A stretch of DNA of 64,000 nt from positions 31,498-95,497 of the forward strand of contig VXSP01000014.1 of NCBI GenBank assembly GCA_009837885.1, given 5' to 3'. Source of the stretch: Holophagales bacterium (GTDB taxonomy: Bacteria; Acidobacteriota; Thermoanaerobaculia; Multivoradales; Multivoraceae). The position numbers were made by a program, and so were the translations under genes. This document shows, one piece after another, positions 1 through 64,000 of the stretch; positions within the stretch are counted from its first letter, which is position 1; every line of letters starts with the position of its first letter. The notes beneath the pieces were generated by a model. The model was not told the DNA's origin. It searched no databases and saw nothing but the letters and a program-made list of their open reading frames with translations.

Positions 1-185
1 TCGATCCGGACGATCCGGGCGTGGGCATGCGGACAAGTCAGGATCTTCGCGGCCAGCAGGCCCCTCGGGTTCTGGTCGGACGGGTACTTCGCGAACCCGG
101 TCGACTTGACCGGACCGTCGAGTCGCGCCGGCCGGGCTCCGATCTGGGCCCTCCGGTCCGCCTCCGGCCACGAGTAGTCAGCCAC
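1..185 (-). CDS. Xanthine dehydrogenase/aldehyde oxidase family molybdopterin-binding large subunit, N-terminal fragment (continues beyond window start)
   Basis: Minus-strand frame (not in ORF track; runs off the window edge) reads V-ADYSWPEADRRAQIGARPARLDGPVKSTGFAKYPSDQNPRGLLAAKILTCPHAHARIVRID, a typical N-terminus of Moco large subunits. GTG start at 183-185 overlaps the TGA of the upstream 2Fe-2S gene (GTGA). Confidence 0.7.
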   Translation of the reverse strand, partial: MADYSWPEADRRAQIGARPARLDGPVKSTGFAKYPSDQNPRGLLAAKILTCPHAHARIVRI

Positions 186-825
186 CGCTCACTCCTCCGC
201 CCTTGCCGCCCGCGACCACGGCGCGAATGCCCTTGTAGGTCCCGCAGCGGCAGAAGTTGCCGCCAAGGCCCGCTTCGATCTCCGGTTCCGAAGGCGCCGG
301 GTGACGCGCGAGCAACGCCGCGGTCGCCACGACGAACCCCGGTGTGCAGAACCCGCACTGCTGCGCATCGTTGTCGACGAAGGCCTGCTGCACGTCGTGC
401 ATGGCGTCCGGCGACCCCAGTCCCTCGACCGTCGTGATGCTGCGTCCCGCGGACTCGATCATCAGCCGGCTGCACGCGTAGATCGGGCGGCCGTCCTCGA
501 GCACGGTGCAGGCGCCGCAGGTGCCGCGGTCGCAGACCCGTTTCGGACCCGTCACGTCCAGTCGATGGCGCAGGCCGTCGAGCAGGGTGACCCGTGGTTC
601 CACCGCCAGCCGGTGGGTGGCGCCGTTCACTTCGAGTTCGACGTCGACCGGACCCGGACCGACCGTTTCCGTCGCTTCCGAGTCGGCCGCCGCGGCGCCG
701 GCCTCACCGGTCAGCAGGCCCGTGGTCAGACCGCCCGAGAGGGCGCCCGCGGCGCCGCCACGCAGGAACGACCGGCGAGAGAATCCTGACCGCTTTGCGT
801 CGTCCGTCACGCGCCTACCCTTCAT
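178..825 (-). CDS. (2Fe-2S)-binding small subunit of a periplasmic molybdo-oxidoreductase (CoxS/PaoA/IorA-like), TAT signal
   Basis: 215 aa. SRRSFLRG twin-arginine motif; CGAC and CGFC-x-C cysteine clusters typical of 2Fe-2S ferredoxin-like plus 4-helix 2Fe-2S domains. Confidence 0.9.
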   Translation of the reverse strand: MKGRRVTDDAKRSGFSRRSFLRGGAAGALSGGLTTGLLTGEAGAAAADSEATETVGPGPVDVELEVNGATHRLAVEPRVTLLDGLRHRLDVTGPKRVCDRGTCGACTVLEDGRPIYACSRLMIESAGRSITTVEGLGSPDAMHDVQQAFVDNDAQQCGFCTPGFVVATAALLARHPAPSEPEIEAGLGGNFCRCGTYKGIRAVVAGGKGGGVSGG

Positions 826-880
826 CTACGCCCAACTGAATCGAAGCGAATCGGAAGCCGCCACTCTACCAGTTGGAGCC

Positions 881-2002
881 CTACGAACGTGCGCTCGCGT
901 CCCGATGTCGAAGCCGGCGACACACCTCGACGAACTGGGACAGCCCGTCCGCGGTCAGCATCCCCTGCAACTCATGGTCGCGAACGACCCAGAGCGCCCT
1001 CGCCGGACTCTGGAGATCCCGCAGCACGTCCAGCAGGTCGCAGTCCTCCGCCACCGTCAGCGGGTCCCGGTTCATGAGCTCCAGCAGGGGCGTGTCGCCA
1101 GGAAACCGGGTCACCGATTCGAGCAGACGGTCGCGGTCCACTTCCCCGGCCACCCTGCCCCAGCCGTCGACCACCGGAAACTGGCGCTGCGTGGTCGAGA
1201 GCAGCAGGCGGACCGCCCACTCGATCGTGTCCTGGGGCGCCAGGCGCTCGCAGCGGGTCATCATCGCTTCGCCCGCCCGGCGACCCTGTAGCACCTGGAG
1301 CGTCTTGACCAGGGAGGACTCCCGGCTCGCGCCCACGAGGATGAAGAAGGCAGTCAGGAACAGGAACAGGTTGAACGCCACGCCGAACTGCCAGGGGATG
1401 AGAGCGGCGAGACCGAGAAGACCGGCGAGCACCATGCCCAGGCGGGTGGCGACCTTGGTCGCCCGCTCCTGCCCCATGGCGAAGGAGAGAGCCGAACGAA
1501 GGATGCGGCCGCCGTCGAGCGGGAACGCGGGGAGCAGATTCAGCGCGAACAGCAAGAGGTTACCGGCCAGCAGCCACTGCAGCGCCGACGGCACGTCGAC
1601 GACCGCTCCGGCGCCCAACGGCGGGAGCCCGGCGACCGTCAGCCCGATGAAGAGCACGATCGCGAGTACCAGGTTGAGCAGGGGACCTGCGGCGGCGATC
1701 GCCAACTCGACCATGCCCTTGGGATAGCCGTCCAGGCGCGCCACGCCGCAGACCGGAGTCAGGACGATGTCACGGGTCTCGATGCCGAACCGCCGGGCCA
1801 TGAGGGCATGGCCGAGTTCGTGGACGATGACGCTCGCCAGCAGACCGACGACGACGAACGTCAGCAACAGCGCGCTGCTGCCCATGTCCGGCGCCAGCAC
1901 CGCCAGCCAGACGAACAGGAGGATGAACGTGAAGTGGATCCGCACCCTGATCCCGAACAGGGTCAGCATGTGGAACGCGAGGCCGCGCGCCAGGGGTCTC
2001 AT
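881..2002 (-). CDS. Site-2 protease family zinc metallopeptidase (M50) with C-terminal CBS domains
   Basis: HELGHAL HExxH motif, multiple TM segments, LDGG motif, CBS-like C-terminus. ATG at 2002 overlaps the upstream aminotransferase stop (ATGA at 1999-2002). The track ORF 881..2704 is an N-terminally over-extended version. Confidence 0.85.
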   Translation of the reverse strand: MRPLARGLAFHMLTLFGIRVRIHFTFILLFVWLAVLAPDMGSSALLLTFVVVGLLASVIVHELGHALMARRFGIETRDIVLTPVCGVARLDGYPKGMVELAIAAAGPLLNLVLAIVLFIGLTVAGLPPLGAGAVVDVPSALQWLLAGNLLLFALNLLPAFPLDGGRILRSALSFAMGQERATKVATRLGMVLAGLLGLAALIPWQFGVAFNLFLFLTAFFILVGASRESSLVKTLQVLQGRRAGEAMMTRCERLAPQDTIEWAVRLLLSTTQRQFPVVDGWGRVAGEVDRDRLLESVTRFPGDTPLLELMNRDPLTVAEDCDLLDVLRDLQSPARALWVVRDHELQGMLTADGLSQFVEVCRRLRHRDASARS

Positions 2003-3171
2003 CCCGCTCGACCTCCGGCAGCGAAGGACGGAGCGACGTGCCCGGTCGACCGGCTGAGAACGCGGACGAGGCCCTCGAGCCCTGAAGCCAGCACCTCGTC
2101 GCTGCAGGCGAAAGACAGCCGCAGGTGACCCTCGCAGCCGAAGGCGGAACCGGGCGTGGCGGCGACGCGCGCCTCGTCCAGCAGGCGGCGGCAGAGGGAA
2201 GCGGAGTCGGAACACGACTCGTCGAGGCAGGCCCTCACGTCCGGGAAGGCGTAGAACGCCCCGGCCGGCGGCGGGCAGACGACTCCGGGCACCCGGCCCA
2301 GTTCCCGGAGCACGAGGTCCCGCCGGCGCGCACAGGCCGCGACCAGCGCCGCCGACTCGGGCGGCTCCTCCGCCAGGACCGCTTCGGCCCCGGCCATCGC
2401 GAAGGAGGTCGCGTTCGAGGTCACGTGGCTCTGGACGGCGGCCGCGGCCGTCACGACGCCGGCCGAACCGAGCAGATAGCCCACTCGCCAGCCGGTCATG
2501 GCGTAGCTCTTCGAGAACGAACCGACCAGCACCACGGTCTCCGGGTAGCGGGCCGCCAGCGCCGCGACGCTGGCGTGACGCCGGCCGTCGTAGACGAAGC
2601 GCTCGTAGGTCTCGTCCGAGATGAGGAGCGCCCCCCGCTCGGCGCAGGCCGAGGCCAGGCGCTCCAGATCGAGGATGGAGGCCACGGCTCCCGTCGGATT
2701 GCACGGCGTGTTGACGATCACCGCCCGGGTCCGTTGCGACATCGCCTCGATCAGCGGCTGGGCCCGGATGGCGAAGCCGTCCTCCGCCGCCATCGGCACA
2801 GTCACCGCCTCGGCCCCCGCGAGTCGCACCTGGGCCGGAATGCTGACCCAGGCCGGCGTGGGTATCACCGCTTCGTCGCCCGGGCCCAGAAACGCCCGGG
2901 CAAGCTGGTACAGGGCCGCCTTCGCGCCCACCGTGACCAGCACGTTGGCCGCGCTCCAGGGCGCTCCAGAGGCGCCGTACCGTTCCGCCAAAGCCGCTCT
3001 CAACTCGTTCGTGCCCTCCAGGACCGTATACTTCGTCCTGCCCTCGTCGAGGGCTCGCTGTGCAGCCTTCACGGCTGTCTCGGGCGAGGGGAAGTCGGGC
3101 TCTCCGGCTCCCAGGTCTAGGACCTCGATTCCCTCGCTGCGAAGCTCGGCAACCCGCCGGGAAACCGCCAT
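1999..3171 (-). CDS. Class I/II pyridoxal-phosphate-dependent aminotransferase (aspartate/aromatic aminotransferase-like)
   Basis: SFSKSYAMTGWRVGY PLP-lysine motif, GEPDF, NTPCNPTG. Start ambiguous between ATG at 3171 (MAVSRRVAEL..., preferred), 3201 and 3225. Confidence 0.85.
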   Translation of the reverse strand: MAVSRRVAELRSEGIEVLDLGAGEPDFPSPETAVKAAQRALDEGRTKYTVLEGTNELRAALAERYGASGAPWSAANVLVTVGAKAALYQLARAFLGPGDEAVIPTPAWVSIPAQVRLAGAEAVTVPMAAEDGFAIRAQPLIEAMSQRTRAVIVNTPCNPTGAVASILDLERLASACAERGALLISDETYERFVYDGRRHASVAALAARYPETVVLVGSFSKSYAMTGWRVGYLLGSAGVVTAAAAVQSHVTSNATSFAMAGAEAVLAEEPPESAALVAACARRRDLVLRELGRVPGVVCPPPAGAFYAFPDVRACLDESCSDSASLCRRLLDEARVAATPGSAFGCEGHLRLSFACSDEVLASGLEGLVRVLSRSTGHVAPSFAAGGRAG

Positions 3172-3199
3172 CGTCGCCGACTCGCGCTCACCGGAAGCC

Positions 3200-5089
3200 A
3201 TGAAGCAGGATCGTAACAGCGGCAAGGCCCTCCGAACCGCCGTCCTTTTCGTCGCGGCAACGGCTCTGGCCGTGGCGGCGAGCGGTCAGTTCAGAACGCC
3301 ACAAATGGCTTCGCTCGAGGCCTTTGCCGACCTCACCTCCTACGCCCCCGGCGACTCCGTGCGCATCGCCGCGGTGATCAACATCGAAGACGGCTGGCAC
3401 ATCCAGAGCCACACACCGACTTTCGATTATCTGATCGCCACCGAGATCGCCTTCGAGCTGCCCGCCGGCTGGCCGCAGCCGGATGTCCGCTATCCCGACC
3501 ACATCATGTGGCAGTTCGGGTTCTCGGAGGATCTGCTCGCGGTCTACGAGCACGAGGCGGTGATCCACGCGGGATTCGATCTGCCCACGGACGCGACAGC
3601 CGGTGTCGTCGACGTGTCGGCCGAACTCCTCTACCAGGCCTGTGACGACATCCAGTGCCTGCCGCCGATCACGGCCGAGGCAACGGTCTCGCTTGAGATC
3701 GGAGCGACCGGGGAGCCAACGGGACATCCCGCCTTCGAAGCCGCGCCGACGGCTCCGCCCCGGACCGGCCAAGGCCTGAGCCTCCTCGCCGCGCTGCTCC
3801 CGGCACTGCTGGGCGGCCTGATCCTGAACGGCATGCCGTGCGTCCTGCCGATCGTCTCGCTCAAGCTCTTCGGGTTCGCCCAGGCGTCGGGCAGACCCCG
3901 CCGCGAGATCGTGGCCGGGGCGCTGATGACGACCCTGGGCATCCTGGTCTCGTTCTGGGCACTGGCCGGCGCGACGCTCCTCGCCCGCTCGGCCGGGCAG
4001 GCGATCGGCTGGGGCATCCAGTTCCAGAACCCCGTGTTCGTGACCTTCCTGGCCCTGGTGCTCACCCTGTTCAGCCTGAACGTCTGGGGCCTGTTCGAGA
4101 TCAACCTGCCGCACGCACTCGCCAACCGGCTGGGCGGCCACACGCACTCGGCGCATGAGGGGCACTCGCACTCGCACTCGCATTCGCACTCCGCGCCCGC
4201 CGCCAACCAACAGGCCGGCGGCGGGGCCGGCTACTCCGGGCACTTCTTCTCCGGCGTGTTCGCCACCCTGATGGCCACGCCCTGCTCGGCGCCCTTCCTG
4301 GGCACCGCGGTCGGATTCGCGCTGAGCCAGCCGGCGACCACGATCGTCTTCGTGTTCACGGCGGTCGGCGTCGGCCTCGCCACTCCCTACCTGCTGCTGG
4401 CCGCCATGCCGCGAGCCACGCGGCTGCTGCCCCGGCCCGGCGAGTGGATGGCGACGCTGCGCGGCGTCATGGGCTTTCTGATCGCCGGAACGACGATCTG
4501 GCTGCTCTACGTGCTCGCGGCCCAGATGGACAGCGCCCGGCTCGCCTTCCTGGAGATCGGCCTGCTCAGCCTGGCCCTCTTCATCTGGCTGCAGAGCCGG
4601 AGCCGGAAGACGGGTCTGCGCGTCTTCGGTCGCGCCGGCGCGGTCGCGGCGGCCGTCCTGGTGCTGCTGCTCGCGAACGGCGCGACCGCCCAATCCCGCG
4701 GCCCCGGCGCCGCACCGAGCGGCGTGCAGGTCCTGGACTGGGTGCCGTGGGACCCGGTGCAGGCCGAGACGCTCGCCGCCGAAGGCCGGCTGGTCTTCGT
4801 CGACGTCACGGCGGACTGGTGCGCGACCTGCAAGGTGAACGAGCGGCTGGTGCTCGAGACCGACGAGACGGCCGAGCTCTTCGACCGCTACCAGGTGGTC
4901 GCGATGAAGGCCGACTGGACCAACCGGAACGACGACATAGCCCGCTACCTGGCGAGTTTCGGCCGCTACGGGATCCCGTTCTACGCCCTCTACCGGCCCG
5001 GACAGGAGCCCCACGTGTTCAGCGAACTGCTGCGCGGCGGCAGGCTGGAGGAAGCGATCAGGAACTCAGCCGGCGGCGAGGCCGGCTGA
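3200..5089 (+). CDS. dsbD: Thiol:disulfide interchange protein DsbD (protein-disulfide reductase)
   Basis: Signal peptide, N-terminal DsbD-alpha-like domain, central TM domain with CVLP motif, C-terminal thioredoxin-like WCATC. True ATG at 3200 lies inside the track ORF 2621..5089. Contains an unusual HTHSAHEGHSHSHSHSHS loop. Confidence 0.9.
   Translation: MKQDRNSGKALRTAVLFVAATALAVAASGQFRTPQMASLEAFADLTSYAPGDSVRIAAVINIEDGWHIQSHTPTFDYLIATEIAFELPAGWPQPDVRYPDHIMWQFGFSEDLLAVYEHEAVIHAGFDLPTDATAGVVDVSAELLYQACDDIQCLPPITAEATVSLEIGATGEPTGHPAFEAAPTAPPRTGQGLSLLAALLPALLGGLILNGMPCVLPIVSLKLFGFAQASGRPRREIVAGALMTTLGILVSFWALAGATLLARSAGQAIGWGIQFQNPVFVTFLALVLTLFSLNVWGLFEINLPHALANRLGGHTHSAHEGHSHSHSHSHSAPAANQQAGGGAGYSGHFFSGVFATLMATPCSAPFLGTAVGFALSQPATTIVFVFTAVGVGLATPYLLLAAMPRATRLLPRPGEWMATLRGVMGFLIAGTTIWLLYVLAAQMDSARLAFLEIGLLSLALFIWLQSRSRKTGLRVFGRAGAVAAAVLVLLLANGATAQSRGPGAAPSGVQVLDWVPWDPVQAETLAAEGRLVFVDVTADWCATCKVNERLVLETDETAELFDRYQVVAMKADWTNRNDDIARYLASFGRYGIPFYALYRPGQEPHVFSELLRGGRLEEAIRNSAGGEAG
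4164..4193 (+). repeat. Hexanucleotide tandem repeat (CACTCG)n inside dsbD encoding (His-Ser)n
   Basis: cactcgcactcgcactcgcattcgcactcc seen directly; about 5 units with one variant. Confidence 0.8.
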
Positions 5090-5104
5090 CGGCGACAGAG
5101 GCGC

Positions 5105-6202
5105 TCAGAGCGGCCGCCCCGGCGCCGCCACGAAGACATCCCCCTCGCCTTCTTCATTCACGGTGAAGATCCGGTCGAGCCGGCGCACGGTGGCGCCGGC
5201 GTCGAAGTCCAGGCACAGGTCCGCGCCGTCCAGCATGCCTGTGGCGCCCTCGGCGCTGTCCGCGAACAGGACGGCCCAACGGTCGCCGACGTGAACGAGA
5301 TCACCCGGCGCCGGCGAGCCTTCACCGGCGGCGCTCCACGCGGTGCTGCCGTCGAGCGGCGCGAGTTCCCAGGTCAGGTCCTCCCAGGCGACGCCGCCCG
5401 CGGCGAGAATGTCCCGCAGCACGGAGACCTGGCTGAATGCGAGGCGGTCGTCGTAGAGCTGCTGCAGCCGGGCTACGGCTGAAGCCTCCCACCCGTCCCC
5501 TTGCCGGTGGATGCCGGGCAGACCGAAGACCGCCGATGGGGTACCCAGCGCGCCCGGCAGCCGTGCCTCGAGCCGGGTGGCGTCGGGGGGAACGGGGGAT
5601 CTGACGCGCTGATCCGGGACCAGCGCGTCCTCGTCGAGCGCCGCCTCGACCCAGACCTGGTAGCGGAGGGTGCCGAAATCCCGGTCGATGTCGGGACCGT
5701 CCTTCTCGAGCCAACCGTCGAAGTGGGCGTCGAGCGTGCCGTCGATCGACCAGGCGCTGCCCCACTCCGGGCGGAAGAAGGGCTCGTAGGCGAAGCGCTC
5801 GACGTCGGCGCCGTCCTCCAGCTCCCGGAAAGGAACGCCGTGTTCGACGCTGAACCAGAGCATTCGTACCCAGCCCAGCCCGCCGATCCGTTCCGGCGGA
5901 AGGGCCTCGACCCGGCGGCCGTCGATCTCGACCTGGGGAACGGCGCTGTAGTAGACGGGTTCGCCTGGTTCGTCGCCGCGCGGCTCCGTCGCGAGAATCG
6001 CGTGCAAGCGGAAACCCTGACCAGCGAGCATCTCGATGTCGCCCGTCCGCGCCACGCCATCGCCACCTACCTCGATGCCAACCCAGGCGGCGGACAGGGT
6101 CGGCGCACGCAGCCGCTCCGCTCGCGGCAGGAACCAGAGGACCGCCGCCGCCACCGCGACGATCACGCCGATGATCAGGAACAGCAGGCGATTCCCTTGC
6201 AC
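5105..6202 (-). CDS. Hypothetical membrane-anchored protein (single N-terminal TM helix, acidic, Trp-rich extracytoplasmic domain)
   Basis: 365-aa ORF with strong GC3 codon bias and a hydrophobic N-terminus LLFLIIGVIVAVAAAVLWFL; no family recognised. Confidence 0.6.
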   Translation of the reverse strand: MQGNRLLFLIIGVIVAVAAAVLWFLPRAERLRAPTLSAAWVGIEVGGDGVARTGDIEMLAGQGFRLHAILATEPRGDEPGEPVYYSAVPQVEIDGRRVEALPPERIGGLGWVRMLWFSVEHGVPFRELEDGADVERFAYEPFFRPEWGSAWSIDGTLDAHFDGWLEKDGPDIDRDFGTLRYQVWVEAALDEDALVPDQRVRSPVPPDATRLEARLPGALGTPSAVFGLPGIHRQGDGWEASAVARLQQLYDDRLAFSQVSVLRDILAAGGVAWEDLTWELAPLDGSTAWSAAGEGSPAPGDLVHVGDRWAVLFADSAEGATGMLDGADLCLDFDAGATVRRLDRIFTVNEEGEGDVFVAAPGRPL

Positions 6203-6211
6203 GCGACGATC

Positions 6212-6883
6212 CTAGTAGGTCTCATCCCCCCGGCCGGGCAGCACGGAGCGGAAGGTCAGCCGATGAAGCGGCGTCGGGCCGAGCTCCCGTAGCGCGGCGC
6301 GATGACGTTCCGAGGCATAACCCTTGTGGCTGGCGAAGCCGAAGCCCGGGTACTGGCGGTCGTACGCCGTCATCATCCGGTCCCTGTCCGTCTTGGCGAT
6401 GATCGAGGCGCAGGCGACGGCGAAGCTGAGCGAGTCCGCACGCACCAGCGGCAGCGTCGGGACGGCAGCGCCGCCCACCTCGACCGTGTCGAGCGGCACG
6501 GCATCGACCAGGGCGACCGCGGGCCGAACGGCCAGCGACTGCAGCGCCGTCCGCATCGCCCGGCGAGTCGCTTCCAGCACGTTGACGCGGTCGATCAGCG
6601 CCGCGTCGCCGACACCCGTGGCCCAGGCCACCGCCCTCTGCTTGATCGTCCGCGCCAGCCGTTCCCGCTGCTTCGCGGAAAGCCGTTTGCTGTCGTCGAT
6701 GCCGGGAATCAGGCAGTCAGGACCCACGACGACAGCCGCCGCCACGACCGGTCCGGCGAGACAGCCGCGTCCCGCTTCGTCGATCCCCGCAACGAGCTCG
6801 TAGCCGGCCGCCGCGAACTGATCCTCGAGCCCGCGCAGCAGGCGCAGGCGGTATGTCTCGGCCAGCAGCGCCGCCGCCTTCAG
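6212..6883 (-). CDS. rnhB: Ribonuclease HII
   Basis: [59 protein letters not shown] motifs. The track ORF (6212..6745, GTG) would delete the catalytic DEAGRG motif, so the true start is upstream. No ATG/GTG/TTG in frame; CTG at 6881-6883 overlaps the rplS stop (CTGA). Confidence 0.8.
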
Positions 6884-7227
6884 CGGTCGCGACGCTCCTC
6901 GATACGAGCGGCGCGGCCGCGCAGCTTCCGCAGGTAGTAGAGCTTCGCCCGACGCACCTTGCCGCGGCGAACGACCTCGATCTGGCCGATCACCGGCGAA
7001 TGGAGCGGGAAGATGCGCTCGACACCGATTCCGCCCGAGACCTTGCGCACAGTGAAGGTCTCCCGGGTGCCGCTGCCCCGCCGGGCGATCACCACGCCCT
7101 GGAAGATCTGGATGCGCTCCTTGGCGCCCTCCCGAACGCGGACGTGGACCTTGACCGTGTCTCCGGCCCGGAAATCCGGCAGGCCATCCCGCACGTACTC
7201 CTGCTCAACCTGCTGTAGATCGTGCAT
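6880..7227 (-). CDS. rplS: 50S ribosomal protein L19
   Basis: [51 protein letters not shown]... 115 aa, highly conserved L19 sequence, inside the spurious 215-aa track ORF. Confidence 0.95.
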
Positions 7228-7273
7228 TGCGTGTCCCTCCGAGCCGCCCAACCCCCAAGCGGCAGGAGGCGGA

Positions 7274-7996
7274 TTATCGCCTGTTCGATGCCTTCGGCGC
7301 AACCTCTCGACCGCGCGCGTCTCCAGCCAGCAGGTCCGGCCGCTTGCGGCGCGTCGCTTCGAGCGCCTGCTCACGCCGCCAGACGTCGATGCGCGCATGG
7401 TCGCCCGATCGCAGCACGTCCGGCACCTCGATCCCCTCGACGGTCCGCGGGCGGGTGTAGTGCGGGTGGTCGAGCAGCCCCGAGCGGAAGCTCTCGTTCT
7501 CGACCGATTCCGGCCGGCCGACCACACCCGGGATGTGCCGCGACACCGCCTCGATGACCGTCATGGCCGGCACTTCGCCGCCGGAGAGAACGTAGTCCCC
7601 GATCGACATCTCGGAGTCGACGACCAGCATCCGCACCCGCTCGTCGATCGCCTCGTAGCGTCCGCACAGGAGCATCAGCCGCTCCTCGCCCGCCAGGCTG
7701 CGCACCCTGGCGTCGTCCAGACGCTCACCCTGCGGCGAGAGCAGGATGCGGTGAGGCTGCGGGCCGTCGCCCGAAACCGCGCGCACCGCACGGAGCCAGG
7801 GAGGCGCCGTCATCACCATGCCGCCGCCACCGCCGTACGGCTCGTCGTCGACGCTCCGGTGCGGATCCTCCGTGTACTCGCGCAGGTCGTGGACGTGAAC
7901 CTCGAGCAGCCCGGCGGCGACCGCCCGCCCGATCAGGCTCGCCCCCAGGAACTCCCGGAAGACGGCCGGGAAGATCGTTATGACGTCGATCCGCAT
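7274..7996 (-). CDS. trmD: tRNA (guanine37-N1)-methyltransferase
   Basis: [10 protein letters not shown]...YGGGGGMVM...[13 protein letters not shown], the TrmD signature. Confidence 0.95.
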
Positions 7997-8502
7997 GCCT
8001 CGAGCAGTCCCTCCGGCAGGTCGCTCACAATCAGGCCTTCGCCGATGTCGATCTCCGGCAGCAGCGCGTTGGCGAACGGAACCAGCACGGACCTGCCATC
8101 GCCCTCGGGCGCCGCGACCTCGAGCAGGACGCCGCCGCCATCCTCCACCACGCTGGTGACCTCGCCGAGTTCTCCGAGCCTCCGGTCGACGACGCGGCAG
8201 CCGACGAGCTGGAAGTAGTAGAACGTGCCGTCCTCAGCCGCCGGCACCTGGTCCTCCGGCACCTCGAGCAGGGCGCCGCGGAGTTCCTCCGCGCCGTTGC
8301 GGTCCGTCACGTCCGCGAAGCGGACCAGTTGCCTGCCCCGATGCGGCCGGCTCGTCGCCACCTCCAGTTGCCGGACCCGGCCCCCGACGTCGGCGAGCAA
8401 CCTGGAGCCCATCCGGAATCTCTCGGGATTCTCGCTGTCCGCGTCGATCAGCACCTCGCCCCGCAACCCGTGGGCGCGCAGGACGGCGCCGACCGTGACC
8501 AT
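7978..8502 (-). CDS. rimM: Ribosome maturation factor RimM
   Basis: MVTVGAVLRAHGLRGEV... PRC-barrel C-terminus; overlaps the trmD start in the conserved rpsP-rimM-trmD-rplS order. Internal ATG at 8502 chosen over the track start at 8556. Confidence 0.9.
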   Translation of the reverse strand: MVTVGAVLRAHGLRGEVLIDADSENPERFRMGSRLLADVGGRVRQLEVATSRPHRGRQLVRFADVTDRNGAEELRGALLEVPEDQVPAAEDGTFYYFQLVGCRVVDRRLGELGEVTSVVEDGGGVLLEVAAPEGDGRSVLVPFANALLPEIDIGEGLIVSDLPEGLLEACGSTS

Positions 8503-8563
8503 CTCCGCTCCTTCGCTGCGGGTCGACTGCGGCGGCTCTTTCATTCTCTGCCGCACCGACGCC

Positions 8564-8809
8564 CTAGTCCGGTTCGACGATCTCGACCTCGTAGTACTCG
8601 CCGGCCTCGGCGCCCCGAACTTCCAGCAAGGCGCGCAGCGACCTGACGCTACGGCCCTGACGGCCGATCACGCGTCCGAGTTCCTCCGGCGCCACCTCGA
8701 CCTGCAGGACGATCGCGTCCTCCTCCTCGATCTCCTCGACGCGGACCGCGTCCCCGCGATCCACCATCGACCGAACGACGCCGGCGAGCTGATCGGCGAC
8801 CTCCGACAT
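8564..8809 (-). CDS. KH-domain RNA-binding protein (YlqC/UPF0109 family)
   Basis: MSEVADQLAGVVRSMVD...VAPEELGRVIGRQGRSVRSLRALL, a KH GxxG-like core; conserved position between rpsP and rimM. Confidence 0.8.
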   Translation of the reverse strand: MSEVADQLAGVVRSMVDRGDAVRVEEIEEEDAIVLQVEVAPEELGRVIGRQGRSVRSLRALLEVRGAEAGEYYEVEIVEPD

Positions 8810-8823
8810 GACCGCGAACCTCT

Positions 8824-9078
8824 CTACGATTCCGCGGCGCCCGCCGCGGCCGCCCGCCGCACCAGGCCGCGGACGGTGTCCGTGAGCTGCGCTCCGCGCG
8901 CCACCCAATGGTCGATGCGATCGGACTTCAGCCGGATCACCACCGGGTCCTTGCAGGGGTCGTAGTGCCCGACCTCCTCGATCACCGCCGACGTCGGCAC
9001 CTTGCGGCTGTCCGACACCACCACGCGGTAGAAGGGTCTGTGGCGCGAACCCATGCGCCGGAGTCGTATCTTCACCAT
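8824..9078 (-). CDS. rpsP: 30S ribosomal protein S16
   Basis: MVKIRLRRMGSRHRPFYRVVVSDSRKVPTSAVIEEVGHYDP. Confidence 0.95.
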   Translation of the reverse strand: MVKIRLRRMGSRHRPFYRVVVSDSRKVPTSAVIEEVGHYDPCKDPVVIRLKSDRIDHWVARGAQLTDTVRGLVRRAAAAGAAES

Positions 9079-9160
9079 GTCAGGATCTTCCAGAGTTGTT
9101 CGGGAGTCCGCCCGCCTGGGGCTAGTGGCGAGGCAGCGGCGCAGTCTAGCAGCAGGAACC

Positions 9161-10474
9161 TCAAACGCCCCGGATTCCCTGCATCCACTTGCCGCGGGTC
9201 CGCTTCATCAGCTTCCGCATCTGGCGGTACTGCCTGAGCATCTGGTTCAGTTCCTGGACGGTGCGGCCGGAGCCGCGGGCGATGCGGCGGCGCCGGCTGG
9301 CGTTGAGGATCGCCGGATTGCGGCGTTCGCGCAGCGTCATCGAGTCGATCAGAGCGGTGATCGCGACCAGGCGGCTTTCGTCCATGGCGCCCGCGAGGTT
9401 CGCGCCGCGGAACTGGCCGGGGAGCAGCTCGAGGAGCTGGGACAGCGGCCCCATCCGGCGAAGCTGCCGCAACTGGTCCCGCAGGTCCTCGAGGGTGAAC
9501 TCCTGGCGGGCGATGCGTTCGGCGAGACGCTCCGTTTCCTGGCGGTCGACGACCCGCTCGGCCTTCTCGATCAGGGACAGCACATCGCCCATGCCGAGGA
9601 TGCGGGAGGCGATGCGGTCGGGCGCGAAGGGCTCCAGGTCTTCGAGTTTCTCGCCGACGCCGACGAAGCGAAGAGGGACCTCGGTCACGCCCCGGAGCGA
9701 CAGAGCGGCGCCGCCCCGCGCGTCACCGTCGAGCTTGGTCATCACCGCGCCGCTGAGCGGCGCGCCTTCGGCGAATGCGGCCGCGCTCCGCACCGCGTCC
9801 TGGCCGGTCATCGCGTCGCATACGAAGAGCGTCTCGCAGGGGTCGACCCGCTCCGCCAGCGCCGTGAGTTCGGCCATCGACTCGGCGTCCACGTGCAGGC
9901 GGCCCGCGGTGTCGAAGATCAGCGTGTCGAAGCCGCCGTCCCGAGCCGCCGCCAGGGCCCGGTTCGAGAAGGCCGCCAGATCTTCTCCGTCCGCGGGCTC
10001 GACGACCGTGACGCCGGCCGCCGCGCCGACCTGTTTGAGCTGCTCCACCGCCGCGGCGCGCCGGAGGTCGCCGGCCGCCAGCACCGGGTTTCTGCCCTGG
10101 CCGCGGAGCCGAACCGCCAGCTTGCCGGCGGTCGTCGTCTTGCCGGAGCCCTGGAGGCCGCAGAGCAGCACGACCGCCGGCCGGCCTTCGAACTGCAACT
10201 CCGCGCCCGGCTCTCCCAGCACCGCGATCAGCTCATCGCGGACGATCCGGATCATCTGCTGGTCGGGAGTCAGGCTGCTGAGCACCTCCTCGCCCAGCGC
10301 CAGCTCCTGGACGCGGCCGACGAAGGAACGGACGACCCGGACATGGACGTCGGCCTCCAGCAGCGCGAGGCGGATCTGCCGCACGGCGCGCCGGACGTGA
10401 TCCTCCGAGATCCGGCCCTCCGAGCGCAGGGACCGGAAGACCCCCTGTAGCTTGTCCTGAAGGCCCTCGAACAT
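9161..10474 (-). CDS. ffh: Signal recognition particle protein Ffh
   Basis: GLQGSGKTTTAGKLA, DTAGRLH, MTKLDGDARGGAALS, methionine-rich M-domain C-terminus. Confidence 0.95.
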   Translation of the reverse strand: MFEGLQDKLQGVFRSLRSEGRISEDHVRRAVRQIRLALLEADVHVRVVRSFVGRVQELALGEEVLSSLTPDQQMIRIVRDELIAVLGEPGAELQFEGRPAVVLLCGLQGSGKTTTAGKLAVRLRGQGRNPVLAAGDLRRAAAVEQLKQVGAAAGVTVVEPADGEDLAAFSNRALAAARDGGFDTLIFDTAGRLHVDAESMAELTALAERVDPCETLFVCDAMTGQDAVRSAAAFAEGAPLSGAVMTKLDGDARGGAALSLRGVTEVPLRFVGVGEKLEDLEPFAPDRIASRILGMGDVLSLIEKAERVVDRQETERLAERIARQEFTLEDLRDQLRQLRRMGPLSQLLELLPGQFRGANLAGAMDESRLVAITALIDSMTLRERRNPAILNASRRRRIARGSGRTVQELNQMLRQYRQMRKLMKRTRGKWMQGIRGV

Positions 10475-10490
10475 CAGACCTCCCCTGCCA

Positions 10491-13070
10491 TCAGGCCCCG
10501 CGCGCCACGCGCCGCCGCTGGCCGAGCGCGACCAGAGCCGGCAGCAGTGTGATGGAAACCAGCGCCGTGGCGACCGCGCCGAGGATGGCGACGATGCCCA
10601 TCGAGCGGAGTCCCGGGTAGTGCGACAGCGTCAGGGAGCCGAAGCCGACGCTGGTCGACACGGCGGCCAGCACGATCGCCTTGCCCGTCTCGCCCAGGCT
10701 CACGACCAGGCGGTCGTCCTGAAGCGCCTCCGGCCCGAAGCCGATCTCGCGCCAGCGGTGCACCATGTGGACGCCGTAGTCGACGCCGATGCCGATGATC
10801 ATCGTCACGACGAAGACGTTGAAGAAGTTCATGTCGAGTCCGATCAGGACCATGATCCCGAGCATCCATACGACGCCGACCGACAAGGGCAGCAGCGACA
10901 GCAGGGTACTCAGCAGCCAGCGATAGTCGAGGAAGAGCAGCAGCGCGACGAGGACGAAGCCGATGATCGAGGCGGTGACGGCGTCCACCCGGATGCCGTT
11001 CCGCAGCCTCTCGCCCACCACGTTGACACCAGACAGTGCCGCCTGTGGGCCGAGGCCCTCGACGATCTCGGAAGCGCCGGGCGGTGCGCTGCGCCGCCAC
11101 TGGCCCGGTGGTGGATACAGGTAGACGACCAGCTTCGGCTCGCTCTCGTTGCGGCTCCGGTAGCGCTCGAGCATGCGCTCCAACCGGGGCTCGGAACGAA
11201 GCGCCGAAGGCGTCACCTGTTCCCGGTTGCCTCCCGCGTCGGCGAGCAGGTCGATGCCCCGCCGGAAGGGCGCGGACCGGATGCCCTCCTCCGTCGCATA
11301 CCGCTCGAAGAGGGTGTGGAGACGTTCGCGATCGAACAACTCCCGGCGCTGCTCGAGCCAGTCGTGGGCTGTCGCCTGTCGCGCGGGTGAAGGCACCAGA
11401 CTGCCAATCCCGTCGATCCCGGTGAGGACGCCGCCGTCCACGAGTGGTCGAGCTCTCTCCTCCGCCAGGTGCGACAGCTCGAGCGCGTCTTCCTCCGTGG
11501 CGCCCGAGAGGACGATCATCGTGTAGTTCAGGCCCGAACCGAAGTACTCGGCCACTTCGTCCTGGACTTCGACGCCGGGGTTCCCCTGAGGCCGGAGTTC
11601 CCGGATCGCGTCCTCGAACTCCAGGCGCGGCGCGATCGCGCCGGTGGCCGCGGTGACGACCGCGCAGCAGCAGATGACGGTGACCGGCCGCTCGAAGCTC
11701 CAGCGCACCAGCCGGCGGGCGCCCAGGCCGTGGAGCACCAGCCGGGGCTGGCGTCCGGAAGCCGGCCGGTGATCCTCCCGCCAGGCGAGCATCGCCGGCA
11801 GCAGCAGAAGCACCGAGACCATGCAGAACAGGATGCCGGTGCCGGTCAGGAGCCCCATCTGACGAAGCCCGACGAAGTCGGTGACCAGGAACGCGTAGAA
11901 GGTGGCGGCGGTGGTGATCGCACCGGTCCATACCGCCCGCCCCGAGGAACCGCTCATCGCCACCAGGGCCGCTTCCAGGTCGGCGCCGCGACGCCGCTCC
12001 TCGACGTAACGGCCGTAGGAGACGATGACGAAGTCGATCCCGAGGCCGACCAGCAAAGCCGCGAAGCCACTGGTCAGGGCGTTCAGCTGTCCCAGCACGG
12101 TGCCGGCGAAGCCGAAGGCCAGCACCAGACCGAAGGCGAGCGGGATGAAGGCGTACGCGATCAGGCCGACCCGCCGGAAGGCGAGCGCGAACAGGAGCAG
12201 GACGCCGATCAGCGACGTCGCCAGGTTCGAGACGAGCCCGCCGACGATCGTGCCCGCGTCCGAGACCGCGGTGACGTAGGTACCGCCGAAGGCCACCTCG
12301 GGCAGCGGCAGCAGTTCGCCCTCGCGGTCCTCACCGCCGAGTTCGGGCCAGCGGCTCTGGAGGTCCGCGGCCAGTTCCTCGACCGCGACGATCAGCCGGC
12401 GGCCGAACTCGACCTCCTGCGCAGGCTCGGCCGGCCGCGCGATCAGCAGCGCGCGGGAGTGGTCCTGCGACAGGTAGTAACCGGTCGTCCAGTCGACCTT
12501 GAGGCCGCCGCGGGCGAGTTCGAACTGGTCCAGAAAGACGTCGACGAGGCCCAGGGGATCGAGCAGCATCGCGTCGCGCAGGGCCAGGCCCTCGGGGGTG
12601 GCCAGCCGGCGGCTGAGTTCCCGGACCCGGAGCTCGAGGCCGCCGTCAGTCAACCGGCCCGCCACCTCTTCGCGGGCCTCCTCGTCGAGGTAGGCGAACG
12701 CGTAGGGGAAGAGGGCCTCCGCAAGCTCCTGCAGCTCGCCGAAGTCGTAGTTGACGTAGTCGATCTCCTCGAGCGCCTCCATCGAGGCGCCCAGCTCCTC
12801 CACGAACGACAGGTACGGATCGAGCGGCACATCCGGCGGCAGCCGAACCAGGACGAGCAGGTAGTCGAGACTGCCGAAGTCCTCGATCGTCGACCGGAAG
12901 GTCGTGACCACCGGGTCGTCTTTCGGCAACAGATTCAGGATCTCCGTGTCGAACCGGAGGCGTGTCGCAGACCACACGCTGAGGACGACCAGCACCGCCG
13001 CGGCCAGGAACACGGCCCGGTGGCGGCGCCGCGCGAAGGCGGCCAGCCATGCCAGAACGGACTGGATCAT
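10491..13070 (-). CDS. MMPL/RND-superfamily exporter (two MMPL domains, 12 TM)
   Basis: 859 aa with two repeated hydrophobic MMPL halves separated by large soluble loops. Confidence 0.85.
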   Translation of the reverse strand: MIQSVLAWLAAFARRRHRAVFLAAAVLVVLSVWSATRLRFDTEILNLLPKDDPVVTTFRSTIEDFGSLDYLLVLVRLPPDVPLDPYLSFVEELGASMEALEEIDYVNYDFGELQELAEALFPYAFAYLDEEAREEVAGRLTDGGLELRVRELSRRLATPEGLALRDAMLLDPLGLVDVFLDQFELARGGLKVDWTTGYYLSQDHSRALLIARPAEPAQEVEFGRRLIVAVEELAADLQSRWPELGGEDREGELLPLPEVAFGGTYVTAVSDAGTIVGGLVSNLATSLIGVLLLFALAFRRVGLIAYAFIPLAFGLVLAFGFAGTVLGQLNALTSGFAALLVGLGIDFVIVSYGRYVEERRRGADLEAALVAMSGSSGRAVWTGAITTAATFYAFLVTDFVGLRQMGLLTGTGILFCMVSVLLLLPAMLAWREDHRPASGRQPRLVLHGLGARRLVRWSFERPVTVICCCAVVTAATGAIAPRLEFEDAIRELRPQGNPGVEVQDEVAEYFGSGLNYTMIVLSGATEEDALELSHLAEERARPLVDGGVLTGIDGIGSLVPSPARQATAHDWLEQRRELFDRERLHTLFERYATEEGIRSAPFRRGIDLLADAGGNREQVTPSALRSEPRLERMLERYRSRNESEPKLVVYLYPPPGQWRRSAPPGASEIVEGLGPQAALSGVNVVGERLRNGIRVDAVTASIIGFVLVALLLFLDYRWLLSTLLSLLPLSVGVVWMLGIMVLIGLDMNFFNVFVVTMIIGIGVDYGVHMVHRWREIGFGPEALQDDRLVVSLGETGKAIVLAAVSTSVGFGSLTLSHYPGLRSMGIVAILGAVATALVSITLLPALVALGQRRRVARGA

Positions 13071-13125
13071 CGCCGTCGTCCCACGTCGACGAGGAAGAGC
13101 GCCGGCGAGGCCGGGGATCGCACGC

Positions 13126-13758
13126 TCATTGCTCCGAGGCTGCCGCCCCGAACGCTTCGAGCACCCGCCGGCCGTTGCGCACGAAGTACTCGATGCCCGA
13201 GTAGAGCGTCGCGCCCAGCGCCACCCACAGCGACAGCGGCGCCAGCAGGTCGAACGACCCCAGCTTCTGGGAGATGATGAGCAGCGAGATCGCCACGATC
13301 TGCGTCGTCGTCTTCACCTTGCCGGCGAAGCTCGCGGCCAGGACCACGTTCTGGGCCGCGGCGAGCGAGCGCAGCGACGAGACCGCGAACTCGCGCGCGA
13401 TGACAACGACCACCATCCACGCATCGACCAGCCCGAGGCCGACCAGGGAGATGAAGGCGGCCGACGTCAGGATCTTGTCCGCCGCCGGGTCGAGCAGCTT
13501 GCCCAGTGCGGTGACCTCCTTGCGGCGCCGCGCGAGAAAGCCGTCGAGGAAGTCGGTCAGCGAGGCGACCAGGAACAGGCCGAGGCCGTAGAACTCCCAG
13601 CCGTCCACCTGCGTCAACAGAACCGCTACCAGCAGCGGGACGATCAGGATCCGGCTGAGCGTCAGCGCGTTCGGCAGGTTGAGACCCGCTCGCAGCAGGG
13701 CAGCCGTCGCGACTTGCTGGCGGTCCGCTTCCCGCTCCGTCACGCGTTCTCCCCTCAA
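13126..13758 (-). CDS. pgsA: CDP-diacylglycerol--glycerol-3-phosphate 3-phosphatidyltransferase (CDP-alcohol phosphatidyltransferase family)
   Basis: NLPNALTLSRILIVPL...DFLDGFLARRRKEVTALGKLLDPAADK motif (D-G-x2-A-R-x8-G-x3-D-x3-D). Confidence 0.85.
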   Translation of the reverse strand: MRGERVTEREADRQQVATAALLRAGLNLPNALTLSRILIVPLLVAVLLTQVDGWEFYGLGLFLVASLTDFLDGFLARRRKEVTALGKLLDPAADKILTSAAFISLVGLGLVDAWMVVVVIAREFAVSSLRSLAAAQNVVLAASFAGKVKTTTQIVAISLLIISQKLGSFDLLAPLSLWVALGATLYSGIEYFVRNGRRVLEAFGAAASEQ

Positions 13759-16514
13759 CTGAGACAGTCTTCGATGAGCTGCTCGGCGGCAGCGAAGGCC
13801 GAGGTCAGGTTCTCGGCCCGACCTCCGGCCTGGGCGAAGTCGCGGCGGCCGCCGCCGCTGCCCGAGATCGCGGAACCCATCGCCCGCGCCACCGCCGCAG
13901 CGTCGATCCGATCCTGAACATCCCTGGTCACCGAGGCGACGAGCTTCGCCTTGCCGTCATCCAGGGCGCCAAGCACGACGACGCCCGATCCGAGGCGGCC
14001 CCGCAAGACATCGGCAAGGTTGCGCAGCTCGCCCACGTTGGAGGCCGGCACCTCGCGCAGAACGACGTCGACGCCGCGGATGGACCGGGTGTCGCCGGAT
14101 GGCTTCAGGTTCGCACTGGCTTCAGGCGTCCCCGCCCGAGCCTCACCGGCGAGCAGTTTGAGACGGAGTTGAGAGAGCTCCCGCTCGACCTCCCGAAGCC
14201 GCTCCTTCAGCGCCCGCACTTCGACCGCGGCCTTTTCACCTTCGGCGCCGATCGCGTGCTGGAGCGCGACCAGCAGATGCGTCTGATTTCGGCGCAAACG
14301 GTCCGCTCTGTCTCCAGCGAGCGCCTCGATCCGGCGGACGCCGGCGGCCACGCCGCGCTCGCCGACCAAGGCCACGGGACCGATCTCGCCCGTGTTCCGG
14401 ACGTGACAACCGCCGCAGAGTTCCAGACTGAATCCGGGGATCTCCACTGTCCGGACTTGATCACCGTACTTCTCGCCGAACAACGCCATCGCACCGGCAG
14501 CCACGGCTTCGTCATAGGAGCGCTCCGTGACCTTCACCGGCACGGCGCGCCGAACCCACTCGTTCACCGTGTCCTCGATCGCCTCCTGCTGCTCTTCGGT
14601 GACCGGAGCGCCGTGCGTGAAGTCGAAACGCAGCCGGTCGGGATGGACCAGGGAACCCGCCTGGCGCACGCCCGTGCCGAGGTGCTGGCGCAGGGCCGCG
14701 TGCAGCAGGTGGGTCGCGGTGTGGTGCCGCTGGGCCGACTCGCGCCGCTCGCGATCGACCTGGAGTTCGACTTCCGCATCCAGCAGCAGCTCGCCGTCGG
14801 TCACCTCCACACGGTGAACGATCAGTTCACCATCCCGGAAGGTGTCCAAGACCTTGCCTTGCCCGCCTTCCCAAGCCACCGCGCCTACATCGCCAACCTG
14901 TCCACCCGCCTCCGCGTACAGGGGAGTTCTGTCGAGAGCAACAAGACCGGCACCAGCCAAGCGCTCTACTTCCTTCGGCACCTGATCACCGGCCTCCCAC
15001 AGGAAGGTGGTAGTCGCCTTCGCCTCAAAGTCGTCATAGCCGGTGAACTCGGTCCGCCTAGGCGGCGCCAGGCGTCCGCTCGCCCGACCGGGTCCCGCGC
15101 TGGCGACCCCGCCACGGCCCTTGGATTCGGCGGGAGTCTTGACACCAAGTTCAGCCCTGAGCTGCGGTCGGCCGGCACTTGCGGACGCCGAGAGGTTGAC
15201 CACTCTGCGGGAACCAGCGCGCGAGCGCTCCCGCTGCGCCGCCAGCGCCGCCTCGAACCCCTCCTCGTCGATCGAGAACTGCTCCTCCTCGGCGATCTCC
15301 CGCACCGTCTCGATCGGCAGGCCGAACGTGTCGTAGAGACGAAAGACCTGCTCGCCGGCCAGCGCCGAATCGCCCTCGGCGCGGGCCTCCTCGATCGCCT
15401 GCTGGACCTTGCCGGCGCCAACCGCGACCGTCTCCAGGAACCGGGTTTCCTCGGCGGTGATCGTGGCCGAGGACGGCTCGCGGGCCTTCTCCAGTTCCGG
15501 ATAGTGGCCGGCGAAAGCCTCTTCGAGCGAGGGCAGGAGCGTGGCCATGAACGGCTCCTCGAAGCCGAGCTTCATACCGTGGCGCGAGGCGCGGCGGAGG
15601 AGCCGGCGCAGCACGTATCCCCGGCCCTCGTTGCTCGGCAGGACGCCGTCGGCGAGCAGGAAGCCGACCGCCCGGAGGTGATCGGCCACCACCCGCATGG
15701 ACACGTCCGCCTCCGGATCGCGGCCGTACTCGCCTCCCGCCGCCCCGGCAACCGCCGTCAGGATCGTGCCGAACAGATCCGTGTCGTAGTTCGAGTCGAC
15801 GCCCTGAAGCACCGCGGCCACTCTCTCCAGTCCCGCGCCGGTGTCGATCGACGGGTTCGGGAGCGGCTCGCTCCGGCCGTCCTCGTGACGCTCGAACTGC
15901 ATGAAGACGAGGTTCCAGATCTCGAGATACCGGCCCGATCCCTCTCCCTCCTCCCAGCCGACCTTGGGGAGATCGGGCGCGGTGTCGACGAAGATCTCGC
16001 TGCACGGACCGCACGGGCCCGTGTCGCCCATCGCCCAGAAGTTGTCCTTCTCGCCGCAGCGCAGGACCCGCTCGGGCGGCAGGCCGGAGATCCGCAGCCA
16101 CAGGTCCTCGGCCTCGTCGTCCTGCTCGAACACGGTGGCGAAGAGATGCTCCGGCCTGAGGCCCCAGGGTCCGGTCACCAGTTCCCAGGCGGAATCGATC
16201 GCCTCCTCCTTGAAGTAGTCGCCGAAGGAGAAGTTCCCCAGCATCTCGAAGAAGGTGTGATGGCGCGGGCTCGGGCCGACGTTCTCCAGGTCGTTGTGCT
16301 TGCCGGACACCCTGAGGCACTTCTGGGAGGTCACCGCGCGCGGCGACTCCGGCTGCTCGACGCCGAGGAAGTAGTTCTTGAACTGGACCATCCCGGCGTT
16401 CACGAACAGCAGGGTCGGATCGTCGCGCGGCACGAGGGGCGAACTCGGCACGGGCGCGTGCCCGCGGCCGGCGTAGAAGTCGATGAAGCTCTGCCTGATG
16501 TCCCGACTCAACAT
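13755..16514 (-). CDS. alaS: Alanine--tRNA ligase
   Basis: N-terminal FVNAGMVQFK...HHTFFEMLGNFSFGDYFK, editing domain HxxxH...CGGCH, C-terminal DHH-like domain; ATGA overlap with pgsA. Confidence 0.95.
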   Translation of the reverse strand: MLSRDIRQSFIDFYAGRGHAPVPSSPLVPRDDPTLLFVNAGMVQFKNYFLGVEQPESPRAVTSQKCLRVSGKHNDLENVGPSPRHHTFFEMLGNFSFGDYFKEEAIDSAWELVTGPWGLRPEHLFATVFEQDDEAEDLWLRISGLPPERVLRCGEKDNFWAMGDTGPCGPCSEIFVDTAPDLPKVGWEEGEGSGRYLEIWNLVFMQFERHEDGRSEPLPNPSIDTGAGLERVAAVLQGVDSNYDTDLFGTILTAVAGAAGGEYGRDPEADVSMRVVADHLRAVGFLLADGVLPSNEGRGYVLRRLLRRASRHGMKLGFEEPFMATLLPSLEEAFAGHYPELEKAREPSSATITAEETRFLETVAVGAGKVQQAIEEARAEGDSALAGEQVFRLYDTFGLPIETVREIAEEEQFSIDEEGFEAALAAQRERSRAGSRRVVNLSASASAGRPQLRAELGVKTPAESKGRGGVASAGPGRASGRLAPPRRTEFTGYDDFEAKATTTFLWEAGDQVPKEVERLAGAGLVALDRTPLYAEAGGQVGDVGAVAWEGGQGKVLDTFRDGELIVHRVEVTDGELLLDAEVELQVDRERRESAQRHHTATHLLHAALRQHLGTGVRQAGSLVHPDRLRFDFTHGAPVTEEQQEAIEDTVNEWVRRAVPVKVTERSYDEAVAAGAMALFGEKYGDQVRTVEIPGFSLELCGGCHVRNTGEIGPVALVGERGVAAGVRRIEALAGDRADRLRRNQTHLLVALQHAIGAEGEKAAVEVRALKERLREVERELSQLRLKLLAGEARAGTPEASANLKPSGDTRSIRGVDVVLREVPASNVGELRNLADVLRGRLGSGVVVLGALDDGKAKLVASVTRDVQDRIDAAAVARAMGSAISGSGGGRRDFAQAGGRAENLTSAFAAAEQLIEDCLS

Positions 16515-17017
16515 GAGCTTTCGCCCCGCATCTCCCCCTCAGCGATCCCGCCACCGGCGGTGTCGAACACGACGGTTCCAATAGTACGGGGAAGGAAGCC
16601 GCGCCGTTCGAGATGCCGGGCCAGGGCGGCGGCGTCGCGCGACGGGTGACTCGACCTGAAGCGCGCCGCCACGGCCACCGCCCGCTCCAGCTCGTCCTCG
16701 TCGTCGACGGTTTCGAGCGCCGCCCGGGCCGCCGCCTCGTCCGCGCCGCGCCGGCGCAGGTCGAGTTCGAGCCGCCGCCGGCCATAGCCCCGCCGCTTGA
16801 GCGACCGCACGAGCACGTGCGCGGTCTCCCCTTCGTTCAGGTGACCGGCGGCGGTCAGCCGTTCGACCGCGCTCTCCACCTCGGCCCGCTCGTAGCCTCG
16901 CTGCCCGAGTTTCGCCGCCAGCTCGGCCGCGAAGTGCGGGCGCCGCGCCAGCAGATCGAGTCCACGATCGTACGCCGGCTTCGGCGCCCGCTTTCGACTG
17001 GGTGCAGGTTGAGTCAA
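16508..17017 (-). CDS. recX: Recombination regulator RecX
   Basis: 169 aa of three-helix repeats: YDRGLDLLARRPHFAAELAAKLGQRGYERAEVESAVERLTAAGHLNEGETAHV, RecX-like; overlaps the alaS start by 7 nt. Confidence 0.8.
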   Translation of the reverse strand: MTQPAPSRKRAPKPAYDRGLDLLARRPHFAAELAAKLGQRGYERAEVESAVERLTAAGHLNEGETAHVLVRSLKRRGYGRRRLELDLRRRGADEAAARAALETVDDEDELERAVAVAARFRSSHPSRDAAALARHLERRGFLPRTIGTVVFDTAGGGIAEGEMRGESSC

Positions 17018-17024
17018 GTTCGGG

Positions 17025-17053
17025 TCACGGAAAATGGTGGCCGCTTCGCGGCC
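17025..17053 (-). terminator. Candidate intrinsic terminator-like hairpin between rsmE and recX
   Basis: GGCCGCGAAGCGGCC hairpin followed on the minus strand by ACCAUUUUCC (short U-tract). Confidence 0.3.
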
Positions 17054-17144
17054 CTTCTTCTGGCCGCCTCCGGCGGGAGCGGGTCAGAAAGACCCGCGCA
17101 CCGACAGGACGCCATGCTAGTCGGTCTGAGGCGGAGCCTCGCCG

Positions 17145-17831
17145 TCACGACATCGCTGTCAGGGCCACGGCGAGCGCGGCTACGGCGGCTGTCTCGGTCC
17201 GCAGTACGCGGGGGCCGAAGTGCGCCGGAACCACTCCACACCCGGCCAGCTCCTCGACCTCTCGTTCGCTGAACCCGCCCTCGGGTCCCACGACGATCGC
17301 TTCGGCCGATCCCGCGACGGCGATGAACGGCGTTGGGGCGCCGGGATGCAGCGCCACCGCTCCGGCGCCGATCGGCGCTTCCTTGAGCGGGACGGGCTCG
17401 GCGATCTCGGGCAGCCAGGAGCCGCCGCTCTGCTCGAGGGCCGACTTCGCGACCCGGCGCTGACGCTCCAGCGCCCGCTCCGGCAGGGAACGGCTGGTGC
17501 GCTCCGAGACGAACCACCGCAGTTCGCGCAGTCCGAGTTCCGTCGCCTTCTCGACCAGCCAGGCCGCGCGCTCCGGGCGCACCGCGGACACGAACAGCGC
17601 CACGCGCCGGGCCGGCTCGAACACCGGCGCCTCGCCTCCGACCCGCAGCACCGCCCGCCGCGCGGTCACGTGGTCCACCACCGACCAGCGAGCCGCACCG
17701 CGCCCGTCGACGAGACGCACCCGGTCGCCGACCTTCAGCCGGCGGGCCCGGAACAGGTGCCGGTGATCCGCGCCTTCGACCTCGATCGTTCCGCGGGCGA
17801 GATCACCGGCTTCGGCCAACAGGTGGATCAC
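17145..17831 (-). CDS. rsmE: 16S rRNA (uracil1498-N3)-methyltransferase RsmE
   Basis: LFVSAVRPERAAWLVEKATELGLRELRWFVSERT...IVVGPEGGFSEREVEEL, RsmE signature. The track ORF 17145..18119 has an implausible ~95-aa Ser/Cys/Arg-rich N-extension; GTG at 17829-17831 (MIHLLAEAGDL...) chosen. Confidence 0.8.
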   Translation of the reverse strand: MIHLLAEAGDLARGTIEVEGADHRHLFRARRLKVGDRVRLVDGRGAARWSVVDHVTARRAVLRVGGEAPVFEPARRVALFVSAVRPERAAWLVEKATELGLRELRWFVSERTSRSLPERALERQRRVAKSALEQSGGSWLPEIAEPVPLKEAPIGAGAVALHPGAPTPFIAVAGSAEAIVVGPEGGFSEREVEELAGCGVVPAHFGPRVLRTETAAVAALAVALTAMS

Positions 17832-17859
17832 GAGCCCAGGAAGATCAGGAGACCTGACG

Positions 17860-18960
17860 TCAGAAGAGATCCTTGACCCGGTTGAACAGGCCGCGCTCCT
17901 CGCGGATCGTGGCGCCGCCGTCGTCGGAGAGTTCGGCCAGCGCCCGCACGTGCTCGAGTTCGCTCTCCGAGAGGTCCCGCGGCGCCGGCACGTTGAGCAG
18001 CACCTCGACGACGTGGTCGCCACGGCCGCGGCCGTCGAGCCGGGGAATGCCCTCGGACCGCAACACGAAGGTCGAGCCGTGAGCGGTCGCCGGCGGCACC
18101 TCGAGTTGCGTTGCGCCATGCACCGTCTCCACGTCCACCGAGCAGCCGAAGACCGCCTGCGGAAAGCCGATTGTGACCGAGCTGAGGACGTCGGCGCCGC
18201 GCCGGCTCAAGCGTTCGTGCGGCTCGACTCCGATCACCACGTAGAGGTCGCCCGGCGGGCCGCCGTGCCGGCCGTGCTCCCCCTCGCCGGGAAGACGGAG
18301 GCGGGATCCCGTGTCGACGCCGGCGGGTACCCGGACCTGGATCGAGCGCTGCCGCTCCTTCCGCCCCTCGCCCCGGCAGTCGCCGCAGGGATCGCGGATG
18401 ACGCTCCCCGCCCCGCGGCAGTCGGGACAGGTGCGGGCGACGGAGAAGAAGCCCTGGCTGTACTGGACCTGACCCCGGCCGCCGCACATGCGACACGCGG
18501 TGGGACCGGACCCGGGCGCCGCGCCGCTGCCGCCGCAACTGTCGCAGCGTTCGAGCCGCGGAATGCGCAGCTTCGGCTCCACTCCGAAAGCCGCATCCTC
18601 GAACGAGATCCGCAGGTCGTAACGAAGATCCGCGCCCGCGCGCCGGCGGCGACCGCCGGCGCGACTGCCGAAGCCGAAGACATCGCCCAGGATGTCCGAG
18701 AAGTCGGCGAAGATGGTGGGGTCGAAGCCGCCGCCGGTCGGCGTCGCCTGGTGCCCGAAGCGGTCGTAGCGTTGCCGCTTGTCGGCATCCGAGAGCACCG
18801 CGTACGCCTCAGCCGCCTCTTTGAACTTCTCCTCGGCGGCGCTGTCTCCCGGGTTGCGATCGGGGTGGTAGCGAACGGCCAGCTTGCGATACGCCGACTT
18901 GATCTCCTGCAGGGTCGCCGAACGTTCGAGGCCCAGGACCTCGTAGTAATCACGCGGCAT
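17860..18960 (-). CDS. dnaJ: Molecular chaperone DnaJ
   Basis: J-domain YYEVLGL...HPDRN, G/F region, four CxxCxGxG zinc-finger repeats. Confidence 0.95.
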
Positions 18961-18968
18961 GGCGTATC

Positions 18969-19577
18969 TCAGGCGCCGCCGGCCGCGGCGTCGGCGTCGG
19001 CCCCGGCGCGGTCCTCGACGCTGCCGTCCCGGGACGCCGGCGCCGCCGCCGGCATGGCGACGCGGACCATCGCGGCGCGCAGCAGCCGCGACTCCATCGT
19101 GTATCCGGTCTGCAGCTCCTGCACGACGGTGGGCTCGTCGACTTCGGCGCTCTCTTCGCGCGCGACGGCCTGGTGGATGTTCGGATCGAAGGGCGCGTTC
19201 ACGCCCTCCACCGGCTCGACGCCGAACCGTCGCAGAAGGTCCGCCATCTGACGACGGATCATCTCGACGCCGGCGCGCAGGTCGTCAGCCGATGCCTCGG
19301 CCTGGAGCGCCCGGTCCAGGTTGTCGACCACGTCGAGGAACTCGCGCAGCGGACCGGCCGCCGTGTTCCATCGCGACTCGAGCCGCTCCCTCTCGGCGCG
19401 CTTGCGCAGATTGTCGAACTCGGCCGCGGCGCGCCGCAGCCGGTCGACTTCCTCCCCGGCCGCCGCGAGCTCGGCCCGCAGCTCGCCCTCGACATCCGGC
19501 GCGCCGCCGTCGACCGGCTCGACGCCGGCCTGGTCCTCCTCGTGAGAGTCCGGGCTCTCCTTGGCCTCGATCGTCAT
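18969..19577 (-). CDS. grpE: Nucleotide exchange factor GrpE
   Basis: [13 protein letters not shown]...[11 protein letters not shown]...GV..VEG.PFDPN.HQAV. Confidence 0.9.
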
Positions 19578-19611
19578 GGTCCAGGTTGCTGCGTCATGGT
19601 TCGGGTCCCTG

Positions 19612-20652
19612 TTACAGCCTGCCGGTCAGCGCCTCGGACAGGCGTTCGCCCAGGTAGTTCACCAGCGGCACCATCCGCGGATACTCCATGCGCGCCGGCC
19701 CGACCACGGCGACCGACCCGGCGACGCCGTCGCCCGCCTTGTAGCTCCGCACGACGAGACCGAACCCGAGCTCCTCGGTCAGCCTCGAGTCCTGGCCCAG
19801 GACCACCCGCACGCCGTCCGCGTCGAGGCAGCGGTTGAGCAGACCGGCCAGCCGGGCGCGCTCGGCGAACATCTGGAACATCCCCTCGATCCGCGACATG
19901 CCGGGCCCCGCATCGAACAGGCTGTGCGTCCCGTCGACCACGAGCGACGGCGCGTGGCCGATGTTCATGCCGTCCCGGGCGAGCTCGATCGCCCGTCGCA
20001 GCAACTCGTCGAGCCGGGCACGCTCATCGCTCATCAGCCGCAGCAGTTCTTCCCGGATTTCGAAGAGGGTCCGCCCGCTGTAGTTCTCGGTCAGGTAGTT
20101 CGAGATACGCACGAGGTCTTCGCGCGGGATCGGCTCGTCCGTGACGACGAGCTTGTTCTCGACGAAGCCGGTCTCGGCGACCACCACGCAGAGCACCTTG
20201 CGCCCGCTCAGCGGCACGAACTCGATCGCCTTCATCACGGCCGAACCGAGGGCGGGAGTCAGGACCACGCCGACGTGGTGGGAGAGCTGGGAGAGCAGCC
20301 TCGAGGTCTCCTCGGTCAGTTCCTGGCCGGTAACCCCGGCCGTCGTCAGCCGATCGTCGATCAGGCGCCGGTCGTCGTCGCTCACCACCTCGGCCGACAT
20401 CAGGTCGTCGATGAACAGGTGGAAACCGGCCTCGGTCGGCAGCCGGCCCGCCGAGACGTGCGGCTGTCGCAGGTAGCCCATGTCCTCCAGGTCCGCCATC
20501 ACGTTGCGGATCGTGGCGGCGGACAACTGGACCTGGCGGTCCTTCGCGACCCTCCGCGAGGAGACAGGTTCACCCGACGACAGATACGTCTGGATCACCT
20601 CCCGCAGAATCTCGCGGTCCCGGTCGCTGAGCTGGTCGTTGACACGGCTCAT
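19612..20652 (-). CDS. hrcA: Heat-inducible transcription repressor HrcA
   Basis: LSDRDREILREVIQTYLSSGEPVSSRRVAK winged helix plus HrcA C-terminal domain; conserved hrcA-grpE-dnaJ order. Confidence 0.9.
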   Translation of the reverse strand: MSRVNDQLSDRDREILREVIQTYLSSGEPVSSRRVAKDRQVQLSAATIRNVMADLEDMGYLRQPHVSAGRLPTEAGFHLFIDDLMSAEVVSDDDRRLIDDRLTTAGVTGQELTEETSRLLSQLSHHVGVVLTPALGSAVMKAIEFVPLSGRKVLCVVVAETGFVENKLVVTDEPIPREDLVRISNYLTENYSGRTLFEIREELLRLMSDERARLDELLRRAIELARDGMNIGHAPSLVVDGTHSLFDAGPGMSRIEGMFQMFAERARLAGLLNRCLDADGVRVVLGQDSRLTEELGFGLVVRSYKAGDGVAGSVAVVGPARMEYPRMVPLVNYLGERLSEALTGRL

Positions 20653-20695
20653 GGGAGCGGCATTCTACCCCCGGTGGTAGCGTTCCAGCGTCGGC

Positions 20696-21160
20696 ATGAG
20701 ATGTCCATTCTGCGGCGCCAACGACGACCGCGTGGTCGACTCGCGGGACGTTCGCGGCGGGGAAACGGTCAGGCGCCGGCGGGAGTGCCTGAACTGCGGC
20801 CGCAGGTTCACTTCCTACGAGCAGATCGAGAACATCGCCTACCGGGTCGTCAAGTCGGATGGCCGCCGCCAGGAGTTCGACCGCCAGAAGCTCCTCGGCG
20901 GCCTGCTCAAGGCCTGCGAGAAGCGGCCGGTCGGCCTGCCGGCGCTGGAGGAGATCGTCGACCAGGCCGAAGCCCTGCTCCACCGCAAGGAAGACCGCGA
21001 GATCTCCACCTCGGAGCTGGGCAACTTCGTCATCGACCGCCTGAAGACGCTCGACCAGGTGGCCTACGTCCGCTTCGCCTCCGTCTATCGGAAGTTCGAG
21101 GACGTGGACGAGTTCATGGAAGAGTTGCGGGTGCTCCTCGAAGCGTCACGCAAGGACTGA
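20696..21160 (+). CDS. nrdR: Transcriptional repressor NrdR
   Basis: MRCPFCG...RRRECLNCGRRFTSYE zinc ribbon plus ATP-cone domain. Confidence 0.9.
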   Translation: MRCPFCGANDDRVVDSRDVRGGETVRRRRECLNCGRRFTSYEQIENIAYRVVKSDGRRQEFDRQKLLGGLLKACEKRPVGLPALEEIVDQAEALLHRKEDREISTSELGNFVIDRLKTLDQVAYVRFASVYRKFEDVDEFMEELRVLLEASRKD

Positions 21161-21215
21161 AAAGCGGCATCCGCAGAGCGTCCCGAGGCGTCCCCGGGGC
21201 TGGTACCGTGACCCC

Positions 21216-23612
21216 ATGGCCCAGAACCCGGTAGACGAGCAGGCGGACGCGATCTCGCTGCCCGACGTCCTGCCGGTGTTGCCGCTCAAGGACGCGGTCA
21301 TCTTCCCCTACATCATCCTGCCGCTCTCGATCAGTCGCGACCCGAGCATGCTCGCGGTCGAGGACGCGCTGAACGGCGACCGCATCATCCTGCTCGCCCC
21401 CCAGCGCGACGGATCGATCGAGGCGCCGGCGGAGGACGACCTCCACGAGATCGGCACAGCGGCCCAGATCATGCGGATGCTGAAGCTGCCCGACGGCCGG
21501 GTGCGGATCCTGATCCAGGGTCTCGCCAGGGCTCGCCTGCGCTACCTGAGCCAGACCGAGCCCTTCCTTCGCGCCCGCGTCGAAGAGGTGGACGAGGCCG
21601 GCGAACCTCACCACGGACTCGAGGCGGAGGCGCTCGTGCGCAGCGTCAAGGAGGGTCTCGAAACCGCCGTCAACCTGGGCAAGGACATCTCCTCCGAGGT
21701 CATGATGATCGCCGCGAATCTCGATCATCCAGGCCGGCTGGCGGACCTGGCCGCCAGCAACCTCGACCTGCGGGCGGACGAGGCCCAGCTCGTGCTGGAG
21801 ACGACGACGCCCATACCGCGGCTGCGGAAGGTGGGCGACCTGCTGACCCGGGAGATCGAACTCCTCAGCATGCAGCAGCGGATCTCCGCCCAGGCCCGGA
21901 GCGAGATGGACCGCAGCCAGCGCGAGTACTTTCTTCGCCAGCAGCAGCGCGCGATCCTGGACGAACTCGGCGAAGGCGACGATCTCCACGGCGACATCGA
22001 ACGGTACGTGAGCGCCGTCGAGGAGAAGGGCCTGAGCGAGGAGGCGGCGGCGGAAGTTGAACGACAGGTCAGGCGGCTCGAGCGAAGCTCTCCCGACAGC
22101 GCCGAGAACGCGACGATCCGCACCCACCTGGACTGGTTGACCGGCCTCCCGTGGTCGACCCTGAGCGAGGATCGAATCGACCTCGACCGGGCCCGCACCG
22201 TGCTCGATGAAGACCACTACGACCTGGACCGGGTCAAGGAGCGGATCCTCGAGTACCTGGCGGTCCGACGGCTCAAGCCGGACGCCAAGGGTCCGATCCT
22301 CTGCCTGGTCGGCCCCCCGGGGGTCGGCAAAACGTCGCTCGGCCGTTCCATCGCGCGCGCAATCGATCGCAAGTTCGTCCGCATTTCGCTCGGCGGCGTC
22401 CGCGACGAGGGAGAGATCCGCGGCCACCGGCGCACCTACGTCGGTTCGTTGCCGGGTCGCGTCATCCAGGGCCTGAATCAGGCCGGCACCAGCAATCCCG
22501 TCTTCATGCTCGACGAAATCGACAAACTGGGCGCCGACTACCGGGGCGATCCGGCTTCCGCGCTGCTGGAAGTGCTGGATCCCGAACAGAACTCGACCTT
22601 CAGGGACCACTACCTGGGAGTCGAGTACGACCTTTCGCGCGTGTTGTTCATCGCCACGGCCAATCTGCTCGAACCCATTCAGCCCGCTTTCCTCGACCGT
22701 CTCGAGGTGCTGCGACTCTCCGGCTACACCGAAGACGAGAAAGTACTGATCGCGCGCCGCCACCTGTTGCCAAAAGCCACGGACGAGAACGGCCTGCCGG
22801 CCGGCGCCCTGACCATCACGACCCCCGCGCTCCGCGGCCTCATTCGCGGCTACACCAAGGAAGCCGGCGTGCGCAATCTCGAACGCGAACTCGCAACTCT
22901 CTGCCGGAAGGCGGCCGTGCGAGTGGCACGGGGAGACGGCCGGGAACTGAAAGTAACGCCGGCCCGATTGAAGAAGCTGGTCGGGCAACCGCGTCACTTC
23001 AGCGAGGAACTGCTCGACCGCGACCGGATCGGCGTGGCTACCGGACTCGCCTGGACCGCAGCCGGCGGCGACCTCATGCTGATCGAAGTCGCGGCGCCGA
23101 AGGGCAGAGGCAAACTGATCCTCACCGGTCAACTCGGCGACGTCATGAAGGAGTCGGCACAGGCCGCGCTGAGCTGCGCCCGCACGACCTACGCCGGGGC
23201 TCCGGGAGCGGGAGGGCCCGATTTCTTCCGTAACCACGACCTCCACATTCATGTCCCCGCCGGTTCCGTACCGAAGGACGGTCCGTCGGCGGGCGTCACG
23301 ATTGCCGCCGCCATCGTCTCCGTCTGCAGCGGGCGCATGATCGATCACAAGGTCGCGATGACCGGCGAGATCACGCTGCGCGGCGAAGTGCTTCCCGTCG
23401 GCGGTCTCAAGGAGAAGCTGCTCGCCGCGCGCGGAGCCGGTATTCGCAAGGTCGTCCTCCCGGAACGAAACCGGCGGGATCTTCCGGAGATACCGGCCGC
23501 GGTGACGCGAGGTCTTGAACTCCTGTTCGTCGAACATGTCGATCAGGTCCTCGAAGCCGCGTTGCTCGACCCGGAGCACCAGCGGTCATGGCCGGCGGCG
23601 AAGACCGGCTGA
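21216..23612 (+). CDS. lon: ATP-dependent protease Lon (endopeptidase La)
   Basis: LON N-domain, GPPGVGKTS Walker A, PKDGPSAG catalytic Ser and KxxAA Lys motifs. Confidence 0.95.
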
Positions 23613-24577
23613 TCGCCTGGCTCGCGGGCTTCGCGGGCTCCGGAGATCGAATCGGCGACGACGCCGTCCTGCTCACGCTCGGCCAACGGCAGTACGCGTT
23701 CAGCGTCGACACACAGCGCGCCGGCGTCCACATTCCGATCGATTTCGATCCCGCCGACGCCGCCCGCCGGCTGCTTGCCGTCAGCCTCTCGGATCTCGCC
23801 GCCAGCGGGGCCTCGCCGCGGTGGATGCTCGTCGCACTCGGCATCGACGATGAGGAGGCCGCCCGCCGTTTCCTCGCTGCCCTCGTGCGCGCCGGCCGCC
23901 GGTACGAAGTCGAACTCATCGGCGGCGACACCGCCAGGCCGACGACGCCCGGCCGGCTGGACGCCAGCCTGACCGTCATCGGCGAGATACCGGAAGACGG
24001 CTCGCCTCTGACCCGCGACGCGGCTCGACCCGACGACCGGCTCTGGATCGGCGGACCGGTCGGAGAGTCCGCCCTGGGCCTCGACCTCGTCCGCCTCGGC
24101 GGGCGGATGGCGAGACGGCGCGCCAACCTGCCCGAGGGGCTTCCCGACGGGCTGACCCGTGTCGCCAGCCGGGTCCTTCGCCGCCACCTCGAACCCCGGC
24201 CCCAGCTCGGGCTGGGCCTGCTGCTCGGGCGGCGGTCGCCGGCGGGTGCCGCGATCGACGTGTCCGACGGCCTGGCCGCCGACGCGGCGCGGCTCTGCCG
24301 GCGGAGCAGCGTCGGCTGTGAACTCGAGGAAGGCGCTCTTGCCCTCCGGGCCGACGCCCGCCGCCTGGCCGTCCACCTGCGCCGCGAGCCGCTCGAACTG
24401 GTTCTCGCCGGGGGCGAGGACTACGTTCTTCTGTTCACCCTGCCGCCGGACGCCGACTTCCGGCATCCCGGGTGCCGGCCCATTGGCCGGATCACGACCC
24501 GGCCCGGGCTGCGTTTACGCCGAACCCACGGGACGATCGAACCGCTGCCCGCCGGCGGCTGGGACCACCTGGGCTAG
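23588..24577 (+). CDS. thiL: Thiamine-monophosphate kinase
   Basis: AIR synthase-related fold; GDDAV..., IGGDT motifs typical of ThiL; overlaps the lon 3' end. Confidence 0.85.
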   Translation: MAGGEDRLIAWLAGFAGSGDRIGDDAVLLTLGQRQYAFSVDTQRAGVHIPIDFDPADAARRLLAVSLSDLAASGASPRWMLVALGIDDEEAARRFLAALVRAGRRYEVELIGGDTARPTTPGRLDASLTVIGEIPEDGSPLTRDAARPDDRLWIGGPVGESALGLDLVRLGGRMARRRANLPEGLPDGLTRVASRVLRRHLEPRPQLGLGLLLGRRSPAGAAIDVSDGLAADAARLCRRSSVGCELEEGALALRADARRLAVHLRREPLELVLAGGEDYVLLFTLPPDADFRHPGCRPIGRITTRPGLRLRRTHGTIEPLPAGGWDHLG

Positions 24578-24647
24578 GCGCGGCAGAAATCCGGAATCCG
24601 GCGCTACGCGCCTGCCGACCCGGTTTCTGCCGCGCTGACACACCCGG

Positions 24648-25571
24648 TCAGCGATTGAGCGTGACGGTGATCGGCTGGTCCAGCTTCTGCAGCACCAGGC
24701 TCACCTGGGCCTCGAGCGCCGCCAGCCTTGCCTCCACGCTGCCGGCCGCCGCAGCCGCCGGTTGGCGCCTCACCTTGGCGGCTCTCGCCTTTCGCTTCCT
24801 CCGCACCGGCGTCTTCGCCGCCGCCGCAACCTTGGCCTTCGGCTTCCGACCGCGCCTGCTCTGGGAGCGAAGCTCGCGGAACACCGCCACCGCCTCCGGG
24901 TGGTAGCGCCGCTTGCGGCCCTCGCCCTCGTGCGGTATCCGATCGCCGAACAACTTGAGGTAACGCTGCAGCGTCGGGCCGGAGATGCCCGTCTGCTGAC
25001 CGATCGCCGTAAGCGTCAGGAGCTTGGGAGCGGCTGCCGCAGGCTTCGCCGCGGCCCGCGCCTTGCGCTTCTTTCGAGCGGGCGACTTGGCCGCCGGCGC
25101 CGCCTTCGGCTTGCGACCAGGCTTGCTCTCCGCCCGGAGTTCGCGGAACACCGCCACGGAATTCGGGTGGTAGCGTCGCTTCCGACCCTCGCCCTCGTGC
25201 GGTATCCGATCGCCGAACAGCCGGACGTAACGCTGCAACGTCGGATAGGAGATGCCGGTCTGCTGACCGATGCTGGACAGCGTCAACAGGGCCGGACCGC
25301 CTGCCGCGCCCCTCGCTTGGGTTCCCGCCGCTTGCGTCGCGGTCTTCTTCCGTCCCGCGCCCCGACGCTTCGTCGACCGTTCGTTCTTGAACGCCTTGAA
25401 CTCCCTGACCGCCGCCACCCGATACCGCTGCCTGCGACCCTCGCCCTCCGACGAGATCCGGTCCTGGTACAGCTTCTTGTACCGCAGCGCCGTCGCCATC
25501 GAAACACCGGCCCGGCCAGCCACTTCGCCCAACGTCAACAGTTTCTTTCTTCCAGCAGCCGCTGCACTCAC
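24648..25571 (-). CDS. Basic DNA-binding protein with three tandem MerR/excisionase-like HTH modules joined by AT-hook/histone-H1-like lysine/alanine-rich linkers; C-terminal short coiled coil
   Basis: Three copies of LLTL..IG..TGIS..TLQRY..LFGDRI..EGEGR.RRY....VAVFRELR, separated by RGRKPK and AKPAAAK-rich stretches. Repeats 2 and 3 (aa 93-147 and aa 182-236, period ~89 aa) are encoded by near-identical ~165-bp DNA repeats; repeat 1 is a more divergent copy. GTG start with AAGGAG RBS 6 nt upstream. Confidence 0.75.
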   Translation of the reverse strand: MSAAAAGRKKLLTLGEVAGRAGVSMATALRYKKLYQDRISSEGEGRRQRYRVAAVREFKAFKNERSTKRRGAGRKKTATQAAGTQARGAAGGPALLTLSSIGQQTGISYPTLQRYVRLFGDRIPHEGEGRKRRYHPNSVAVFRELRAESKPGRKPKAAPAAKSPARKKRKARAAAKPAAAAPKLLTLTAIGQQTGISGPTLQRYLKLFGDRIPHEGEGRKRRYHPEAVAVFRELRSQSRRGRKPKAKVAAAAKTPVRRKRKARAAKVRRQPAAAAAGSVEARLAALEAQVSLVLQKLDQPITVTLNR

Positions 25572-25687
25572 GAAGTTCTCCTTATCCCGCCCTGTGGCGT
25601 GCCGGTCCGTATCCCTTCCGGGAAGTTACAATCGCAGCGCGACGATAGCAGAAGAACCGACCTGACTGCGCGTAGCACGAATTTGAA

Positions 25688-28600
25688 TCAGTCTTCGGTC
25701 AGAGGTCCGTAGTTCAGCTTACGCACCAGGTACGACAGGGCCTGCCGGCTGATGCCAAGAGCGCGCGCCGCCTTCGCCTGGTTGCCGCCGGATTCTTCAA
25801 GCGCCTTGCCGATCAGTCGACGCCGGTACTGCTCCATCTTCCAGTGGTAGCCGCTTTGCTTAGGCCCGGCTTCCTCGACCGGTTCTTCCGGCAGCCCCAG
25901 GTTCTCAACCGAGATCTCGGAACGCTCGGCAAGCGCCACCGCCCCATCGATCGCGTTCTTCAACTCCCTGACATTGCCGGGCCATGAGTAGTTGCGAATC
26001 CGCGCGCGCGCCTTGTCGCTGAACTTCAGGTCCTGTCCGAGCTGACCGGAGTTTTCGAGGAAGTGCTGCGCAAGCAACATCACGTCCTCATCGCGCTCGC
26101 GCAATGGAGGCGCCTCCACGTAAGCCACCCTGAGCCGGTAGTAAAGATCCTGGCGGAACTCGCCGGCCCTCACCATCGCGGCCAGATCCTTGTGGGTTGC
26201 AGAGACGAGCCGAAAGTCGAGCCGCCGGGTGCGGCTCTCACCGACGCGTCGCATCTCGCCCTCCTGCAGGAGGCGCAGGAGCATCCCCTGGGCCGCCCAC
26301 GGCAGCTCTCCGATCTCGTCGAGAAAGACGGTGCCGCCGTCCGCGCTCTCGAACACTCCCACCCGGTCAGCGTGGGCGCCGGTGAACGCGCCCCGACGGT
26401 GGCCGAACAGCTCGGACAGGAGCAGACCGTCCGGCAACGCCGCGCAGTTCACCGCCAGCCAGGGGCGGGAGGACCGAGCGCTCGACCAGTGGAGCTGGCG
26501 CGCCAGGAGTTCCTTGCCGGTCCCCGACTCGCCGAGAATCAACACCGGCAGATCGTGAGCCGCGAACTTCTCGATGCGGGTCTGAACATCCAGCAGAGCC
26601 TTGCTCTTTCCCACCATTCCGGAGGTAGACGGCCTCCTGGGCTCCGCCAGCTCGGAAGCTCCGTGTCGGCGGCGGCTCGAGGCGGGCAGGCGGGTCGCCA
26701 CCGCGGCCGCCAACGCACGGGCAGGTTCATCGATTCCCCTTGCACTAAGCACGAGTCGTCCCGCCTCCGCATCGACCGCGAACCGGTCGGAGCCACCGGG
26801 ACCCTCGAGCAGGACTTCCCCCTGCGCATCCAGAGCGTCAAACCCTCCCGGGGGGCCATGCACCGCCAGTCTTGCCTCCGGGTGACCGGCCGCGGCCATC
26901 AGGATCCGATAGGCGTCCGCATCGGGGTCGGGCGTGGCCAGGAAGAGGCGAAGCGCCAACCAGGGACCCGTGCGCGCCCCATCCACACGCTGGACGAGGG
27001 CTTCGGCGCCGACTGCCGAGAGGATGCGCGCGGCCGCGGCCACCAGACCGACGGGAACCGTCTCGACGCCGAGACAGACCAGGTCGTGAACAGTGAGCGC
27101 GGCGCGGAAGGGGTCTTGTGCCTCGATTCGCCGCCAGTCCGCGACGCCCGGCATCCGGCCCTCGCCGACCGCTTCCCAGAGTCCCTCCTGTGCCGTTCCG
27201 GCCGTGATCGCACGCGCCTGGTCGCCGAGTCCGGCGAGCAGCAGCAGCGGCGCCAGGTCGTCCACTTCCGCCGGCGTCCAGGCGGCAAGGTGCCGTTCGA
27301 GCGCCTCAAAGAGTTCCTCCGCCGCCTCATCGATACGTCCGAGATGGACCAGTGCGCGAGCCGAAAGCAGACGCAACGAGCGGAGCTGACGCCACCCGGA
27401 TCGCCTCCCGCTCAGATTCTCCAGGGCGGTTTCGCAGCACTCCAGCGCCGATGCCCAGTGGCCCTGCGCCAGGAAGAGGCGCGCTTCCAGCAGGCGTGCC
27501 TCGACGACTCCAGGGGCGCTCCCCGCCATCAGGCTCTCCCGACGCAGGTTCTCGATCGTCTCGGCGACTCCCGTGAACCGTCCGGTTCGAATCCGGATCT
27601 CCGCCAGCTTCCCGTGCGCGGCGGCTCTCCCGGCAGGTCCGTCGCAACGCCGGAACAGAGAGGCCGCGATGCGTGCCGCGCGCTCGGCGCCACGGAGGTC
27701 GTTCACCGCCAATCGAACCGTCGCCAACTCGTTGTACAACCCGGCCCGCTCGTACAAGGGAAGCTGCTCCCTGAGGCGTCTGAGACCAGCCGCCAGCAAC
27801 CGCTCCGCCTCTCTGAACCGACCGTTCGCCGCGGCGAGCCGAGCCCTCGCACCAAGCTCCATCCAGGGTTGCGGGTCGCCCCAGCGTTCCGGCTCCCTGA
27901 CCGCGGGTTCCAGCAGGCCGGCCATTGCGTCAAGCTCACCGAGTTCCCACTTCGCCAGGGCGCACAGGACTCGACCAGGCGCCGCCTGGGGACCGACCGC
28001 GACGTCGAGCACCCTCTCCGACCAGCGTCCGATCTGATCCGAACGTCCCGCGGCCGCGTGGATTCCGATTGCCAACTCACACTGTTCGAGTGCGCGACGG
28101 CCCGAGAGCGCCCGGTTCTCCAGTGTGCTCAGCGTGCGACGCGCGGCGGCGGTCCGGCCCAACCGAAGCTGAGCCCGGAGGCGGGCGAGGAGGTCGTCCG
28201 TTCGCCTTGACTCCTTCACCAGCTTCAGCACGGCTTCGAAGCGTCCTTCCTCAAGGAGGAGCCGCGCCAGCGCCGACCGGTCTTCCGGCGTCTCGGGCGG
28301 CCGCAATTCGGAGTCGGCGTCGGTGACGCGTTGCCAGTACGACCGCGCAGCCACGCCGCCCGCGGCAATCTCCCGACGTTCGTCGCCCTCCATCGCCGCC
28401 AGCACCCGCCGCCACCGCGATTGCCCGGCAACCGCCGCCCTCTCGCCGTCCCGACTCGCCAGGACGGCGAACAGGGAGGAGCGCGCGGCCTCGAACTTGT
28501 GACCCCACAGGAAGGGTGCCCGAGCCAGGATGTCGGCGACCATCCGGTTGGCGGACATCGGTAGCAGTTCGTCGCGCCAGGTCTCGAAGAGGGGCCGGAG

Positions 28601-28933
28601 CACCGCCCGAACAGCGCTTCGGCCGGGCGCTCCCTCGCTTCCGAACAGGAGCACGACGAGTTGCCTCATCAGGGCCTGAGGCAGTCGGTCGTCTCGCGCG
28701 CGCTGCACCAGCCTCGGAGGAACCCGGAGGACGCCGTCCGTATCGACGCGGAGATCTTGCCAGGCCTCGAGCCGCCAACCGGCCGCTCGCACATGAGCCA
28801 GCAGGGCCGCTCCCTGAAGCAGGAATGCTGCCCGGTCACGGTCGGTCGCGACGATCTCGTTCAGATCGGTGGCCCCCGCGCCTTCGGGAACTGGCTGAAG
28901 CGCCTGGTGACGGATGCGAAGGACGCGAGTCAT
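25688..28933 (-). CDS. Sigma-54-dependent transcriptional activator (bEBP, Fis-type C-terminal HTH) with ~750-aa N-terminal TPR-like/helical-repeat sensor region
   Basis: C-terminus GESGTGKELLARQLH, GAFTGA, ESELFGH-like ELFGHRRGAFTG, and AARALGISRQALSYLVRKL HTH; N-terminal region is Ala/Leu/Arg-rich helical repeats; ATGA overlap with aroA. Confidence 0.85.
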   Translation of the reverse strand: MTRVLRIRHQALQPVPEGAGATDLNEIVATDRDRAAFLLQGAALLAHVRAAGWRLEAWQDLRVDTDGVLRVPPRLVQRARDDRLPQALMRQLVVLLFGSEGAPGRSAVRAVLRPLFETWRDELLPMSANRMVADILARAPFLWGHKFEAARSSLFAVLASRDGERAAVAGQSRWRRVLAAMEGDERREIAAGGVAARSYWQRVTDADSELRPPETPEDRSALARLLLEEGRFEAVLKLVKESRRTDDLLARLRAQLRLGRTAAARRTLSTLENRALSGRRALEQCELAIGIHAAAGRSDQIGRWSERVLDVAVGPQAAPGRVLCALAKWELGELDAMAGLLEPAVREPERWGDPQPWMELGARARLAAANGRFREAERLLAAGLRRLREQLPLYERAGLYNELATVRLAVNDLRGAERAARIAASLFRRCDGPAGRAAAHGKLAEIRIRTGRFTGVAETIENLRRESLMAGSAPGVVEARLLEARLFLAQGHWASALECCETALENLSGRRSGWRQLRSLRLLSARALVHLGRIDEAAEELFEALERHLAAWTPAEVDDLAPLLLLAGLGDQARAITAGTAQEGLWEAVGEGRMPGVADWRRIEAQDPFRAALTVHDLVCLGVETVPVGLVAAAARILSAVGAEALVQRVDGARTGPWLALRLFLATPDPDADAYRILMAAAGHPEARLAVHGPPGGFDALDAQGEVLLEGPGGSDRFAVDAEAGRLVLSARGIDEPARALAAAVATRLPASSRRRHGASELAEPRRPSTSGMVGKSKALLDVQTRIEKFAAHDLPVLILGESGTGKELLARQLHWSSARSSRPWLAVNCAALPDGLLLSELFGHRRGAFTGAHADRVGVFESADGGTVFLDEIGELPWAAQGMLLRLLQEGEMRRVGESRTRRLDFRLVSATHKDLAAMVRAGEFRQDLYYRLRVAYVEAPPLRERDEDVMLLAQHFLENSGQLGQDLKFSDKARARIRNYSWPGNVRELKNAIDGAVALAERSEISVENLGLPEEPVEEAGPKQSGYHWKMEQYRRRLIGKALEESGGNQAKAARALGISRQALSYLVRKLNYGPLTED

Positions 28934-30255
28934 CGCCGGATCCCCGAGAGATCCCGCCAGAAGCCCGGGTAGGACTTGCCCACGACCTCCGGATGCCGGA
29001 TCGAGAGGCCTCCCCGGCGCAATCCCACGAGCGCCATGCTCATCGCGATGCGGTGGTCGTCGTAGGTGTCGATCGGGATGCGCGCCGAGCCTGGCGAGGC
29101 GACGAGACCCGGATTGCCGTCGATCCGCAGGCCGTCCGCCAGTTCGTCGGCGGCTACGCCGGACCGCCGCAACCCGGCCGCCACGGCGGCCAGGCGGTCG
29201 CTCTCCTTGATCCTCAGGTGCCCCACGTTGCGGATCCGGGTCGTGCCGTCGGCGAAAGCCGCCACGGCGGCAAGCGTCGGTACCTGGTCGGGCATCGCCG
29301 AGAGGTCGTAGTCGACCGCTGTCAGGGCGCCGTCGGCCTCCACCCGAATCCCGTCGTCCGTCGTCTGGACTCTGGCGCCCATGCGCTCGAGCAGCCCCAG
29401 GAAGGCGCGATCGCCCTGGCTGGCCACCGGCGAGAGACCTCGCAGACGCACCGAGCCGCCGCAGATCGCGGCTGCCGCCGCCGGATAGGCGGCGGCCGAA
29501 TCGTCGCCCGCGACGCGATAGCGACCGTTCACCGGTTGGGGCCCGCGCGGTTCCACACGGAACTCGCGGGCTTCGCCGTTCCGGCGCACCTCTACCGGCG
29601 CGCCGAAATCGGCCATGACTTCGAGAGTTGTCTCCACATACGGACTAGAGACGAGAAACGGCACCAGGACTTCGATCGGGCCCTCGGCATTGAGCGCCGC
29701 CATCAGCAGCGCGGACACGTACTGGCTCGATTCACCGGCGTCGATTTCGACCCGGCCACCAGCCAGCTTTCCGCCCCGGACACGAACCGGGGCGCAGCCG
29801 GGCCGGCCCAGTTCGTCGATCTCCGCGCCGAGCCGCCGCAGGGCGGCAACCAGAGGGCCGATCGGCCTTTCGCGCAGCCGGGGGGAGCCGTCGAGAATCC
29901 ACTCGCCCGGGGTCACCGTGCAGCTCGCGACCAGCAACCGCAACAGCGTCCCGGCGCTCCGGCAATCCAGCCGCGCGGCATCCTCAGTACCGTCGTTTGG
30001 CGGCGGCTCCACCCGCAGTCCCGACCCCGAAGCGGAACGGAGGCGCCAGCCCATCGCGTCGAGTACGGCCCGGAAGGCCCCGATGTCGTCGGCCTCCAGC
30101 AGGTTCTCGATCGTCGCGGGCTTCCTCCCGATCAGCGCCAGGTTCAGGGCGCGGTGCGAGATGCTCTTCGAGCCGGGCGGCTCGACCACGCCGGAGACCC
30201 CCGCGGCACGGCGGACCGGGTACGGGTCGGGAAGAGAAGCCGTCAGCCCAGCCAC
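28930..30255 (-). CDS. aroA: 3-phosphoshikimate 1-carboxyvinyltransferase (EPSP synthase)
   Basis: PGSKSISHRAL, LDCRSAGT, RIKESDR motifs. Confidence 0.95.
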   Translation of the reverse strand: MAGLTASLPDPYPVRRAAGVSGVVEPPGSKSISHRALNLALIGRKPATIENLLEADDIGAFRAVLDAMGWRLRSASGSGLRVEPPPNDGTEDAARLDCRSAGTLLRLLVASCTVTPGEWILDGSPRLRERPIGPLVAALRRLGAEIDELGRPGCAPVRVRGGKLAGGRVEIDAGESSQYVSALLMAALNAEGPIEVLVPFLVSSPYVETTLEVMADFGAPVEVRRNGEAREFRVEPRGPQPVNGRYRVAGDDSAAAYPAAAAAICGGSVRLRGLSPVASQGDRAFLGLLERMGARVQTTDDGIRVEADGALTAVDYDLSAMPDQVPTLAAVAAFADGTTRIRNVGHLRIKESDRLAAVAAGLRRSGVAADELADGLRIDGNPGLVASPGSARIPIDTYDDHRIAMSMALVGLRRGGLSIRHPEVVGKSYPGFWRDLSGIRR

Positions 30256-30920
30256 AGCAGTTTCCGATCGTGAAACCAGGCGTCCGCGATCCGCACCTCG
30301 CCGTCACCGACGGTCCAGCGGCGGGCGGCATGGAAGTGACCGAGCAGCAGGACGTCGTTGCCTTCAGCCAGCCGGCGCGCCGCGTAGCGGCGAATCACCG
30401 CGCCCGGAATCCGGGCCTTGTGCTCGCGGTTCGTCCGCGCCAGACCACGCTCCGTGGAAGCGACGAGGCGGCGGCCCACCGTCCGTGGCAAGCGGAACGT
30501 CAACCACCGGCTCATCGCGTTCTTCGACAGGCGCCGCCAGCAGAGGTAGCGCCAGTCGCGGGGATTCAGCCCGTCGCCGTGAACCGCGAGGTACTTCACG
30601 CCTTCGGCGTCGAAGCTGACTTCCCGGCCGCAGTCGTCGAAGAGGTCGCCGTAGGCGCCGCCGGCCAGGAAGAAATCGCGGTTCCCCTCCACGTAGGACA
30701 CCCGGATTCCCCGCCGCCTGAGGCCGCGGATCGCGGTTGCGAGCCGCCGTATCTCGGGCGTTTCGAAGCGCCGCGATCCGATCCAGAGATGAAACAGGTC
30801 ACCGAGGAACAACACCCGGACACAGCGACCGGGTTCGAGTGCGGCGAGCTGTTCGGCCAGGTCCTCCCCGCTGCCCCCGGGACCGCCCAGGTGGGCATCG
30901 GCGATCACGGCGACAGGCAT
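30243..30920 (-). CDS. Calcineurin-like metallophosphoesterase (UDP-2,3-diacylglucosamine hydrolase LpxH-like)
   Basis: ADAHLG...LFLGDLFHLWIG...GNRDFF...VHGD...GHFH metallophosphatase motifs. Confidence 0.8.
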   Translation of the reverse strand: MPVAVIADAHLGGPGGSGEDLAEQLAALEPGRCVRVLFLGDLFHLWIGSRRFETPEIRRLATAIRGLRRRGIRVSYVEGNRDFFLAGGAYGDLFDDCGREVSFDAEGVKYLAVHGDGLNPRDWRYLCWRRLSKNAMSRWLTFRLPRTVGRRLVASTERGLARTNREHKARIPGAVIRRYAARRLAEGNDVLLLGHFHAARRWTVGDGEVRIADAWFHDRKLLWLG

Positions 30921-30938
30921 GAGTTCGAAAGGGGTTCC

Positions 30939-32012
30939 CTAGACAATCGTCAGAGTCGGCCGTTCCGAGGCCACCTCCAGCAGCCGCCGTTCGACCGCCG
31001 TCACGATGCCGCGGAAGATCGCCGCATGGGGGCCGCCGGCGTCGGAGACCACGATCGGCAACCCGTCGTCGCTGCCCCGGACCAGGGCGCCGTCCAACGG
31101 AATCGCCCCAAGGACCTCGCAGTCGAGCAACTCGGCGGTCCGTTCGACGCCACCGCGTTTGAAGACGTCGGTCGTCTCGCCGCAGTGGGGGCACACGAAG
31201 GTCGACATGTTCTCGACCATGCCGAGCACCGGCACCTCCACCTTGCGGAACATGGCGAGCCCCTTGCGGGCGTCGATCAGCGCCACGTCCTGCGGCGTCG
31301 AGACGATGACCGCGCCGGACAGGGGCAGCTTCTGCGAGAGCGTCAGCGCCGCGTCTCCGGTGCCGGGCGGCAGGTCGAGCAGCAGATAGTCGAGCCGGCC
31401 CCAGTCCACGTCGCCGAGCAACTGGCCCAGCGCCTTCATCACCATGGGACCCCGCCAGATCACGGGCGTGTCCGGATCGAGAAGAAAGCCGAGGGACATG
31501 ACCCGCACGCCGTGGCGCTCGAAGGGCTGGATCTTTCCCTTCACGATCTCCGGCCGGCGGTTGATGCCGAACATCAGGGGGATGGACGGACCGTAGATGT
31601 CCGCGTCGAGCAGGCCGACCTTCAAGCCCAGGGCCGCCATCGCGGCGCTCAGGTTGGTCGCCACGGTCGATTTGCCTACGCCTCCCTTGCCGCTGGCCAC
31701 CGCGACCACATGGGACACCCCCGGCAGCAGCGAGGGGTCACGCGCCGTGGCCGGCGCCGGCGCGGTCGCCACCTCGAGGGAGACCTGTACGTCGGACACC
31801 CCGTCCAGGTTCCGCACGGCATCGACGATGCGGCGCCTGATCTCGGTGGCGGCGTCCGGGTCCCGCGTCGGGACCCGGAGATCGACGACCACGTCGCCCC
31901 CGGTGACCGCGACCCGCTGCACGAAACCGAACGACACGATGTCGCGTTTCATCCCCGGGAAGGTCACGGTCCGAAGACACTCGCGCACTCTGCTCTCGAC
32001 GGCGTCAGTCAT
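30939..32012 (-). CDS. apbC: Mrp/NBP35-family Fe-S cluster carrier ATPase (ApbC)
   Basis: N-terminal DUF59-like domain, SGKGGVGKST P-loop, CPHCG motif. Confidence 0.9.
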   Translation of the reverse strand: MTDAVESRVRECLRTVTFPGMKRDIVSFGFVQRVAVTGGDVVVDLRVPTRDPDAATEIRRRIVDAVRNLDGVSDVQVSLEVATAPAPATARDPSLLPGVSHVVAVASGKGGVGKSTVATNLSAAMAALGLKVGLLDADIYGPSIPLMFGINRRPEIVKGKIQPFERHGVRVMSLGFLLDPDTPVIWRGPMVMKALGQLLGDVDWGRLDYLLLDLPPGTGDAALTLSQKLPLSGAVIVSTPQDVALIDARKGLAMFRKVEVPVLGMVENMSTFVCPHCGETTDVFKRGGVERTAELLDCEVLGAIPLDGALVRGSDDGLPIVVSDAGGPHAAIFRGIVTAVERRLLEVASERPTLTIV

Positions 32013-32760
32013 CCGTTTCTCCCGTGTCCGCGGCGGTCCGGAGACCCGCCAATCGGCCCACCTGCCGCTCGACGTCGAGCATGAACGACCGCCGTCCCCG
32101 CACCCCGCCGCCGGCCGGGTCGACGACCTCGCCGAAGGCCAGCTCGATGACCTGCGGCCGGACCGCCAGAGCGCCCTTCCGCCGGATGCGGCCGGTACCG
32201 CGAATGCCCACCGGCACCACCAGGGCCCGCCCCTTCAACGCGAGCAGGAACCCGCCCCGCTGGAACGGCCTCATCCGCGGGCCGGAGCTGCGCGTCTCTT
32301 CCGGGAACACGACCAGTGACACCCCGGATGCCAACAACTCCGTGGCGGCCGCGAACGTCTCGGCGGCCCGGCTCCGATCCTCGCGGTCCACCGGGACGAA
32401 ACCCGCCGCCCTGAGCCCCCAGCCGAAGAACGGCAGGCGGAACAGGCTGCGCTTGGCCAGGAAGCGGACCGGCAGGTCCAGTATCGCCAGCAGAGCCGCG
32501 ATGTCGTAGAGGCTCCGGTGGTTCGCCATGTAGACCACAGGCCGGTCCCCGATGGATTCCCGCCAGACCCTGTGGCTGCCCCCCGCGTAGCTGAGCTCGA
32601 GCCGAACACCGCTCGACCGGAGCAAGCCCCGAGCCCAGAGACGAGCCTGAACTCCGGCCCAGTCACGGCCCGGGAACCAGGAGGCGATGGCCGCGGCCAC
32701 GCCCATCACGGCACTGCCCAAAACCAGGTAGACGTTCCCGGCCAGGGTGGCCAGCGCCAT
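32005..32760 (-). CDS. plsC: 1-acyl-sn-glycerol-3-phosphate acyltransferase
   Basis: MANHRSLYDI (NHxxxxD) and FPEETRS (FPEGTR) acyltransferase motifs. Internal ATG at 32760 (MALATLAGNVYLVLG TM helix) chosen; the track start 32958 adds an unlikely 66-aa extension overlapping mlaE. Confidence 0.8.
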   Translation of the reverse strand: MALATLAGNVYLVLGSAVMGVAAAIASWFPGRDWAGVQARLWARGLLRSSGVRLELSYAGGSHRVWRESIGDRPVVYMANHRSLYDIAALLAILDLPVRFLAKRSLFRLPFFGWGLRAAGFVPVDREDRSRAAETFAAATELLASGVSLVVFPEETRSSGPRMRPFQRGGFLLALKGRALVVPVGIRGTGRIRRKGALAVRPQVIELAFGEVVDPAGGGVRGRRSFMLDVERQVGRLAGLRTAADTGETDD

Positions 32761-32940
32761 CGACCACCCGCCCCGTCCTGCGCCGGGAGCTTTCGCCGTA
32801 AACTCGTTGCGCTGCGTCGTGGGGCGCAGGTTCGTGGGGTTCCGGATCGACAAGATTCTGCTCGGTGCCGTGGGTTGGCAGAAGCTACACCAAGCATCCA
32901 CCACGCGGGGCGACTCGAACACACCCTCCTGGATGGGCAG

Positions 32941-33720
32941 ATGCAACAGGCTGGACACAGGATTCTGATCGATTTCAAGGCCCCCTTGCGAGAGGTAGGC
33001 GCCATCTGGATACTGACTGCGCGCGGAATGTCCGCGCTCGTCAGACCCCCCTACGAGTTCCGGTCATGGCTTGGTCAGATGGGACACCTCGGCGTCAGCT
33101 CGCTCGGCGTCGCATCGGTGACCACTCTGTTCACCGGCATGGTGCTGGCCCTTCAGACCGCCTACAGCCTGCCTGAACTCGGGGTCAAGTACTACATCGG
33201 CAGCGTGGTTTCCAAGTCCTTGACCCGGGAACTCGGACCCGTACTCGTGGCCCTCATCGTCGGCGGTCGCATCGGGTCCGGAATGACCGCGGAACTCGGC
33301 ACGATGAAGGTCACGGAGCAGGTCGACGCCATGCGCTCGATGGCCGCGGATCCCGTAAAGAAGCTGGTCGTTCCGAAGCTGGCGGCCACTCTGATCATGT
33401 TGCCCGTCCTCACCGTCCTCGGCGACCTGCTGGGCATTCTCGGCGGCCTGTTCGTCGCCGTGAATCAGTTGAACCTCTCCGTTGGTCTGTACGTCAACGA
33501 CGTCCTGCAGACCCTCACCATGGAGGACGTCTTCAACGGCCTCGGAAAGTCGGTCTTCTTCGCCTGCTTCATTGCGATCATCGGCTGCCACAACGGCCTG
33601 ACGGCCAGCGGCGGCGCCGAAGGTGTTGGGCATGCCACCACCCGCACGGTCGTCTGGGCTTCCATCATGGTGCTCGTATCTGATTTCTTTCTGACGAAGC
33701 TGTTTCATGTCCTCGTCTGA
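32941..33720 (+). CDS. mlaE: MlaE-family ABC transporter permease
   Basis: 259-aa polytopic permease with the MlaE/Ttg2B pattern; ATG at 32941 inside the track ORF 32518..33720. Confidence 0.85.
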   Translation: MQQAGHRILIDFKAPLREVGAIWILTARGMSALVRPPYEFRSWLGQMGHLGVSSLGVASVTTLFTGMVLALQTAYSLPELGVKYYIGSVVSKSLTRELGPVLVALIVGGRIGSGMTAELGTMKVTEQVDAMRSMAADPVKKLVVPKLAATLIMLPVLTVLGDLLGILGGLFVAVNQLNLSVGLYVNDVLQTLTMEDVFNGLGKSVFFACFIAIIGCHNGLTASGGAEGVGHATTRTVVWASIMVLVSDFFLTKLFHVLV

Positions 33721-34510
33721 GAGCGGCGACAGCCGAAAACCGGTGCGGGAACCCCTCTACGTCGTGCGCGGACTCCGCCGGCGCTTCGGCGAACGAGTCG
33801 TACTCGACGATCTGAGCTTCGAGGTTCTTCGCGGTGAGTGCCTGGTCGTGCTCGGGCGTTCGGGCTCCGGCAAGAGCCTCACTCTGCGCCAACTCAACGG
33901 ACTCGACCCGGCCGAGGGAGGCGAGGTGCTGTTCGAGGGTACGGACCTCGTCCAACTGAAGGAGCGCGAGTTGTACCCCGTGCGCCGGCGGATCGCGATG
34001 CTGTTTCAGTCGGGCGCCCTGTTCGACTCCTTCGACGTGCTCGAGAACGTCGCCTTCCCCATTCGCGAGCACGAGCGCGTGAGCGAGGACGAGGTTCGCG
34101 AGCGGGTGGCGGCGGCACTCGCATGGGTCGGACTGTCCGGGATCGAGGATCGGATGCCCGCGGCTCTGTCGGGCGGCATGAAGAAGCGGGTCGCGCTCGC
34201 CCGCTCGCTCGTCCTGGCGCCCGAAGTCGTCCTGTTCGACGAGCCGACCGCCGGACTCGACCCGGTCACCGCAGCGACCATCTCCCGTCTGATCAGTAGC
34301 ACCAGGGACGAGTTCGGAACGACTTCGGTCGTGGTGACGCACGACATTCGCCTGGCCCGCCACGTCGGCGACCGCCTCGCACTGCTTCACGACGGACGGT
34401 TCCGGTTCCTCGGCTGCTGGGAGGAAGCAGAACAAAGCACCGACCCCGCTCTCCGGGCGTTCCTCGAAGGTCGGTTCGACTCCGCACAGGAGGACATCGA
34501 TGCAGCGTGA
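33707..34510 (+). CDS. mlaF: MlaF-like ABC transporter ATP-binding protein
   Basis: GRSGSGKS Walker A, LSGGMKKRVALARSL signature, LFDEPTAGLD Walker B. Confidence 0.9.
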   Translation: MSSSESGDSRKPVREPLYVVRGLRRRFGERVVLDDLSFEVLRGECLVVLGRSGSGKSLTLRQLNGLDPAEGGEVLFEGTDLVQLKERELYPVRRRIAMLFQSGALFDSFDVLENVAFPIREHERVSEDEVRERVAAALAWVGLSGIEDRMPAALSGGMKKRVALARSLVLAPEVVLFDEPTAGLDPVTAATISRLISSTRDEFGTTSVVVTHDIRLARHVGDRLALLHDGRFRFLGCWEEAEQSTDPALRAFLEGRFDSAQEDIDAA

Positions 34511-35660
34511 CTCGAACACCACCAGGGTCGGTCTGACCGTACTCGCGGCCATCGTCGCGCTTGCGGCCTTCATCTTCGCGATCGGCGAGCAAAGCGCCCT
34601 GTTCACGCCCACCAACAGCTACCGGACCATGTTCCCGAACGCCGCCGGGCTGGTCGAGGGGAATCCCGTTCAACTGAACGGCGTGACCGTCGGCAGGGTC
34701 GACCGCATCCTGCTCAGCGAAGACCCGAACAGCGAACTGCTGGAGGTGCGGATCAGCGTCGAACGGCGCTACGCGAGCCGGCTGCGGCGAGACTCCCTGG
34801 CGCGCCTCAAGACCCTGGGCCTGCTGGGCGACAAGTACGTGGAGATCACCTCGGGTTCGCCCGAAGCCGTCCTCCTCAATCCCGGCGAGGAGATTCCGGC
34901 GGCCCTGCCGACCGACGTCGACGAACTGATCGCCAGCGGCGCGGACGTGGTCGACCATGCGGTCGTGACGGCCCGTTCCCTGTCGAACATCCTCGCCCGC
35001 ATGGAGCGCGGGGAGGGCCTGCTCGGCGAACTGGTCGCCGCCCGCGACGACAAGCGAGTCACCGACACGGTGATCAGTACGCTCGAGTCGATCGAGCGTG
35101 TGGCCGATCAGGTCGAGGCAGGCGACGGAGTCCTCGGGCGGCTGCTCACGGACCGCGAGATGGGCGACCGGATGGCCTCTTCGATCGAGGAACTGGACGA
35201 GACCCTGAGGCTGCTGCGAGAGGGCGAGGGCCTGGCGCCGGCGCTGCTCCGCGACGGGGAGCTGAAGGTCCGCTTCGAGACGACCCTGACGGACACGCAG
35301 GTTGCCGCCGCGGATCTCCGGGAGATCACCGCCGACCTGCGCGAGGCCGACGGCCTCCTGCCCCGGCTCCTGAACGACGAGGAACTGAGCGAATCGCTGA
35401 CGACCGAGGTCGAACAGCTCCTCAAGCGGCTCAACTCGACGCTGGACCAGGTCGCGGAAGGAGACGGCACGGCGGCCCGCCTGATCAACGACCCCGCGAT
35501 CTACGAGGCGCTCGACGACCTCGTGGTCGGCATCAACGAGTCGAGGCTGCTCCGCTGGCTCGTCCGCAACCGGCAAAAGGCGGGCATCAAGAAGCGGTAC
35601 CGGGAAACGCAGGACGCGGTCGCGGCAGCCGGGTCCGAAGATCCGGGAGAACGACCGTGA
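34500..35660 (+). CDS. mlaD: MlaD/MCE-domain protein with extended helical C-terminus
   Basis: N-terminal TM plus MCE domain (NAAGLVEGNPVQLNGVTVGRV), long coiled-coil C-terminus. Confidence 0.85.
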   Translation: MQRDSNTTRVGLTVLAAIVALAAFIFAIGEQSALFTPTNSYRTMFPNAAGLVEGNPVQLNGVTVGRVDRILLSEDPNSELLEVRISVERRYASRLRRDSLARLKTLGLLGDKYVEITSGSPEAVLLNPGEEIPAALPTDVDELIASGADVVDHAVVTARSLSNILARMERGEGLLGELVAARDDKRVTDTVISTLESIERVADQVEAGDGVLGRLLTDREMGDRMASSIEELDETLRLLREGEGLAPALLRDGELKVRFETTLTDTQVAAADLREITADLREADGLLPRLLNDEELSESLTTEVEQLLKRLNSTLDQVAEGDGTAARLINDPAIYEALDDLVVGINESRLLRWLVRNRQKAGIKKRYRETQDAVAAAGSEDPGERP

Positions 35661-35938
35661 TCGCCTGCGCCCGTTGCGGCCGGGAACGGGAAGCGCTCGC
35701 CGCGCCGCCAGTGCCCGGCGCCACAGGCGAGGAGATCGCCCAACGCGTTTGCGCCGGCTGCTGGGAAGAGTGGGCGGCGATGGAGATCAAGGTGATCAAC
35801 GAACTGCGCCTGAACTTCATGGATCCGGCGGCGCAGGCCACCCTCACGAGCCACATGAGGGACTTCCTCTTCCCCGGCGACGACTCCAGCGTCCAGCCGG
35901 GGGAACGACTCGACTTCGAGTCGATCGGGGAACCTTAG
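35657..35938 (+). CDS. yggX: Fe(2+)-trafficking / oxidative-damage protection protein (YggX family)
   Basis: CARCGRE...AGCWEEWAAMEIKVINELRLNFMDPAAQATLTSHMRDFLF; GTG start overlaps the mlaD stop (GTGA). Confidence 0.8.
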   Translation: MIACARCGREREALAAPPVPGATGEEIAQRVCAGCWEEWAAMEIKVINELRLNFMDPAAQATLTSHMRDFLFPGDDSSVQPGERLDFESIGEP

Positions 35939-35998
35939 GCGGTGACCCGGGGTCCTCTGACACCGGGAAGAGACGGCTGCCGACCGCCAGGCCGGCTC

Positions 35999-36598
35999 CT
36001 ACCTCCACGGCCGGCGCGAGGGCTCGCGGATCCGGCGAAGCATCCGGCGACGCCGGTTCTCCGGGTCGGCCGGGTCGTTCGAGAACAGGCGCATCACGTC
36101 GCCGTCGCGAGCGAAGCGGTAGCGGCGCGCCGGCTTCCTGCCGTTCAGACCCTTGGCCGCGCTCTTCGCGTAGGTCCAGAGCTGGACATCCGGGTCATCG
36201 ATGTCACGATGCTCCTCCCACTCCGTCTTCTCCGGGTCGCCGAACAGGATGTAGACCATGCCCCGGTCCGTGCGCCGGCCGAGCCGGCCGGATTCCGAGT
36301 AGCGCTTGTCCGCCTCGGACGCGCGGGCGTCGAACTGCCGCCGCAGACCGGCGTCGCGGCGGCTCCAGAACTCGTCGACGAAGGCGGCGGCCTCGTCGTC
36401 CGACTCCAGCAGGAGGTAGAGGGTCCGTTCCTCTTCGTCCGCAAGCTGCCCCACGGGCCCCACCAGCCAGCTCGTGTAGCCGGGACCCAGGAATGGATTG
36501 ATCAGGTCGTCCGGATGGAGCCGCTCGAGGCTCTCCGCGGCGTGAGCGGCGCCAGCGGCCAGGACCCCGAGGGCGAGAGCCAGACCGAACCGTCGCAC
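35999..36598 (-). CDS. Secreted GWxTD-domain protein
   Basis: Signal peptide MRRFGLALALGVLAAGAAHA; GRRTDRGMVYILFGDPEKTEWEE resembles the GWxTD motif region. Confidence 0.7.
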   Translation of the reverse strand: MRRFGLALALGVLAAGAAHAAESLERLHPDDLINPFLGPGYTSWLVGPVGQLADEEERTLYLLLESDDEAAAFVDEFWSRRDAGLRRQFDARASEADKRYSESGRLGRRTDRGMVYILFGDPEKTEWEEHRDIDDPDVQLWTYAKSAAKGLNGRKPARRYRFARDGDVMRLFSNDPADPENRRRRMLRRIREPSRRPWR

Positions 36599-36599
36599 G

Positions 36600-37226
36600 T
36601 CAACGGCTCTTCAGCAGGTCCAGGAACTCCTCCCGAATCGGGCGTTCGTGGAAGATGCCGCGAAGCGCCGACGTCACCGTCCGTGCCCCCGACTTCTCCA
36701 CCCCGCGCATCTCCACGCAGAGATGCCGGGCCTCGATCACGACCATCGCGCCGCGGGGTCGGAGTTCCTCTTCGAAGAAACTCACGACCTGCTCGGTGAG
36801 GCGCTCCTGGAGTTGTGGCCGCTTGGCGTAGAACTCGAGGATGCGCGCGAACTTGGACAGGCCCAGGATCTTGTCGCCGGGGACGTAGGCGATGTGGGCG
36901 TGACCGTAGAAGGGCACCAGATGGTGCGAACACATGGAGTAGAACGGGATGTCCTTCTCCATCACCATGGCCCGGTAGTTCTCGTCGTTGGGGAAGGTCG
37001 TGACCCTCGGCTTGGTGCCCTGATCCAGGCCCCGGAACATCTCCAGGTACATCTTGGCGACCCGCTCGTGCGTGGTCTTCAGATTCGGGTCCTCCAGGTC
37101 GAGACCGAGCTCGACCAGCAGCCTTCGCACCAGCTCCGCGAGGCGAGCCACCCGCTCCCGGTCCCGAACCGCCGGCGGACCGTCTTCGTAGGTCGAAACC
37201 CGCTCGACCGGTTCCAGAACGCGCAT
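36600..37226 (-). CDS. folE: GTP cyclohydrolase I
   Basis: YSMCSHHLVPFYGHAHIAYVP, VVIEARHLCVEMRGV, the FolE signature. Confidence 0.9.
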   Translation of the reverse strand: MRVLEPVERVSTYEDGPPAVRDRERVARLAELVRRLLVELGLDLEDPNLKTTHERVAKMYLEMFRGLDQGTKPRVTTFPNDENYRAMVMEKDIPFYSMCSHHLVPFYGHAHIAYVPGDKILGLSKFARILEFYAKRPQLQERLTEQVVSFFEEELRPRGAMVVIEARHLCVEMRGVEKSGARTVTSALRGIFHERPIREEFLDLLKSR

Positions 37227-37282
37227 CGGCGCATGCTACCGTAGTCGCCCGCGGTCAGAAACAACGACGAGGACGGAGTCCG

Positions 37283-37510
37283 ATGAGCCGAGTGACGATC
37301 GAATACTGCGTAATGTGAAACTACCGGCCCCGAGCCGCCGGTCTGGCGGCTCAGTTGAAGGAGCAGTTCGACCTCGACACCGAACTCGTGGACGGCGGCG
37401 GCGGCGTCTTCGAGGTCGCCCTCGACGGCCGCCCCGTCTTCTCCAAGAAAGAGCTCGGTCGCTTCCCCGACAACGGCGAAGTCGAGCACGCCGTCGCCGA
37501 GTTGCTGTAG
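37283..37510 (+). CDS. selW: SelW-like / Rdx-family selenoprotein with in-frame UGA (Sec) at 37316-37318
   Basis: Not in the ORF track. ATG 37283 with GGAG 5 nt upstream; reads MSRVTIEYCVM-U-NYRPRAAGLAAQLKEQFDLDTELVDGGGGVFEVALDGRPVFSKKELGRFPDNGEVEHAVAELL. C-x-x-U redox motif and GGGGVFEV / FSKKE.GRFP blocks are Rdx/SelW hallmarks; TGA sits exactly where Sec lies in this family. Confidence 0.75.
37332..37352 (+). ncRNA. SECIS-like hairpin 14 nt downstream of the selW UGA (cis mRNA element)
   Basis: GAGCCGCC-GGUCU-GGCGGCUC: 8-bp stem, 5-nt apical loop containing GGUC, loop ~22-26 nt after the UGA, matching the bacterial SECIS geometry bound by SelB. Confidence 0.55.
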
Positions 37511-37552
37511 CGGCGCGTTGCTGCAGCGGCGCGTTGCTGTAGCGCCGCGCCG
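37502..37552 (+). repeat. Three tandem 16-bp repeats (GTTGCTGTAGCGGCGC variants) immediately 3' of selW; the first unit supplies the selW TAG stop
   Basis: gttgctgtagcggcgc / gttgctgcagcggcgc / gttgctgtagcgccgcg seen directly. Part of the extended arm of MITE-like element A; a single homologous unit encodes the C-terminal QLVQRRR of rlmD at element B. Confidence 0.7.
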
Positions 37553-37597
37553 CGCGGCGGAGCAGCGGAGCGGCGGAGGTAGTACCCGTCCGCTGGA

Positions 37598-37758
37598 GGC
37601 GTTCCGGGGGAGGGTTCCCAGCGGCCGCTCGCGCAACCTCGGTTGTGGGAAAGACGGCGCTCGCTTCGGTCGGCTGCGCTTCACATCGGCGTCAGTAACT
37701 GAACCGGCGGAGGGAGTCACTTGCCTCCAGCCCGCTGGGAACCCTCCCCCGGAACGCC
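37598..37758. mobile_element. MITE-like element A: 161 bp with perfect 27-bp terminal inverted repeats (GGCGTTCCGGGGGAGGGTTCCCAGCGG)
   Basis: Left end 37598-37624 is the exact reverse complement of right end 37732-37758. Interior shares GCGCTCGCTTCGGTCGGCT and CACTTGCCTCCAGC blocks with element B. Conserved flanks extend ~20-30 bp on each side, so the full unit is ~210-220 bp. Confidence 0.7.
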
Positions 37759-37923
37759 GGGCGGACTGGTCGTCGTTGCAGGCCGGTCGCGAAGCCACAC
37801 ACTGGGTGCGCCGGCGTCCTCGCCGGCTTTCGGGCGACGTCGCGAAGGGGCGTCGCACGTAGGGAATGGGTGAGGCCGGAGGCCTCGCGCTCACGGGCGG
37901 TCACAGAACGCTACGATCGGGGC

Positions 37924-38412
37924 GTGTCCGGCACCTACTCACTACGCCTCGGCAAGGAGGACTTCAAGTTCTCGGCGGCGCACTTCACGGTGTTCTCGGA
38001 GGACGAGGCGGAGGCTCTTCACGGACACAACTACCGGGTGCGCGTGGAACTGGGCGGTCCAGGGGTGGACGAGTTGGAGTTCCTCGTGCCGGTCGCCGCG
38101 GCGAAGCGGGACATCCGGTCGCAATGCGCGGAGCTCGACGAGAAGGTCCTGCTGCCCGAGGAGTGCCCGCATCTGGAGCTGACTCGATCCGGCGAGACCG
38201 TAACTACCCGGTTCGGAACGCGGCGGTACGAGTTCCCGTCATCGGAGGTCGTCCTCCTGCCGGTAGCGAACGTGACCGTCGAGGCGCTGGCCCGGCTGCT
38301 CTGGGAACGCCTGGCGGACCGATGGGGCTCTCTCCGCGACCGAGTGAAAACGCTCGAAGTCATCGTGGCCGAAACCCGGGGCCAGGGCGCCAGCTACCGG
38401 CGCAAACTCTAG
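37924..38412 (+). CDS. 6-pyruvoyl-tetrahydropterin synthase family protein (PTPS/QueD fold)
   Basis: VSGTYSLRLGKEDFKFSAAHF...LHGHNYRVRVEL (HGH zinc motif) ...EC.HLE. GTG at 37924 preferred over the track ATG at 37870. No Cys four residues before HGH, so probably not a canonical QueD. Confidence 0.8.
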   Translation: MSGTYSLRLGKEDFKFSAAHFTVFSEDEAEALHGHNYRVRVELGGPGVDELEFLVPVAAAKRDIRSQCAELDEKVLLPEECPHLELTRSGETVTTRFGTRRYEFPSSEVVLLPVANVTVEALARLLWERLADRWGSLRDRVKTLEVIVAETRGQGASYRRKL

Positions 38413-38422
38413 GAGCATCGCC

Positions 38423-38857
38423 TTGAAGACGCAGTTCGATCCCGACGACAGCCAGGCGGCGACCCTCCGCGGACTCGATCCCGACGCCCCGGTTGCCGCG
38501 CTCAACCTCTTCCAGTTCAACGACCGCGCCCGGTACGCACCCGGCGACGAGGAGTACGGAACCGAGGAAGCCGAAGTCTCCGGTCAGGAGGCCTTCCAGC
38601 GATACGCAGCCTCCGCGGGACAGGTCCTTGCCGACCTGGGAGGCCACGTTGCGTTCACCACGATGGTGGATCACGTGATGATCGGGCCTTCGGACCCGGC
38701 CTGGCACGTCGCGGCGATCATGGTCTTCCCTTCCCGGCGGGCCTTCATCGAGATGACGATGAACCCCGAGTTCCAGGCCGCCTCCCGCCACCGGAAGGCC
38801 GGCCTGGCGAACCACTACCAGGTGCACCTGAACGGCGCGCCCTGGGTGGAGGGGTAG
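38423..38857 (+). CDS. DUF1330-family protein
   Basis: 144 aa; C-terminal region (VAAIMVFPSRRAFIEMTMNPEFQAASRHRKAG) resembles the DUF1330/dimeric alpha-beta-barrel family as recalled. Confidence 0.7.
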   Translation: MKTQFDPDDSQAATLRGLDPDAPVAALNLFQFNDRARYAPGDEEYGTEEAEVSGQEAFQRYAASAGQVLADLGGHVAFTTMVDHVMIGPSDPAWHVAAIMVFPSRRAFIEMTMNPEFQAASRHRKAGLANHYQVHLNGAPWVEG

Positions 38858-38970
38858 TCAGCTCCCGCTTCCCTCCTTCGGGCGAGGCCCCATCGTTGCA
38901 AGCGAGGGCCTGCCAAGAGGACCGGCACTCCACGCCGTGCCGCAAACGCCGACAACGACCAGTCCGCGGC

Positions 38971-39131
38971 GGCGTCCGGAGGGGAGGGTCCCAGCGGGCT
39001 GGAGGCAAGTGTCTCCCCGGATCGTCACCCCAACCATCATCGAACCGCAGCGAAGCCGACCGAAGCGAGCGCAATCTCCCCCACCACCAGGAAAGCGTGA
39101 GCGGCCGCTGGGACCCTCCCCTCCGGACGCC
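38971..39131. mobile_element. MITE-like element B: 161 bp, perfect 27-bp TIRs (GGCGTCCGGAGGGGAGGGTCCCAGCGG), inverted relative to element A
   Basis: 38971-38997 is the exact reverse complement of 39105-39131. The TIR differs from A at several positions, each change mirrored in both arms. Interior is the reverse complement of A's interior with divergence. Right flank continues into the last codons of rlmD (ends 39146). Confidence 0.7.
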
Positions 39132-39145
39132 GCCCCGGACGGGTA

Positions 39146-40570
39146 TCACCGCCGCCGCTGCACCAACTGCGCGACAGTTTCGAGGTGGGCGGTCTGGGGG
39201 AAGACATCGAAGAAGGAGATGGACTCGAGGTCGAAGTCGCGGGTCAGGTCGCCAAGGTCGCGGGCGAGGGTGGCGGGGTCGCAGGAGACGTAGGTCAGGC
39301 GGCGGGGCGCGGCGTTGAGGAGGGCGCTGCGGACCTTTCGCGCCAGGCCGCCGCGGGGCGGATCGACCAGCACCCGGTCGAGGCCGGATTCCAGACCCGG
39401 GCCGCCGCGCCTCCGGTCGATCCAGCTATCGACCGCCGACCGCTCGACGCGGCAGTGGCGGAGACCGTTGCGGCGCAGGTTGTTCCGCGCGTAGCGGGCG
39501 GCGACCGACTCGCCTTCCACGGCCGTGACGGACCGGTAGCGATCGGCGAGACCGACGGTGAAGAAGCCGACGCCGGCGTAGAGCTCCGCGGCGGCCTCGC
39601 CCTCGAAGGGTCCGACCGCCGACAACAGAAGCGACTCCAGGAGCCCGCCGTGCGCCTGGAAGAAGCAGCGGGCGTCGTAGCTGAGCCGTTTCCCCAGAAG
39701 ATCGATCTCGAGTTCTCCGCCCGGCAACCCGTCGACGGGCGGCGCCGCCACCACCGGACTGTCCGGCTCCAGACCCGCCGTCGCCAGGCTGAGGCGGCTC
39801 GGCGGTTTCCTGGAAGCAGCAGCCCGGTCGACCAGCAGCAAAGACAGACCGCGCAGCTCATTCTCGAGCGCCGGAGCGAGCACCGGACAGCGGTCGACGA
39901 GGACCAGGTCGCGGCTGCGACGGCGCCGGAAGCCAACGCCGACCGGCTCCTCCGCACCCGGCTGGCGCGTCCCCGCGTCAGCCGCGTCACAGTCCGAGCG
40001 CCCGTCTTCGGGCGGTCGGATGTCGCGCGGGGCAACATGAACCTGTGCCCGCAGCCGATAGCCCCAGGCCCTCTCGCTCACCGGCTCCTCGAAGCGGCAC
40101 GCGGCGAGCTGGGCCGGGTCGATACCGCCCAGCCGGCGCAACGTCTCCATGGCCGCCGCCACCTTGAGGCCCAACTGCTCCGCGTCCTCGATGTGCTGGA
40201 GCTGGCAGCCGCCGCAACGCTCGTAGAACGGACATGGCGCTTCTCGCCGTAGCGGCCCCGGCGTTTTCACCTCTTCGATCTCCGCGCGGGCGTAGCTCGG
40301 GCGACGCTCGGTGATCCTGGCCTCCACCACGTCGCCGGGGGCGGCGCGCGGCACGAACACCGGCATGCCGCGCCACCGCGCCAGGCCGTCGCCGCCGAGC
40401 ACGATCTTCTCGATGGTCAGCTCCAGGCGATTGATGCCGGCCAGTGCCGCCAACGCTTCCAGGCGCTCGGCCGACAGCGGCTGCTTCCTGGGACTCGCTT
40501 CACCGCCGCCAAAGCCGTCGCGGACGCCGTGTTTGGCCCCAGCCCCCACCTCGCTAGCACCCTGCGCCAC
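39146..40570 (-). CDS. rlmD: 23S rRNA (uracil-C5)-methyltransferase RlmD/RumA family (TRAM + Fe-S + SAM-MTase)
   Basis: TRAM domain (LELTIEKIVLGGDGLARWRGMPVFVPRAAPGDVVEARI), cysteine cluster CPFYERCGGCQLQH, C-terminal DPPRGG...YVSCDPATLARD MTase motifs. N-terminal start not verified. Confidence 0.85.
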   Translation of the reverse strand: MAQGASEVGAGAKHGVRDGFGGGEASPRKQPLSAERLEALAALAGINRLELTIEKIVLGGDGLARWRGMPVFVPRAAPGDVVEARITERRPSYARAEIEEVKTPGPLRREAPCPFYERCGGCQLQHIEDAEQLGLKVAAAMETLRRLGGIDPAQLAACRFEEPVSERAWGYRLRAQVHVAPRDIRPPEDGRSDCDAADAGTRQPGAEEPVGVGFRRRRSRDLVLVDRCPVLAPALENELRGLSLLLVDRAAASRKPPSRLSLATAGLEPDSPVVAAPPVDGLPGGELEIDLLGKRLSYDARCFFQAHGGLLESLLLSAVGPFEGEAAAELYAGVGFFTVGLADRYRSVTAVEGESVAARYARNNLRRNGLRHCRVERSAVDSWIDRRRGGPGLESGLDRVLVDPPRGGLARKVRSALLNAAPRRLTYVSCDPATLARDLGDLTRDFDLESISFFDVFPQTAHLETVAQLVQRRR

Positions 40571-40605
40571 GGAACTTGCTTCGCTGCGTTCTGCGGCGCA
40601 GGGTC

Positions 40606-40842
40606 CTAGCCGTGGCCGCCGCCGGTGTGGCGCCGCCCGTGTTCCCAGGCCGGGTCCCGGCGCGCGAACTCATCGAGTTCGCTCGGCACTTCGACGAGGG
40701 TCCGGCTGAGTTCCGGATCGCAGACATCGTTCTCGCACTCGTAGACGTAGACGTTCCAGTCGTCCCGCCGGCGGTAGGCGCACAGCGTCTGGTAGGTGTC
40801 GCAGTGGCCGCACTTGATCGAGAGGTTGCGAATGTTGATCAC
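40606..40842 (-). CDS. Small cysteine-rich zinc-ribbon-like hypothetical protein (77 aa)
   Basis: MINIRNLSIKCGHCDTYQTLCAYRRRDDWNVYVYECENDVCDPE: C-x2-C ... C-x5-C spacing; strong GC3 codon bias supports coding. Confidence 0.55.
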   Translation of the reverse strand: MINIRNLSIKCGHCDTYQTLCAYRRRDDWNVYVYECENDVCDPELSRTLVEVPSELDEFARRDPAWEHGRRHTGGGHG

Positions 40843-40890
40843 GGCGCCATCGCCCTCCCGGTTCGCGGGAACCGCTGCCTGTCCCGGGCC

Positions 40891-41442
40891 TCAGCCGGAC
40901 GTGACGGCGAGCGCTTCCTCGATCGCGTTGCGGATCACGGTGGCACCGGTGATGCCGATCGAGATGTAGGAAACGTCGCCCCGAGGGTCCAGCACGACGA
41001 GCGTCGGCAAGGCGTAGAGCTCCGCCGCCCCCATCACCTCCTCCTCGGGGTCGAGCAGCACCGGGTAGCTGAACGGTGTCTTCTCGACGTATCCGCGGAC
41101 TGTCTCCGGATCCTCCCCGGAATTCAAGGCCAGGAACGACACTCCCCGGCCGGCGTACTCCTCGCGCAGCTTCTCGAGGATCTCCGCCTGGTAGACGCAG
41201 GGCTTGCACCACGTCGCCCACATGTCGACCACGACGACATCGCCCCGCAGGTCCGGCGGCCCCAGCCGCGACCCGTCCAGCGTGTCCAACTGGAAGCTGG
41301 TCAGGATCGGATCGAGTTCCGCGATCTCCGGCGGCTCGGCACCCGCGACGATGCCCGACACCAGGAAACCGAAAACCGTAACCAGGACCGCTCCGGCCAC
41401 GCCCAGGCCGATCAGCAGACCGACCGCCAAACGCCTTGTCAT
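40891..41442 (-). CDS. TlpA/ResA-family thiol-disulfide oxidoreductase (membrane-anchored thioredoxin fold)
   Basis: N-terminal TM, WATWCKPC active site. Confidence 0.85.
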   Translation of the reverse strand: MTRRLAVGLLIGLGVAGAVLVTVFGFLVSGIVAGAEPPEIAELDPILTSFQLDTLDGSRLGPPDLRGDVVVVDMWATWCKPCVYQAEILEKLREEYAGRGVSFLALNSGEDPETVRGYVEKTPFSYPVLLDPEEEVMGAAELYALPTLVVLDPRGDVSYISIGITGATVIRNAIEEALAVTSG

Positions 41443-41601
41443 GCCGGCAGACTAACAGTGGAGGTGCGCGTCGCGCCGAGAGCGGTCAGGCGCCCGCCCA
41501 GCAAAGCGCGACGAGGGAGCACATAGTGGGCCGTATTGCGAAGCAATCGAAGCTGGTCACGCCGAGCGAGGAGCAACGACGCTGGGCATGGCCGCTCTCG
41601 G

Positions 41602-44484
<2,883 letters not shown>

Positions 44485-44599
44485 CTGCTACCTCCCTGGT
44501 CAGCACGGGTCCCAACGTGGACCCGTGGGCTTTCGCGGTGAATGTCGAACTGTAGCCCAGAACGGCCCTCCGGCGCAAGCAGAATCGCCGCGAAAACCA

Positions 44600-44690
44600 C
44601 TTCATGTAGCCCCACGGGTTCCACATGCCCACTAGATATGGACATCCATCGCTTCATAGCGTTCTATCTATGAATGTGGAGCTTCTTCGG
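44600..44690 (-). promoter_or_regulatory. AT-rich nrdJ promoter region with partially palindromic NrdR-box-like sequences
   Basis: An unusually AT-rich stretch for this genome, with two imperfect palindromes (CCACTAGATATGG; TTCATAG...CTATGAA), upstream of nrdJ in a genome encoding NrdR. Match to the ACACWATATATWGTGT consensus is only partial. Confidence 0.3.
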
Positions 44691-44740
44691 AGAGCAGCGG
44701 TAGATCCTGCGGATTCGAGGCGGCGATAAGCTCCTCAGCC

Positions 44741-46309
<1,569 letters not shown>

Positions 46310-46333
46310 GCCTGCGATACGAGGGGTGATCCG

Positions 46334-46606
46334 GTGAAGTCGGCCTACGAGAGGGCGCTCGAGAAACTCGAGAGCCGCGGCATCTCGGCGCCCCGGCAGG
46401 ACGCCCTGGACGAAGAGCAGCGGCGGCGGATCGAAGAAGCCCGCGGCCGCCACCAGGCGAAGGTGGCCGAACTCGAGATCCTCCACCGCAAGAACCTCGC
46501 CGCGGACCCGGCCAAGCGGCTCGAGGAGGAAGAGAACTACCGCGTCGAGCTACAGCGTCTCGGCGAGCGCCTGGAGCGCGACATCGAGCGCATCCGCCGC
46601 GGTTGA
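46334..46606 (+). CDS. Hypothetical small charged coiled-coil protein (90 aa)
   Basis: GTG start; strong GC3 bias; sequence is uniformly charged/helical (EEQRRRIEEARGRHQAKVAELE...). Confidence 0.5.
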   Translation: MKSAYERALEKLESRGISAPRQDALDEEQRRRIEEARGRHQAKVAELEILHRKNLAADPAKRLEEEENYRVELQRLGERLERDIERIRRG

Positions 46607-46613
46607 GGCCGGC

Positions 46614-49859
<3,246 letters not shown>

Positions 49860-50165
49860 GAGCGCGCGGAGTGTATAAGCAACCGCGCGCGTTCCCGGGG
49901 CACTCCGCCAGCGGAAAAACGCCGCGCGGAAGAAACACTTTGGCGCCGAGTGGCGTATACTTCCAACAGAGGCGGCACCGAGCCACAGGCAAGAGTCGAA
50001 TCGACTTCGCGCCCTGGCTCCTGTGTCGTCACCCACCGGGTCGCGACTGGACGCGTCCGCGTCCAGAGGAACTGCGACCCACCCCCGGACACAGTCCGGA
50101 CCTGCCTTCAAACCCTCAACTTCCGCTCAGCGGCCACTGGCCGGCTGAGGCGCGATTCAAACCCG

Positions 50166-50193
50166 GGAGGGGTTGCTCCAGAGCAACCCCTCC
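50166..50193 (-). terminator. Strong 12-bp-stem hairpin (GGAGGGGTTGCT-CCAG-AGCAACCCCTCC) downstream of the FtsX-like permease gene
   Basis: Perfect palindrome seen in sequence; flanking U-tracts are short on both strands, so terminator function is uncertain. Sequence flavour resembles the MITE TIRs. Confidence 0.35.
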
Positions 50194-50221
50194 TTCCACA
50201 TTTGGCGGCCCTGGTGCGGCC

Positions 50222-51460
50222 CTATTCCCAGTGGAGCGCCCGCGCCGGCTCGAGCGACGAAGCCAGCCGCGCGGGCCACCAGCACGCGAGGCCGACGACG
50301 AGGAGGCTGAAGCCGGCCACCGCCAGCAGGTCCAGGGCCCGCACGTCGAACGGGACGCTGCTGATGAAGTAGATCTCTGCCACGCCGGGATCGAACCGCA
50401 CCAGTTCGTAGCGAGTGATGGTCGCGCTGACCAGCGAGCCGAGCAGCAGACCGAGGCCGGTGCCCGCGGCGCCAAGGCTCAACCCGCAGACCAGGAACAC
50501 CCGCCGCAGCCGCCGGGGGCCCAGCCCCAGCGCCCCGAGCACCGCCGTGTCCCTGCCCCGCTCCCGCACCATGACGACCAGGGCCGCGGCGATGTTGAAC
50601 GTCGACACCAGCACGATCAGGCCCAGCACCAGGAACAGGCCCCACTTCTGGAGCCGAAGCGCCGCGAAGATGTCCCGGTTGCCCCGTCGCCAGTCCGTGA
50701 CGAGCGCATCGCCGCCGACCAGCTCCTCGATGCTCCGCTGCACCGCCGACGGGTCGGCGCCCTCAGACGTCGCCACCTCGAGCACCACGCCGACCGCGCC
50801 GAGGGCCTCGACCGCGTCCCGGTGGAGGACCGCGTAGCTGCGGTCGTACTCGGAGAACCCGGTCTCGAAGGCGCCAGCCACCCGCAGCGTGCGGTAGGCG
50901 AAGCGTGGCTGGCCCGAGGACGAACCGACGATCGCCGTCAGCCGCAGCAGGTCCCCGTCCGCCGCGCCGAGCGTCCGCTGGAGCTGCCGGCCGAGGACGA
51001 CCGCGTCGAAGCCGTCGGCGCTCCGTTCGAGTTGCTCTTCGCCGGCGCCGAAGGAGGAGGCGCCGGGCAGAACGCCCCGGAACCAGACATCCACGCCGGC
51101 CGGATTCGCCCCGCTCAGAAGCTGGCCCTGGCCAGCCAGCGTAGCGCCGACCCGTTCCACGCCGGGCAGCCGCCGCAGCCGGCCGGCCGTTTCGTCGGCC
51201 GCAGCGAGATCTCCCGCGGCTTCTCCCAGAGGCGTGACGACCAGAGGTCCGCTCTGGAGCAGCCGGTTCTCCACCGAGCTCGTGTAGCCACTCATCAGGG
51301 CCATCGAGACGACCATCGCTGCCACGCCCAGACCGGTCGACCCGAGGGCCGACCTCGCGGTCCCGGTCAGGAGCCGGCTTCGTCCTCCGAGCAGGTAGCG
51401 CGCGGCGATCCACCAGACCACGCGGCCCGCCCTCTCCGCCCGTTCCCTGGGATCACCCAC
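50222..51460 (-). CDS. FtsX-like ABC transporter permease (LolC/LolE family)
   Basis: N-terminal TM (VWWIAARYLLGGRS), large periplasmic domain, C-terminal FtsX 3-TM domain; sits between carA and carB. Confidence 0.8.
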   Translation of the reverse strand: MGDPRERAERAGRVVWWIAARYLLGGRSRLLTGTARSALGSTGLGVAAMVVSMALMSGYTSSVENRLLQSGPLVVTPLGEAAGDLAAADETAGRLRRLPGVERVGATLAGQGQLLSGANPAGVDVWFRGVLPGASSFGAGEEQLERSADGFDAVVLGRQLQRTLGAADGDLLRLTAIVGSSSGQPRFAYRTLRVAGAFETGFSEYDRSYAVLHRDAVEALGAVGVVLEVATSEGADPSAVQRSIEELVGGDALVTDWRRGNRDIFAALRLQKWGLFLVLGLIVLVSTFNIAAALVVMVRERGRDTAVLGALGLGPRRLRRVFLVCGLSLGAAGTGLGLLLGSLVSATITRYELVRFDPGVAEIYFISSVPFDVRALDLLAVAGFSLLVVGLACWWPARLASSLEPARALHWE

Positions 51461-52523
51461 AGACGTCGAGGAACTCCCCGAACAGTCGCGCAGCGTCGTG
51501 GGGCCCCGGCGCCGCCTCCGGGTGATACTGGACCGAGAAGATCGGCCGTCCGGTCGCCTTGAAGGCCTCTACCGTTCCGTCGTTCAGATTGATCGCCGCC
51601 ACCTGGCAGTCGTCGGGAAGGCTGTCGCCGGCGAGAGCGAAGCCGTGGTTCTGGCTCGTGATGGAAACCTCGCCGGTCTCCTCGTCGCGAACCGGCTGGT
51701 TGCCGCCGTGGTGCCCGAACTTCAGCTTGAAGGTCCTGCCACCCAAAGCCAAGCCCAGAAGCTGGTGGCCGAGGCAGATGCCGAATAGCGGCACCCTGGA
51801 CTCGATGAGCTCCCGCACCTCGCCGATGATCTCGTGGAGCGGCTCCGGGTCGCCCGGCCCGTTCGAAAGCACCACGCCGTCGACGTCCAACGCGAGACAC
51901 TCGCCAGCCGGCGTGCGTGCCGGCAGCACGACGACCCGGGCGCCCTGCCGGACCAGCGAGCGAAGGATGTTCCGCTTGACGCCGAAGTCGTAGACCGCCA
52001 GGCGAACCTTCTCCTCGCCCTCCGGCTCCAGCTCGTACGGCGCCTCGCAGGTCACCTCGTCGACGAGGGCCCGCCCCTCCATCGTCGGCTGCCGCCGCAC
52101 TTTCTCGACCAGCTCGTCGTCCGGCCGGTCGCAACTCGTGATCAACCCCCGCATGGCGCCGTGGTCGCGGAGCCGCCGCACCGCGGCCCGCGTGTCGATG
52201 CCCGCGAGCGCCGGCACCCCCGCCGCATTCAGGTATGCGCCCAGTTCACCGTCACCCAGGCCCGAGCGGCGGGCGGTGAACTCGCGAACGACGAACCCCT
52301 CGACCCAGACCCGGTGCGACTCCTCCGCGCCGTCGTACGTCCCGTAGTTGCCGATGTGGGGCTGGGTCATGATGACGATCTGACCCCGGTAGGAGGGGTC
52401 CGTCAGGATCTCCTGGTAACCCGTCATCGAGGTGTTGAAGACGACTTCCGCGAAACGGCTGCCCTCGACCAGGGTCTCGCCGCGGAAGACGGAGCCGTCC
52501 TCGAGAATCAGACGCCCGGTCAC
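51453..52523 (-). CDS. carA: Carbamoyl-phosphate synthase small subunit (glutaminase)
   Basis: RLILEDGSVFRGE..., FNTSMTGYQEILTDPSY, class-I amidotransferase catalytic Cys (PLFGICLGHQLL) with downstream His-Glu (VQYHPEA). GTG at 52521-52523 chosen over the track start at 52688. Confidence 0.9.
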   Translation of the reverse strand: MTGRLILEDGSVFRGETLVEGSRFAEVVFNTSMTGYQEILTDPSYRGQIVIMTQPHIGNYGTYDGAEESHRVWVEGFVVREFTARRSGLGDGELGAYLNAAGVPALAGIDTRAAVRRLRDHGAMRGLITSCDRPDDELVEKVRRQPTMEGRALVDEVTCEAPYELEPEGEEKVRLAVYDFGVKRNILRSLVRQGARVVVLPARTPAGECLALDVDGVVLSNGPGDPEPLHEIIGEVRELIESRVPLFGICLGHQLLGLALGGRTFKLKFGHHGGNQPVRDEETGEVSITSQNHGFALAGDSLPDDCQVAAINLNDGTVEAFKATGRPIFSVQYHPEAAPGPHDAARLFGEFLDVCG

Positions 52524-52921
52524 CGCGCCGGCTCCGACAGTTCCAGCAGCACCCCGCCGGCGCTCTTCGGGTGGACGAACTGAACCGTGGCGCCCTCGGC
52601 GCCGGGGCCGGGCCGCTCGCGCAGGAGAGAGAGTCCGCCCGCTCGCAGCTTCCCGTCGTCCTCGTGAACGTCGTCGCTCCGCATGCACAAGTGGTGTATG
52701 CCCGGGCCGCGCCGCTCGAGGAAGCGCCCCACCGGCGAATCGCTCGAGAGCGGCTCGAGCAGTTCGATCCGCGTGCCGCCGCAGGGGATCATCGCCACCC
52801 GCACGCCTTCGTGCTCGACCACCTCGATCGCCGTGATCTCGAGACCGAGCTTCTCGTAGAACGTCCTCGCCTCTTCGATCGAAGGGACGGCGATCGCGAC
52901 ATGGTCCAGACCCGTGATCAT
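52520..52921 (-). CDS. mce: Methylmalonyl-CoA epimerase (VOC/glyoxalase family)
   Basis: GLDHVAIAV...HLCMRSDDV...GVLLEL, paired VOC modules typical of MCE. Confidence 0.85.
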   Translation of the reverse strand: MITGLDHVAIAVPSIEEARTFYEKLGLEITAIEVVEHEGVRVAMIPCGGTRIELLEPLSSDSPVGRFLERRGPGIHHLCMRSDDVHEDDGKLRAGGLSLLRERPGPGAEGATVQFVHPKSAGGVLLELSEPAR

Positions 52922-52966
52922 CCCCCGAATGCCTCTCGTGTTCTACGTTTGGTGTTGCTGCGCGAC

Positions 52967-53998
52967 TCAGCCCTGCCGGAATCCGCCGACGAACTCGCCG
53001 ACCAGCCGGTCGGCCAGATCGTAGGGGTCGCCTGCCGGCCCGGATTCCCGCGGCGCCCGATTCTGCTGCGAATCGTCGTCCCCGTCCAGAGCCTTCGAGC
53101 CGCCGGCCGCAAGGAGATCACGCCCGAAGCGATCGTCGTCGATCGAGCCCATGGCGAGCCGCAGAACCTCGGCGCGGTACAGGTCCAGCACCCGGCGCCG
53201 GAGCCGCGCCGACCGCCGGGCGCCGATCTCGCCGCCCGCCCGCAGCCGTTCGAAACACGCCGCCACCGTGTCCAGGACCTCCGCCGCGCCGTCGCCCGTT
53301 CGCGCCACGGCCGGCAAGACCGCCGGCGGTTCGCTCCCGGCTCCCTCCGCCAGGTGGAGCATCTCCACGATCGACCGGCGAGCGGCGCCTGCGCCCGGCA
53401 GGTCGCTCTTGTTGACGACGAAGACGTCCGCGATCTCCATCGTCCCGCTCTTGATGGCCTGAACGCCGTCGCCCAGGCCGGGCGCCGTGACCAGAACGAC
53501 CAGGTCCGAGTTCCGGCGGATGGCGGTCTGGGCCTGACCGGTGCCCACGGTTTCCACCAGGATCCACGGAAAACCCGCGGCGTCGAGCAGATCGGTCGCC
53601 GCCGCGGCGGCCTGCGCCAGTCCGCCGCCGGCGCCGCGTGAAGCCATCGAACGGATGAAGACGCCCGGATCGGTTTCCAGGTCGGACATCCGAACCCGGT
53701 CGCCGAGCACGGCGCCGCCGGTCAGCGGGCTGGTCGGATCGAACGCGAGGACCGCCACCGCCTCTCCCCGTTTCCGGAGTTCGCGGGCCAGAGCGGCCGT
53801 CAGCGTGCTCTTGCCGACCCCGGGCGGACCGGTCAGGCCGATCGTCATCGCGCGGCCGGCGCGGCGCCAGGCCGCCCTGGCGAGGGCCAGCGTTTCGCCG
53901 CCGCCCTCGATGGCGGTGAGAGCCCGGCCCAGGCGCCGGGTCTCGCGCCAGGGCTCCGGGTCGTCCAGCCAGGCTTCGGCGGACCGGTCGCCGCTCAT
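52967..53998 (-). CDS. meaB: Methylmalonyl-CoA mutase-associated GTPase MeaB (ArgK)
   Basis: GLTGPPGVGKST P-loop, ETVGTGQ, VNKSD; ATG at 53998 overlaps the stop of the upstream gene (ATGA). Confidence 0.9.
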   Translation of the reverse strand: MSGDRSAEAWLDDPEPWRETRRLGRALTAIEGGGETLALARAAWRRAGRAMTIGLTGPPGVGKSTLTAALARELRKRGEAVAVLAFDPTSPLTGGAVLGDRVRMSDLETDPGVFIRSMASRGAGGGLAQAAAAATDLLDAAGFPWILVETVGTGQAQTAIRRNSDLVVLVTAPGLGDGVQAIKSGTMEIADVFVVNKSDLPGAGAARRSIVEMLHLAEGAGSEPPAVLPAVARTGDGAAEVLDTVAACFERLRAGGEIGARRSARLRRRVLDLYRAEVLRLAMGSIDDDRFGRDLLAAGGSKALDGDDDSQQNRAPRESGPAGDPYDLADRLVGEFVGGFRQG

Positions 53999-55800
53999 GA
54001 TGCGAACCTGCCGACGTCGACCGCGCCATAGTAGTGCCAGAGGATCTCGCGGTAGGTCAGGCCGCGCTGCGCCATGAGGTACGAGCCGACCTGGCACATG
54101 CCGACGCCGTGGCCGCGGCCGCGGCCGGCGAAGCGCCAGCCGGGAACGCCCCCATCGCCGGTTTCGGACGTCAGCTCCACGACGTGCTCGGGAACATCGA
54201 GCAGCCAGCGGATCGCGAGACCCTGGAGTTCCACCGTGCCCTGTTCGCCGATCAGGTCGATGCGCGCCACCCGGCCCGAGACGCCGCGCTCCAGCACCCT
54301 CAGGGACTTGAGACCCAGACCGGGAAACCGCCTTTCGGCCGCCGCGCGCACGGAATCGTGGGAACGCCAGAACGACCACGGCTCCGCGGACGCCTGATCT
54401 CGCCGCCTCGGCGCCTCGTGAACGATGAGAACCACACGGCCGCGGGCCAGGTACACGCGCAGGCGGTCTCCGGGAGCTGCCGCCAGGGTCCGCGTCGGAA
54501 CGCCGAGGTCCCCGGGCGGCGCTCCCGCGGTGACCTCGGCCAGCAGCAGCGCCGCCCCCGGCGCCAGCGGCACGAGCCGGCGGCGACCCTGCCGGCGCAG
54601 GTCGAGCCAGCCGCCGTCAACGCCCCCCAGGTTTCCTTCAACGACCTCCAGGTCGCCCCCGGATCGGGCGCGGCGCAGTCGCTCTTCGACCCGCCTCTCT
54701 CGCACCCTGCGAGCACCGAGAGACTTCAGCAGATGCCTGGCGGGCGATCCGTCGGCGCCGCCCGCCAGGGTCACGCCTCCCCCTTCGACACAGGCCGTTC
54801 CCACAGGGCCCCCGCCCGCCAGAAGAGGGAAGACGTGATCGACGAGTTCGGTGTCGCCGCCGCAGCTCGCGGTGAACAACGCCTCCTGGAGAATGCCGCC
54901 GCGCAGCAGGATCTCGCCGCGAGTGGCGGCGATCGCCTGGTCCGAGACCGGGTGTTCCACGTCCAGACCACCGTACACCTGGCACAGCGGCGTGGCGCAG
55001 AGGTCGTATCCCTCGCCGTCGAACTCGCCAAGGCGCTTCACCGCGTACGTGCGCGCGGCCACGGCCTGCGCCTTGATCGCCTCGATCTCCGGGTACAGAT
55101 CCGGCCCGAGCTCGACCGGCACGACGCCGCGAAGGTAGTCCTCGAGCGGCGCCGCGTTGACGACATTCAGTCCGGACCGGTCGCTCAGAAAGACCTCGAG
55201 CGCCCCCCGGTAGCGGCGGCCCAGGATGTCGACGACACCGTCCCCCGACTCGAGCCGCAGCCTCCGACCCGCGACCCAGCCGACTCCATCCACCTCGAAT
55301 CCCGGATGCTCCAGAACCTGGCCCTCGATGGTGATCCAGACGTCGTCGAACCCCTCGACATGAAGCCGGCCACGAGCCTTCTCCGCCGCCTCCCGGTCAC
55401 CGAACCGACCCACGCGGACCCGGTACAGGCCGGTGCCCGCGTCGAGTACCGAGTCCGCCTGCTGATCGAGCAGACTCGCCAGCCGGCCGGCCAGCTTCTT
55501 CGCCTGCACCCGATCCCGCAACGCCGCCACCTGCAGGCGATGAACCCCCGGGCTCGCCGTCCCCGGCGCCGCCAGCACCTCGAAGGAGCCGGCAACCTCG
55601 TACCGCCGGCCGGTCTCGTCCACAAGCCACGAAGGGCCATCGCAGCAGGCAACCTCGACCCGCTCAAGGTCCGTGGCCAGCCCCAGCCGAATCTCCTCCG
55701 GCAGAACGATCGACGGAGGAGACGTCGCCGCACCGGGATGCGCTGCCGGCGCCGTCGCCAGCAGCAGACAGGCCGCAACGCCCAGACCCAAGTCGGTCAT
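53995..55800 (-). CDS. SpoIID/LytB-domain protein with N-terminal SPOR domain
   Basis: Signal peptide MTDLGLGVAACLLLATAPAA; SPOR-like LQVAALRDRVQAKKLAGRLA...YRVRVGRFGDREAAEKARGRL; SpoIID-like amidase-enhancer core downstream. Confidence 0.8.
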   Translation of the reverse strand: MTDLGLGVAACLLLATAPAAHPGAATSPPSIVLPEEIRLGLATDLERVEVACCDGPSWLVDETGRRYEVAGSFEVLAAPGTASPGVHRLQVAALRDRVQAKKLAGRLASLLDQQADSVLDAGTGLYRVRVGRFGDREAAEKARGRLHVEGFDDVWITIEGQVLEHPGFEVDGVGWVAGRRLRLESGDGVVDILGRRYRGALEVFLSDRSGLNVVNAAPLEDYLRGVVPVELGPDLYPEIEAIKAQAVAARTYAVKRLGEFDGEGYDLCATPLCQVYGGLDVEHPVSDQAIAATRGEILLRGGILQEALFTASCGGDTELVDHVFPLLAGGGPVGTACVEGGGVTLAGGADGSPARHLLKSLGARRVRERRVEERLRRARSGGDLEVVEGNLGGVDGGWLDLRRQGRRRLVPLAPGAALLLAEVTAGAPPGDLGVPTRTLAAAPGDRLRVYLARGRVVLIVHEAPRRRDQASAEPWSFWRSHDSVRAAAERRFPGLGLKSLRVLERGVSGRVARIDLIGEQGTVELQGLAIRWLLDVPEHVVELTSETGDGGVPGWRFAGRGRGHGVGMCQVGSYLMAQRGLTYREILWHYYGAVDVGRFAS

Positions 55801-55879
55801 CCACCGCTCAACCCTCCGTGATCCGCTCACTCCCATCGCCCGTTCCATACGTTATTGGAAATACGCCAAAGCGGCGGTT

Positions 55880-55935
55880 TCCAGTCCCGCGGCGTCCGCC
55901 GGGACCCTCCCCCCTCCCGCCGATGCCGCGGGACG
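55880..55935. repeat. Truncated copy of the MITE-like family (right-end segment: TIR plus conserved flank)
   Basis: ccgccgggaccctcccccctcccgccgatgccgcgggacgggtgctacc closely matches the element B right end gccgctgggaccctcccctccggacgccgccccggacgggtatcacc. Confidence 0.5.
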
Positions 55936-55939
55936 GGTG

Positions 55940-56689
55940 CTACCGATGCTGGTGCGCCTGGAGTTCGTGGCGGTAGTCGCCGACGGCGTCGATGAGGATC
56001 GGCTTCGCCATCTGGTGGAGGCGGCTGATCAGGCTGGCGGGAACGCGGCCGACCAGGGTCTGGGCGCCGTCGCTGAGGTCGCCGTCGGCTTCGGAGGTCA
56101 GGTAGTAGTTGCTGGTGAACAGGGTCGGCCGGCGGGCCATGTAGCGGCCGTTGATCAGCAGGTACAGGGTGTCGGAGACGAAGGCCGAGGGCCGCCGCGC
56201 GCCGAGCTCGTCGACGACGACGACGTCCGCCTCCTGGAGCGGCCGCAGCAGGTCGGTCTGGTTGCGCGGAGCGTCGGGCTGGAAGGTCGCCTGAATGTCG
56301 GCGACCAGGCCGGTGAAGTCGACGAAACGACCCTGGACGCCGTACTGCTCGGCCAGTTCGATCAGCACGGCCACGGCAAGGTGCGTCTTGCCCCGGCCGC
56401 TCGGACCGATGAACACGAGTCCGGCTTCGTTCAGCGATCCGTCGAGTTCCATGAACTCCTCGATGTACTGGTCGCAATCGCGCCGCGCGGTGAGGAGTTG
56501 ATCGCCCACGTCTCCCGCGAGCCGGAAGTTGGTGAGCCGGCAACCCTGGTACTTGGGCGGAATGCCCAGGTCGTCGACGCGGCGGCCGCGGACGCGGGTC
56601 GAGTGGCAGGTGCAGCGTCGCGCCCGGTTCGTCGCGAGGTCGACGATCCAACCGCGCCCGCCACAGAGTTCGCAGCCTTCCTCGTTCAC
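55940..56689 (-). CDS. DnaC/IstB-like AAA+ ATPase with N-terminal C4 zinc finger (helicase-loader-like)
   Basis: CELCGGRGW...CTCH zinc finger; GPSGRGKTHLAVAV Walker A; VVVDELG Walker B; 4-nt overlap with the hspR stop. Confidence 0.8.
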   Translation of the reverse strand: MNEEGCELCGGRGWIVDLATNRARRCTCHSTRVRGRRVDDLGIPPKYQGCRLTNFRLAGDVGDQLLTARRDCDQYIEEFMELDGSLNEAGLVFIGPSGRGKTHLAVAVLIELAEQYGVQGRFVDFTGLVADIQATFQPDAPRNQTDLLRPLQEADVVVVDELGARRPSAFVSDTLYLLINGRYMARRPTLFTSNYYLTSEADGDLSDGAQTLVGRVPASLISRLHQMAKPILIDAVGDYRHELQAHQHR

Positions 56690-57042
56690 TCCTCGTCCTC
56701 GACCTTGACCAGCGCGCCGCTTCGCACCCAGACCAGGGCGTGCCGGCGCCGGACACCCCGGCGGCGGTCCGCCGCGTCGCGTTCAACGATCGAGAGTAGC
56801 TTGTCGCGCTCGGCCTCGAGCCGCGCCAGCCGTTCCTGCAGCGTGAGGATGACCTCGACTCCGGCCAGGTTGACCCCCATGTCCCGGGTCAGCGTGAGAA
56901 TCGACTCGAGCCGGTTCAGGGAGTCTTCGTCGTAGAGGCGGGTGTTGCCGTCGCTCCGCCGCGGCTCCAGCAGGCCCTCACGCTCGTACAGCCGGAGTGT
57001 CTGCGGATGGATGTCATAGCGCTCGGCGACCTTGCTGATCAT
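56686..57042 (-). CDS. hspR: MerR-family heat-shock transcriptional repressor HspR
   Basis: MISKVAERYDIHPQTLRLYEREGLLEPRRSDGNTRLY, a MerR HTH; immediately downstream of dnaK. ATG at 57042 chosen over the track start at 57117. Confidence 0.85.
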   Translation of the reverse strand: MISKVAERYDIHPQTLRLYEREGLLEPRRSDGNTRLYDEDSLNRLESILTLTRDMGVNLAGVEVILTLQERLARLEAERDKLLSIVERDAADRRRGVRRRHALVWVRSGALVKVEDEE

Positions 57043-57117
57043 CACGTAGCGGCCGCCCCCCACCCGCCGGCGGCGGGACGGGGGACGGCGCTCACGCGAC
57101 GACCGAGGCGGCGCCAC

Positions 57118-59067
<1,950 letters not shown>

Positions 59068-59289
59068 GACTCTCTCCTGAATCGTTCGCCCAATGAGCAC
59101 GAACGGGTCGGTTTTCAATCTCTGGCGCCGCGGGGCCGGTTCGGTCTCGACCTCCCTGGCCCGGGGCGCGCCAGGGACACTAAGACCTAAGCGGCCTATT
59201 GTCAAGTCCCGAGGCGCAAAAATCTTATTGGAGATCGCTCAGATTGTGTCCGGGATCCAGGGGCCGAACGGGACCGGGTCAGCGAGCAG

Positions 59290-59778
59290 TCAACCGCGGC
59301 TTTTTTCGACGTACCGCATGCGGAGCTGCGCGAGCAGATCCTCGAGCAACGCCGTTTCCTGCTCGGAGACGTTGCCCCGCGTCTTCTCCTGCAGCACCGC
59401 CAGCAAGTCGATGTGGAGGCGGGCCCGCGGCAGATCCTGGGCGCTCTGACCGTCCGGTAGCTGGGCGTCGCCGAGCAGGAAGGCGATCGGCTCCGCGAGT
59501 ACGGCGACCAGGTCCATGAAGCCCGGGGACTGCGCCCCGGGCGGCGGCATCTGCGAAGCCGCCGCGTCCTCCGGACCCGGGAATGGCGTCGCGGACGGGG
59601 CCCGCTCAGCCCCGCCGGCCGGCGCCTCGCCCGGACCCGCCGCGCTGTCCGGGCCGGCGACGGAGGGCGGCTGTTCCGCGGCCGCCCCGGCCGCCTCACC
59701 CTTCTGCTGCTCGAGGAAGCGGTACTCTTCGCGCAGTTCGCCGTCGTCCGTGAACATCCTTCTGTCGGTGACCTTCAC
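59290..59778 (-). CDS. DUF1844-family protein
   Basis: Conserved C-terminus FMDLVAVLAEPIAFLLGDAQLPDGQSAQDLPRARLHIDLLAVLQEKTRGNVSEQETALLEDLLAQLRMRYVEK; GTG start with GGAGGT RBS 5 nt upstream. Confidence 0.7.
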   Translation of the reverse strand: MKVTDRRMFTDDGELREEYRFLEQQKGEAAGAAAEQPPSVAGPDSAAGPGEAPAGGAERAPSATPFPGPEDAAASQMPPPGAQSPGFMDLVAVLAEPIAFLLGDAQLPDGQSAQDLPRARLHIDLLAVLQEKTRGNVSEQETALLEDLLAQLRMRYVEKSRG

Positions 59779-59800
59779 TTCCGACCTCCGCTCCCAACCA

Positions 59801-60682
59801 ATGCAACACCCTAGCAAAGGAGACGGCGCCGGAACCGACTCCTGCTCCCTCGCTCCGATCGCCGATCTGATCGACCGGCTGCGCGTCGACTGCCCATGGG
59901 ACCGTGAGCTGTCGCTGGCGGATCTGCGGGCGTATCTGATCGAGGAGGCCCACGAACTGGCAGCGGCGATCGACGAACGCGATCCCGCCGCGATCAAAGA
60001 GGAACTGGGCGATCTACTGTTCGAAGCGGTCTACGTCGCCCGCCTGACCCACGCCGAACTGGAGATCAAACCGGGCGACGCGCCGCTTGCCGGGGCGATC
60101 CGCTCCGTGATCGACAAGATGGTCGCGCGACACCCTCACGTCTTCGGCGACGAGAAAGACCGGGCGAAGGCCGGTTCCGCCGCCGAAGTCGCGGCGATGT
60201 GGGAGCAGAGAAAGCGGAGCCGCGACGGCGAGCGCTCCGTGCTGGACGGCGTGCCGGCGTCGCTGCCGGCGCTCGTCGGCGCCTACCGGCTCGGGCAGAA
60301 GGCGGCCGGCATCGGGTTCGACTGGGACTCGACCGAAGCCGTGCGAGCCAAGGTGGCCGAGGAGCTCGGTGAACTGGACCATGAGACGGCCAACGATCGG
60401 AGCGACCAGTCCGCCGAGGCGAAGGCGCGGGTCGAAGAGGAGTTGGGCGACGTGCTGTTCGCGGTCGCCAACCTCGCCCGCCACCTGGACGTGGACCCGG
60501 AACGCGCGCTGGCGGCGGCGAACCGGAAGTTCCGCCGCCGCTTCGCGGCAATGGAGACGGAACTCGAGCCCGGCGGCGACTACGGAATGGAGGAACTCGA
60601 ACGGCTGTGGGAGCGGGCGAAGCGTCGCGCACCAGCTACTGCTGGTTCGGCTCGGCGGGCGCCTCCAGGATGCCCCAGATGA
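59801..60682 (+). CDS. mazG: Nucleoside triphosphate pyrophosphohydrolase MazG
   Basis: Two MazG EExxE modules (LIEEAHELAAAIDERD; ELGDVLFAVANLARHLDVDPE); ATG at 59801 inside the track ORF 59516..60682. Confidence 0.9.
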   Translation: MQHPSKGDGAGTDSCSLAPIADLIDRLRVDCPWDRELSLADLRAYLIEEAHELAAAIDERDPAAIKEELGDLLFEAVYVARLTHAELEIKPGDAPLAGAIRSVIDKMVARHPHVFGDEKDRAKAGSAAEVAAMWEQRKRSRDGERSVLDGVPASLPALVGAYRLGQKAAGIGFDWDSTEAVRAKVAEELGELDHETANDRSDQSAEAKARVEEELGDVLFAVANLARHLDVDPERALAAANRKFRRRFAAMETELEPGGDYGMEELERLWERAKRRAPATAGSARRAPPGCPR

Positions 60683-61877
60683 GATCCAGAGCCTCGTCCA
60701 GGACCGGATCCGATCCGTCGTCCCTCTCGCGGAAGGCGAGCATACCCAGGCGGCGTTCGTCGCTGACCCGGATTCTGCGGTTCAGCCGTTCACCCTCAGG
60801 GTCCGTGTAGAAGGCAGCGGTCGTCTCGAGCACGCCGCCGCCGTTCGAGAGCGCGATCTGTTGCAGCGTTCCGGCGTAGCCGAAGGTCGACTCGCCGCTG
60901 TGATCCGCGTCGACCGCCTGACGCAGGACGGCGGTCAGGATTTCGGCCGGTCCCTGAGAACTCCGATCGGTCAGGACCTCGATATCTCCCGAGTACAGGC
61001 CGCCCGCGCCTTCGAAGGTCTCGAGCTTCCGGTCCTCCCGGTCGATCAGGCTGCCCAGTTCGCCCCCGGCGAACAGGCCCGCCACCGCGTACGCGGCCTC
61101 AGCGGAACCTCCCGCGACGCCGCGGAGATCGATCAGCAGGGAGTCGCCGGCGTAGCCGTCGAGCAACGCCTCCACCTGGGCCGTCGTGCCGGAACCGAAG
61201 CTTGAAATCCTCAGCACGCCGACCCCGCGAATCTCCTCGAACTCCGGCGGAAGCGGTTCGTACTCGTCCAGGGTCAGGCTCGCTTCGATGCTGCTGCCAC
61301 GCCGCACCAGCTCCAGGGTCAGTTCGGAACCGACCGGGCCGGCGAGCTGGCGCCGCAGCTCCCAGAGAGGCATGGCGCGAGACGAACGACCGTTGATGCC
61401 GGCGACGATGTCACCCGGCTCCAGACCCGCGATCTCGGCCGGACTGCCGCCGTCGACCGCGACCACATGCGCGATGCCGCGCTCCTTGAGCACGAGGACG
61501 CCCGAGTGCCGGCGGCCAACCTCGCGCGCCGCCAGGTACGACTCGACCTCGCTCGCCGGTACGTAGACCGAGAAAGGGTCGAGGGCATCCGTCACGCCAT
61601 CCATGGCGCCCGCCGTCAGACTCCGTCCGTCGGTCTCCTCGACGTACGAGCCGCGAATCAGCCGGAGTACCTCCTCCCACAGGGCGAGGTACTTGTAGAT
61701 CGAGTCCCGTCCGGCGTCTTCCGCGTCGTCGCTGGCGCCCAGCCAGGCGCCGCCGGCGAGGCTCAGGACCAGGAGCAGGGACAGGCAGACGGCAATCAGC
61801 CGGCCGCCGCCGAACCCCCGGTGGCCCAACTCCCAGCGGCGCTGCGCCGGCGACCGCCCGCTGCCTTCCGCGTCCAC
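60636..61877 (-). CDS. S41-family C-terminal processing peptidase with PDZ domain
   Basis: PDZ (GSPAEIAGLEPGDIVAGING), catalytic LLIDLRGVAGG and S41 serine/lysine region. Start ambiguous (GTG 61877 or TTG 61829); the track ORF to 62069 is over-extended across the STAS gene. Confidence 0.85.
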   Translation of the reverse strand: MDAEGSGRSPAQRRWELGHRGFGGGRLIAVCLSLLLVLSLAGGAWLGASDDAEDAGRDSIYKYLALWEEVLRLIRGSYVEETDGRSLTAGAMDGVTDALDPFSVYVPASEVESYLAAREVGRRHSGVLVLKERGIAHVVAVDGGSPAEIAGLEPGDIVAGINGRSSRAMPLWELRRQLAGPVGSELTLELVRRGSSIEASLTLDEYEPLPPEFEEIRGVGVLRISSFGSGTTAQVEALLDGYAGDSLLIDLRGVAGGSAEAAYAVAGLFAGGELGSLIDREDRKLETFEGAGGLYSGDIEVLTDRSSQGPAEILTAVLRQAVDADHSGESTFGYAGTLQQIALSNGGGVLETTAAFYTDPEGERLNRRIRVSDERRLGMLAFRERDDGSDPVLDEALDLIWGILEAPAEPNQQ

Positions 61878-61884
61878 CGCTTCT

Positions 61885-62223
61885 TCAGGCGAGCGAAGCG
61901 ACTGCCTCGTCCTCGTCCTCCAGGATGTCCAGCACGGTGACCAACTGGGTGATCTGCAGCACCCCGAGGACCCTGCTCGGCAGGGAGAACAGGCGCAGCT
62001 TGCCGCCCCGGTTGGTGACCGTGGTGTACGCGGCAACCAGTTCGCCGACGCCGGAGGAGTCGATCGCACGCACCCGCCCCATGTTGAGCAGGATGCTCGT
62101 AGCGCCCTCGCCGACCGCCGCGAGGACGGCCTCTCTCAGAGCCACATCGCCTTCGCCAATCGTGATCCTGCCCTGGAGATCGAGAATTGTCGCTCCATCG
62201 CGCTGGCGCTTTTCAATCTTCAT
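61885..62223 (-). CDS. STAS-domain anti-sigma-factor antagonist (SpoIIAA/RsbV-like)
   Basis: TILDLQGRITIGEGD...LLNMGRVRAIDSSGVGELV, with the conserved phosphorylatable Ser in DSSG. Confidence 0.85.
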   Translation of the reverse strand: MKIEKRQRDGATILDLQGRITIGEGDVALREAVLAAVGEGATSILLNMGRVRAIDSSGVGELVAAYTTVTNRGGKLRLFSLPSRVLGVLQITQLVTVLDILEDEDEAVASLA

Positions 62224-62686
62224 TCGCTCCTCCCTGGTCTGCTTCGGCGCTGCTGCCCGGGGCGCCGAACTTCTTGTGAAGCCGGACCTTCGTGCCGCCG
62301 TCGGCGCCGAAATCGTAGTCGATCTTATCCATGAACCTGCGCATGTAGAAGATGCCTCTGCCTTCCGTCTTGAGCAGGTTGTCCGGGGCCAGCGGGTCCG
62401 CCACGGCGCCCGGATCGAAGCCGCTGCCCTCGTCCTCGACCGTGATGTCGACTCCGGTCTCGTCCACCGCGAGGCACACGTCCACCTTCTTCTCGGGATC
62501 GAGACCGTTGCCGTGCTTGATCGCGTTGGTCAGCGCTTCCCGCAACGCGATGCCCATCCAGTAGCCGGTCTCTTCGTCGATCGGCAGCGACTCGAGCGTC
62601 TCGTCCAGCACCGCCTGAACCAGCTCGATGTTCTCGTAGCGGCTGCCGATGGAGAGCCGAATGGTCTGCTGAACGGGTTCCGGCAC
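62213..62686 (-). CDS. Anti-sigma regulatory factor Ser/Thr kinase (RsbW/SpoIIAB-like, HATPase_c)
   Basis: REALTNAIKHGN (N-box), DEGSGFD (G1 box). Confidence 0.85.
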   Translation of the reverse strand: MPEPVQQTIRLSIGSRYENIELVQAVLDETLESLPIDEETGYWMGIALREALTNAIKHGNGLDPEKKVDVCLAVDETGVDITVEDEGSGFDPGAVADPLAPDNLLKTEGRGIFYMRRFMDKIDYDFGADGGTKVRLHKKFGAPGSSAEADQGGANED

Positions 62687-62699
62687 GGCAGCCTCCGCC

Positions 62700-63188
62700 T
62701 CAGGACCGGGCCCGGGTCGCGCCGCGCTGGTGCTGGTACCGGCTTCCGGCGCCCGGCTCGCCGTACGCGACGTCCGGCTCCGATTCCATCGCGATGAAGA
62801 TCAACTGGGCGATCCGGCGGCCGGCGTCGAGCACGAAGGGGACCGGCCCGAGGTTCTGCAGTTCGAGCGTGATGTTCCCCTCGAAGCCCGGATCGCACCA
62901 GCCGGCCAGGGAGTGGTTGATCCACAACCGGCCCAGGGTCGACTTGAGCTTCAGGTCGCACGCCACGGAGCGCGGGATGCGCACGAACTCGAGGGTCGTG
63001 GCCAGCACCACCTCGTTCGGGAACAGCTTGACCTTGTCGCCGCGAAACTCCTCCGGGTCGCGCGTGGGGCAGATCCAGTGGTCCCCGACCCGGACGTCGT
63101 AGCTGGCCGCGTTCACCTGCTCGGGTTCGAAGGGATCGACGCCGCCCGCCTCGCCCCAGGCGCGGATCCAGTGGTCCGGCTTGATCAC
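62700..63188 (-). CDS. dcd: dCTP deaminase (dUTPase superfamily)
   Basis: MIKPDHWIR..., SYDVRVG, GWCDPGFEGNITLEL motif. Confidence 0.9.
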   Translation of the reverse strand: MIKPDHWIRAWGEAGGVDPFEPEQVNAASYDVRVGDHWICPTRDPEEFRGDKVKLFPNEVVLATTLEFVRIPRSVACDLKLKSTLGRLWINHSLAGWCDPGFEGNITLELQNLGPVPFVLDAGRRIAQLIFIAMESEPDVAYGEPGAGSRYQHQRGATRARS

Positions 63189-63224
63189 GGCCCCTCCGCC
63201 ACTGCGCCGTCCACGTTCCCCACC

Positions 63225-64000
63225 TCAGTAGAAGTAGACGGGACCGCCGTCCTCGCCCCGGTGAATCGTCTCGACGAAACGAATGACGCCCTCCTTGAGC
63301 GACATGGTCAACGTCGACGTCCGGAAGCCCTCCCCGAAGAAGCGGACGCCGCGGAGCAGGTCGCCGCCGGTGACGCCGGTGCAGCAAAACAGGATGTCCT
63401 GCCCCGGCGCAAGCTCTTCGGTCGTGTAGATGCGGTCGGGGTCCTCGATGTCGAACTCGGCGAGCCGCCGTTTCTGTTCGTCGGAAAGCGCGGACAGCCG
63501 CCCCTGAATCTCACCGCCGAGGCAACGCATCGCCGCCGCCGTGATCACTCCTTCCGGCGCGCCGCCAGCGCCGATCACCGCGTGGACCCCGGTGCCGCGG
63601 ACCGCCGCCGCGATCGCCGTCGACAGGTCACCGTCGCCGATCAGCTTGATCCGGGCCCCGGCGGTCCGGATGTCGTTGATCAGGCCCTGGTGCCGGTCCC
63701 GGTCGAGTACGACCACGGTCAAGGCGCTGACGGCGCAGTCGAAGGCGCCCGCTATCGCCATCAGGTTGTCCTCGACCGGAGCATCCAGGTCGACCTTGCC
63801 GCGGGCGGTCGGGCCGACCACGATCTTGTCCATGTAGATGTCCGGGGCGTGGAGCAGCCCGCCGCGCTCGGACGCGGCGAGCACCGCCATCGCGTCGGAA
63901 GCCCCGGTGGCGCAGAGATTCGTCCCCTCCAGCGGGTCGACCGCGAAGTCCACCTGCAGATCGCCCGCGGCCCGGCGGCCGACCTCTTCGCCGACGTAGA
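63225..64000 (-). CDS. glpX: Class II fructose-1,6-bisphosphatase GlpX (N-terminus lies beyond the window end)
   Basis: [41 protein letters not shown] motifs; frame remains open past 63953 to the window edge. Confidence 0.9.

Follow-up and report, generated by a model that had tools for sequence, protein, structure and literature searches.

The window analysed here is a stretch of 64,000 nucleotides, and the gene under study is complete within it (24648..25571, minus strand; 307 aa plus stop codon). Its product combines three wHTH modules with basic linkers and has a coiled coil at the C-terminus; the orthologues are 56-100% identical to it. Translation starts at a GTG codon (25571, minus strand), and a Shine-Dalgarno sequence, AAGGAG (25578..25583, minus strand), is located 6 nt before it; the start codon, the Shine-Dalgarno sequence and the N-terminus MSAAAAGRKKLLTL were all kept in the orthologues. 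The NCBI annotation of the identical protein (P0001) comprises 296 aa, and the start chosen there is placed too late. Substitutions among orthologues are concentrated in the third position of codons (examples are 9/6/32 and 47/33/150 for the three positions), indicating purifying selection on the 24648-25571 frame. The open reading frame and 307-aa product of the preliminary description are real, and the strand is minus. The whole protein (33 kDa) has a pI of 11.8 and a net charge of +54, and is currently labelled in the databases as 'hypothetical' or, automatically, as MerR/AlpA.

The three modules are 52 aa long each (aa 11-62, 95-146 and 184-235). A module HMM gave 90-111 bits in the window, compared with 84-116 bits in full-length three-module homologues, and no further carrier was found among the other ORFs of the window. 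Searched singly against the Pfam MerR_1 and HTH_17 profiles, module 2 (25134..25289, minus strand; MerR_1 22.3 bits against a cut-off of 21.6) and module 3 (24867..25022, minus strand; 21.7 bits) passed MerR_1, and module 1 (25386..25541, minus strand; LLTLGEVAGRAGVSMATALRYKK...EGEGRRQRY), a divergent wHTH, fell under both cut-offs. The whole protein scored 41 bits with MerR_1 (cut-off 21.6, E 2e-10) and 32.1 bits with HTH_17 (cut-off 27, E 1.4e-7), and both profiles were matched by 38 of 48 modules from relatives. The PHROG family phrog_66, 'excisionase and transcriptional regulator', was matched as well (1.3e-11). Structure prediction with AF2 gave a confident fold for all three modules (pLDDT >90), for which the best Foldseek matches were RacA, CarH, SoxR, Xis, BldC, GlnR and RdfS at probabilities of 0.82-1.0; the DNA-binding domains of SoxR and CarH came top by E-value, and pIP501 TraN and Pukovnik Xis were also among the matches. 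Nothing significant was obtained in PDB sequence searches with either the whole protein or a 48-module profile (best E 0.056-0.6); the best sub-threshold matches were TetR/LacI HTH segments, CarH and RacA, and BldC was absent from the results. The modules are winged helices of the MerR-N/BldC/Xis type, and the proposal of three tandem MerR/excisionase-type HTH modules is upheld by MerR_1, HTH_17, PHROG and Foldseek alike.

Each module is followed by a basic linker. Linker 1 (aa 63-94; 25290..25385, minus strand; net +7) begins by extending helix 3 of module 1, the helix being predicted to reach aa 72, and its pLDDT drops below 50 only at aa 76-90. Linker 2 (aa 147-183; 25023..25133, minus strand; net +12) has SKPGRKPK directly behind module 2 and then a K/A/P-rich stretch with SPARKKRKAR, and linker 3 (aa 236-271; 24759..24866, minus strand; net +16) has SRRGRKPK directly behind module 3 and then TPVRRKRKAR. 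Values below 50 were also given to aa 156-179 and 245-271 in these two linkers. The overall linker composition is A 29%, K 20%, R 12% and P 12%. The description of the linkers as K/A/P-rich, basic and H1-like in composition agrees with both the composition and the disorder predicted by AF2; judged from the sequence, the likeness to histone H1 lies in composition only (disordered, K/A/P-rich), and the Pfam Linker_histone globular domain is absent from the protein. No effector-binding domain was detected anywhere in the protein with Pfam or NCBIfam, the remainder being low-complexity linker. The AF2 pTM was 0.29, so that the model shows no fixed packing between the modules. The C-terminal region (aa 272-307; 24651..24758, minus strand) contains a helix at aa 273-297 (VEARLAALEAQVSLVLQKL) with an a/d heptad pattern and a pLDDT of ~90, in keeping with the short coiled coil expected there, and ends in a conserved tail, QPITVTLNR.

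The linkers had also been likened to the RGRP core of AT-hooks, and this did not hold: the core is absent here and from 38/38 three-module orthologues, GRKPK standing in its place. Of the 39 two-module orthologues, 35 have a canonical RGRP core behind module 1. The Pfam AT_hook profile (PF02178, cut-off 17.4 bits) gave no match to the query linker, and the linkers of two-module orthologues reached 12.7-15.1 bits with it, below the cut-off. Bacteria seldom carry RGRP motifs, and minor-groove binding is reported for those of CarD (PMC8156234); since the RGRP core is missing here, minor-groove binding by the linkers of this protein is an analogy only. Myxococcus CarD shares with this protein the type of disordered basic DNA-binding region, and functional equivalence of HMGA-like and H1-like domains has been reported (PMC8156234), an equivalence paralleled by the RGRP linkers of two-module and the K/A/P-rich, H1-like linkers of three-module proteins. 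The folded domain of CarD, however, is an RNAP-binding Tudor-like module and not a wHTH, and the two proteins have no sequence relationship.

Modules 2 and 3 are encoded by a DNA repeat, of which copy A (24835..25062; 228 nt) covers module 3 with its flanks and copy B (25102..25329) covers module 2 with its flanks. The copies are 267 nt apart, and this period, 89 aa in the protein, is the length of a module with its linker. The 165-bp repeats of the preliminary description were correctly located, but their identity is not high, being 80% across those 165 nt and 78% across 228 nt. At the protein level, modules 2 and 3 share 87% identity, and module 1 shares 42-46% with either. Among 36 three-module orthologues the identity was 0.90 between modules 2, 0.89 between modules 3 and 0.76 between modules 2 and 3, and the residues diagnostic of modules 2 and 3 were fixed by position. 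As modules in the same position are more alike and these residues are fixed by position, the duplication is older than the diversification of the three-module clade; module 3 is an old duplicate of module 2, not the recent one that had been supposed. Concerted evolution of the two modules was ruled out, as they cluster by position and not by genome.

The gene was found at 205 loci in species genomes, and all 78 listed loci belong to Acidobacteriota or Thermoanaerobaculia; phage and plasmid collections gave no matches. Most lineages have two modules, and three are found in the listed Multivorans/Multivoraceae MAGs and close relatives, amounting to 38 species-level genomes, many of them chromosome-level assemblies. 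Four modules were present in one genome and 1-5 in metagenomic relatives, so that the copy-number evolution envisaged beforehand does occur. At one locus, L031, modules 3 and 4 are identical at 51/52 residues, which by sequence is taken as a module duplication caught in progress. The C-terminal tail motif ends all 78 genome orthologues inspected and several metagenomic relatives; the coiled coil together with a P-x-x-V-T-x-x-R tail ends the orthologues and several distant relatives that were inspected. Some orthologues also have an acidic repeat region, a further point of likeness to CarD.

The gene lies between aroA/sigma-54 activator and thiL/Lon, and this housekeeping neighbourhood is common to most of the 78 loci, even for orthologues of ~40% identity. 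It is a syntenic core gene of the class Thermoanaerobaculia. The sigma-54 activator (25688-28933; 1081 aa, TPR / AAA+ / HTH_8) is co-oriented with the gene and 116 nt upstream of it, as had been noted in the preliminary description. Most of the 78 loci likewise have it upstream in the same orientation, and several lack it; an ABC-permease gene pair separates it from the gene in those distant lineages for which the gap was inspected, and a helicase and a methylase do so at L003. Because several lineages have genes inserted between the two, an operon with the activator was ruled out as a necessary link. The gene's position next to thiL/Lon is no less conserved than that beside the activator, and no conserved partner gene was found beside the gene among the loci examined.

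Upstream of the gene, a conserved element of 13 nt, TTCTGCTATCGTC (25641..25653, minus strand), is a candidate promoter or operator, and it was kept even at L003, where the preceding gene differs. No second copy is present in the window, and one copy in total equals the chance expectation. The promoter scan found no sigma-70 consensus upstream of the gene. A sigma-54 promoter was rejected, the sole match 5' of the gene having three mismatches and lacking the GG, with the window-wide count at chance level; a GG spotted upstream by eye was also discarded, being 11 nt instead of 10 nt from the GC and unconserved. Between the convergent stops of the gene and thiL lies an inverted repeat (24578..24635) with 17-nt arms of 88% complementarity, which may be a terminator for both genes. 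This repeat was not called by a simple terminator scan; three terminator-like matches on the plus strand, two within the gene and one within thiL, were disregarded.

Several known systems share parts of this architecture. BldC of Streptomyces (PDB 6ama/6amk) resembles the modules in its MerR-like wHTH and, like this protein, has neither an effector domain nor an adjoining MerR dimerisation helix. Its Foldseek matches (probability 0.82-0.92, rmsd 2.5-3.1 Å) had the highest identity among the structural matches, 33-38%. The module profile was also aligned by hhalign with a BldC sequence, the numbering of which is consistent with PMC5859096, and the match was marginal (E 1.5e-4, probability 52%). 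In this alignment BldC Arg30, Trp31 and Lys33 stood opposite an invariant Arg, an invariant Tyr and a near-invariant Lys of the family, and the BldC wing His46-Arg47-Arg48-Tyr49 stood opposite K-R-R-Y; Arg30, Trp31, Lys33 and the wing residues Arg47/Arg48 are key DNA-contact positions of BldC (PMC5859096). BldC reads 9-bp direct repeats, bends DNA by ~50 degrees and forms non-covalent head-to-tail multimers through Phe21/Trp31/Leu43 (PMC5859096); its binding to the repeats is cooperative, and the minor groove there is AT-rich. These interface residues correspond to Thr/Tyr/Glu here, in an alignment of low confidence near a 2-residue insertion, and the HEGEG wing stem contains no hydrophobic residue. 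On DNA, BldC lines up several heads next to each other, and we propose the same for this protein, but BldC is a lone wHTH of 68 aa, whereas the 307-aa product studied here joins three heads covalently through basic linkers and ends in a coiled coil.

RacA, the protein that anchors the chromosome in Bacillus subtilis (PDB 5i41/5i44), gave the best structural superposition in Foldseek (rmsd 2.0 Å over 54 residues) and has in common with this protein a MerR-like wHTH head, a C-terminal coiled coil and the lack of an effector domain. RacA, however, has a single head and no basic linkers, and binds GC-rich inverted repeats as a symmetric dimer (PMC5859096). The classical MerR family (SoxR, CarH, CueR) shares the wHTH passing Pfam MerR_1, but this protein has three tandem heads, no effector domain and no antiparallel coiled coil straight after the DNA-binding domain; in the AF2 model its modules are trailed by basic linkers, and the sole long helix (273-297) starts 37 residues past module 3. 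The same excisionase-type fold occurs in the architectural proteins lambda and Pukovnik Xis, RdfS and pIP501 TraN, and Xis and RdfS are described as forming micro-filaments of wHTH units on DNA (PMC11963761). These proteins belong to mobile elements; the present gene, in contrast, is part of the chromosomal core, and neither the phage nor the plasmid collections yielded a relative.

What was established here for this protein is its fold class, the anatomy of its repeats, how disordered and charged its linkers are, and its conservation, synteny and copy-number variation. DNA binding, groove usage, dimerisation and a genome-wide role are what we infer for it. We consider the chances about even that it is a lineage-specific multivalent DNA binder, either an architectural factor of the nucleoid-associated type or a pleiotropic regulator. 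The recognition helix of each module (PTLQRY-x-K) would enter the major groove, and the arginine-rich wing (GR-K/R-R/Q-RY) would touch the adjacent minor groove or the backbone. Behind helix 3, the conserved S-x-S-(K/R)-x-GRKPK segment would make further DNA contacts of a non-specific and probably minor-groove kind, as would the K/A/P-rich linkers, and both would neutralise charge, each chain contributing +54 net. With disordered tethers of 28-46 residues, the heads could reach several sites, whether on a single duplex or on separate ones, and pairing of chains through the C-terminal heptad helix would give six or more heads per particle, by which DNA would more readily be bent, bridged or coated. 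Where BldC and Xis multimerise head to tail on DNA without covalent links, this polypeptide would in effect use covalent tethers. A bolder version of this reading, which we hold only tentatively and think rather doubtful, is that of a founding class-specific bacterial chromatin protein: a fused BldC/Xis-type 'beads-on-a-string' with HMGA-like or H1-like linkers, a leucine-zipper-like dimerising tail and 1-5 heads tuned by duplication. A mass of 33 kDa exceeds that of typical nucleoid proteins and speaks against a nucleoid role.

The same anatomy is fitted equally well by an ordinary sequence-specific regulator. Such a conventional transcription factor, possibly autoregulatory and with a limited regulon, would have its heads recognise three direct-repeat half-sites next to one another, a covalent counterpart of the tandem binding of BldC or response regulators in which the basic linkers would only raise affinity. 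The recognition-helix residues are highly conserved for each position (0.90 and 0.89 for modules 2 and 3), with fixed differences, which suggests that each head reads something defined; the 13-nt element is conserved upstream of the gene itself, and BldC, the closest structural match by sequence identity, is a regulator and reads direct repeats. No repeated motif was found upstream or elsewhere in the window, however, there is no effector domain, and the extreme charge and H1-like linkers would be unusual in a dedicated regulator. We regard this explanation as possible but on the unlikely side. The boundary between regulator and architectural factor is itself blurred, as BldC is pleiotropic. 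We think it improbable that the protein is a RacA-like adaptor for chromosome anchoring or segregation, with its heads on DNA and the coiled coil plus P-I-T-V-T-L-x-R peptide docking a polar or membrane partner. Foldseek to the DNA-binding domain of RacA (rmsd 2.0-2.4 Å, probability 0.93-1.0), a weak NCBIfam RacA match (6e-5) spanning module 3, linker and coiled coil, and the tail motif kept in all 78 genome orthologues inspected are consistent with it, but the NCBIfam score of 23.1 bits is far under the 165-bit cut-off, RacA itself is a single-wHTH symmetric dimer, and the gene has no conserved neighbouring partner gene.

The co-oriented activator upstream in most of the 78 loci and the ~50-degree bend produced by BldC-type binding would suit an IHF-like DNA-bending cofactor dedicated to the neighbouring TPR sigma-54 enhancer-binding protein. 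The permease pair of the distant lineages, the helicase and methylase of L003 and the loci from which the activator is missing argue against such a role, as do the gene's own conserved upstream element, the lack of a sigma-54 promoter match upstream and the at least equally conserved thiL/Lon adjacency, and we judge it quite improbable. An origin in an integrated element, with the protein as its excisionase or recombination directionality factor, is suggested by the HTH_17 and PHROG matches and by Foldseek to Xis and RdfS but effectively refuted by a housekeeping neighbourhood conserved across a bacterial class; the neighbours scanned gave no integrase-family match, nor did the phage and plasmid searches return anything. 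An assembly artefact is very unlikely because the repeats, at ~80% identity, are too diverged to collapse or expand and 38 independent species-level genomes have the same three-module structure. Either of these last two origins would be hardly credible.

Little is known about nucleoid organisers beyond the model phyla, and to our knowledge none has been characterised in Acidobacteria; our literature search returned no paper on nucleoid proteins of Thermoanaerobaculia and none on tandem MerR-like plus AT-hook proteins. Even if it is an ordinary regulator, the gene would still be an unannotated and well-conserved marker of Thermoanaerobaculia. If it encodes an abundant architectural protein, MerR/BldC/Xis-type winged helices tethered in tandem would represent a new route to multivalent bacterial DNA binders, in which eukaryote-like AT-hook or H1-like linkers would have been swapped among lineages, and the natural series of 1-5 heads would be a ready-made experiment on how valency relates to the bridging and compaction of DNA.

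The multi-HTH gene occupies 24648-25571 on the minus strand and encodes a 307-aa product. Because the window has a G+C content of about 70%, long shadow ORFs also run over the gene on the plus strand. The minus strand carries the genuine frame. An AAGGAG Shine-Dalgarno sequence was located 6 nt upstream of the GTG start at 25571 (minus strand), and this sequence, the start codon and the first ten codons were all kept in the orthologous loci. Substitutions were in excess at the third codon position, with counts at positions 1/2/3 of 9/6/32 against the orthologous locus L009 and 47/33/150 against L013; the ORF claimed in the preliminary description thus exists. An identical protein from a Holophagales MAG (P0001) is annotated at NCBI as a 296-aa 'hypothetical protein', the start of which is placed 11 codons too late.

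The product contains a 52-aa module three times (aa 11-62, 95-146 and 184-235), each copy scoring about 90-111 bits with the module HMM, and no other match to this HMM was found within the window. At the protein level, modules 2 and 3 were 87% identical and module 1 shared 42-46% with either. For the whole protein, the score was 41 bits with Pfam MerR_1 and 32.1 bits with HTH_17, above the respective cut-offs of 21.6 and 27, and both profiles were also matched by 38 of the 48 modules sampled from relatives; when searched singly against MerR_1, modules 2 and 3 were narrowly above the cut-off and module 1 was below it. An AlphaFold2 model, for which 46 homologues served as input, gave three compact winged-helix modules (pLDDT >90) with the order strand, helix, helix, beta-hairpin wing, helix, as well as linker stretches with pLDDT <50 (aa 76-90, 156-179 and 245-271) and a helix at aa 273-297. 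The pTM of 0.29 indicates that the mutual arrangement of the heads is not fixed. Foldseek against the PDB returned almost only MerR-type DNA-binding domains, including SoxR, CarH, RacA (rmsd 2.0 A over 54 residues), Pukovnik Xis, GlnR, RdfS, TraN and BldC (33-38% identity); the whole-query E-values were weak, with probabilities of 0.8-1.0 and mutually consistent matches. Searching the PDB by sequence alone gave no significant match. The Pfam and Foldseek results bear out the HTH type proposed earlier for the modules.

Comparison of the module profile with BldC gave an E-value of 1.5e-4 at a probability of 52%, using a BldC sequence with numbering that fits every residue named in PMC5859096. 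In this comparison, Arg30, Trp31 and Lys33 of BldC aligned with the invariant Arg, the invariant Tyr and the near-invariant Lys of the module family, and the BldC wing His46-Arg47-Arg48-Tyr49 aligned with K-R-R-Y of the module. The three aligned BldC residues are DNA-contacting (PMC5859096). The head-to-tail interface of BldC is formed by the hydrophobic triad Phe21, Trp31 and Leu43, which becomes Thr, Tyr and Glu in the module. With the contact residues aligned and the triad replaced, the heads look fit to bind DNA in the BldC manner and do not look built to stick together as BldC protomers do.

The protein has a net charge of +54 and a pI of 11.8, with net charges of +7, +12 and +16 on linkers 1, 2 and 3, respectively. 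Linker composition across orthologues (A 29%, K 20%, R 12%, P 12%) is H1-like. A conserved S-x-S-(K/R)-x-G-R-K-P-K segment directly follows helix 3 in modules 2 and 3, and a second basic cluster, (S/T)P-x-RKKRKAR, lies downstream of it. The AT-hook resemblance suggested in the preliminary description did not hold for this protein, which falls outside the strict AT-hook definition: the core RGRP was absent from it and from 38/38 three-module orthologues, and the query linker gave no match to Pfam AT_hook (cut-off 17.4). Of the 39 two-module orthologues, 35 have RGRP, as KRGRPRK, following module 1, and two-module proteins scored 12.7-15.1 bits with AT_hook, all below the cut-off. The K/A/P-rich basic linkers and the C-terminal coiled coil were present as described; the last ~35 residues show an a/d pattern of 3.5-4 heptads (VEARLAALEAQVSLVLQKL), and the heptad helix is followed by a tail, P-(I/L/M)-x-V-T-(L/I)-x-R, conserved in the orthologues from genomes and in several more distant relatives. 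In several lineages long acidic P-E-E-A-A-A-type repeats are inserted ahead of the zipper. Long acidic repeats (VRDQ-EAGP-ETRGEVE or DDSGDD), recalling the acidic region in HMGA/CarD tails, are also inserted between the last basic linker and the zipper in the orthologues P0077, P0078, P0081 and P0083 and in L034:7932-9485, and a P-E-E-A-A-A region of well over 100 aa precedes the coiled coil in L031:7851-9491 (OX638294.1, an uncultured Thermoanaerobaculia chromosome).

The duplicated unit is 89 aa (267 nt), that is, one module with its linker. DNA repeats were found where they had been reported, but the 'high identity' ascribed to them was not, as identity between the copies is 78% across 228 nt and 80% across the 165-nt coordinates first proposed. 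Nor was the duplication recent. Module-by-module comparison of 36 three-module orthologues gave cross-genome identities of 0.90 for module 2 with module 2, 0.89 for module 3 with module 3 and 0.76 for module 2 with module 3, and diagnostic residues are fixed between modules 2 and 3 (Tyr15 versus Gly15 and Ser44 versus Ala44, among others). Since the modules group by position in this way, the duplication is old and without homogenisation, and modules 2 and 3 both descend from the ancestral second module. A truly recent tandem duplication is seen in the four-module L031 orthologue, in which modules 3 and 4 are identical at 51 of 52 residues and the linkers are included. An assembly artefact is very unlikely as the source of the repeat, because independent genomes carry the modules and the repeat copies are 20% diverged.

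Module number tracks phylogeny: most Thermoanaerobaculia have two, the listed Multivorans/Multivoraceae MAGs and their near relatives have three, and a single genome, L031, has four. The expected copy-number evolution was also evident when 1.84 billion representative proteins were searched exhaustively with a profile, where the 508 relatives at E <=0.001 had one to five modules; P0122, an example with five, has the same coiled coil and tail. Some irregular sequences were seen. Module 3 of the L021:7905-9112 orthologue is split over two frames by an apparent frameshift (either assembly error or pseudogene), and in P0002, a 97% identical metagenomic variant, its first helix and recognition-helix start are scrambled, TAMLCISVSSFPTLQRYVLLF replacing TAIGQQTGISGPTLQRYLKLF, probably through a local sequencing or assembly error. 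The metagenomic proteins P0202, P0203 and P0231 use this head type in a separate architecture, where the one module is accompanied by an unrelated ~150-aa N-terminal domain, a long acidic stretch and another kind of C-terminal coiled coil. P0121 (853 aa, metagenomic) joins four near-identical module-1-type heads to a large N-terminal region of unrelated sequence, and could be either a true fusion or an artefact of gene calling.

The protein search returned 815 relatives, named at source only 'hypothetical protein' or, automatically, 'MerR regulator' or 'AlpA'; among the best 120 of the 815, 80 had three modules, 39 had two and one was a single-module fragment. Scanning one genome per species gave 205 loci, and the 78 kept, many of them in chromosome-level assemblies, are all from Acidobacteriota, with the label Thermoanaerobaculia, Ca. 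Multivorans or Multivoradales on nearly all. In most of the 78 the order is acyltransferase, Mrp/ApbC-type ATPase, metallophosphoesterase, aroA, TPR sigma-54 activator, multi-HTH gene, convergent thiL and Lon, and it holds even at ~40% identity of the multi-HTH protein. This shared order shows that the gene belongs to the core genome, is inherited vertically, mostly as a single copy, and is not mobile-element cargo; no relatives were found in the phage and plasmid collections searched. One Multivoradales MAG (CBDFNS01) has two copies of a two-module gene, one in conserved synteny and one elsewhere (L060 and L068), the second being a rare paralogue.

The claimed position beside the TPR sigma-54 activator was likewise kept in most of these loci. 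This enhancer-binding protein (1081 aa; 25688-28933, minus strand) has TPR/MalT-like repeats in its ~750-aa N-terminal region instead of a receiver or GAF/PAS domain, and adjoins aroA in most loci examined, at 35-89% identity. Adjacency to the multi-HTH gene is common, not obligatory: in the distant Thermoanaerobaculia whose intervening gap was examined, a Dpp/Opp-type ABC-permease gene pair lies between the two (L049:5600-7900; likewise L057, L064, L071, L073, L050 and L074). At L003:1897-7614 the place of the upstream aroA/sigma-54 activator block is taken by a DNA methylase and a 1528-aa helicase-like protein of superfamily 1 (AAA_11/AAA_12); a defence or restriction island has probably been inserted here. 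On the other side, the thiL/Lon pair in most loci converges on the multi-HTH gene, and an inverted repeat with 17-nt arms (24578-24635) lies between the convergent stops of thiL and the multi-HTH gene. The thiL ORF overlaps the end of Lon on the same strand at 23588-23612, its listed start being 25 nt before the Lon stop; this start is the first possible one of the ORF listing, and the overlap holds only if it is used.

Upstream of the gene, a 13-nt element, TTCTGCTATCGTC (25641-25653, minus strand), was found ~65 nt before the start, in one copy only in the window. It is >=90% conserved among three-module orthologues and is retained whatever adjoins upstream, including at L003 with its different upstream gene; it could contain an operator or an extended -10 (TGcTATCGT). 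Between it and the Shine-Dalgarno sequence, the 5' leader contains a small conserved palindrome, CTTCCCGGAAGGG (25595-25615, minus strand), which may be a leader hairpin or a binding site.

We regard it as very likely that the protein binds DNA through its three MerR-like heads. Each recognition helix would enter the major groove and each arginine wing the neighbouring minor groove or backbone, the basic tethers (28-46 disordered residues) would add non-specific contacts and charge neutralisation, and the C-terminal zipper would join chains. With the heads hard-wired in one chain, such anatomy would favour DNA bending, bridging or coating. No effector domain was found in the protein. Taken with the anatomy, the very high charge, linkers that resemble H1/HMGA and the behaviour as a core gene, this points to an architectural factor of the nucleoid-associated type or else to a pleiotropic regulator; we put an architectural or global role at about even chances. 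In Myxococcus CarD, H1-like and HMGA-like basic disordered domains are functionally interchangeable (PMC8156234).

The main rival reading is that the protein acts on tandem sites as a sequence-specific regulator, which fits the strong positional conservation of the recognition helix in each head; we consider it possible but rather unlikely. A RacA-like anchoring role is less likely than this, the protein scoring below the RacA equivalog cut-off. Less likely again is a helper of the neighbouring sigma-54 activator; no sigma-54 promoter match was found upstream of the multi-HTH gene. An excisionase role ranks lowest: the protein matched the PHROGs family 'excisionase and transcriptional regulator' (1.3e-11), but the genomic context differs from that of excisionases.

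As described in PMC5859096 and PMC11963761, BldC, Xis and RdfS form multi-head arrays on DNA via non-covalent head-to-tail assembly. In the multi-HTH protein, by contrast, covalent linkage arrays the heads along a single chain, and the residues of the BldC interface have not been conserved. It is not one small wHTH like BldC, and unlike classical MerR proteins it lacks an adjacent dimerisation helix and an effector domain. It would work most like BldC, Xis or RacA while being a member of none. In this family MerR-like wHTH units are arrayed in tandem, joined by H1/HMGA-like linkers and closed by a zipper at the terminus; our literature search found no paper on the family. The multi-HTH protein, built from familiar parts, is a candidate for a chromatin protein; it occurs across the class, is unannotated and comes in a natural series of valencies.

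Follow-up and report, generated by a model that had tools for sequence, protein, structure and literature searches.

A probable selenoprotein gene of the SelW-like family, with an in-frame UGA and a conserved SECIS-like hairpin, curtailed in public gene calls of Thermoanaerobaculia

The stretch of DNA analysed here, referred to as the window, is 64 kb long. Its plus strand contains a 75-codon reading frame that runs from an ATG at position 37283 to a TAG stop at 37508–37510 and includes a single in-frame TGA, which forms codon 12 (37316–37318). Translation of this SelW-like coding sequence (37283–37510) through the TGA gives the conceptual product MSRVTIEYCVM-U-NYRPRAAGLAAQLKEQFDLDTELVDGGGGVFEVALDGRPVFSKKELGRFPDNGEVEHAVAELL. 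The putative redox motif C-V-M-U is encoded by nucleotides 37307–37318, with Cys9 specified by a TGC codon at 37307–37309 and the candidate selenocysteine, Sec12, by the TGA. Our re-reading of the sequence produced a frame and translation identical to those of the original prediction, which had placed the start at 37283 and U at position 12 of 75 codons. The GGAG that had been noted upstream of the start codon, a Shine–Dalgarno-like (SD-like) sequence, is present at 37275–37278 on the plus strand, but its spacer to the ATG is 4 nt long and not 5 nt.

The gene is divergent from folE, which encodes GTP cyclohydrolase I on the minus strand (36600–37226), and the two are separated by a 56-nt intergenic region. 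The adjacency to folE is kept in relatives in which the other neighbours are rearranged, as a comparison of loci L001 and L002 shows, and the gene neighbourhood on the L002 contig is identical to that of the window. Downstream lie a PTPS/QueD-like gene (37870–38412), a DUF1330 gene (38423–38857), a gene for a TRAM/tRNA-U5-methyltransferase protein (39146–40570, minus strand), a thioredoxin-like gene with an ordinary CxxC motif of the sequence WCKPC (40891–41451, minus strand) and, further on, a class II ribonucleotide reductase gene. The scan of the window with Pfam and NCBIfam models found housekeeping genes only, including alaS, ffh, lon, dnaK, dnaJ, grpE, hrcA, carAB, aroA and others. Promoter and terminator consensus sequences were searched for between 37150 and 37650, and none were found.

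The GC content of the region is 68%, and the long overlapping open reading frames (ORFs) in its other frames are the usual artefacts of high-GC DNA. In the frame of the SelW-like gene, the standard ORF list contains only a curtailed 51-residue ORF that starts with TTG at 37355 and covers 37355–37510 on the plus strand. Such mechanical calling therefore misses or shortens the full gene, as had been claimed for the six-frame track, and gene callers report the 51-residue ORF in its place because the in-frame UGA makes gene finders clip the protein. The called genes in loci L001–L004 correspond to this ORF. A protein search returned about fourteen clusters (at 90% identity) with a length of exactly 51 residues and sequence identities of 80–98%, which represent shortened gene calls. 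The same search also found full-length relatives of 73–101 residues, about 55–65% identical, in which the selenocysteine column is occupied by C, W or G.

The product belongs to the Rdx/SelW family, as originally predicted. In profile searches, which were run with U written as C, it matched the Pfam Rdx model (PF10262) with an E-value of 1.8e-19 and a score of 70.1 bits (cut-off 22.6). The alignment covers residues 3–71 of the product and positions 1–72 of the 74 positions of the profile, and thus runs across the UGA. The product also scored above the cut-offs of the NCBIfam models NF041051, named 'SelT/SelW/SelH family (seleno)protein' (95 bits, cut-off 88), and TIGR02174, CXXU_selWTH (62.4 bits, cut-off 34.2). 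Rdx proteins with solved structures (3DEX, 2FA8, 2OJL, 2OKA, 2OBK and 2P0G) and human MIEN1 (2LJK) align with the product from residue 3, with E-values from 2e-9 to 7e-6 over residues 3–74. The CxxC motifs of the solved proteins fall over C9...U12. Within I-E-Y-C9-V-M-U12, the CxxU column matches the CxxC of cysteine-form homologs, and the motif is positioned directly after the first β-strand. The TGA thus occupies the U of C-x-x-U, where the original prediction had placed it. Homology to the solved Rdx structures (E = 2e-9) supports a thioredoxin-like fold for the predicted product.

The scan of GTDB species-representative genomes resulted in 80 loci, and 85 homologous genes were read at the DNA level. 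The codon that corresponds to Sec12 is TGA in 84 of the 85 genes and TGC in the remaining one. The sequences IEYC before the TGA and NYxPRAAGLA after it are conserved in the same frame in these genes, which come from many phyla. The orthologs therefore carry TGA with conserved coding on both sides and not a genuine stop. The loci closest to that of the window belong to Acidobacteriota/Thermoanaerobaculia, many of them labelled 'Candidatus Multivorans', and the isolate and sample labels suggest that they originate from sponges. Within the Thermoanaerobaculia/'Ca. Multivorans' clade, about 36 species-level genomes carry the TGA form. Hosts from other phyla include Gemmatimonadota, Planctomycetota, Fibrobacterota, Bacteroidota, Ignavibacteria, Denitrovibrio and others, and the TGA form is also present in a Chondromyces-labelled metagenome-assembled genome (MAG) and in a Rhodospirillales MAG.

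In the homologs overall, a start codon preceded by an SD-like sequence is located 8–12 codons before the TGA. All loci of the close clade have their ATG exactly 11 codons ahead of the TGA, and the purine-rich sequence GGACGGA(A/G) precedes this ATG in most of the 'Ca. Multivorans' loci, with some exceptions. In more distant genes, the ATG is shifted by one or two codons and often follows GGAGG.

The lone TGC gene (L056) adjoins a second paralog that contains TGA, and other cysteine-form homologs exist as well. Several distant genomes have a cysteine-form Rdx gene with the motif CVxC-NY in tandem with a TGA paralog of a different subtype, CGM-U-GY (L056, 1534 and 1875; L087, 100 and 374; L088, 270 and 605). 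The arrangement suggests that these tandem genes are duplicated selenocysteine/cysteine pairs. A scan of the window for further in-frame TGA codons flanked on each side by coding signal found neighbouring genes in the same frame only, and no second selenoprotein candidate. The thioredoxin-like gene at 40891–41451 gave a faint match to a WAxxUGC model and was rejected as a selenoprotein, since its motif is the ordinary WCKPC.

A SECIS-like hairpin is located 3' of the UGA, at 37332–37352 of the plus strand. It has the sequence GAGCCGCC-GGUCU-GGCGGCUC, in which the arms 37332–37339 and 37345–37352 form eight perfect pairs and enclose the apical loop 37340–37344. The stem begins at the 14th nucleotide past the UGA, after a 13-nt spacer, so the stem, loop and distance of the original prediction agree with our coordinates. 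The UGA-to-loop distance is 21 nt, and the range in the bSECISearch model is 16–37 nt. The hairpin is seen in both the minimum-free-energy and the centroid folds, with a folding energy of −19.9 kcal/mol and a z-score of −1.0; 31 of 200 shuffled sequences fold equally well. In DNA with a GC content of 68%, the hairpin alone is thus no more than composition would give, and the evidence that it exceeds chance comes from comparative data and not from the single sequence. The Rfam search of the whole window at gathering thresholds found no match to a SECIS family. When the region 37250–37560 was searched at E ≤ 10, there was again no SECIS match, and the sub-threshold hits were chance miRNA matches to the GC-rich repeat that follows the gene.

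The hairpin is found at the same position in all homologs. Its outermost G-C pair is confined to the close clade, and the core shared across phyla has seven base pairs (37333–37351). Covariation was counted in 74 sequences aligned without gaps, and the controls were 500 shuffles and pairing registers slid by 1–3 nt. For the hairpin, 85.2% of cells are paired compared with 78.7% in shuffles, none of which (0/500) reached the observed values, and the slid registers gave 21–53%. Changes on both sides of the pair, which are compensatory, were observed in six of the eight hairpin pairs. Three of the pairs consist of third codon positions only, joining R with A, A with A and A with L, and all three show compensatory changes. 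Pair 24–42 occurs as AU (24 sequences), GC (14), GU (4), CG (3), UA (2) and UG (1); pair 27–39 as CG (54), UG (4), GC (3) and UA (3); and pair 30–36 as CG (63), AU (1) and GC (1). Many of these compensatory counts are clade-wide and correspond to few independent events. The RNAalifold consensus was a 4-bp alternative register lacking covariation. It was set aside in favour of the 8-bp helix because of the explicit pair counts and the slid controls.

The stem-loop overlies the codons R-A-A-G-L-A-A-Q. First and second positions of alanine codons make up four of the six core pairs, which are thus fixed by the amino-acid sequence. From the codon frequencies of the window, we estimate that the remaining two core pairs would form by chance in about 20% of cases. 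The hairpin is weak (−7 to −9 kcal/mol) in two of four distinct cysteine-form genes, carries a U-to-C change in its loop in a third and is nearly intact in the fourth. Cysteine-form homologs in loci L085 and L087 retain a similar hairpin, which indicates that the structure partly follows from the AAGLA protein motif. The entropy of third codon positions is 0.20–0.74 bits within the stem and loop, compared with 1.1–1.8 bits at flanking four-fold degenerate sites. The G at loop position 2 is invariant in 75 of 75 distinct sequences. The U at loop position 3 is the wobble base of a glycine codon and is T in 68 of the 75 sequences at the DNA level, whereas GGT accounts for 14.8% of the glycine codons in the genes of the window. 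The codons that form the A-U pair, CGA and GCT, have shares of 16% and 11% in the window genes. The GU of the loop is kept at a synonymous site despite codon bias. The covariation supports maintenance of the hairpin by selection beyond the coding constraint, with the caveat that the independent events are few. Its position, loop and covariation, with compensatory changes in the conserved structure, fit the putative bacterial SECIS of the original prediction.

G23 and U24 in the loop of the fdhF SECIS contact SelB. In the hairpin described here, the loop G and U are the most conserved positions. The SECIS of Escherichia coli fdhF (NC_000913.3) has an identical apical sequence, GGUCUG, and both elements lie within the coding region 3' of the UGA, with the apical sequence read in frame as Gly-Leu. 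The loop is 21 nt past the UGA in the SelW-like gene and 18 nt past it in fdhF. The helix of the SelW-like gene is a perfect, GC-rich 8-bp helix and lacks an equivalent of the bulged U found in the minihelix of fdhF, and the lower stem differs.

Decoding of the UGA as selenocysteine requires the products of selA, selB, selC and selD. None of these genes was found in the 64-kb window or in the 378 kb of loci that were searched; the genome is about 4.5–5 Mb in size. ARAGORN detected no tRNA-Sec in the window, which contains no tRNA gene at all, nor in 47 related loci. No selA, selB or selD emerged when nearly all ORFs of appreciable size in the window were scanned with Pfam and NCBIfam models, and tblastn searches with E. 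coli SelA, SelB and SelD had no matches in the 378 kb of loci. A gene with an AIRS domain at 23519–24577 on the plus strand was considered as selD and rejected, since it is thiL: it scored 211 bits with TIGR01379 and 27 bits with TIGR00476, the cut-off of which is 125. The selenocysteine machinery of the host genome is therefore inferred. Selenoproteins have been described in Acidobacteria (PMC1794560). Genes for SelA and SelB are enriched in sponge symbionts (PMC5649159), and COGs for SelA and SelB occur in sponge-symbiont bins, both Acidobacteria bins among them, while the count of SelD (COG0709) is zero in both of these incomplete Acidobacteria bins (PMC5649159, Table S4). Together with the upkeep of the TGA in about 36 species-level genomes of the clade, these reports suggest that selA, selB, selC and selD are encoded elsewhere in the genome. 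A lineage that had none of the canonical SelA, SelB, SelC and SelD yet kept the UGA and the hairpin in dozens of species is very improbable; if it did exist, the UGA described here would be recoded by another mechanism.

Based on the reading frame, its homologs and the hairpin, a decoding mechanism can be proposed. The sequence at 37283–37510 is very probably a genuine selenocysteine-encoding SelW-like gene with the active site Cys9-Val-Met-Sec12. Translation would start at 37283, and the UGA at 37316 would not be read as a stop. The GU-containing apical loop, GGUCU, may recruit SelB-GTP-Sec-tRNA(Sec), so that selenocysteine would be delivered to the A site and selenium inserted at residue 12. 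The ribosome would then continue to the TAG at 37508. The product is predicted to be a small thiol/selenol oxidoreductase with a thioredoxin fold, which would cycle between a reduced form with Cys-SH and Sec-SeH and an oxidized form with a Cys9-Sec12 selenenylsulfide. Cellular thiols, for example glutathione or thioredoxin, may recycle the protein.

The UGA might be read through without selenocysteine, by a near-cognate or suppressor tRNA that inserts tryptophan, cysteine or glycine, in which case the hairpin would slow the ribosome or be a by-product of the A-A-G-L-A-A sequence. The failure to find selenocysteine machinery in the window and the 378 kb of loci is compatible with such read-through, as are the partial dependence of the hairpin on the protein motif and its survival in some cysteine forms. 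Several homologs in databases are moreover translated with W (P0003, P0010, P0021, P0026 and P0027) or G (P0024) at the codon. The W of P0003 is nevertheless TGA in the DNA (L089, 1034), and the call was therefore made under genetic code 4. The remaining W entries and the G entry are presumably artefacts of the same type, from code 4 or code 25. The main stop codon in the window is TGA, which ends 25 of the 35 domain-supported genes. The genetic code is thus not reassigned, and the UGA at 37316 needs site-specific recoding. The GU of the loop, held at a synonymous site against the codon bias, equals the SelB-binding loop of fdhF, and the UGA is positioned at the selenocysteine/cysteine site of a family documented as selenoproteins. 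Read-through with another amino acid is therefore improbable.

Two explanations that deny the UGA a coding role are less probable still. The TGA could be a true stop, with the 51-residue protein from the TTG at 37355 as the functional product and the eleven upstream codons as a leader ORF or an untranslated sequence. The 51-residue form is what all databases hold, and even alone it passes the threshold of the Pfam Rdx model (2.9e-08, 34 bits). It is without the first β-strand and the CxxU/CxxC active site, however, both of which are present in all solved Rdx proteins. Across phyla, both IEYCxx and the NYxPRAAGLA segment that separates the TGA from the TTG show protein-level conservation in the same frame, the ATG and SD-like sequence are conserved eleven codons upstream, and close relatives (L007, L008, L030, L036 and L040) have CTG in place of the TTG. 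A true stop is accordingly very unlikely. The gene could also be a pseudogene, or its TGA the result of a sequencing or assembly error in a cysteine codon, since TGA differs by one base from TGC and TGT and cysteine-form homologs exist. However, 84 independent assemblies share this TGA, among them complete chromosomes from long reads, and there is no other disruption of the frame. The comparison of these assemblies effectively refutes a pseudogene or an error. Decoding of the UGA as selenocysteine is thus the reading that we prefer.

SelW-like CxxU selenoproteins were reportedly described in the Sargasso Sea, in the Global Ocean Sampling (GOS) data and in complete genomes by Zhang, Gladyshev and co-workers between 2005 and 2008. 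In the Sargasso Sea, 48 SelW-like CxxU genes with a bacterial SECIS were described in 2005 (PMC1088965). No other prokaryotic selenoprotein family is as abundant in marine metagenomes, and the GOS data contain 427 selenocysteine and 56 cysteine forms (PMC2398784). Selenocysteine is thought to be ancestral in the SelW-like family (PMC1794560), and the 84:1 ratio of our set is in line with this. The gene described here shares with the bacterial SelW-like CxxU selenoproteins (PF10262/TIGR02174/NF041051) the length class of about 75–85 residues, the N-terminal CxxU, and the downstream GGxFEV and FSKKxxGRFP blocks. In both, the UGA is followed by a stem-loop in the coding region with a G in a small apical loop, and selenocysteine forms prevail over cysteine forms, at 84:1 in our set and 427:56 in GOS. 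Nothing substantive differs; the host in the present case is sponge-associated Thermoanaerobaculia ('Ca. Multivorans'), for which the public calls are of 51 residues only. The solved cysteine-form Rdx proteins (3DEX, SAV_2001; 2FA8, Atu0228; 2OBK; 2P0G and others), eukaryotic SelW and MIEN1 are homologous over residues 3–74 and have the motif at the same position. The solved cysteine forms have CxxC instead of CxxU, contain 100–117 residues with additional residues at the C-terminus, and need no recoding. In eukaryotic SelW, the SECIS is located in the 3' UTR (PMC1088965).

The gene is a mis-annotated new member of the known SelW-like family, for which NCBI already has dedicated models, and current understanding is unchanged by the finding. 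In our literature search, no paper dealt with selenoproteins in Thermoanaerobaculia or mentioned 'Ca. Multivorans' by name. The value of the finding lies mainly in annotation, since public sets hold a 51-residue fragment that lacks the active site in sponge-associated Thermoanaerobaculia and, in some other lineages, a protein with W or G in place of selenocysteine. Correct annotation would add one more selenoprotein per genome and predicts both selenocysteine machinery and a need for selenium. Such machinery would agree with the published finding that SelA and SelB are enriched among sponge symbionts (PMC5649159). The locus also provides a case in which one 21-nt stretch has two roles, as part of helix 1 (R-A-A-G-L-A-A) and as a putative SECIS hairpin, with a visible constraint on codon choice.

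Several other features of the window were observed. Two ORFs, at 5105–6211 on the minus strand (369 codons) and 6941–8218 on the plus strand (426 codons), have coding-like GC3 and no Pfam or NCBIfam match. The ORF at 55940–56782 on the minus strand contains an IstB_IS21-like ATPase domain (PF01695, 2.8e-12) and could belong to an IS21-type element or encode a DnaC-like helper. Closer to the SelW-like gene, three direct repeats with a spacing of 16 nt (CGSCGMGTTGCTGYAGCGSCGCG) overlap and follow its TAG stop at 37495–37560. In the computed fold of 37490–37600 they form a long GC-rich hairpin (−64.7 kcal/mol, z-score −1.4) with no T-run, and may represent a structure at the end of the transcript. 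Further downstream, the pair of PTPS and DUF1330 genes is flanked by two related palindromic elements of about 160–190 nt in opposite orientation. The arms of the element at 37598–37758 are 27 nt long and 100% complementary, those of the element at 38958–39144 are 40 nt long and 95% complementary, and in both elements the arms are 107 nt apart. A search of the 64 kb with the arm sequence, allowing up to three mismatches, matched only both arms of the palindrome at 37598–37758. The palindromic elements look like MITE or REP-type repeats.

Follow-up and report, generated by a model that had tools for sequence, protein, structure and literature searches.

The two inverted repeats that bracket a pair of genes in the 64-kb window (the whole stretch of DNA analyzed here), referred to below as elements A and B, are ordinary members of a previously uncatalogued palindromic repeat family in sponge-associated Acidobacteriota. 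They are paralogous copies of a clade-restricted, intergenic palindromic repeat of ~205 nucleotides (nt) whose closest known counterparts are REPINs, ERIC-type elements, and BIME mosaics, and the PTPS-DUF1330 gene cassette between them is ancestral, the elements having come and gone around it. With a probability of about one half, we read the family as a REPIN/ERIC-like one that is now sedentary and is co-transcribed as a 3'-UTR hairpin.

The full conserved unit of element A (~205 nt; positions 37577 to 37781, plus strand) was delimited by a match to positions 4 to 206 of the nhmmer family profile (E = 1.5e-40; alignment A2) and consists, in order, of a 5' head, (GTAG)TACCCGTCCGC, a long stem, a three-helix interior, and a 3' tail, GGGCGGACTGGTCGTCGTTGC. 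The arms of its perfect 27-bp stem lie on the plus strand at 37598 to 37624 (5' arm, GGCGTTCCGGGGGAGGGTTCCCAGCGG) and 37732 to 37758 (3' arm); they are 100% complementary and are separated by a 107-nt interior (37625 to 37731, plus strand), in which a hairpin, H1 (CGCTC-GCGC...GCGC-TCGC), is followed by a domain closed by a covarying long-range helix. The covarying interior pairs fall in columns 61-68/94-101, 104-106/165-167, and 110-116/156-161 of alignment A2. Element B (~206 nt; 38946 to 39151, minus strand) matches profile positions 4 to 207 (E = 6.3e-46) and is sense to a methyltransferase gene whose TGA stop codon (39146 to 39148) is included in the head of the element, GGTGATACCCGTCC. 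Its arms, also 107 nt apart, are perfect over 27 nt and form a 30-bp perfect stem when taken as 38968 to 38997 (the 3' arm on the element's own minus strand) and 39105 to 39134 (the 5' arm); widened to 40 nt (38958 to 38997 and 39105 to 39144), they are 95% complementary. The original prediction had described two 161-bp units in opposite orientations with perfect 27-bp arms (37598 to 37758 and 38971 to 39131), which our remeasurement bears out, with the arms of B extending to 30 nt; the homology that it saw reaching past the arms, for an estimated ~210 to 220 bp, corresponds to a unit of ~205 to 215 nt in the family profile match. A and B are the sole strong short-range inverted repeats in the window, and the core motifs occur there at A and B only (chance expectation for a 23-mer, 0). 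Read on their respective plus and minus strands, the two share 84% mean column identity over 37560 to 37800 in the alignment and 76% identity over 211 nt by BLAST, and their predicted folding energies are −139.1 kcal/mol for A (z = −6.3 versus shuffles) and −139.4 kcal/mol for B (z = −6.05). An assembly artifact is excluded, since the same family is present in long-read complete chromosomes of 4.4 to 5.4 Mb.

That A and B belong to a dispersed repeat family, as had been proposed, was confirmed by copies across sponge-type Acidobacteriota genomes. Using a sequence profile (nhmmer), with which all copies were found, we recovered ~90 full copies from sponge-type Thermoanaerobaculia, comprising “Ca. 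Multivorans” and its relatives (~28 genomes and metagenome bins in all), and these copies group into 43 site clusters, most of which represent orthologous positions. A strict structural pattern matched 72 loci in 185,579 species genomes, ~69 of them in sponge-type Acidobacteriota (Thermoanaerobaculia/“Ca. Multivorans”); the remaining three, in cyanobacteria and Streptomyces, are single-strand matches that look like chance. Only eight loci of the same family were found in JGI metagenomes, and none of the plasmid and phage sequences searched carried an element. The strict pattern matched three to seven times per complete genome, and the copies in our sample number 2 to 10 per genome, 1 to 2 in bins hit at a single locus, and 2 in the 64-kb window. 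Paralogs within one genome are on average 72% identical and at most 88%, the maximum coming from two paralogs in one genome; A and B, at 71%, are like any two paralogs and do not form a special pair.

Inheritance at fixed sites is evident from clusters of orthologous copies, for example, behind nqrF in six to seven genomes and, in five, behind a gene for a TonB-dependent receptor. The unit is conserved at such sites across species, and the flanks outside it show no conservation; occupancy of the A and B sites varies among relatives, and the B site is occupied by different subfamilies in different clades. The original prediction had set mobile DNA against a regulatory structure present as these two copies only and conserved at orthologous positions: conservation at orthologous positions across species was indeed found, whereas the two are not the only copies. 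A search of Rfam with the window (gathering score, and E up to 10) and with 15 related loci (gathering score) gave no match on the elements, and nothing relevant was found in the literature searched on “Ca. Multivorans” and sponge-symbiont repeats. The host genes comprise more than 25 unrelated core housekeeping genes with no common functional theme, so that any role of the elements is generic; the orientation of the downstream gene is random. A riboswitch or other regulator of folate/pterin genes and a 3'-UTR SECIS element of the Rdx selenoprotein were both rejected because the same element stands behind more than 25 unrelated genes.

Throughout the family, the core from TCCCAG to CTGGGA always measures 123 to 129 nt, with perfect arm runs of 17 to 36 bp, and conservation stops at asymmetric ends, the inverted repeat being subterminal within a conserved, noncomplementary head, ..GCACCCGCC, and tail, GGCTGGACGGCGTCGG. 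The outer arm segments are short GC-rich palindromes. The 113-nt interior is conserved, has covarying helices of its own, and carries direct CGCTCGC-like repeats, and the polarity of head and tail relative to it is fixed in all copies. GTAG precedes the head at approximately six sites, and many copies carry GACG in the head and CGTC in the tail, but GTGG, CTGA, and others are equally common. In the structure, 97.6% of cells are paired and compensatory changes on both sides are seen in 27 of 40 pairs; none of 500 shuffles reached the observed value, and slid controls gave 41 to 51%. Where the arms of A and B differ (indels, T/T versus A/G), the changes are mirrored in both arms of each element, as had been noted, and they belong to a massive covariation of the stem throughout the family. 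Stem mismatches include 41 G-U and 54 A-C cases, i.e., no G-U excess, and the lower folding energy of the sense strand at 42 of 43 sites disappears after composition is controlled for (z = −6.1 versus −6.4). Because there is neither a G-U excess nor a sense-strand folding signal beyond composition, RNA is not singled out over DNA as the selected molecule. The element could in principle act as a DNA-level site, for example, by forming a cruciform or hairpin to which gyrase or a nucleoid protein binds, as has been suggested for BIMEs, and would relieve torsional stress where transcription units end. Such a site would fit the strictly Watson-Crick palindromes, the direct interior repeats, the concentration of copies at gene 3' ends and in convergent gene pairs (17 of 38 classified sites), and the coincidence with rearrangement and deletion breakpoints, but a double-stranded DNA site needs neither a fixed polarity to the upstream gene (16 versus 4 tandem sites) nor covarying asymmetric interior hairpins, and no candidate binding protein emerged; we consider this explanation very unlikely.

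The gene content reported for the region is correct in that folE, a selenoprotein gene, and the PTPS and DUF1330 genes are all present (Pfam and sequence reading). The host gene upstream of A is an Rdx/SelW-like selenoprotein gene with a CVMU motif (37283 to 37510, plus strand; in-frame TGA at 37316 to 37318; Pfam Rdx), and orthologous copies follow the same gene in L037 and L072. That upstream of B encodes a RumA-like TRAM and tRNA/rRNA (uracil-5) methyltransferase (39146 to 40570, minus strand; Pfam PF05958 and PF01938), with orthologous B-site copies in L037, L072, L009, and L071. The PTPS gene (37924 to 38412) and the DUF1330 gene (38423 to 38857), both on the plus strand and assigned by Pfam, lie between the elements and are not part of the repeat. 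Their order is the same in L006, L008, L009, L037, L071, and L072, and the arrangement Rdx/folE ... PTPS-DUF1330-methyltransferase is kept in relatives at 76 to 94% protein identity. Of these relatives, L008 has no elements, L006 has remnants only, and L009 and L071 have only a B-site copy, of a different subfamily. Because the synteny persists where the elements are absent, are remnants, or belong to another subfamily, we conclude that the cassette is ancestral, which contradicts the earlier view of a MITE-delimited accessory module.

A composite mobile module, with A and B as its two MITE-like ends having brought in PTPS-DUF1330, is accordingly hardly tenable. It would account for the inverted placement of A and B around two genes and for a junction in alternative assemblies (37753|39140) that takes out the cassette together with B. 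However, the flanked genes do not move with the repeats: the cassette is at the same place in all six relatives examined, and both elements occur only in the closest of the six. The identity between A and B is only 71%, and both have their own orthologs elsewhere; the junction relies on a 7-nt microhomology outside the arm of B and is not a precise excision; inverted pairs also surround core genes, apbE within the nqr operon among them; and no carriers were found in plasmid or phage collections. Deletion derivatives and junctions do occur at the arms (the L006 remnants and the L002/L003 junction), and the L006 site is a deletion remnant, since head plus tail are kept. Short palindromes at the “empty” sites in L006 and L009 had prompted the idea of insertion into a preexisting terminator hairpin, which was rejected, as conservation throughout the family extends to the outer stem, head, and tail. 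Flipping of the interior between the element's own arms, considered for L008, was likewise rejected, head and tail polarity being fixed with the interior everywhere.

The designation of A and B as MITE-like was not supported. The family does resemble classical insertion sequence (IS)-derived MITEs in being small, noncoding, multicopy, and intergenic, with an inverted repeat that forms a long hairpin. Unlike MITEs, it has its 17- to 36-bp perfect inverted repeat inside conserved asymmetric ends and not at the very ends of the unit, and the outer stem varies between copies yet stays complementary. Copy-specific target-site duplications never rose above permuted controls in a direct-repeat scan at all offsets (k = 2 to 8; 36 independent sites), and near-identical, recent paralogs were not seen. 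The autonomous IS with the same arms that had been anticipated was absent from 846 kb around the ~90 copies, as were split or long elements and arm-bounded transposases. The sole nearby transposase is an IS110 (L037) ~25 nt beyond the tail of one copy, adjoining a small hairpin module (see below), and use of the element as an IS110 target was rejected as resting on this single case. Nor do integron attC sites or gene cassettes apply, the family alignment lacking GTTRRRY core sites and the hosts being core housekeeping genes.

Possible, if doubtful, is a selfish REPIN-like replicator, in which the hairpin, as single-stranded DNA, would be the substrate on which a transposase (HUH/Y1 of the RAYT or TIRYT type, or another) acts in trans, the stem would be kept perfect by the need to transpose or by arm-to-arm correction via template switching, and position and polarity would only reflect tolerated or targeted insertion sites. 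Tagged REPs and terminal inverted repeat (TIR) families with Y1 transposases have been described, including an Acidobacteria group, and REPs lie mostly downstream of coding regions and are plausibly transcribed, as in our family (PMC3733652). REPINs are likewise extragenic and consist of two inverted conserved arms forming a long hairpin in which compensatory changes are common, and excision footprints have been reported for them (PMC3116915). Further points in favor are the Watson-Crick-only compensation without G-U bias, the palindromic REP doublet-like outer arms with GACG...CGTC or GTAG-like end tetranucleotides in many copies, the association with a second small hairpin repeat as in REP mosaics, the decay to half-elements and remnants with junctions at the arms, the different subfamilies at the same B site by clade, and the two 88%-identical paralogs in one genome. 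Against these stand the absence of any RAYT or IS200-like open reading frame from the window and from the 846 kb around ~90 copies (motif regex and tblastn with approximate queries; the one marginal RAYT match is an aminotransferase), the lack of target-site duplications, defined excision ends, and recent copies, and a copy number of a handful to perhaps tens per genome, 2 to 10 in those sampled, instead of tens to hundreds. In addition, the conserved, independently structured 113-nt interior of the ~205-nt unit differs from the poorly conserved REPIN spacer, copies keep a strict polarity with respect to the stop codon before them, tied to the upstream gene rather than to both neighbors, and the family has no sequence similarity to described REPs.

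It is this position and polarity that point to the 3' UTR. Copies are sense to the upstream gene and begin 0 to 100 nt past its stop codon. For 59 of 71 copies, the nearest gene upstream shares the strand of the element, its stop codon lying mostly 32 to 105 nt ahead of TCCCAG. Independent site clusters are convergent (17), tandem sense (16), tandem antisense (4), or divergent (1), and at ~14 to 15 of the 17 convergent sites the element, from our reading of the distances, abuts the gene to which it is sense. The antisense cases (4 of 20 tandem sites, e.g., a copy between apbE and nqrM) count against a 3'-UTR reading. Placement close to the stop codon, sometimes including it, is not needed for 3'-UTR function and may instead reflect an insertion preference.

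A small second repeat module lies 21 nt 3' of A (37802 to 37831, plus strand) and comprises CTGGGTGCGC and the hairpin GCCGGCG-TCCT-CGCCGGC followed by TTTC. This terminator-like module is present as a single exact copy in the window and recurs behind many family members; in the sampled DNA, 19 of its 39 exact occurrences fall 1 to 115 nt 3' of a same-strand large element. The large element resembles an intrinsic (Rho-independent) terminator as a GC-rich hairpin directly behind stop codons in sense orientation, but it differs in its 205-nt length, its 113-nt structured interior, and a tail that provides no U-tract after the stem, and a scan for short GC-rich hairpins with a U-tract found no sites. 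The small hairpin is the better terminator candidate of the two.

ERIC/IRU elements of Enterobacteriaceae, together with Correia/NEMIS, RUP, and SPRITE, offer a further parallel. They have few copies in some hosts, and copies are common to orthologous sites of related species. They too are imperfect palindromes of 100 to 200 bp that are intergenic, transcribed, located at gene 3' ends, and able to form long RNA hairpins, and small repeats of this kind, placed at the 3' ends of genes, are transcribed along with them and change mRNA stability, in an orientation-dependent manner for ERIC/IRU (PMC3184786). In contrast to our family with its asymmetric ends and no target-site duplication, ERIC-type elements carry terminally placed TIRs and have TA target duplications (PMC3184786); ERIC/IRU also belong to another phylum and share no sequence similarity with the family, the stems of which are much longer and perfectly Watson-Crick.

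The family must have spread at one time, as its copies stand at no fewer than 43 separate sites after unrelated housekeeping genes, and we read it as essentially sedentary today, with vertical inheritance at fixed sites and occasional loss through deletion between the arms. In the 3'-UTR reading, the element would be co-transcribed with the upstream gene, and its 45- to 55-bp stem and conserved multihelix interior would give the RNA a very stable fold, which would determine the fate of the transcript 3' end, as a barrier to 3' exonucleases, as a site of termination or processing, or by uncoupling expression within operons. Alternatively, the stem might be a processing signal (e.g., for RNase III) that frees an interior RNA of ~125 nt, acting in trans or on a protein partner, with the copies using the 3' ends of host transcripts for expression. 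The fixed core length, conserved blocks, and covarying helices would suit such a noncoding RNA family, as would a sense position immediately after expressed genes, the lack of a promoter belonging to the element, and the persistence of orthologous copies across species while flanks decay. Nevertheless, the lack of an Rfam match, dozens of diverging paralogs (72% identity), which would be unusual for a trans-acting RNA, the absence of a strand-specific structural signal beyond composition, and copies antisense to all neighbors make it decidedly unlikely. Also unlikely, though less so, is that the family constitutes a new structured-RNA class of sponge-symbiont Acidobacteriota or a RAYT-less, domesticated REPIN-type replicator with novel strand-specific, stop-codon-proximal insertion. 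As an RNA class, it would present a three-helix core of ~125 nt on, and possibly have it cut from, the perfectly paired 45- to 55-bp stem; it would be expressed by read-through from at least 40 different housekeeping genes, and its target would be mRNA fate or a dedicated protein partner.

These results correct a tempting misreading, as a mobile cassette cannot be deduced from the mere presence of inverted repeats on either side of two genes, and they define a repeat family, clean and with strong covariation, in a symbiont lineage that is uncultured and ecologically important. The family marks gene 3' ends, explains contig breaks and misjoins in short-read assemblies of these MAGs, and provides deletion and rearrangement hot spots. 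It is also a test case for the long-standing question of whether RNA-level maintenance, DNA-level maintenance, or arm-to-arm correction preserves the hairpin covariation of REP-like elements, and if its polarity stems from an insertion mechanism targeting stop-codon-proximal sites, such a mechanism would be new.

Re-measurement in the sequence bore out the original observation of an inverted pair with perfect arms. The arms of element A (hairpin unit 37598-37758; conserved unit 37577-37781, plus strand) lie at 37598-37624 and 37732-37758 and are 27 nt long and 100% complementary, with 107 nt between them. Those of element B (hairpin unit 38971-39131; conserved unit 38946-39151, minus strand), 27 nt by the first count, are perfect over 30 nt (38968-38997 and 39105-39134) and extend to 40 nt at 95% with their flanks, again with 107 nt between. 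Homology past the arms, also noted before, was recovered, as A read on the plus strand aligns with B read on the minus strand well outside both arms, and the differences between the arms of A and B are indeed mirrored, being small indels that are each matched in the opposite arm of their own element. The two elements share 71% identity, fold far below shuffled controls (z of about −6 each), are the sole strong short-range inverted repeats of the whole 64-kb window, and contain the only occurrences of the conserved core motifs in it. Directly upstream of A, three tandem 16-nt copies (GTTGCTGTAGCGGCGC-like; 37495-37549) of the sequence around the stop codon of the Rdx/SelW-like selenoprotein gene form a local triplication of the 3' end of that gene.

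A wider search placed A and B, as supposed, in a dispersed repeat family. A structural pattern built from four copies (arm core, 100 to 130 nt, arm core) matched 72 loci when scanned once against 185,579 species genomes. About 69 of these are in metagenome-assembled genomes (MAGs) or complete long-read chromosomes, mostly sponge derived, labelled Thermoanaerobaculia, "Candidatus Multivorans," Holophagales, Vicinamibacteraceae, or Acidobacteria bacterium; the other three are chance-like single-strand matches. Eight loci matched in JGI metagenomes, with true copies in four (five copies in total), and the pattern scan of plasmid and phage collections returned no family copies. Across the 846 kb of DNA that was fetched, a profile search gave approximately 90 full copies (87 without duplicate loci) and a few partial ones; in the window, it returned the known A and B copies and none further. 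With 3 to 7 strict-pattern matches per complete genome, and 2 to 10 copies per genome in our sample (1 or 2 for bins matched at a single locus), the family is low-copy. It appears to be uncatalogued, with no Rfam match and no description found in the literature searched, and yet of a known kind. Copies are locally clustered in two of the fetched comparison loci: three copies or partial copies lie within 650 nt in L046 (380-1013), and in L043 (2674-2982) a partial tandem duplicate covering profile positions 113 to 206 comes directly after a full copy.

The family unit is approximately 205 nt long and has a fixed polarity, and the distance from TCCCAG to CTGGGA is 123 to 129 nt in every copy. 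Outward from the core, the conserved stem segment CCGG(A)GGG(G)AGGG(G)TCCCAG gives way to a stretch that is copy specific and nonetheless complementary (perfect runs of 17 to 36 bp), then to a conserved outer helix, GCC(T)GC/GC(A)GGC, and finally to asymmetric ends (5' ..GG(T)NGCACCC and 3' CTGGACGGCGTCGG), outside which conservation falls to nothing. RNAalifold predicted 38 pairs, 25 of them with compensatory changes, and mutual information added a long-range interior helix. In the resulting 40-pair structure, scored on 70 sequences, 97.6% of cells are paired, 27 of the 40 pairs have changes on both sides, and 356 cells are changed on both sides versus 101 expected. None of 500 shuffles reached the observed covariation values, and partners slid by 1 to 3 columns pair in 41 to 51% of cells. 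The interior helices also covary (H1, columns 61-68/94-101; further helices, 104-106/165-167 and 110-116/156-161). Because stem and interior helices covary across the family, the earlier suggestion of compensatory maintenance of a stem was right, and the case for it is far stronger than two copies could make.

Non-Watson-Crick positions in the long stem comprise 41 G-T and 54 A-C, and by this count tolerance of wobble pairs is absent on either strand. At 42 of 43 sites the sense strand has the more favorable folding energy, by 12 kcal/mol, owing to a skew of G over C (88 versus 77); against composition-matched shuffles, the z scores of the two strands are equal (sense, −6.1; antisense, −6.4). 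The main rival interpretation is that the family is purely a selfish replicator acting as a single-stranded-DNA hairpin; a processed noncoding RNA and a protein site at the DNA level are further possibilities.

The polarity of the copies is tied to the upstream gene. The first gene 5' of the element shares its strand in 59 of 71 copies, and the orientation of the downstream gene is random (31 versus 28). The upstream stop codon mostly lies 32 to 105 nt 5' of TCCCAG, and the element therefore begins at the stop codon or at most approximately 60 nt past it; at several sites TAG or TGA directly precedes (C/T)ACCCG, and at element B the TGA of the methyltransferase gene forms part of GGTGATACCCG. 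Counted per site cluster, 17 sites are convergent, 16 tandem sense, 4 tandem antisense, and 1 divergent, and by our own reading of the distances the copy abuts the gene to which it is sense at some 14 or 15 of the 17 convergent sites. From their translated ends, we take the host genes to include nqrF, moaA, gatB, relA/spoT, trkA, and the genes for threonine synthase, a TonB-dependent receptor, a sigma-54 activator, a CoxM-like subunit, acyl-CoA dehydrogenase, Rdx, and a RumA-like methyltransferase; no functional theme was seen among the recognized hosts.

Some arrangements recur. Convergent pairs (plus, then minus) 0.5 to 1.5 kb apart occur at no fewer than four independent pairs of sites; no divergent pair was observed. 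In the nqr operon region (L039 3583-5095; likewise L019, L028, L083, and L087), a convergent pair brackets apbE in the order nqrF-[E+]-apbE-[E-]-nqrM, the second copy being antisense to every neighbor. The TonB-dependent receptor gene in L050, which has a family copy at its 3' end, is preceded by a cobalamin riboswitch (2338-2506, minus strand; Rfam RF00174, 84 bits), an ordinary finding there.

A small second repeat module consists of CTGGGTGCGC, then a GC-rich hairpin (often GGGTCTTCTGACCC), and then often GCCGCCGAAGGCGGC. In 19 of its 39 exact occurrences in the sampled DNA it follows a large element of the same orientation at a distance of 1 to 115 nt, and the remaining copies stand alone after genes (exact examples at L006 7849, L040 7070, and L052 6747). 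The one exact copy in the window (37802-37831, plus strand) lies 21 nt 3' of A and has TTTC after the hairpin. The module is probably a terminator-like or REP-like partner in a mosaic, which runs from the stop codon through the large palindrome to the small terminator-like hairpin and is reminiscent of BIMEs. After the Iron_traffic gene, at 35936-35975, the window has a diverged form of the small hairpin module (CCGGGGTCCTCTGACACCGGG); the corresponding site of L006 (7849) has an intact one.

The gene order in the window is MlaD, Iron_traffic, GWxTD (minus), folE (minus), Rdx selenoprotein (plus), A, PTPS (37924-38412), DUF1330 (38423-38857), and B, followed beyond B by a TRAM/U5-methyltransferase gene (minus) and, further on, class II ribonucleotide reductase; the folE protein is also found on a 216,891-nt sponge-metagenome scaffold (ENA ERZ23491927, SAMN12347678) and on contigs of MAG GCA_009842435.1. 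We compared this order with loci fetched around DUF1330 homologues of 76 to 94% identity. In L006 (4.58-Mb chromosome OZ220742) the gene order is kept, and both gap sequences are deletion remnants: the Rdx-PTPS gap (70 nt) holds just the element head, approximately 10 nt of arm, and the tail, and the DUF1330-methyltransferase gap (92 nt) retains approximately the first 72 positions of an element. In OZ244786 (L008 and L034) sites A and B are empty (38 and 12 nt), and a family copy follows the Iron_traffic gene, adjoining an inversion of GWxTD-folE-Rdx. Site A is also empty in L009 and L071, where the element at site B belongs to another subfamily (the L009 copy and the window's B share only 63% identity), and both elements are present in L072 and L037 at 94 to 96% identity, except for the A-site copy of L037 (78%). 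Since the relatives' loci keep the cassette with the elements empty, remnant, or of another subfamily, PTPS and DUF1330 are ancestral and syntenic, and the flanking repeats have been gained and lost around them. The proposed accessory module therefore does not hold, and a composite-transposon model for A, cassette, and B is contradicted by the same synteny.

Two further features of these loci were recorded. The inverted GWxTD-folE-Rdx segment in OZ244786 (L008/L034 7294-9502 versus window 35657-37924) has the family copy at its left breakpoint, and for the whole arrangement, with A and B sites empty, we found no single inversion that would produce it. An 11-nt motif conserved just 5' of the PTPS start codon, GCTACGATCGG (37910-37920), is present in all relatives examined (L006, ~9490; L008, ~9487; L009, ~9447), the remaining intergenic sequence not being alignable, and may serve PTPS as a regulatory or translation-initiation signal.

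Clustering the 87 full copies at a distance of ≤17% gave 43 clusters, most of them one site across different genomes, and within-genome paralogs share a mean identity of 72% and a maximum of 88%; by these comparisons the family is old and mostly inherited vertically. It is not frozen. Relatives differ in their occupancy of the A and B sites, the subfamily at the B site changes with the clade, the L008 copy behind Iron_traffic shares 87 to 89% identity with copies at the B site in sister genomes, and OZ244786 has two paralogs at 88% identity. Losses occur by deletion between arms, as in L006. In L002 (GCA_009842435.1, VYFK01000048.1) and L003 (ERZ23491977, scaffold_4552), which are other assemblies of the window's population, a junction 37753|39140 ties the right arm of A to the flank past B through a 7-nt microhomology (CCCCGGA), dropping PTPS, DUF1330, and B and restoring the long stem. 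Either the deletion is a true polymorphism or the junction is a chimera induced by the hairpin; in L002 the junction is followed by an N-gap and then by 37773-38997, and contigs of other assemblies (L004 and L005) break off inside or beside elements.

The search for traces of mobility gave no copy-specific target-site duplications by the TSD test, no split or long element version by the profile search of the 846 kb, and no RAYT or IS200-like ORF near any copy. An IS110-family transposase gene (Pfam DEDD_Tnp_IS110 and Transposase_20; L037 776-2200, minus strand) occurs in OZ242353, in an insertion between ~706 and ~2507 that is flanked by CACACTGGG and TGCGCCGGCG and sits inside a small module approximately 25 nt past the tail of an A-type copy. 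What stands of the first interpretation is a repeat family whose structure is under selection. Strictly defined, it is not a MITE, as neither a TSD nor a transposase bounded by the arms was found in the 846 kb, and the synteny speaks against an accessory module.

The best-supported interpretation is that the family represents clade-specific palindromic intergenic repeats of the REPIN/ERIC kind, now sedentary, in the 3' UTR of the upstream gene. REPIN hairpins carry compensatory changes and leave excision footprints (PMC3116915), and for REPs, most of which are located 3' of coding regions, transcription is plausible (PMC3733652). The family nevertheless departs from that kind in its low copy number and the lack of a TSD or a detected transposase, in its long, conserved, independently structured interior, and in its strict stop-codon-proximal polarity and purely Watson-Crick compensation. 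ERIC-type repeats at 3' ends alter mRNA stability, depending on orientation (PMC3184786). Within the 3' UTR, a copy of the present family would work as a very stable RNA structure.
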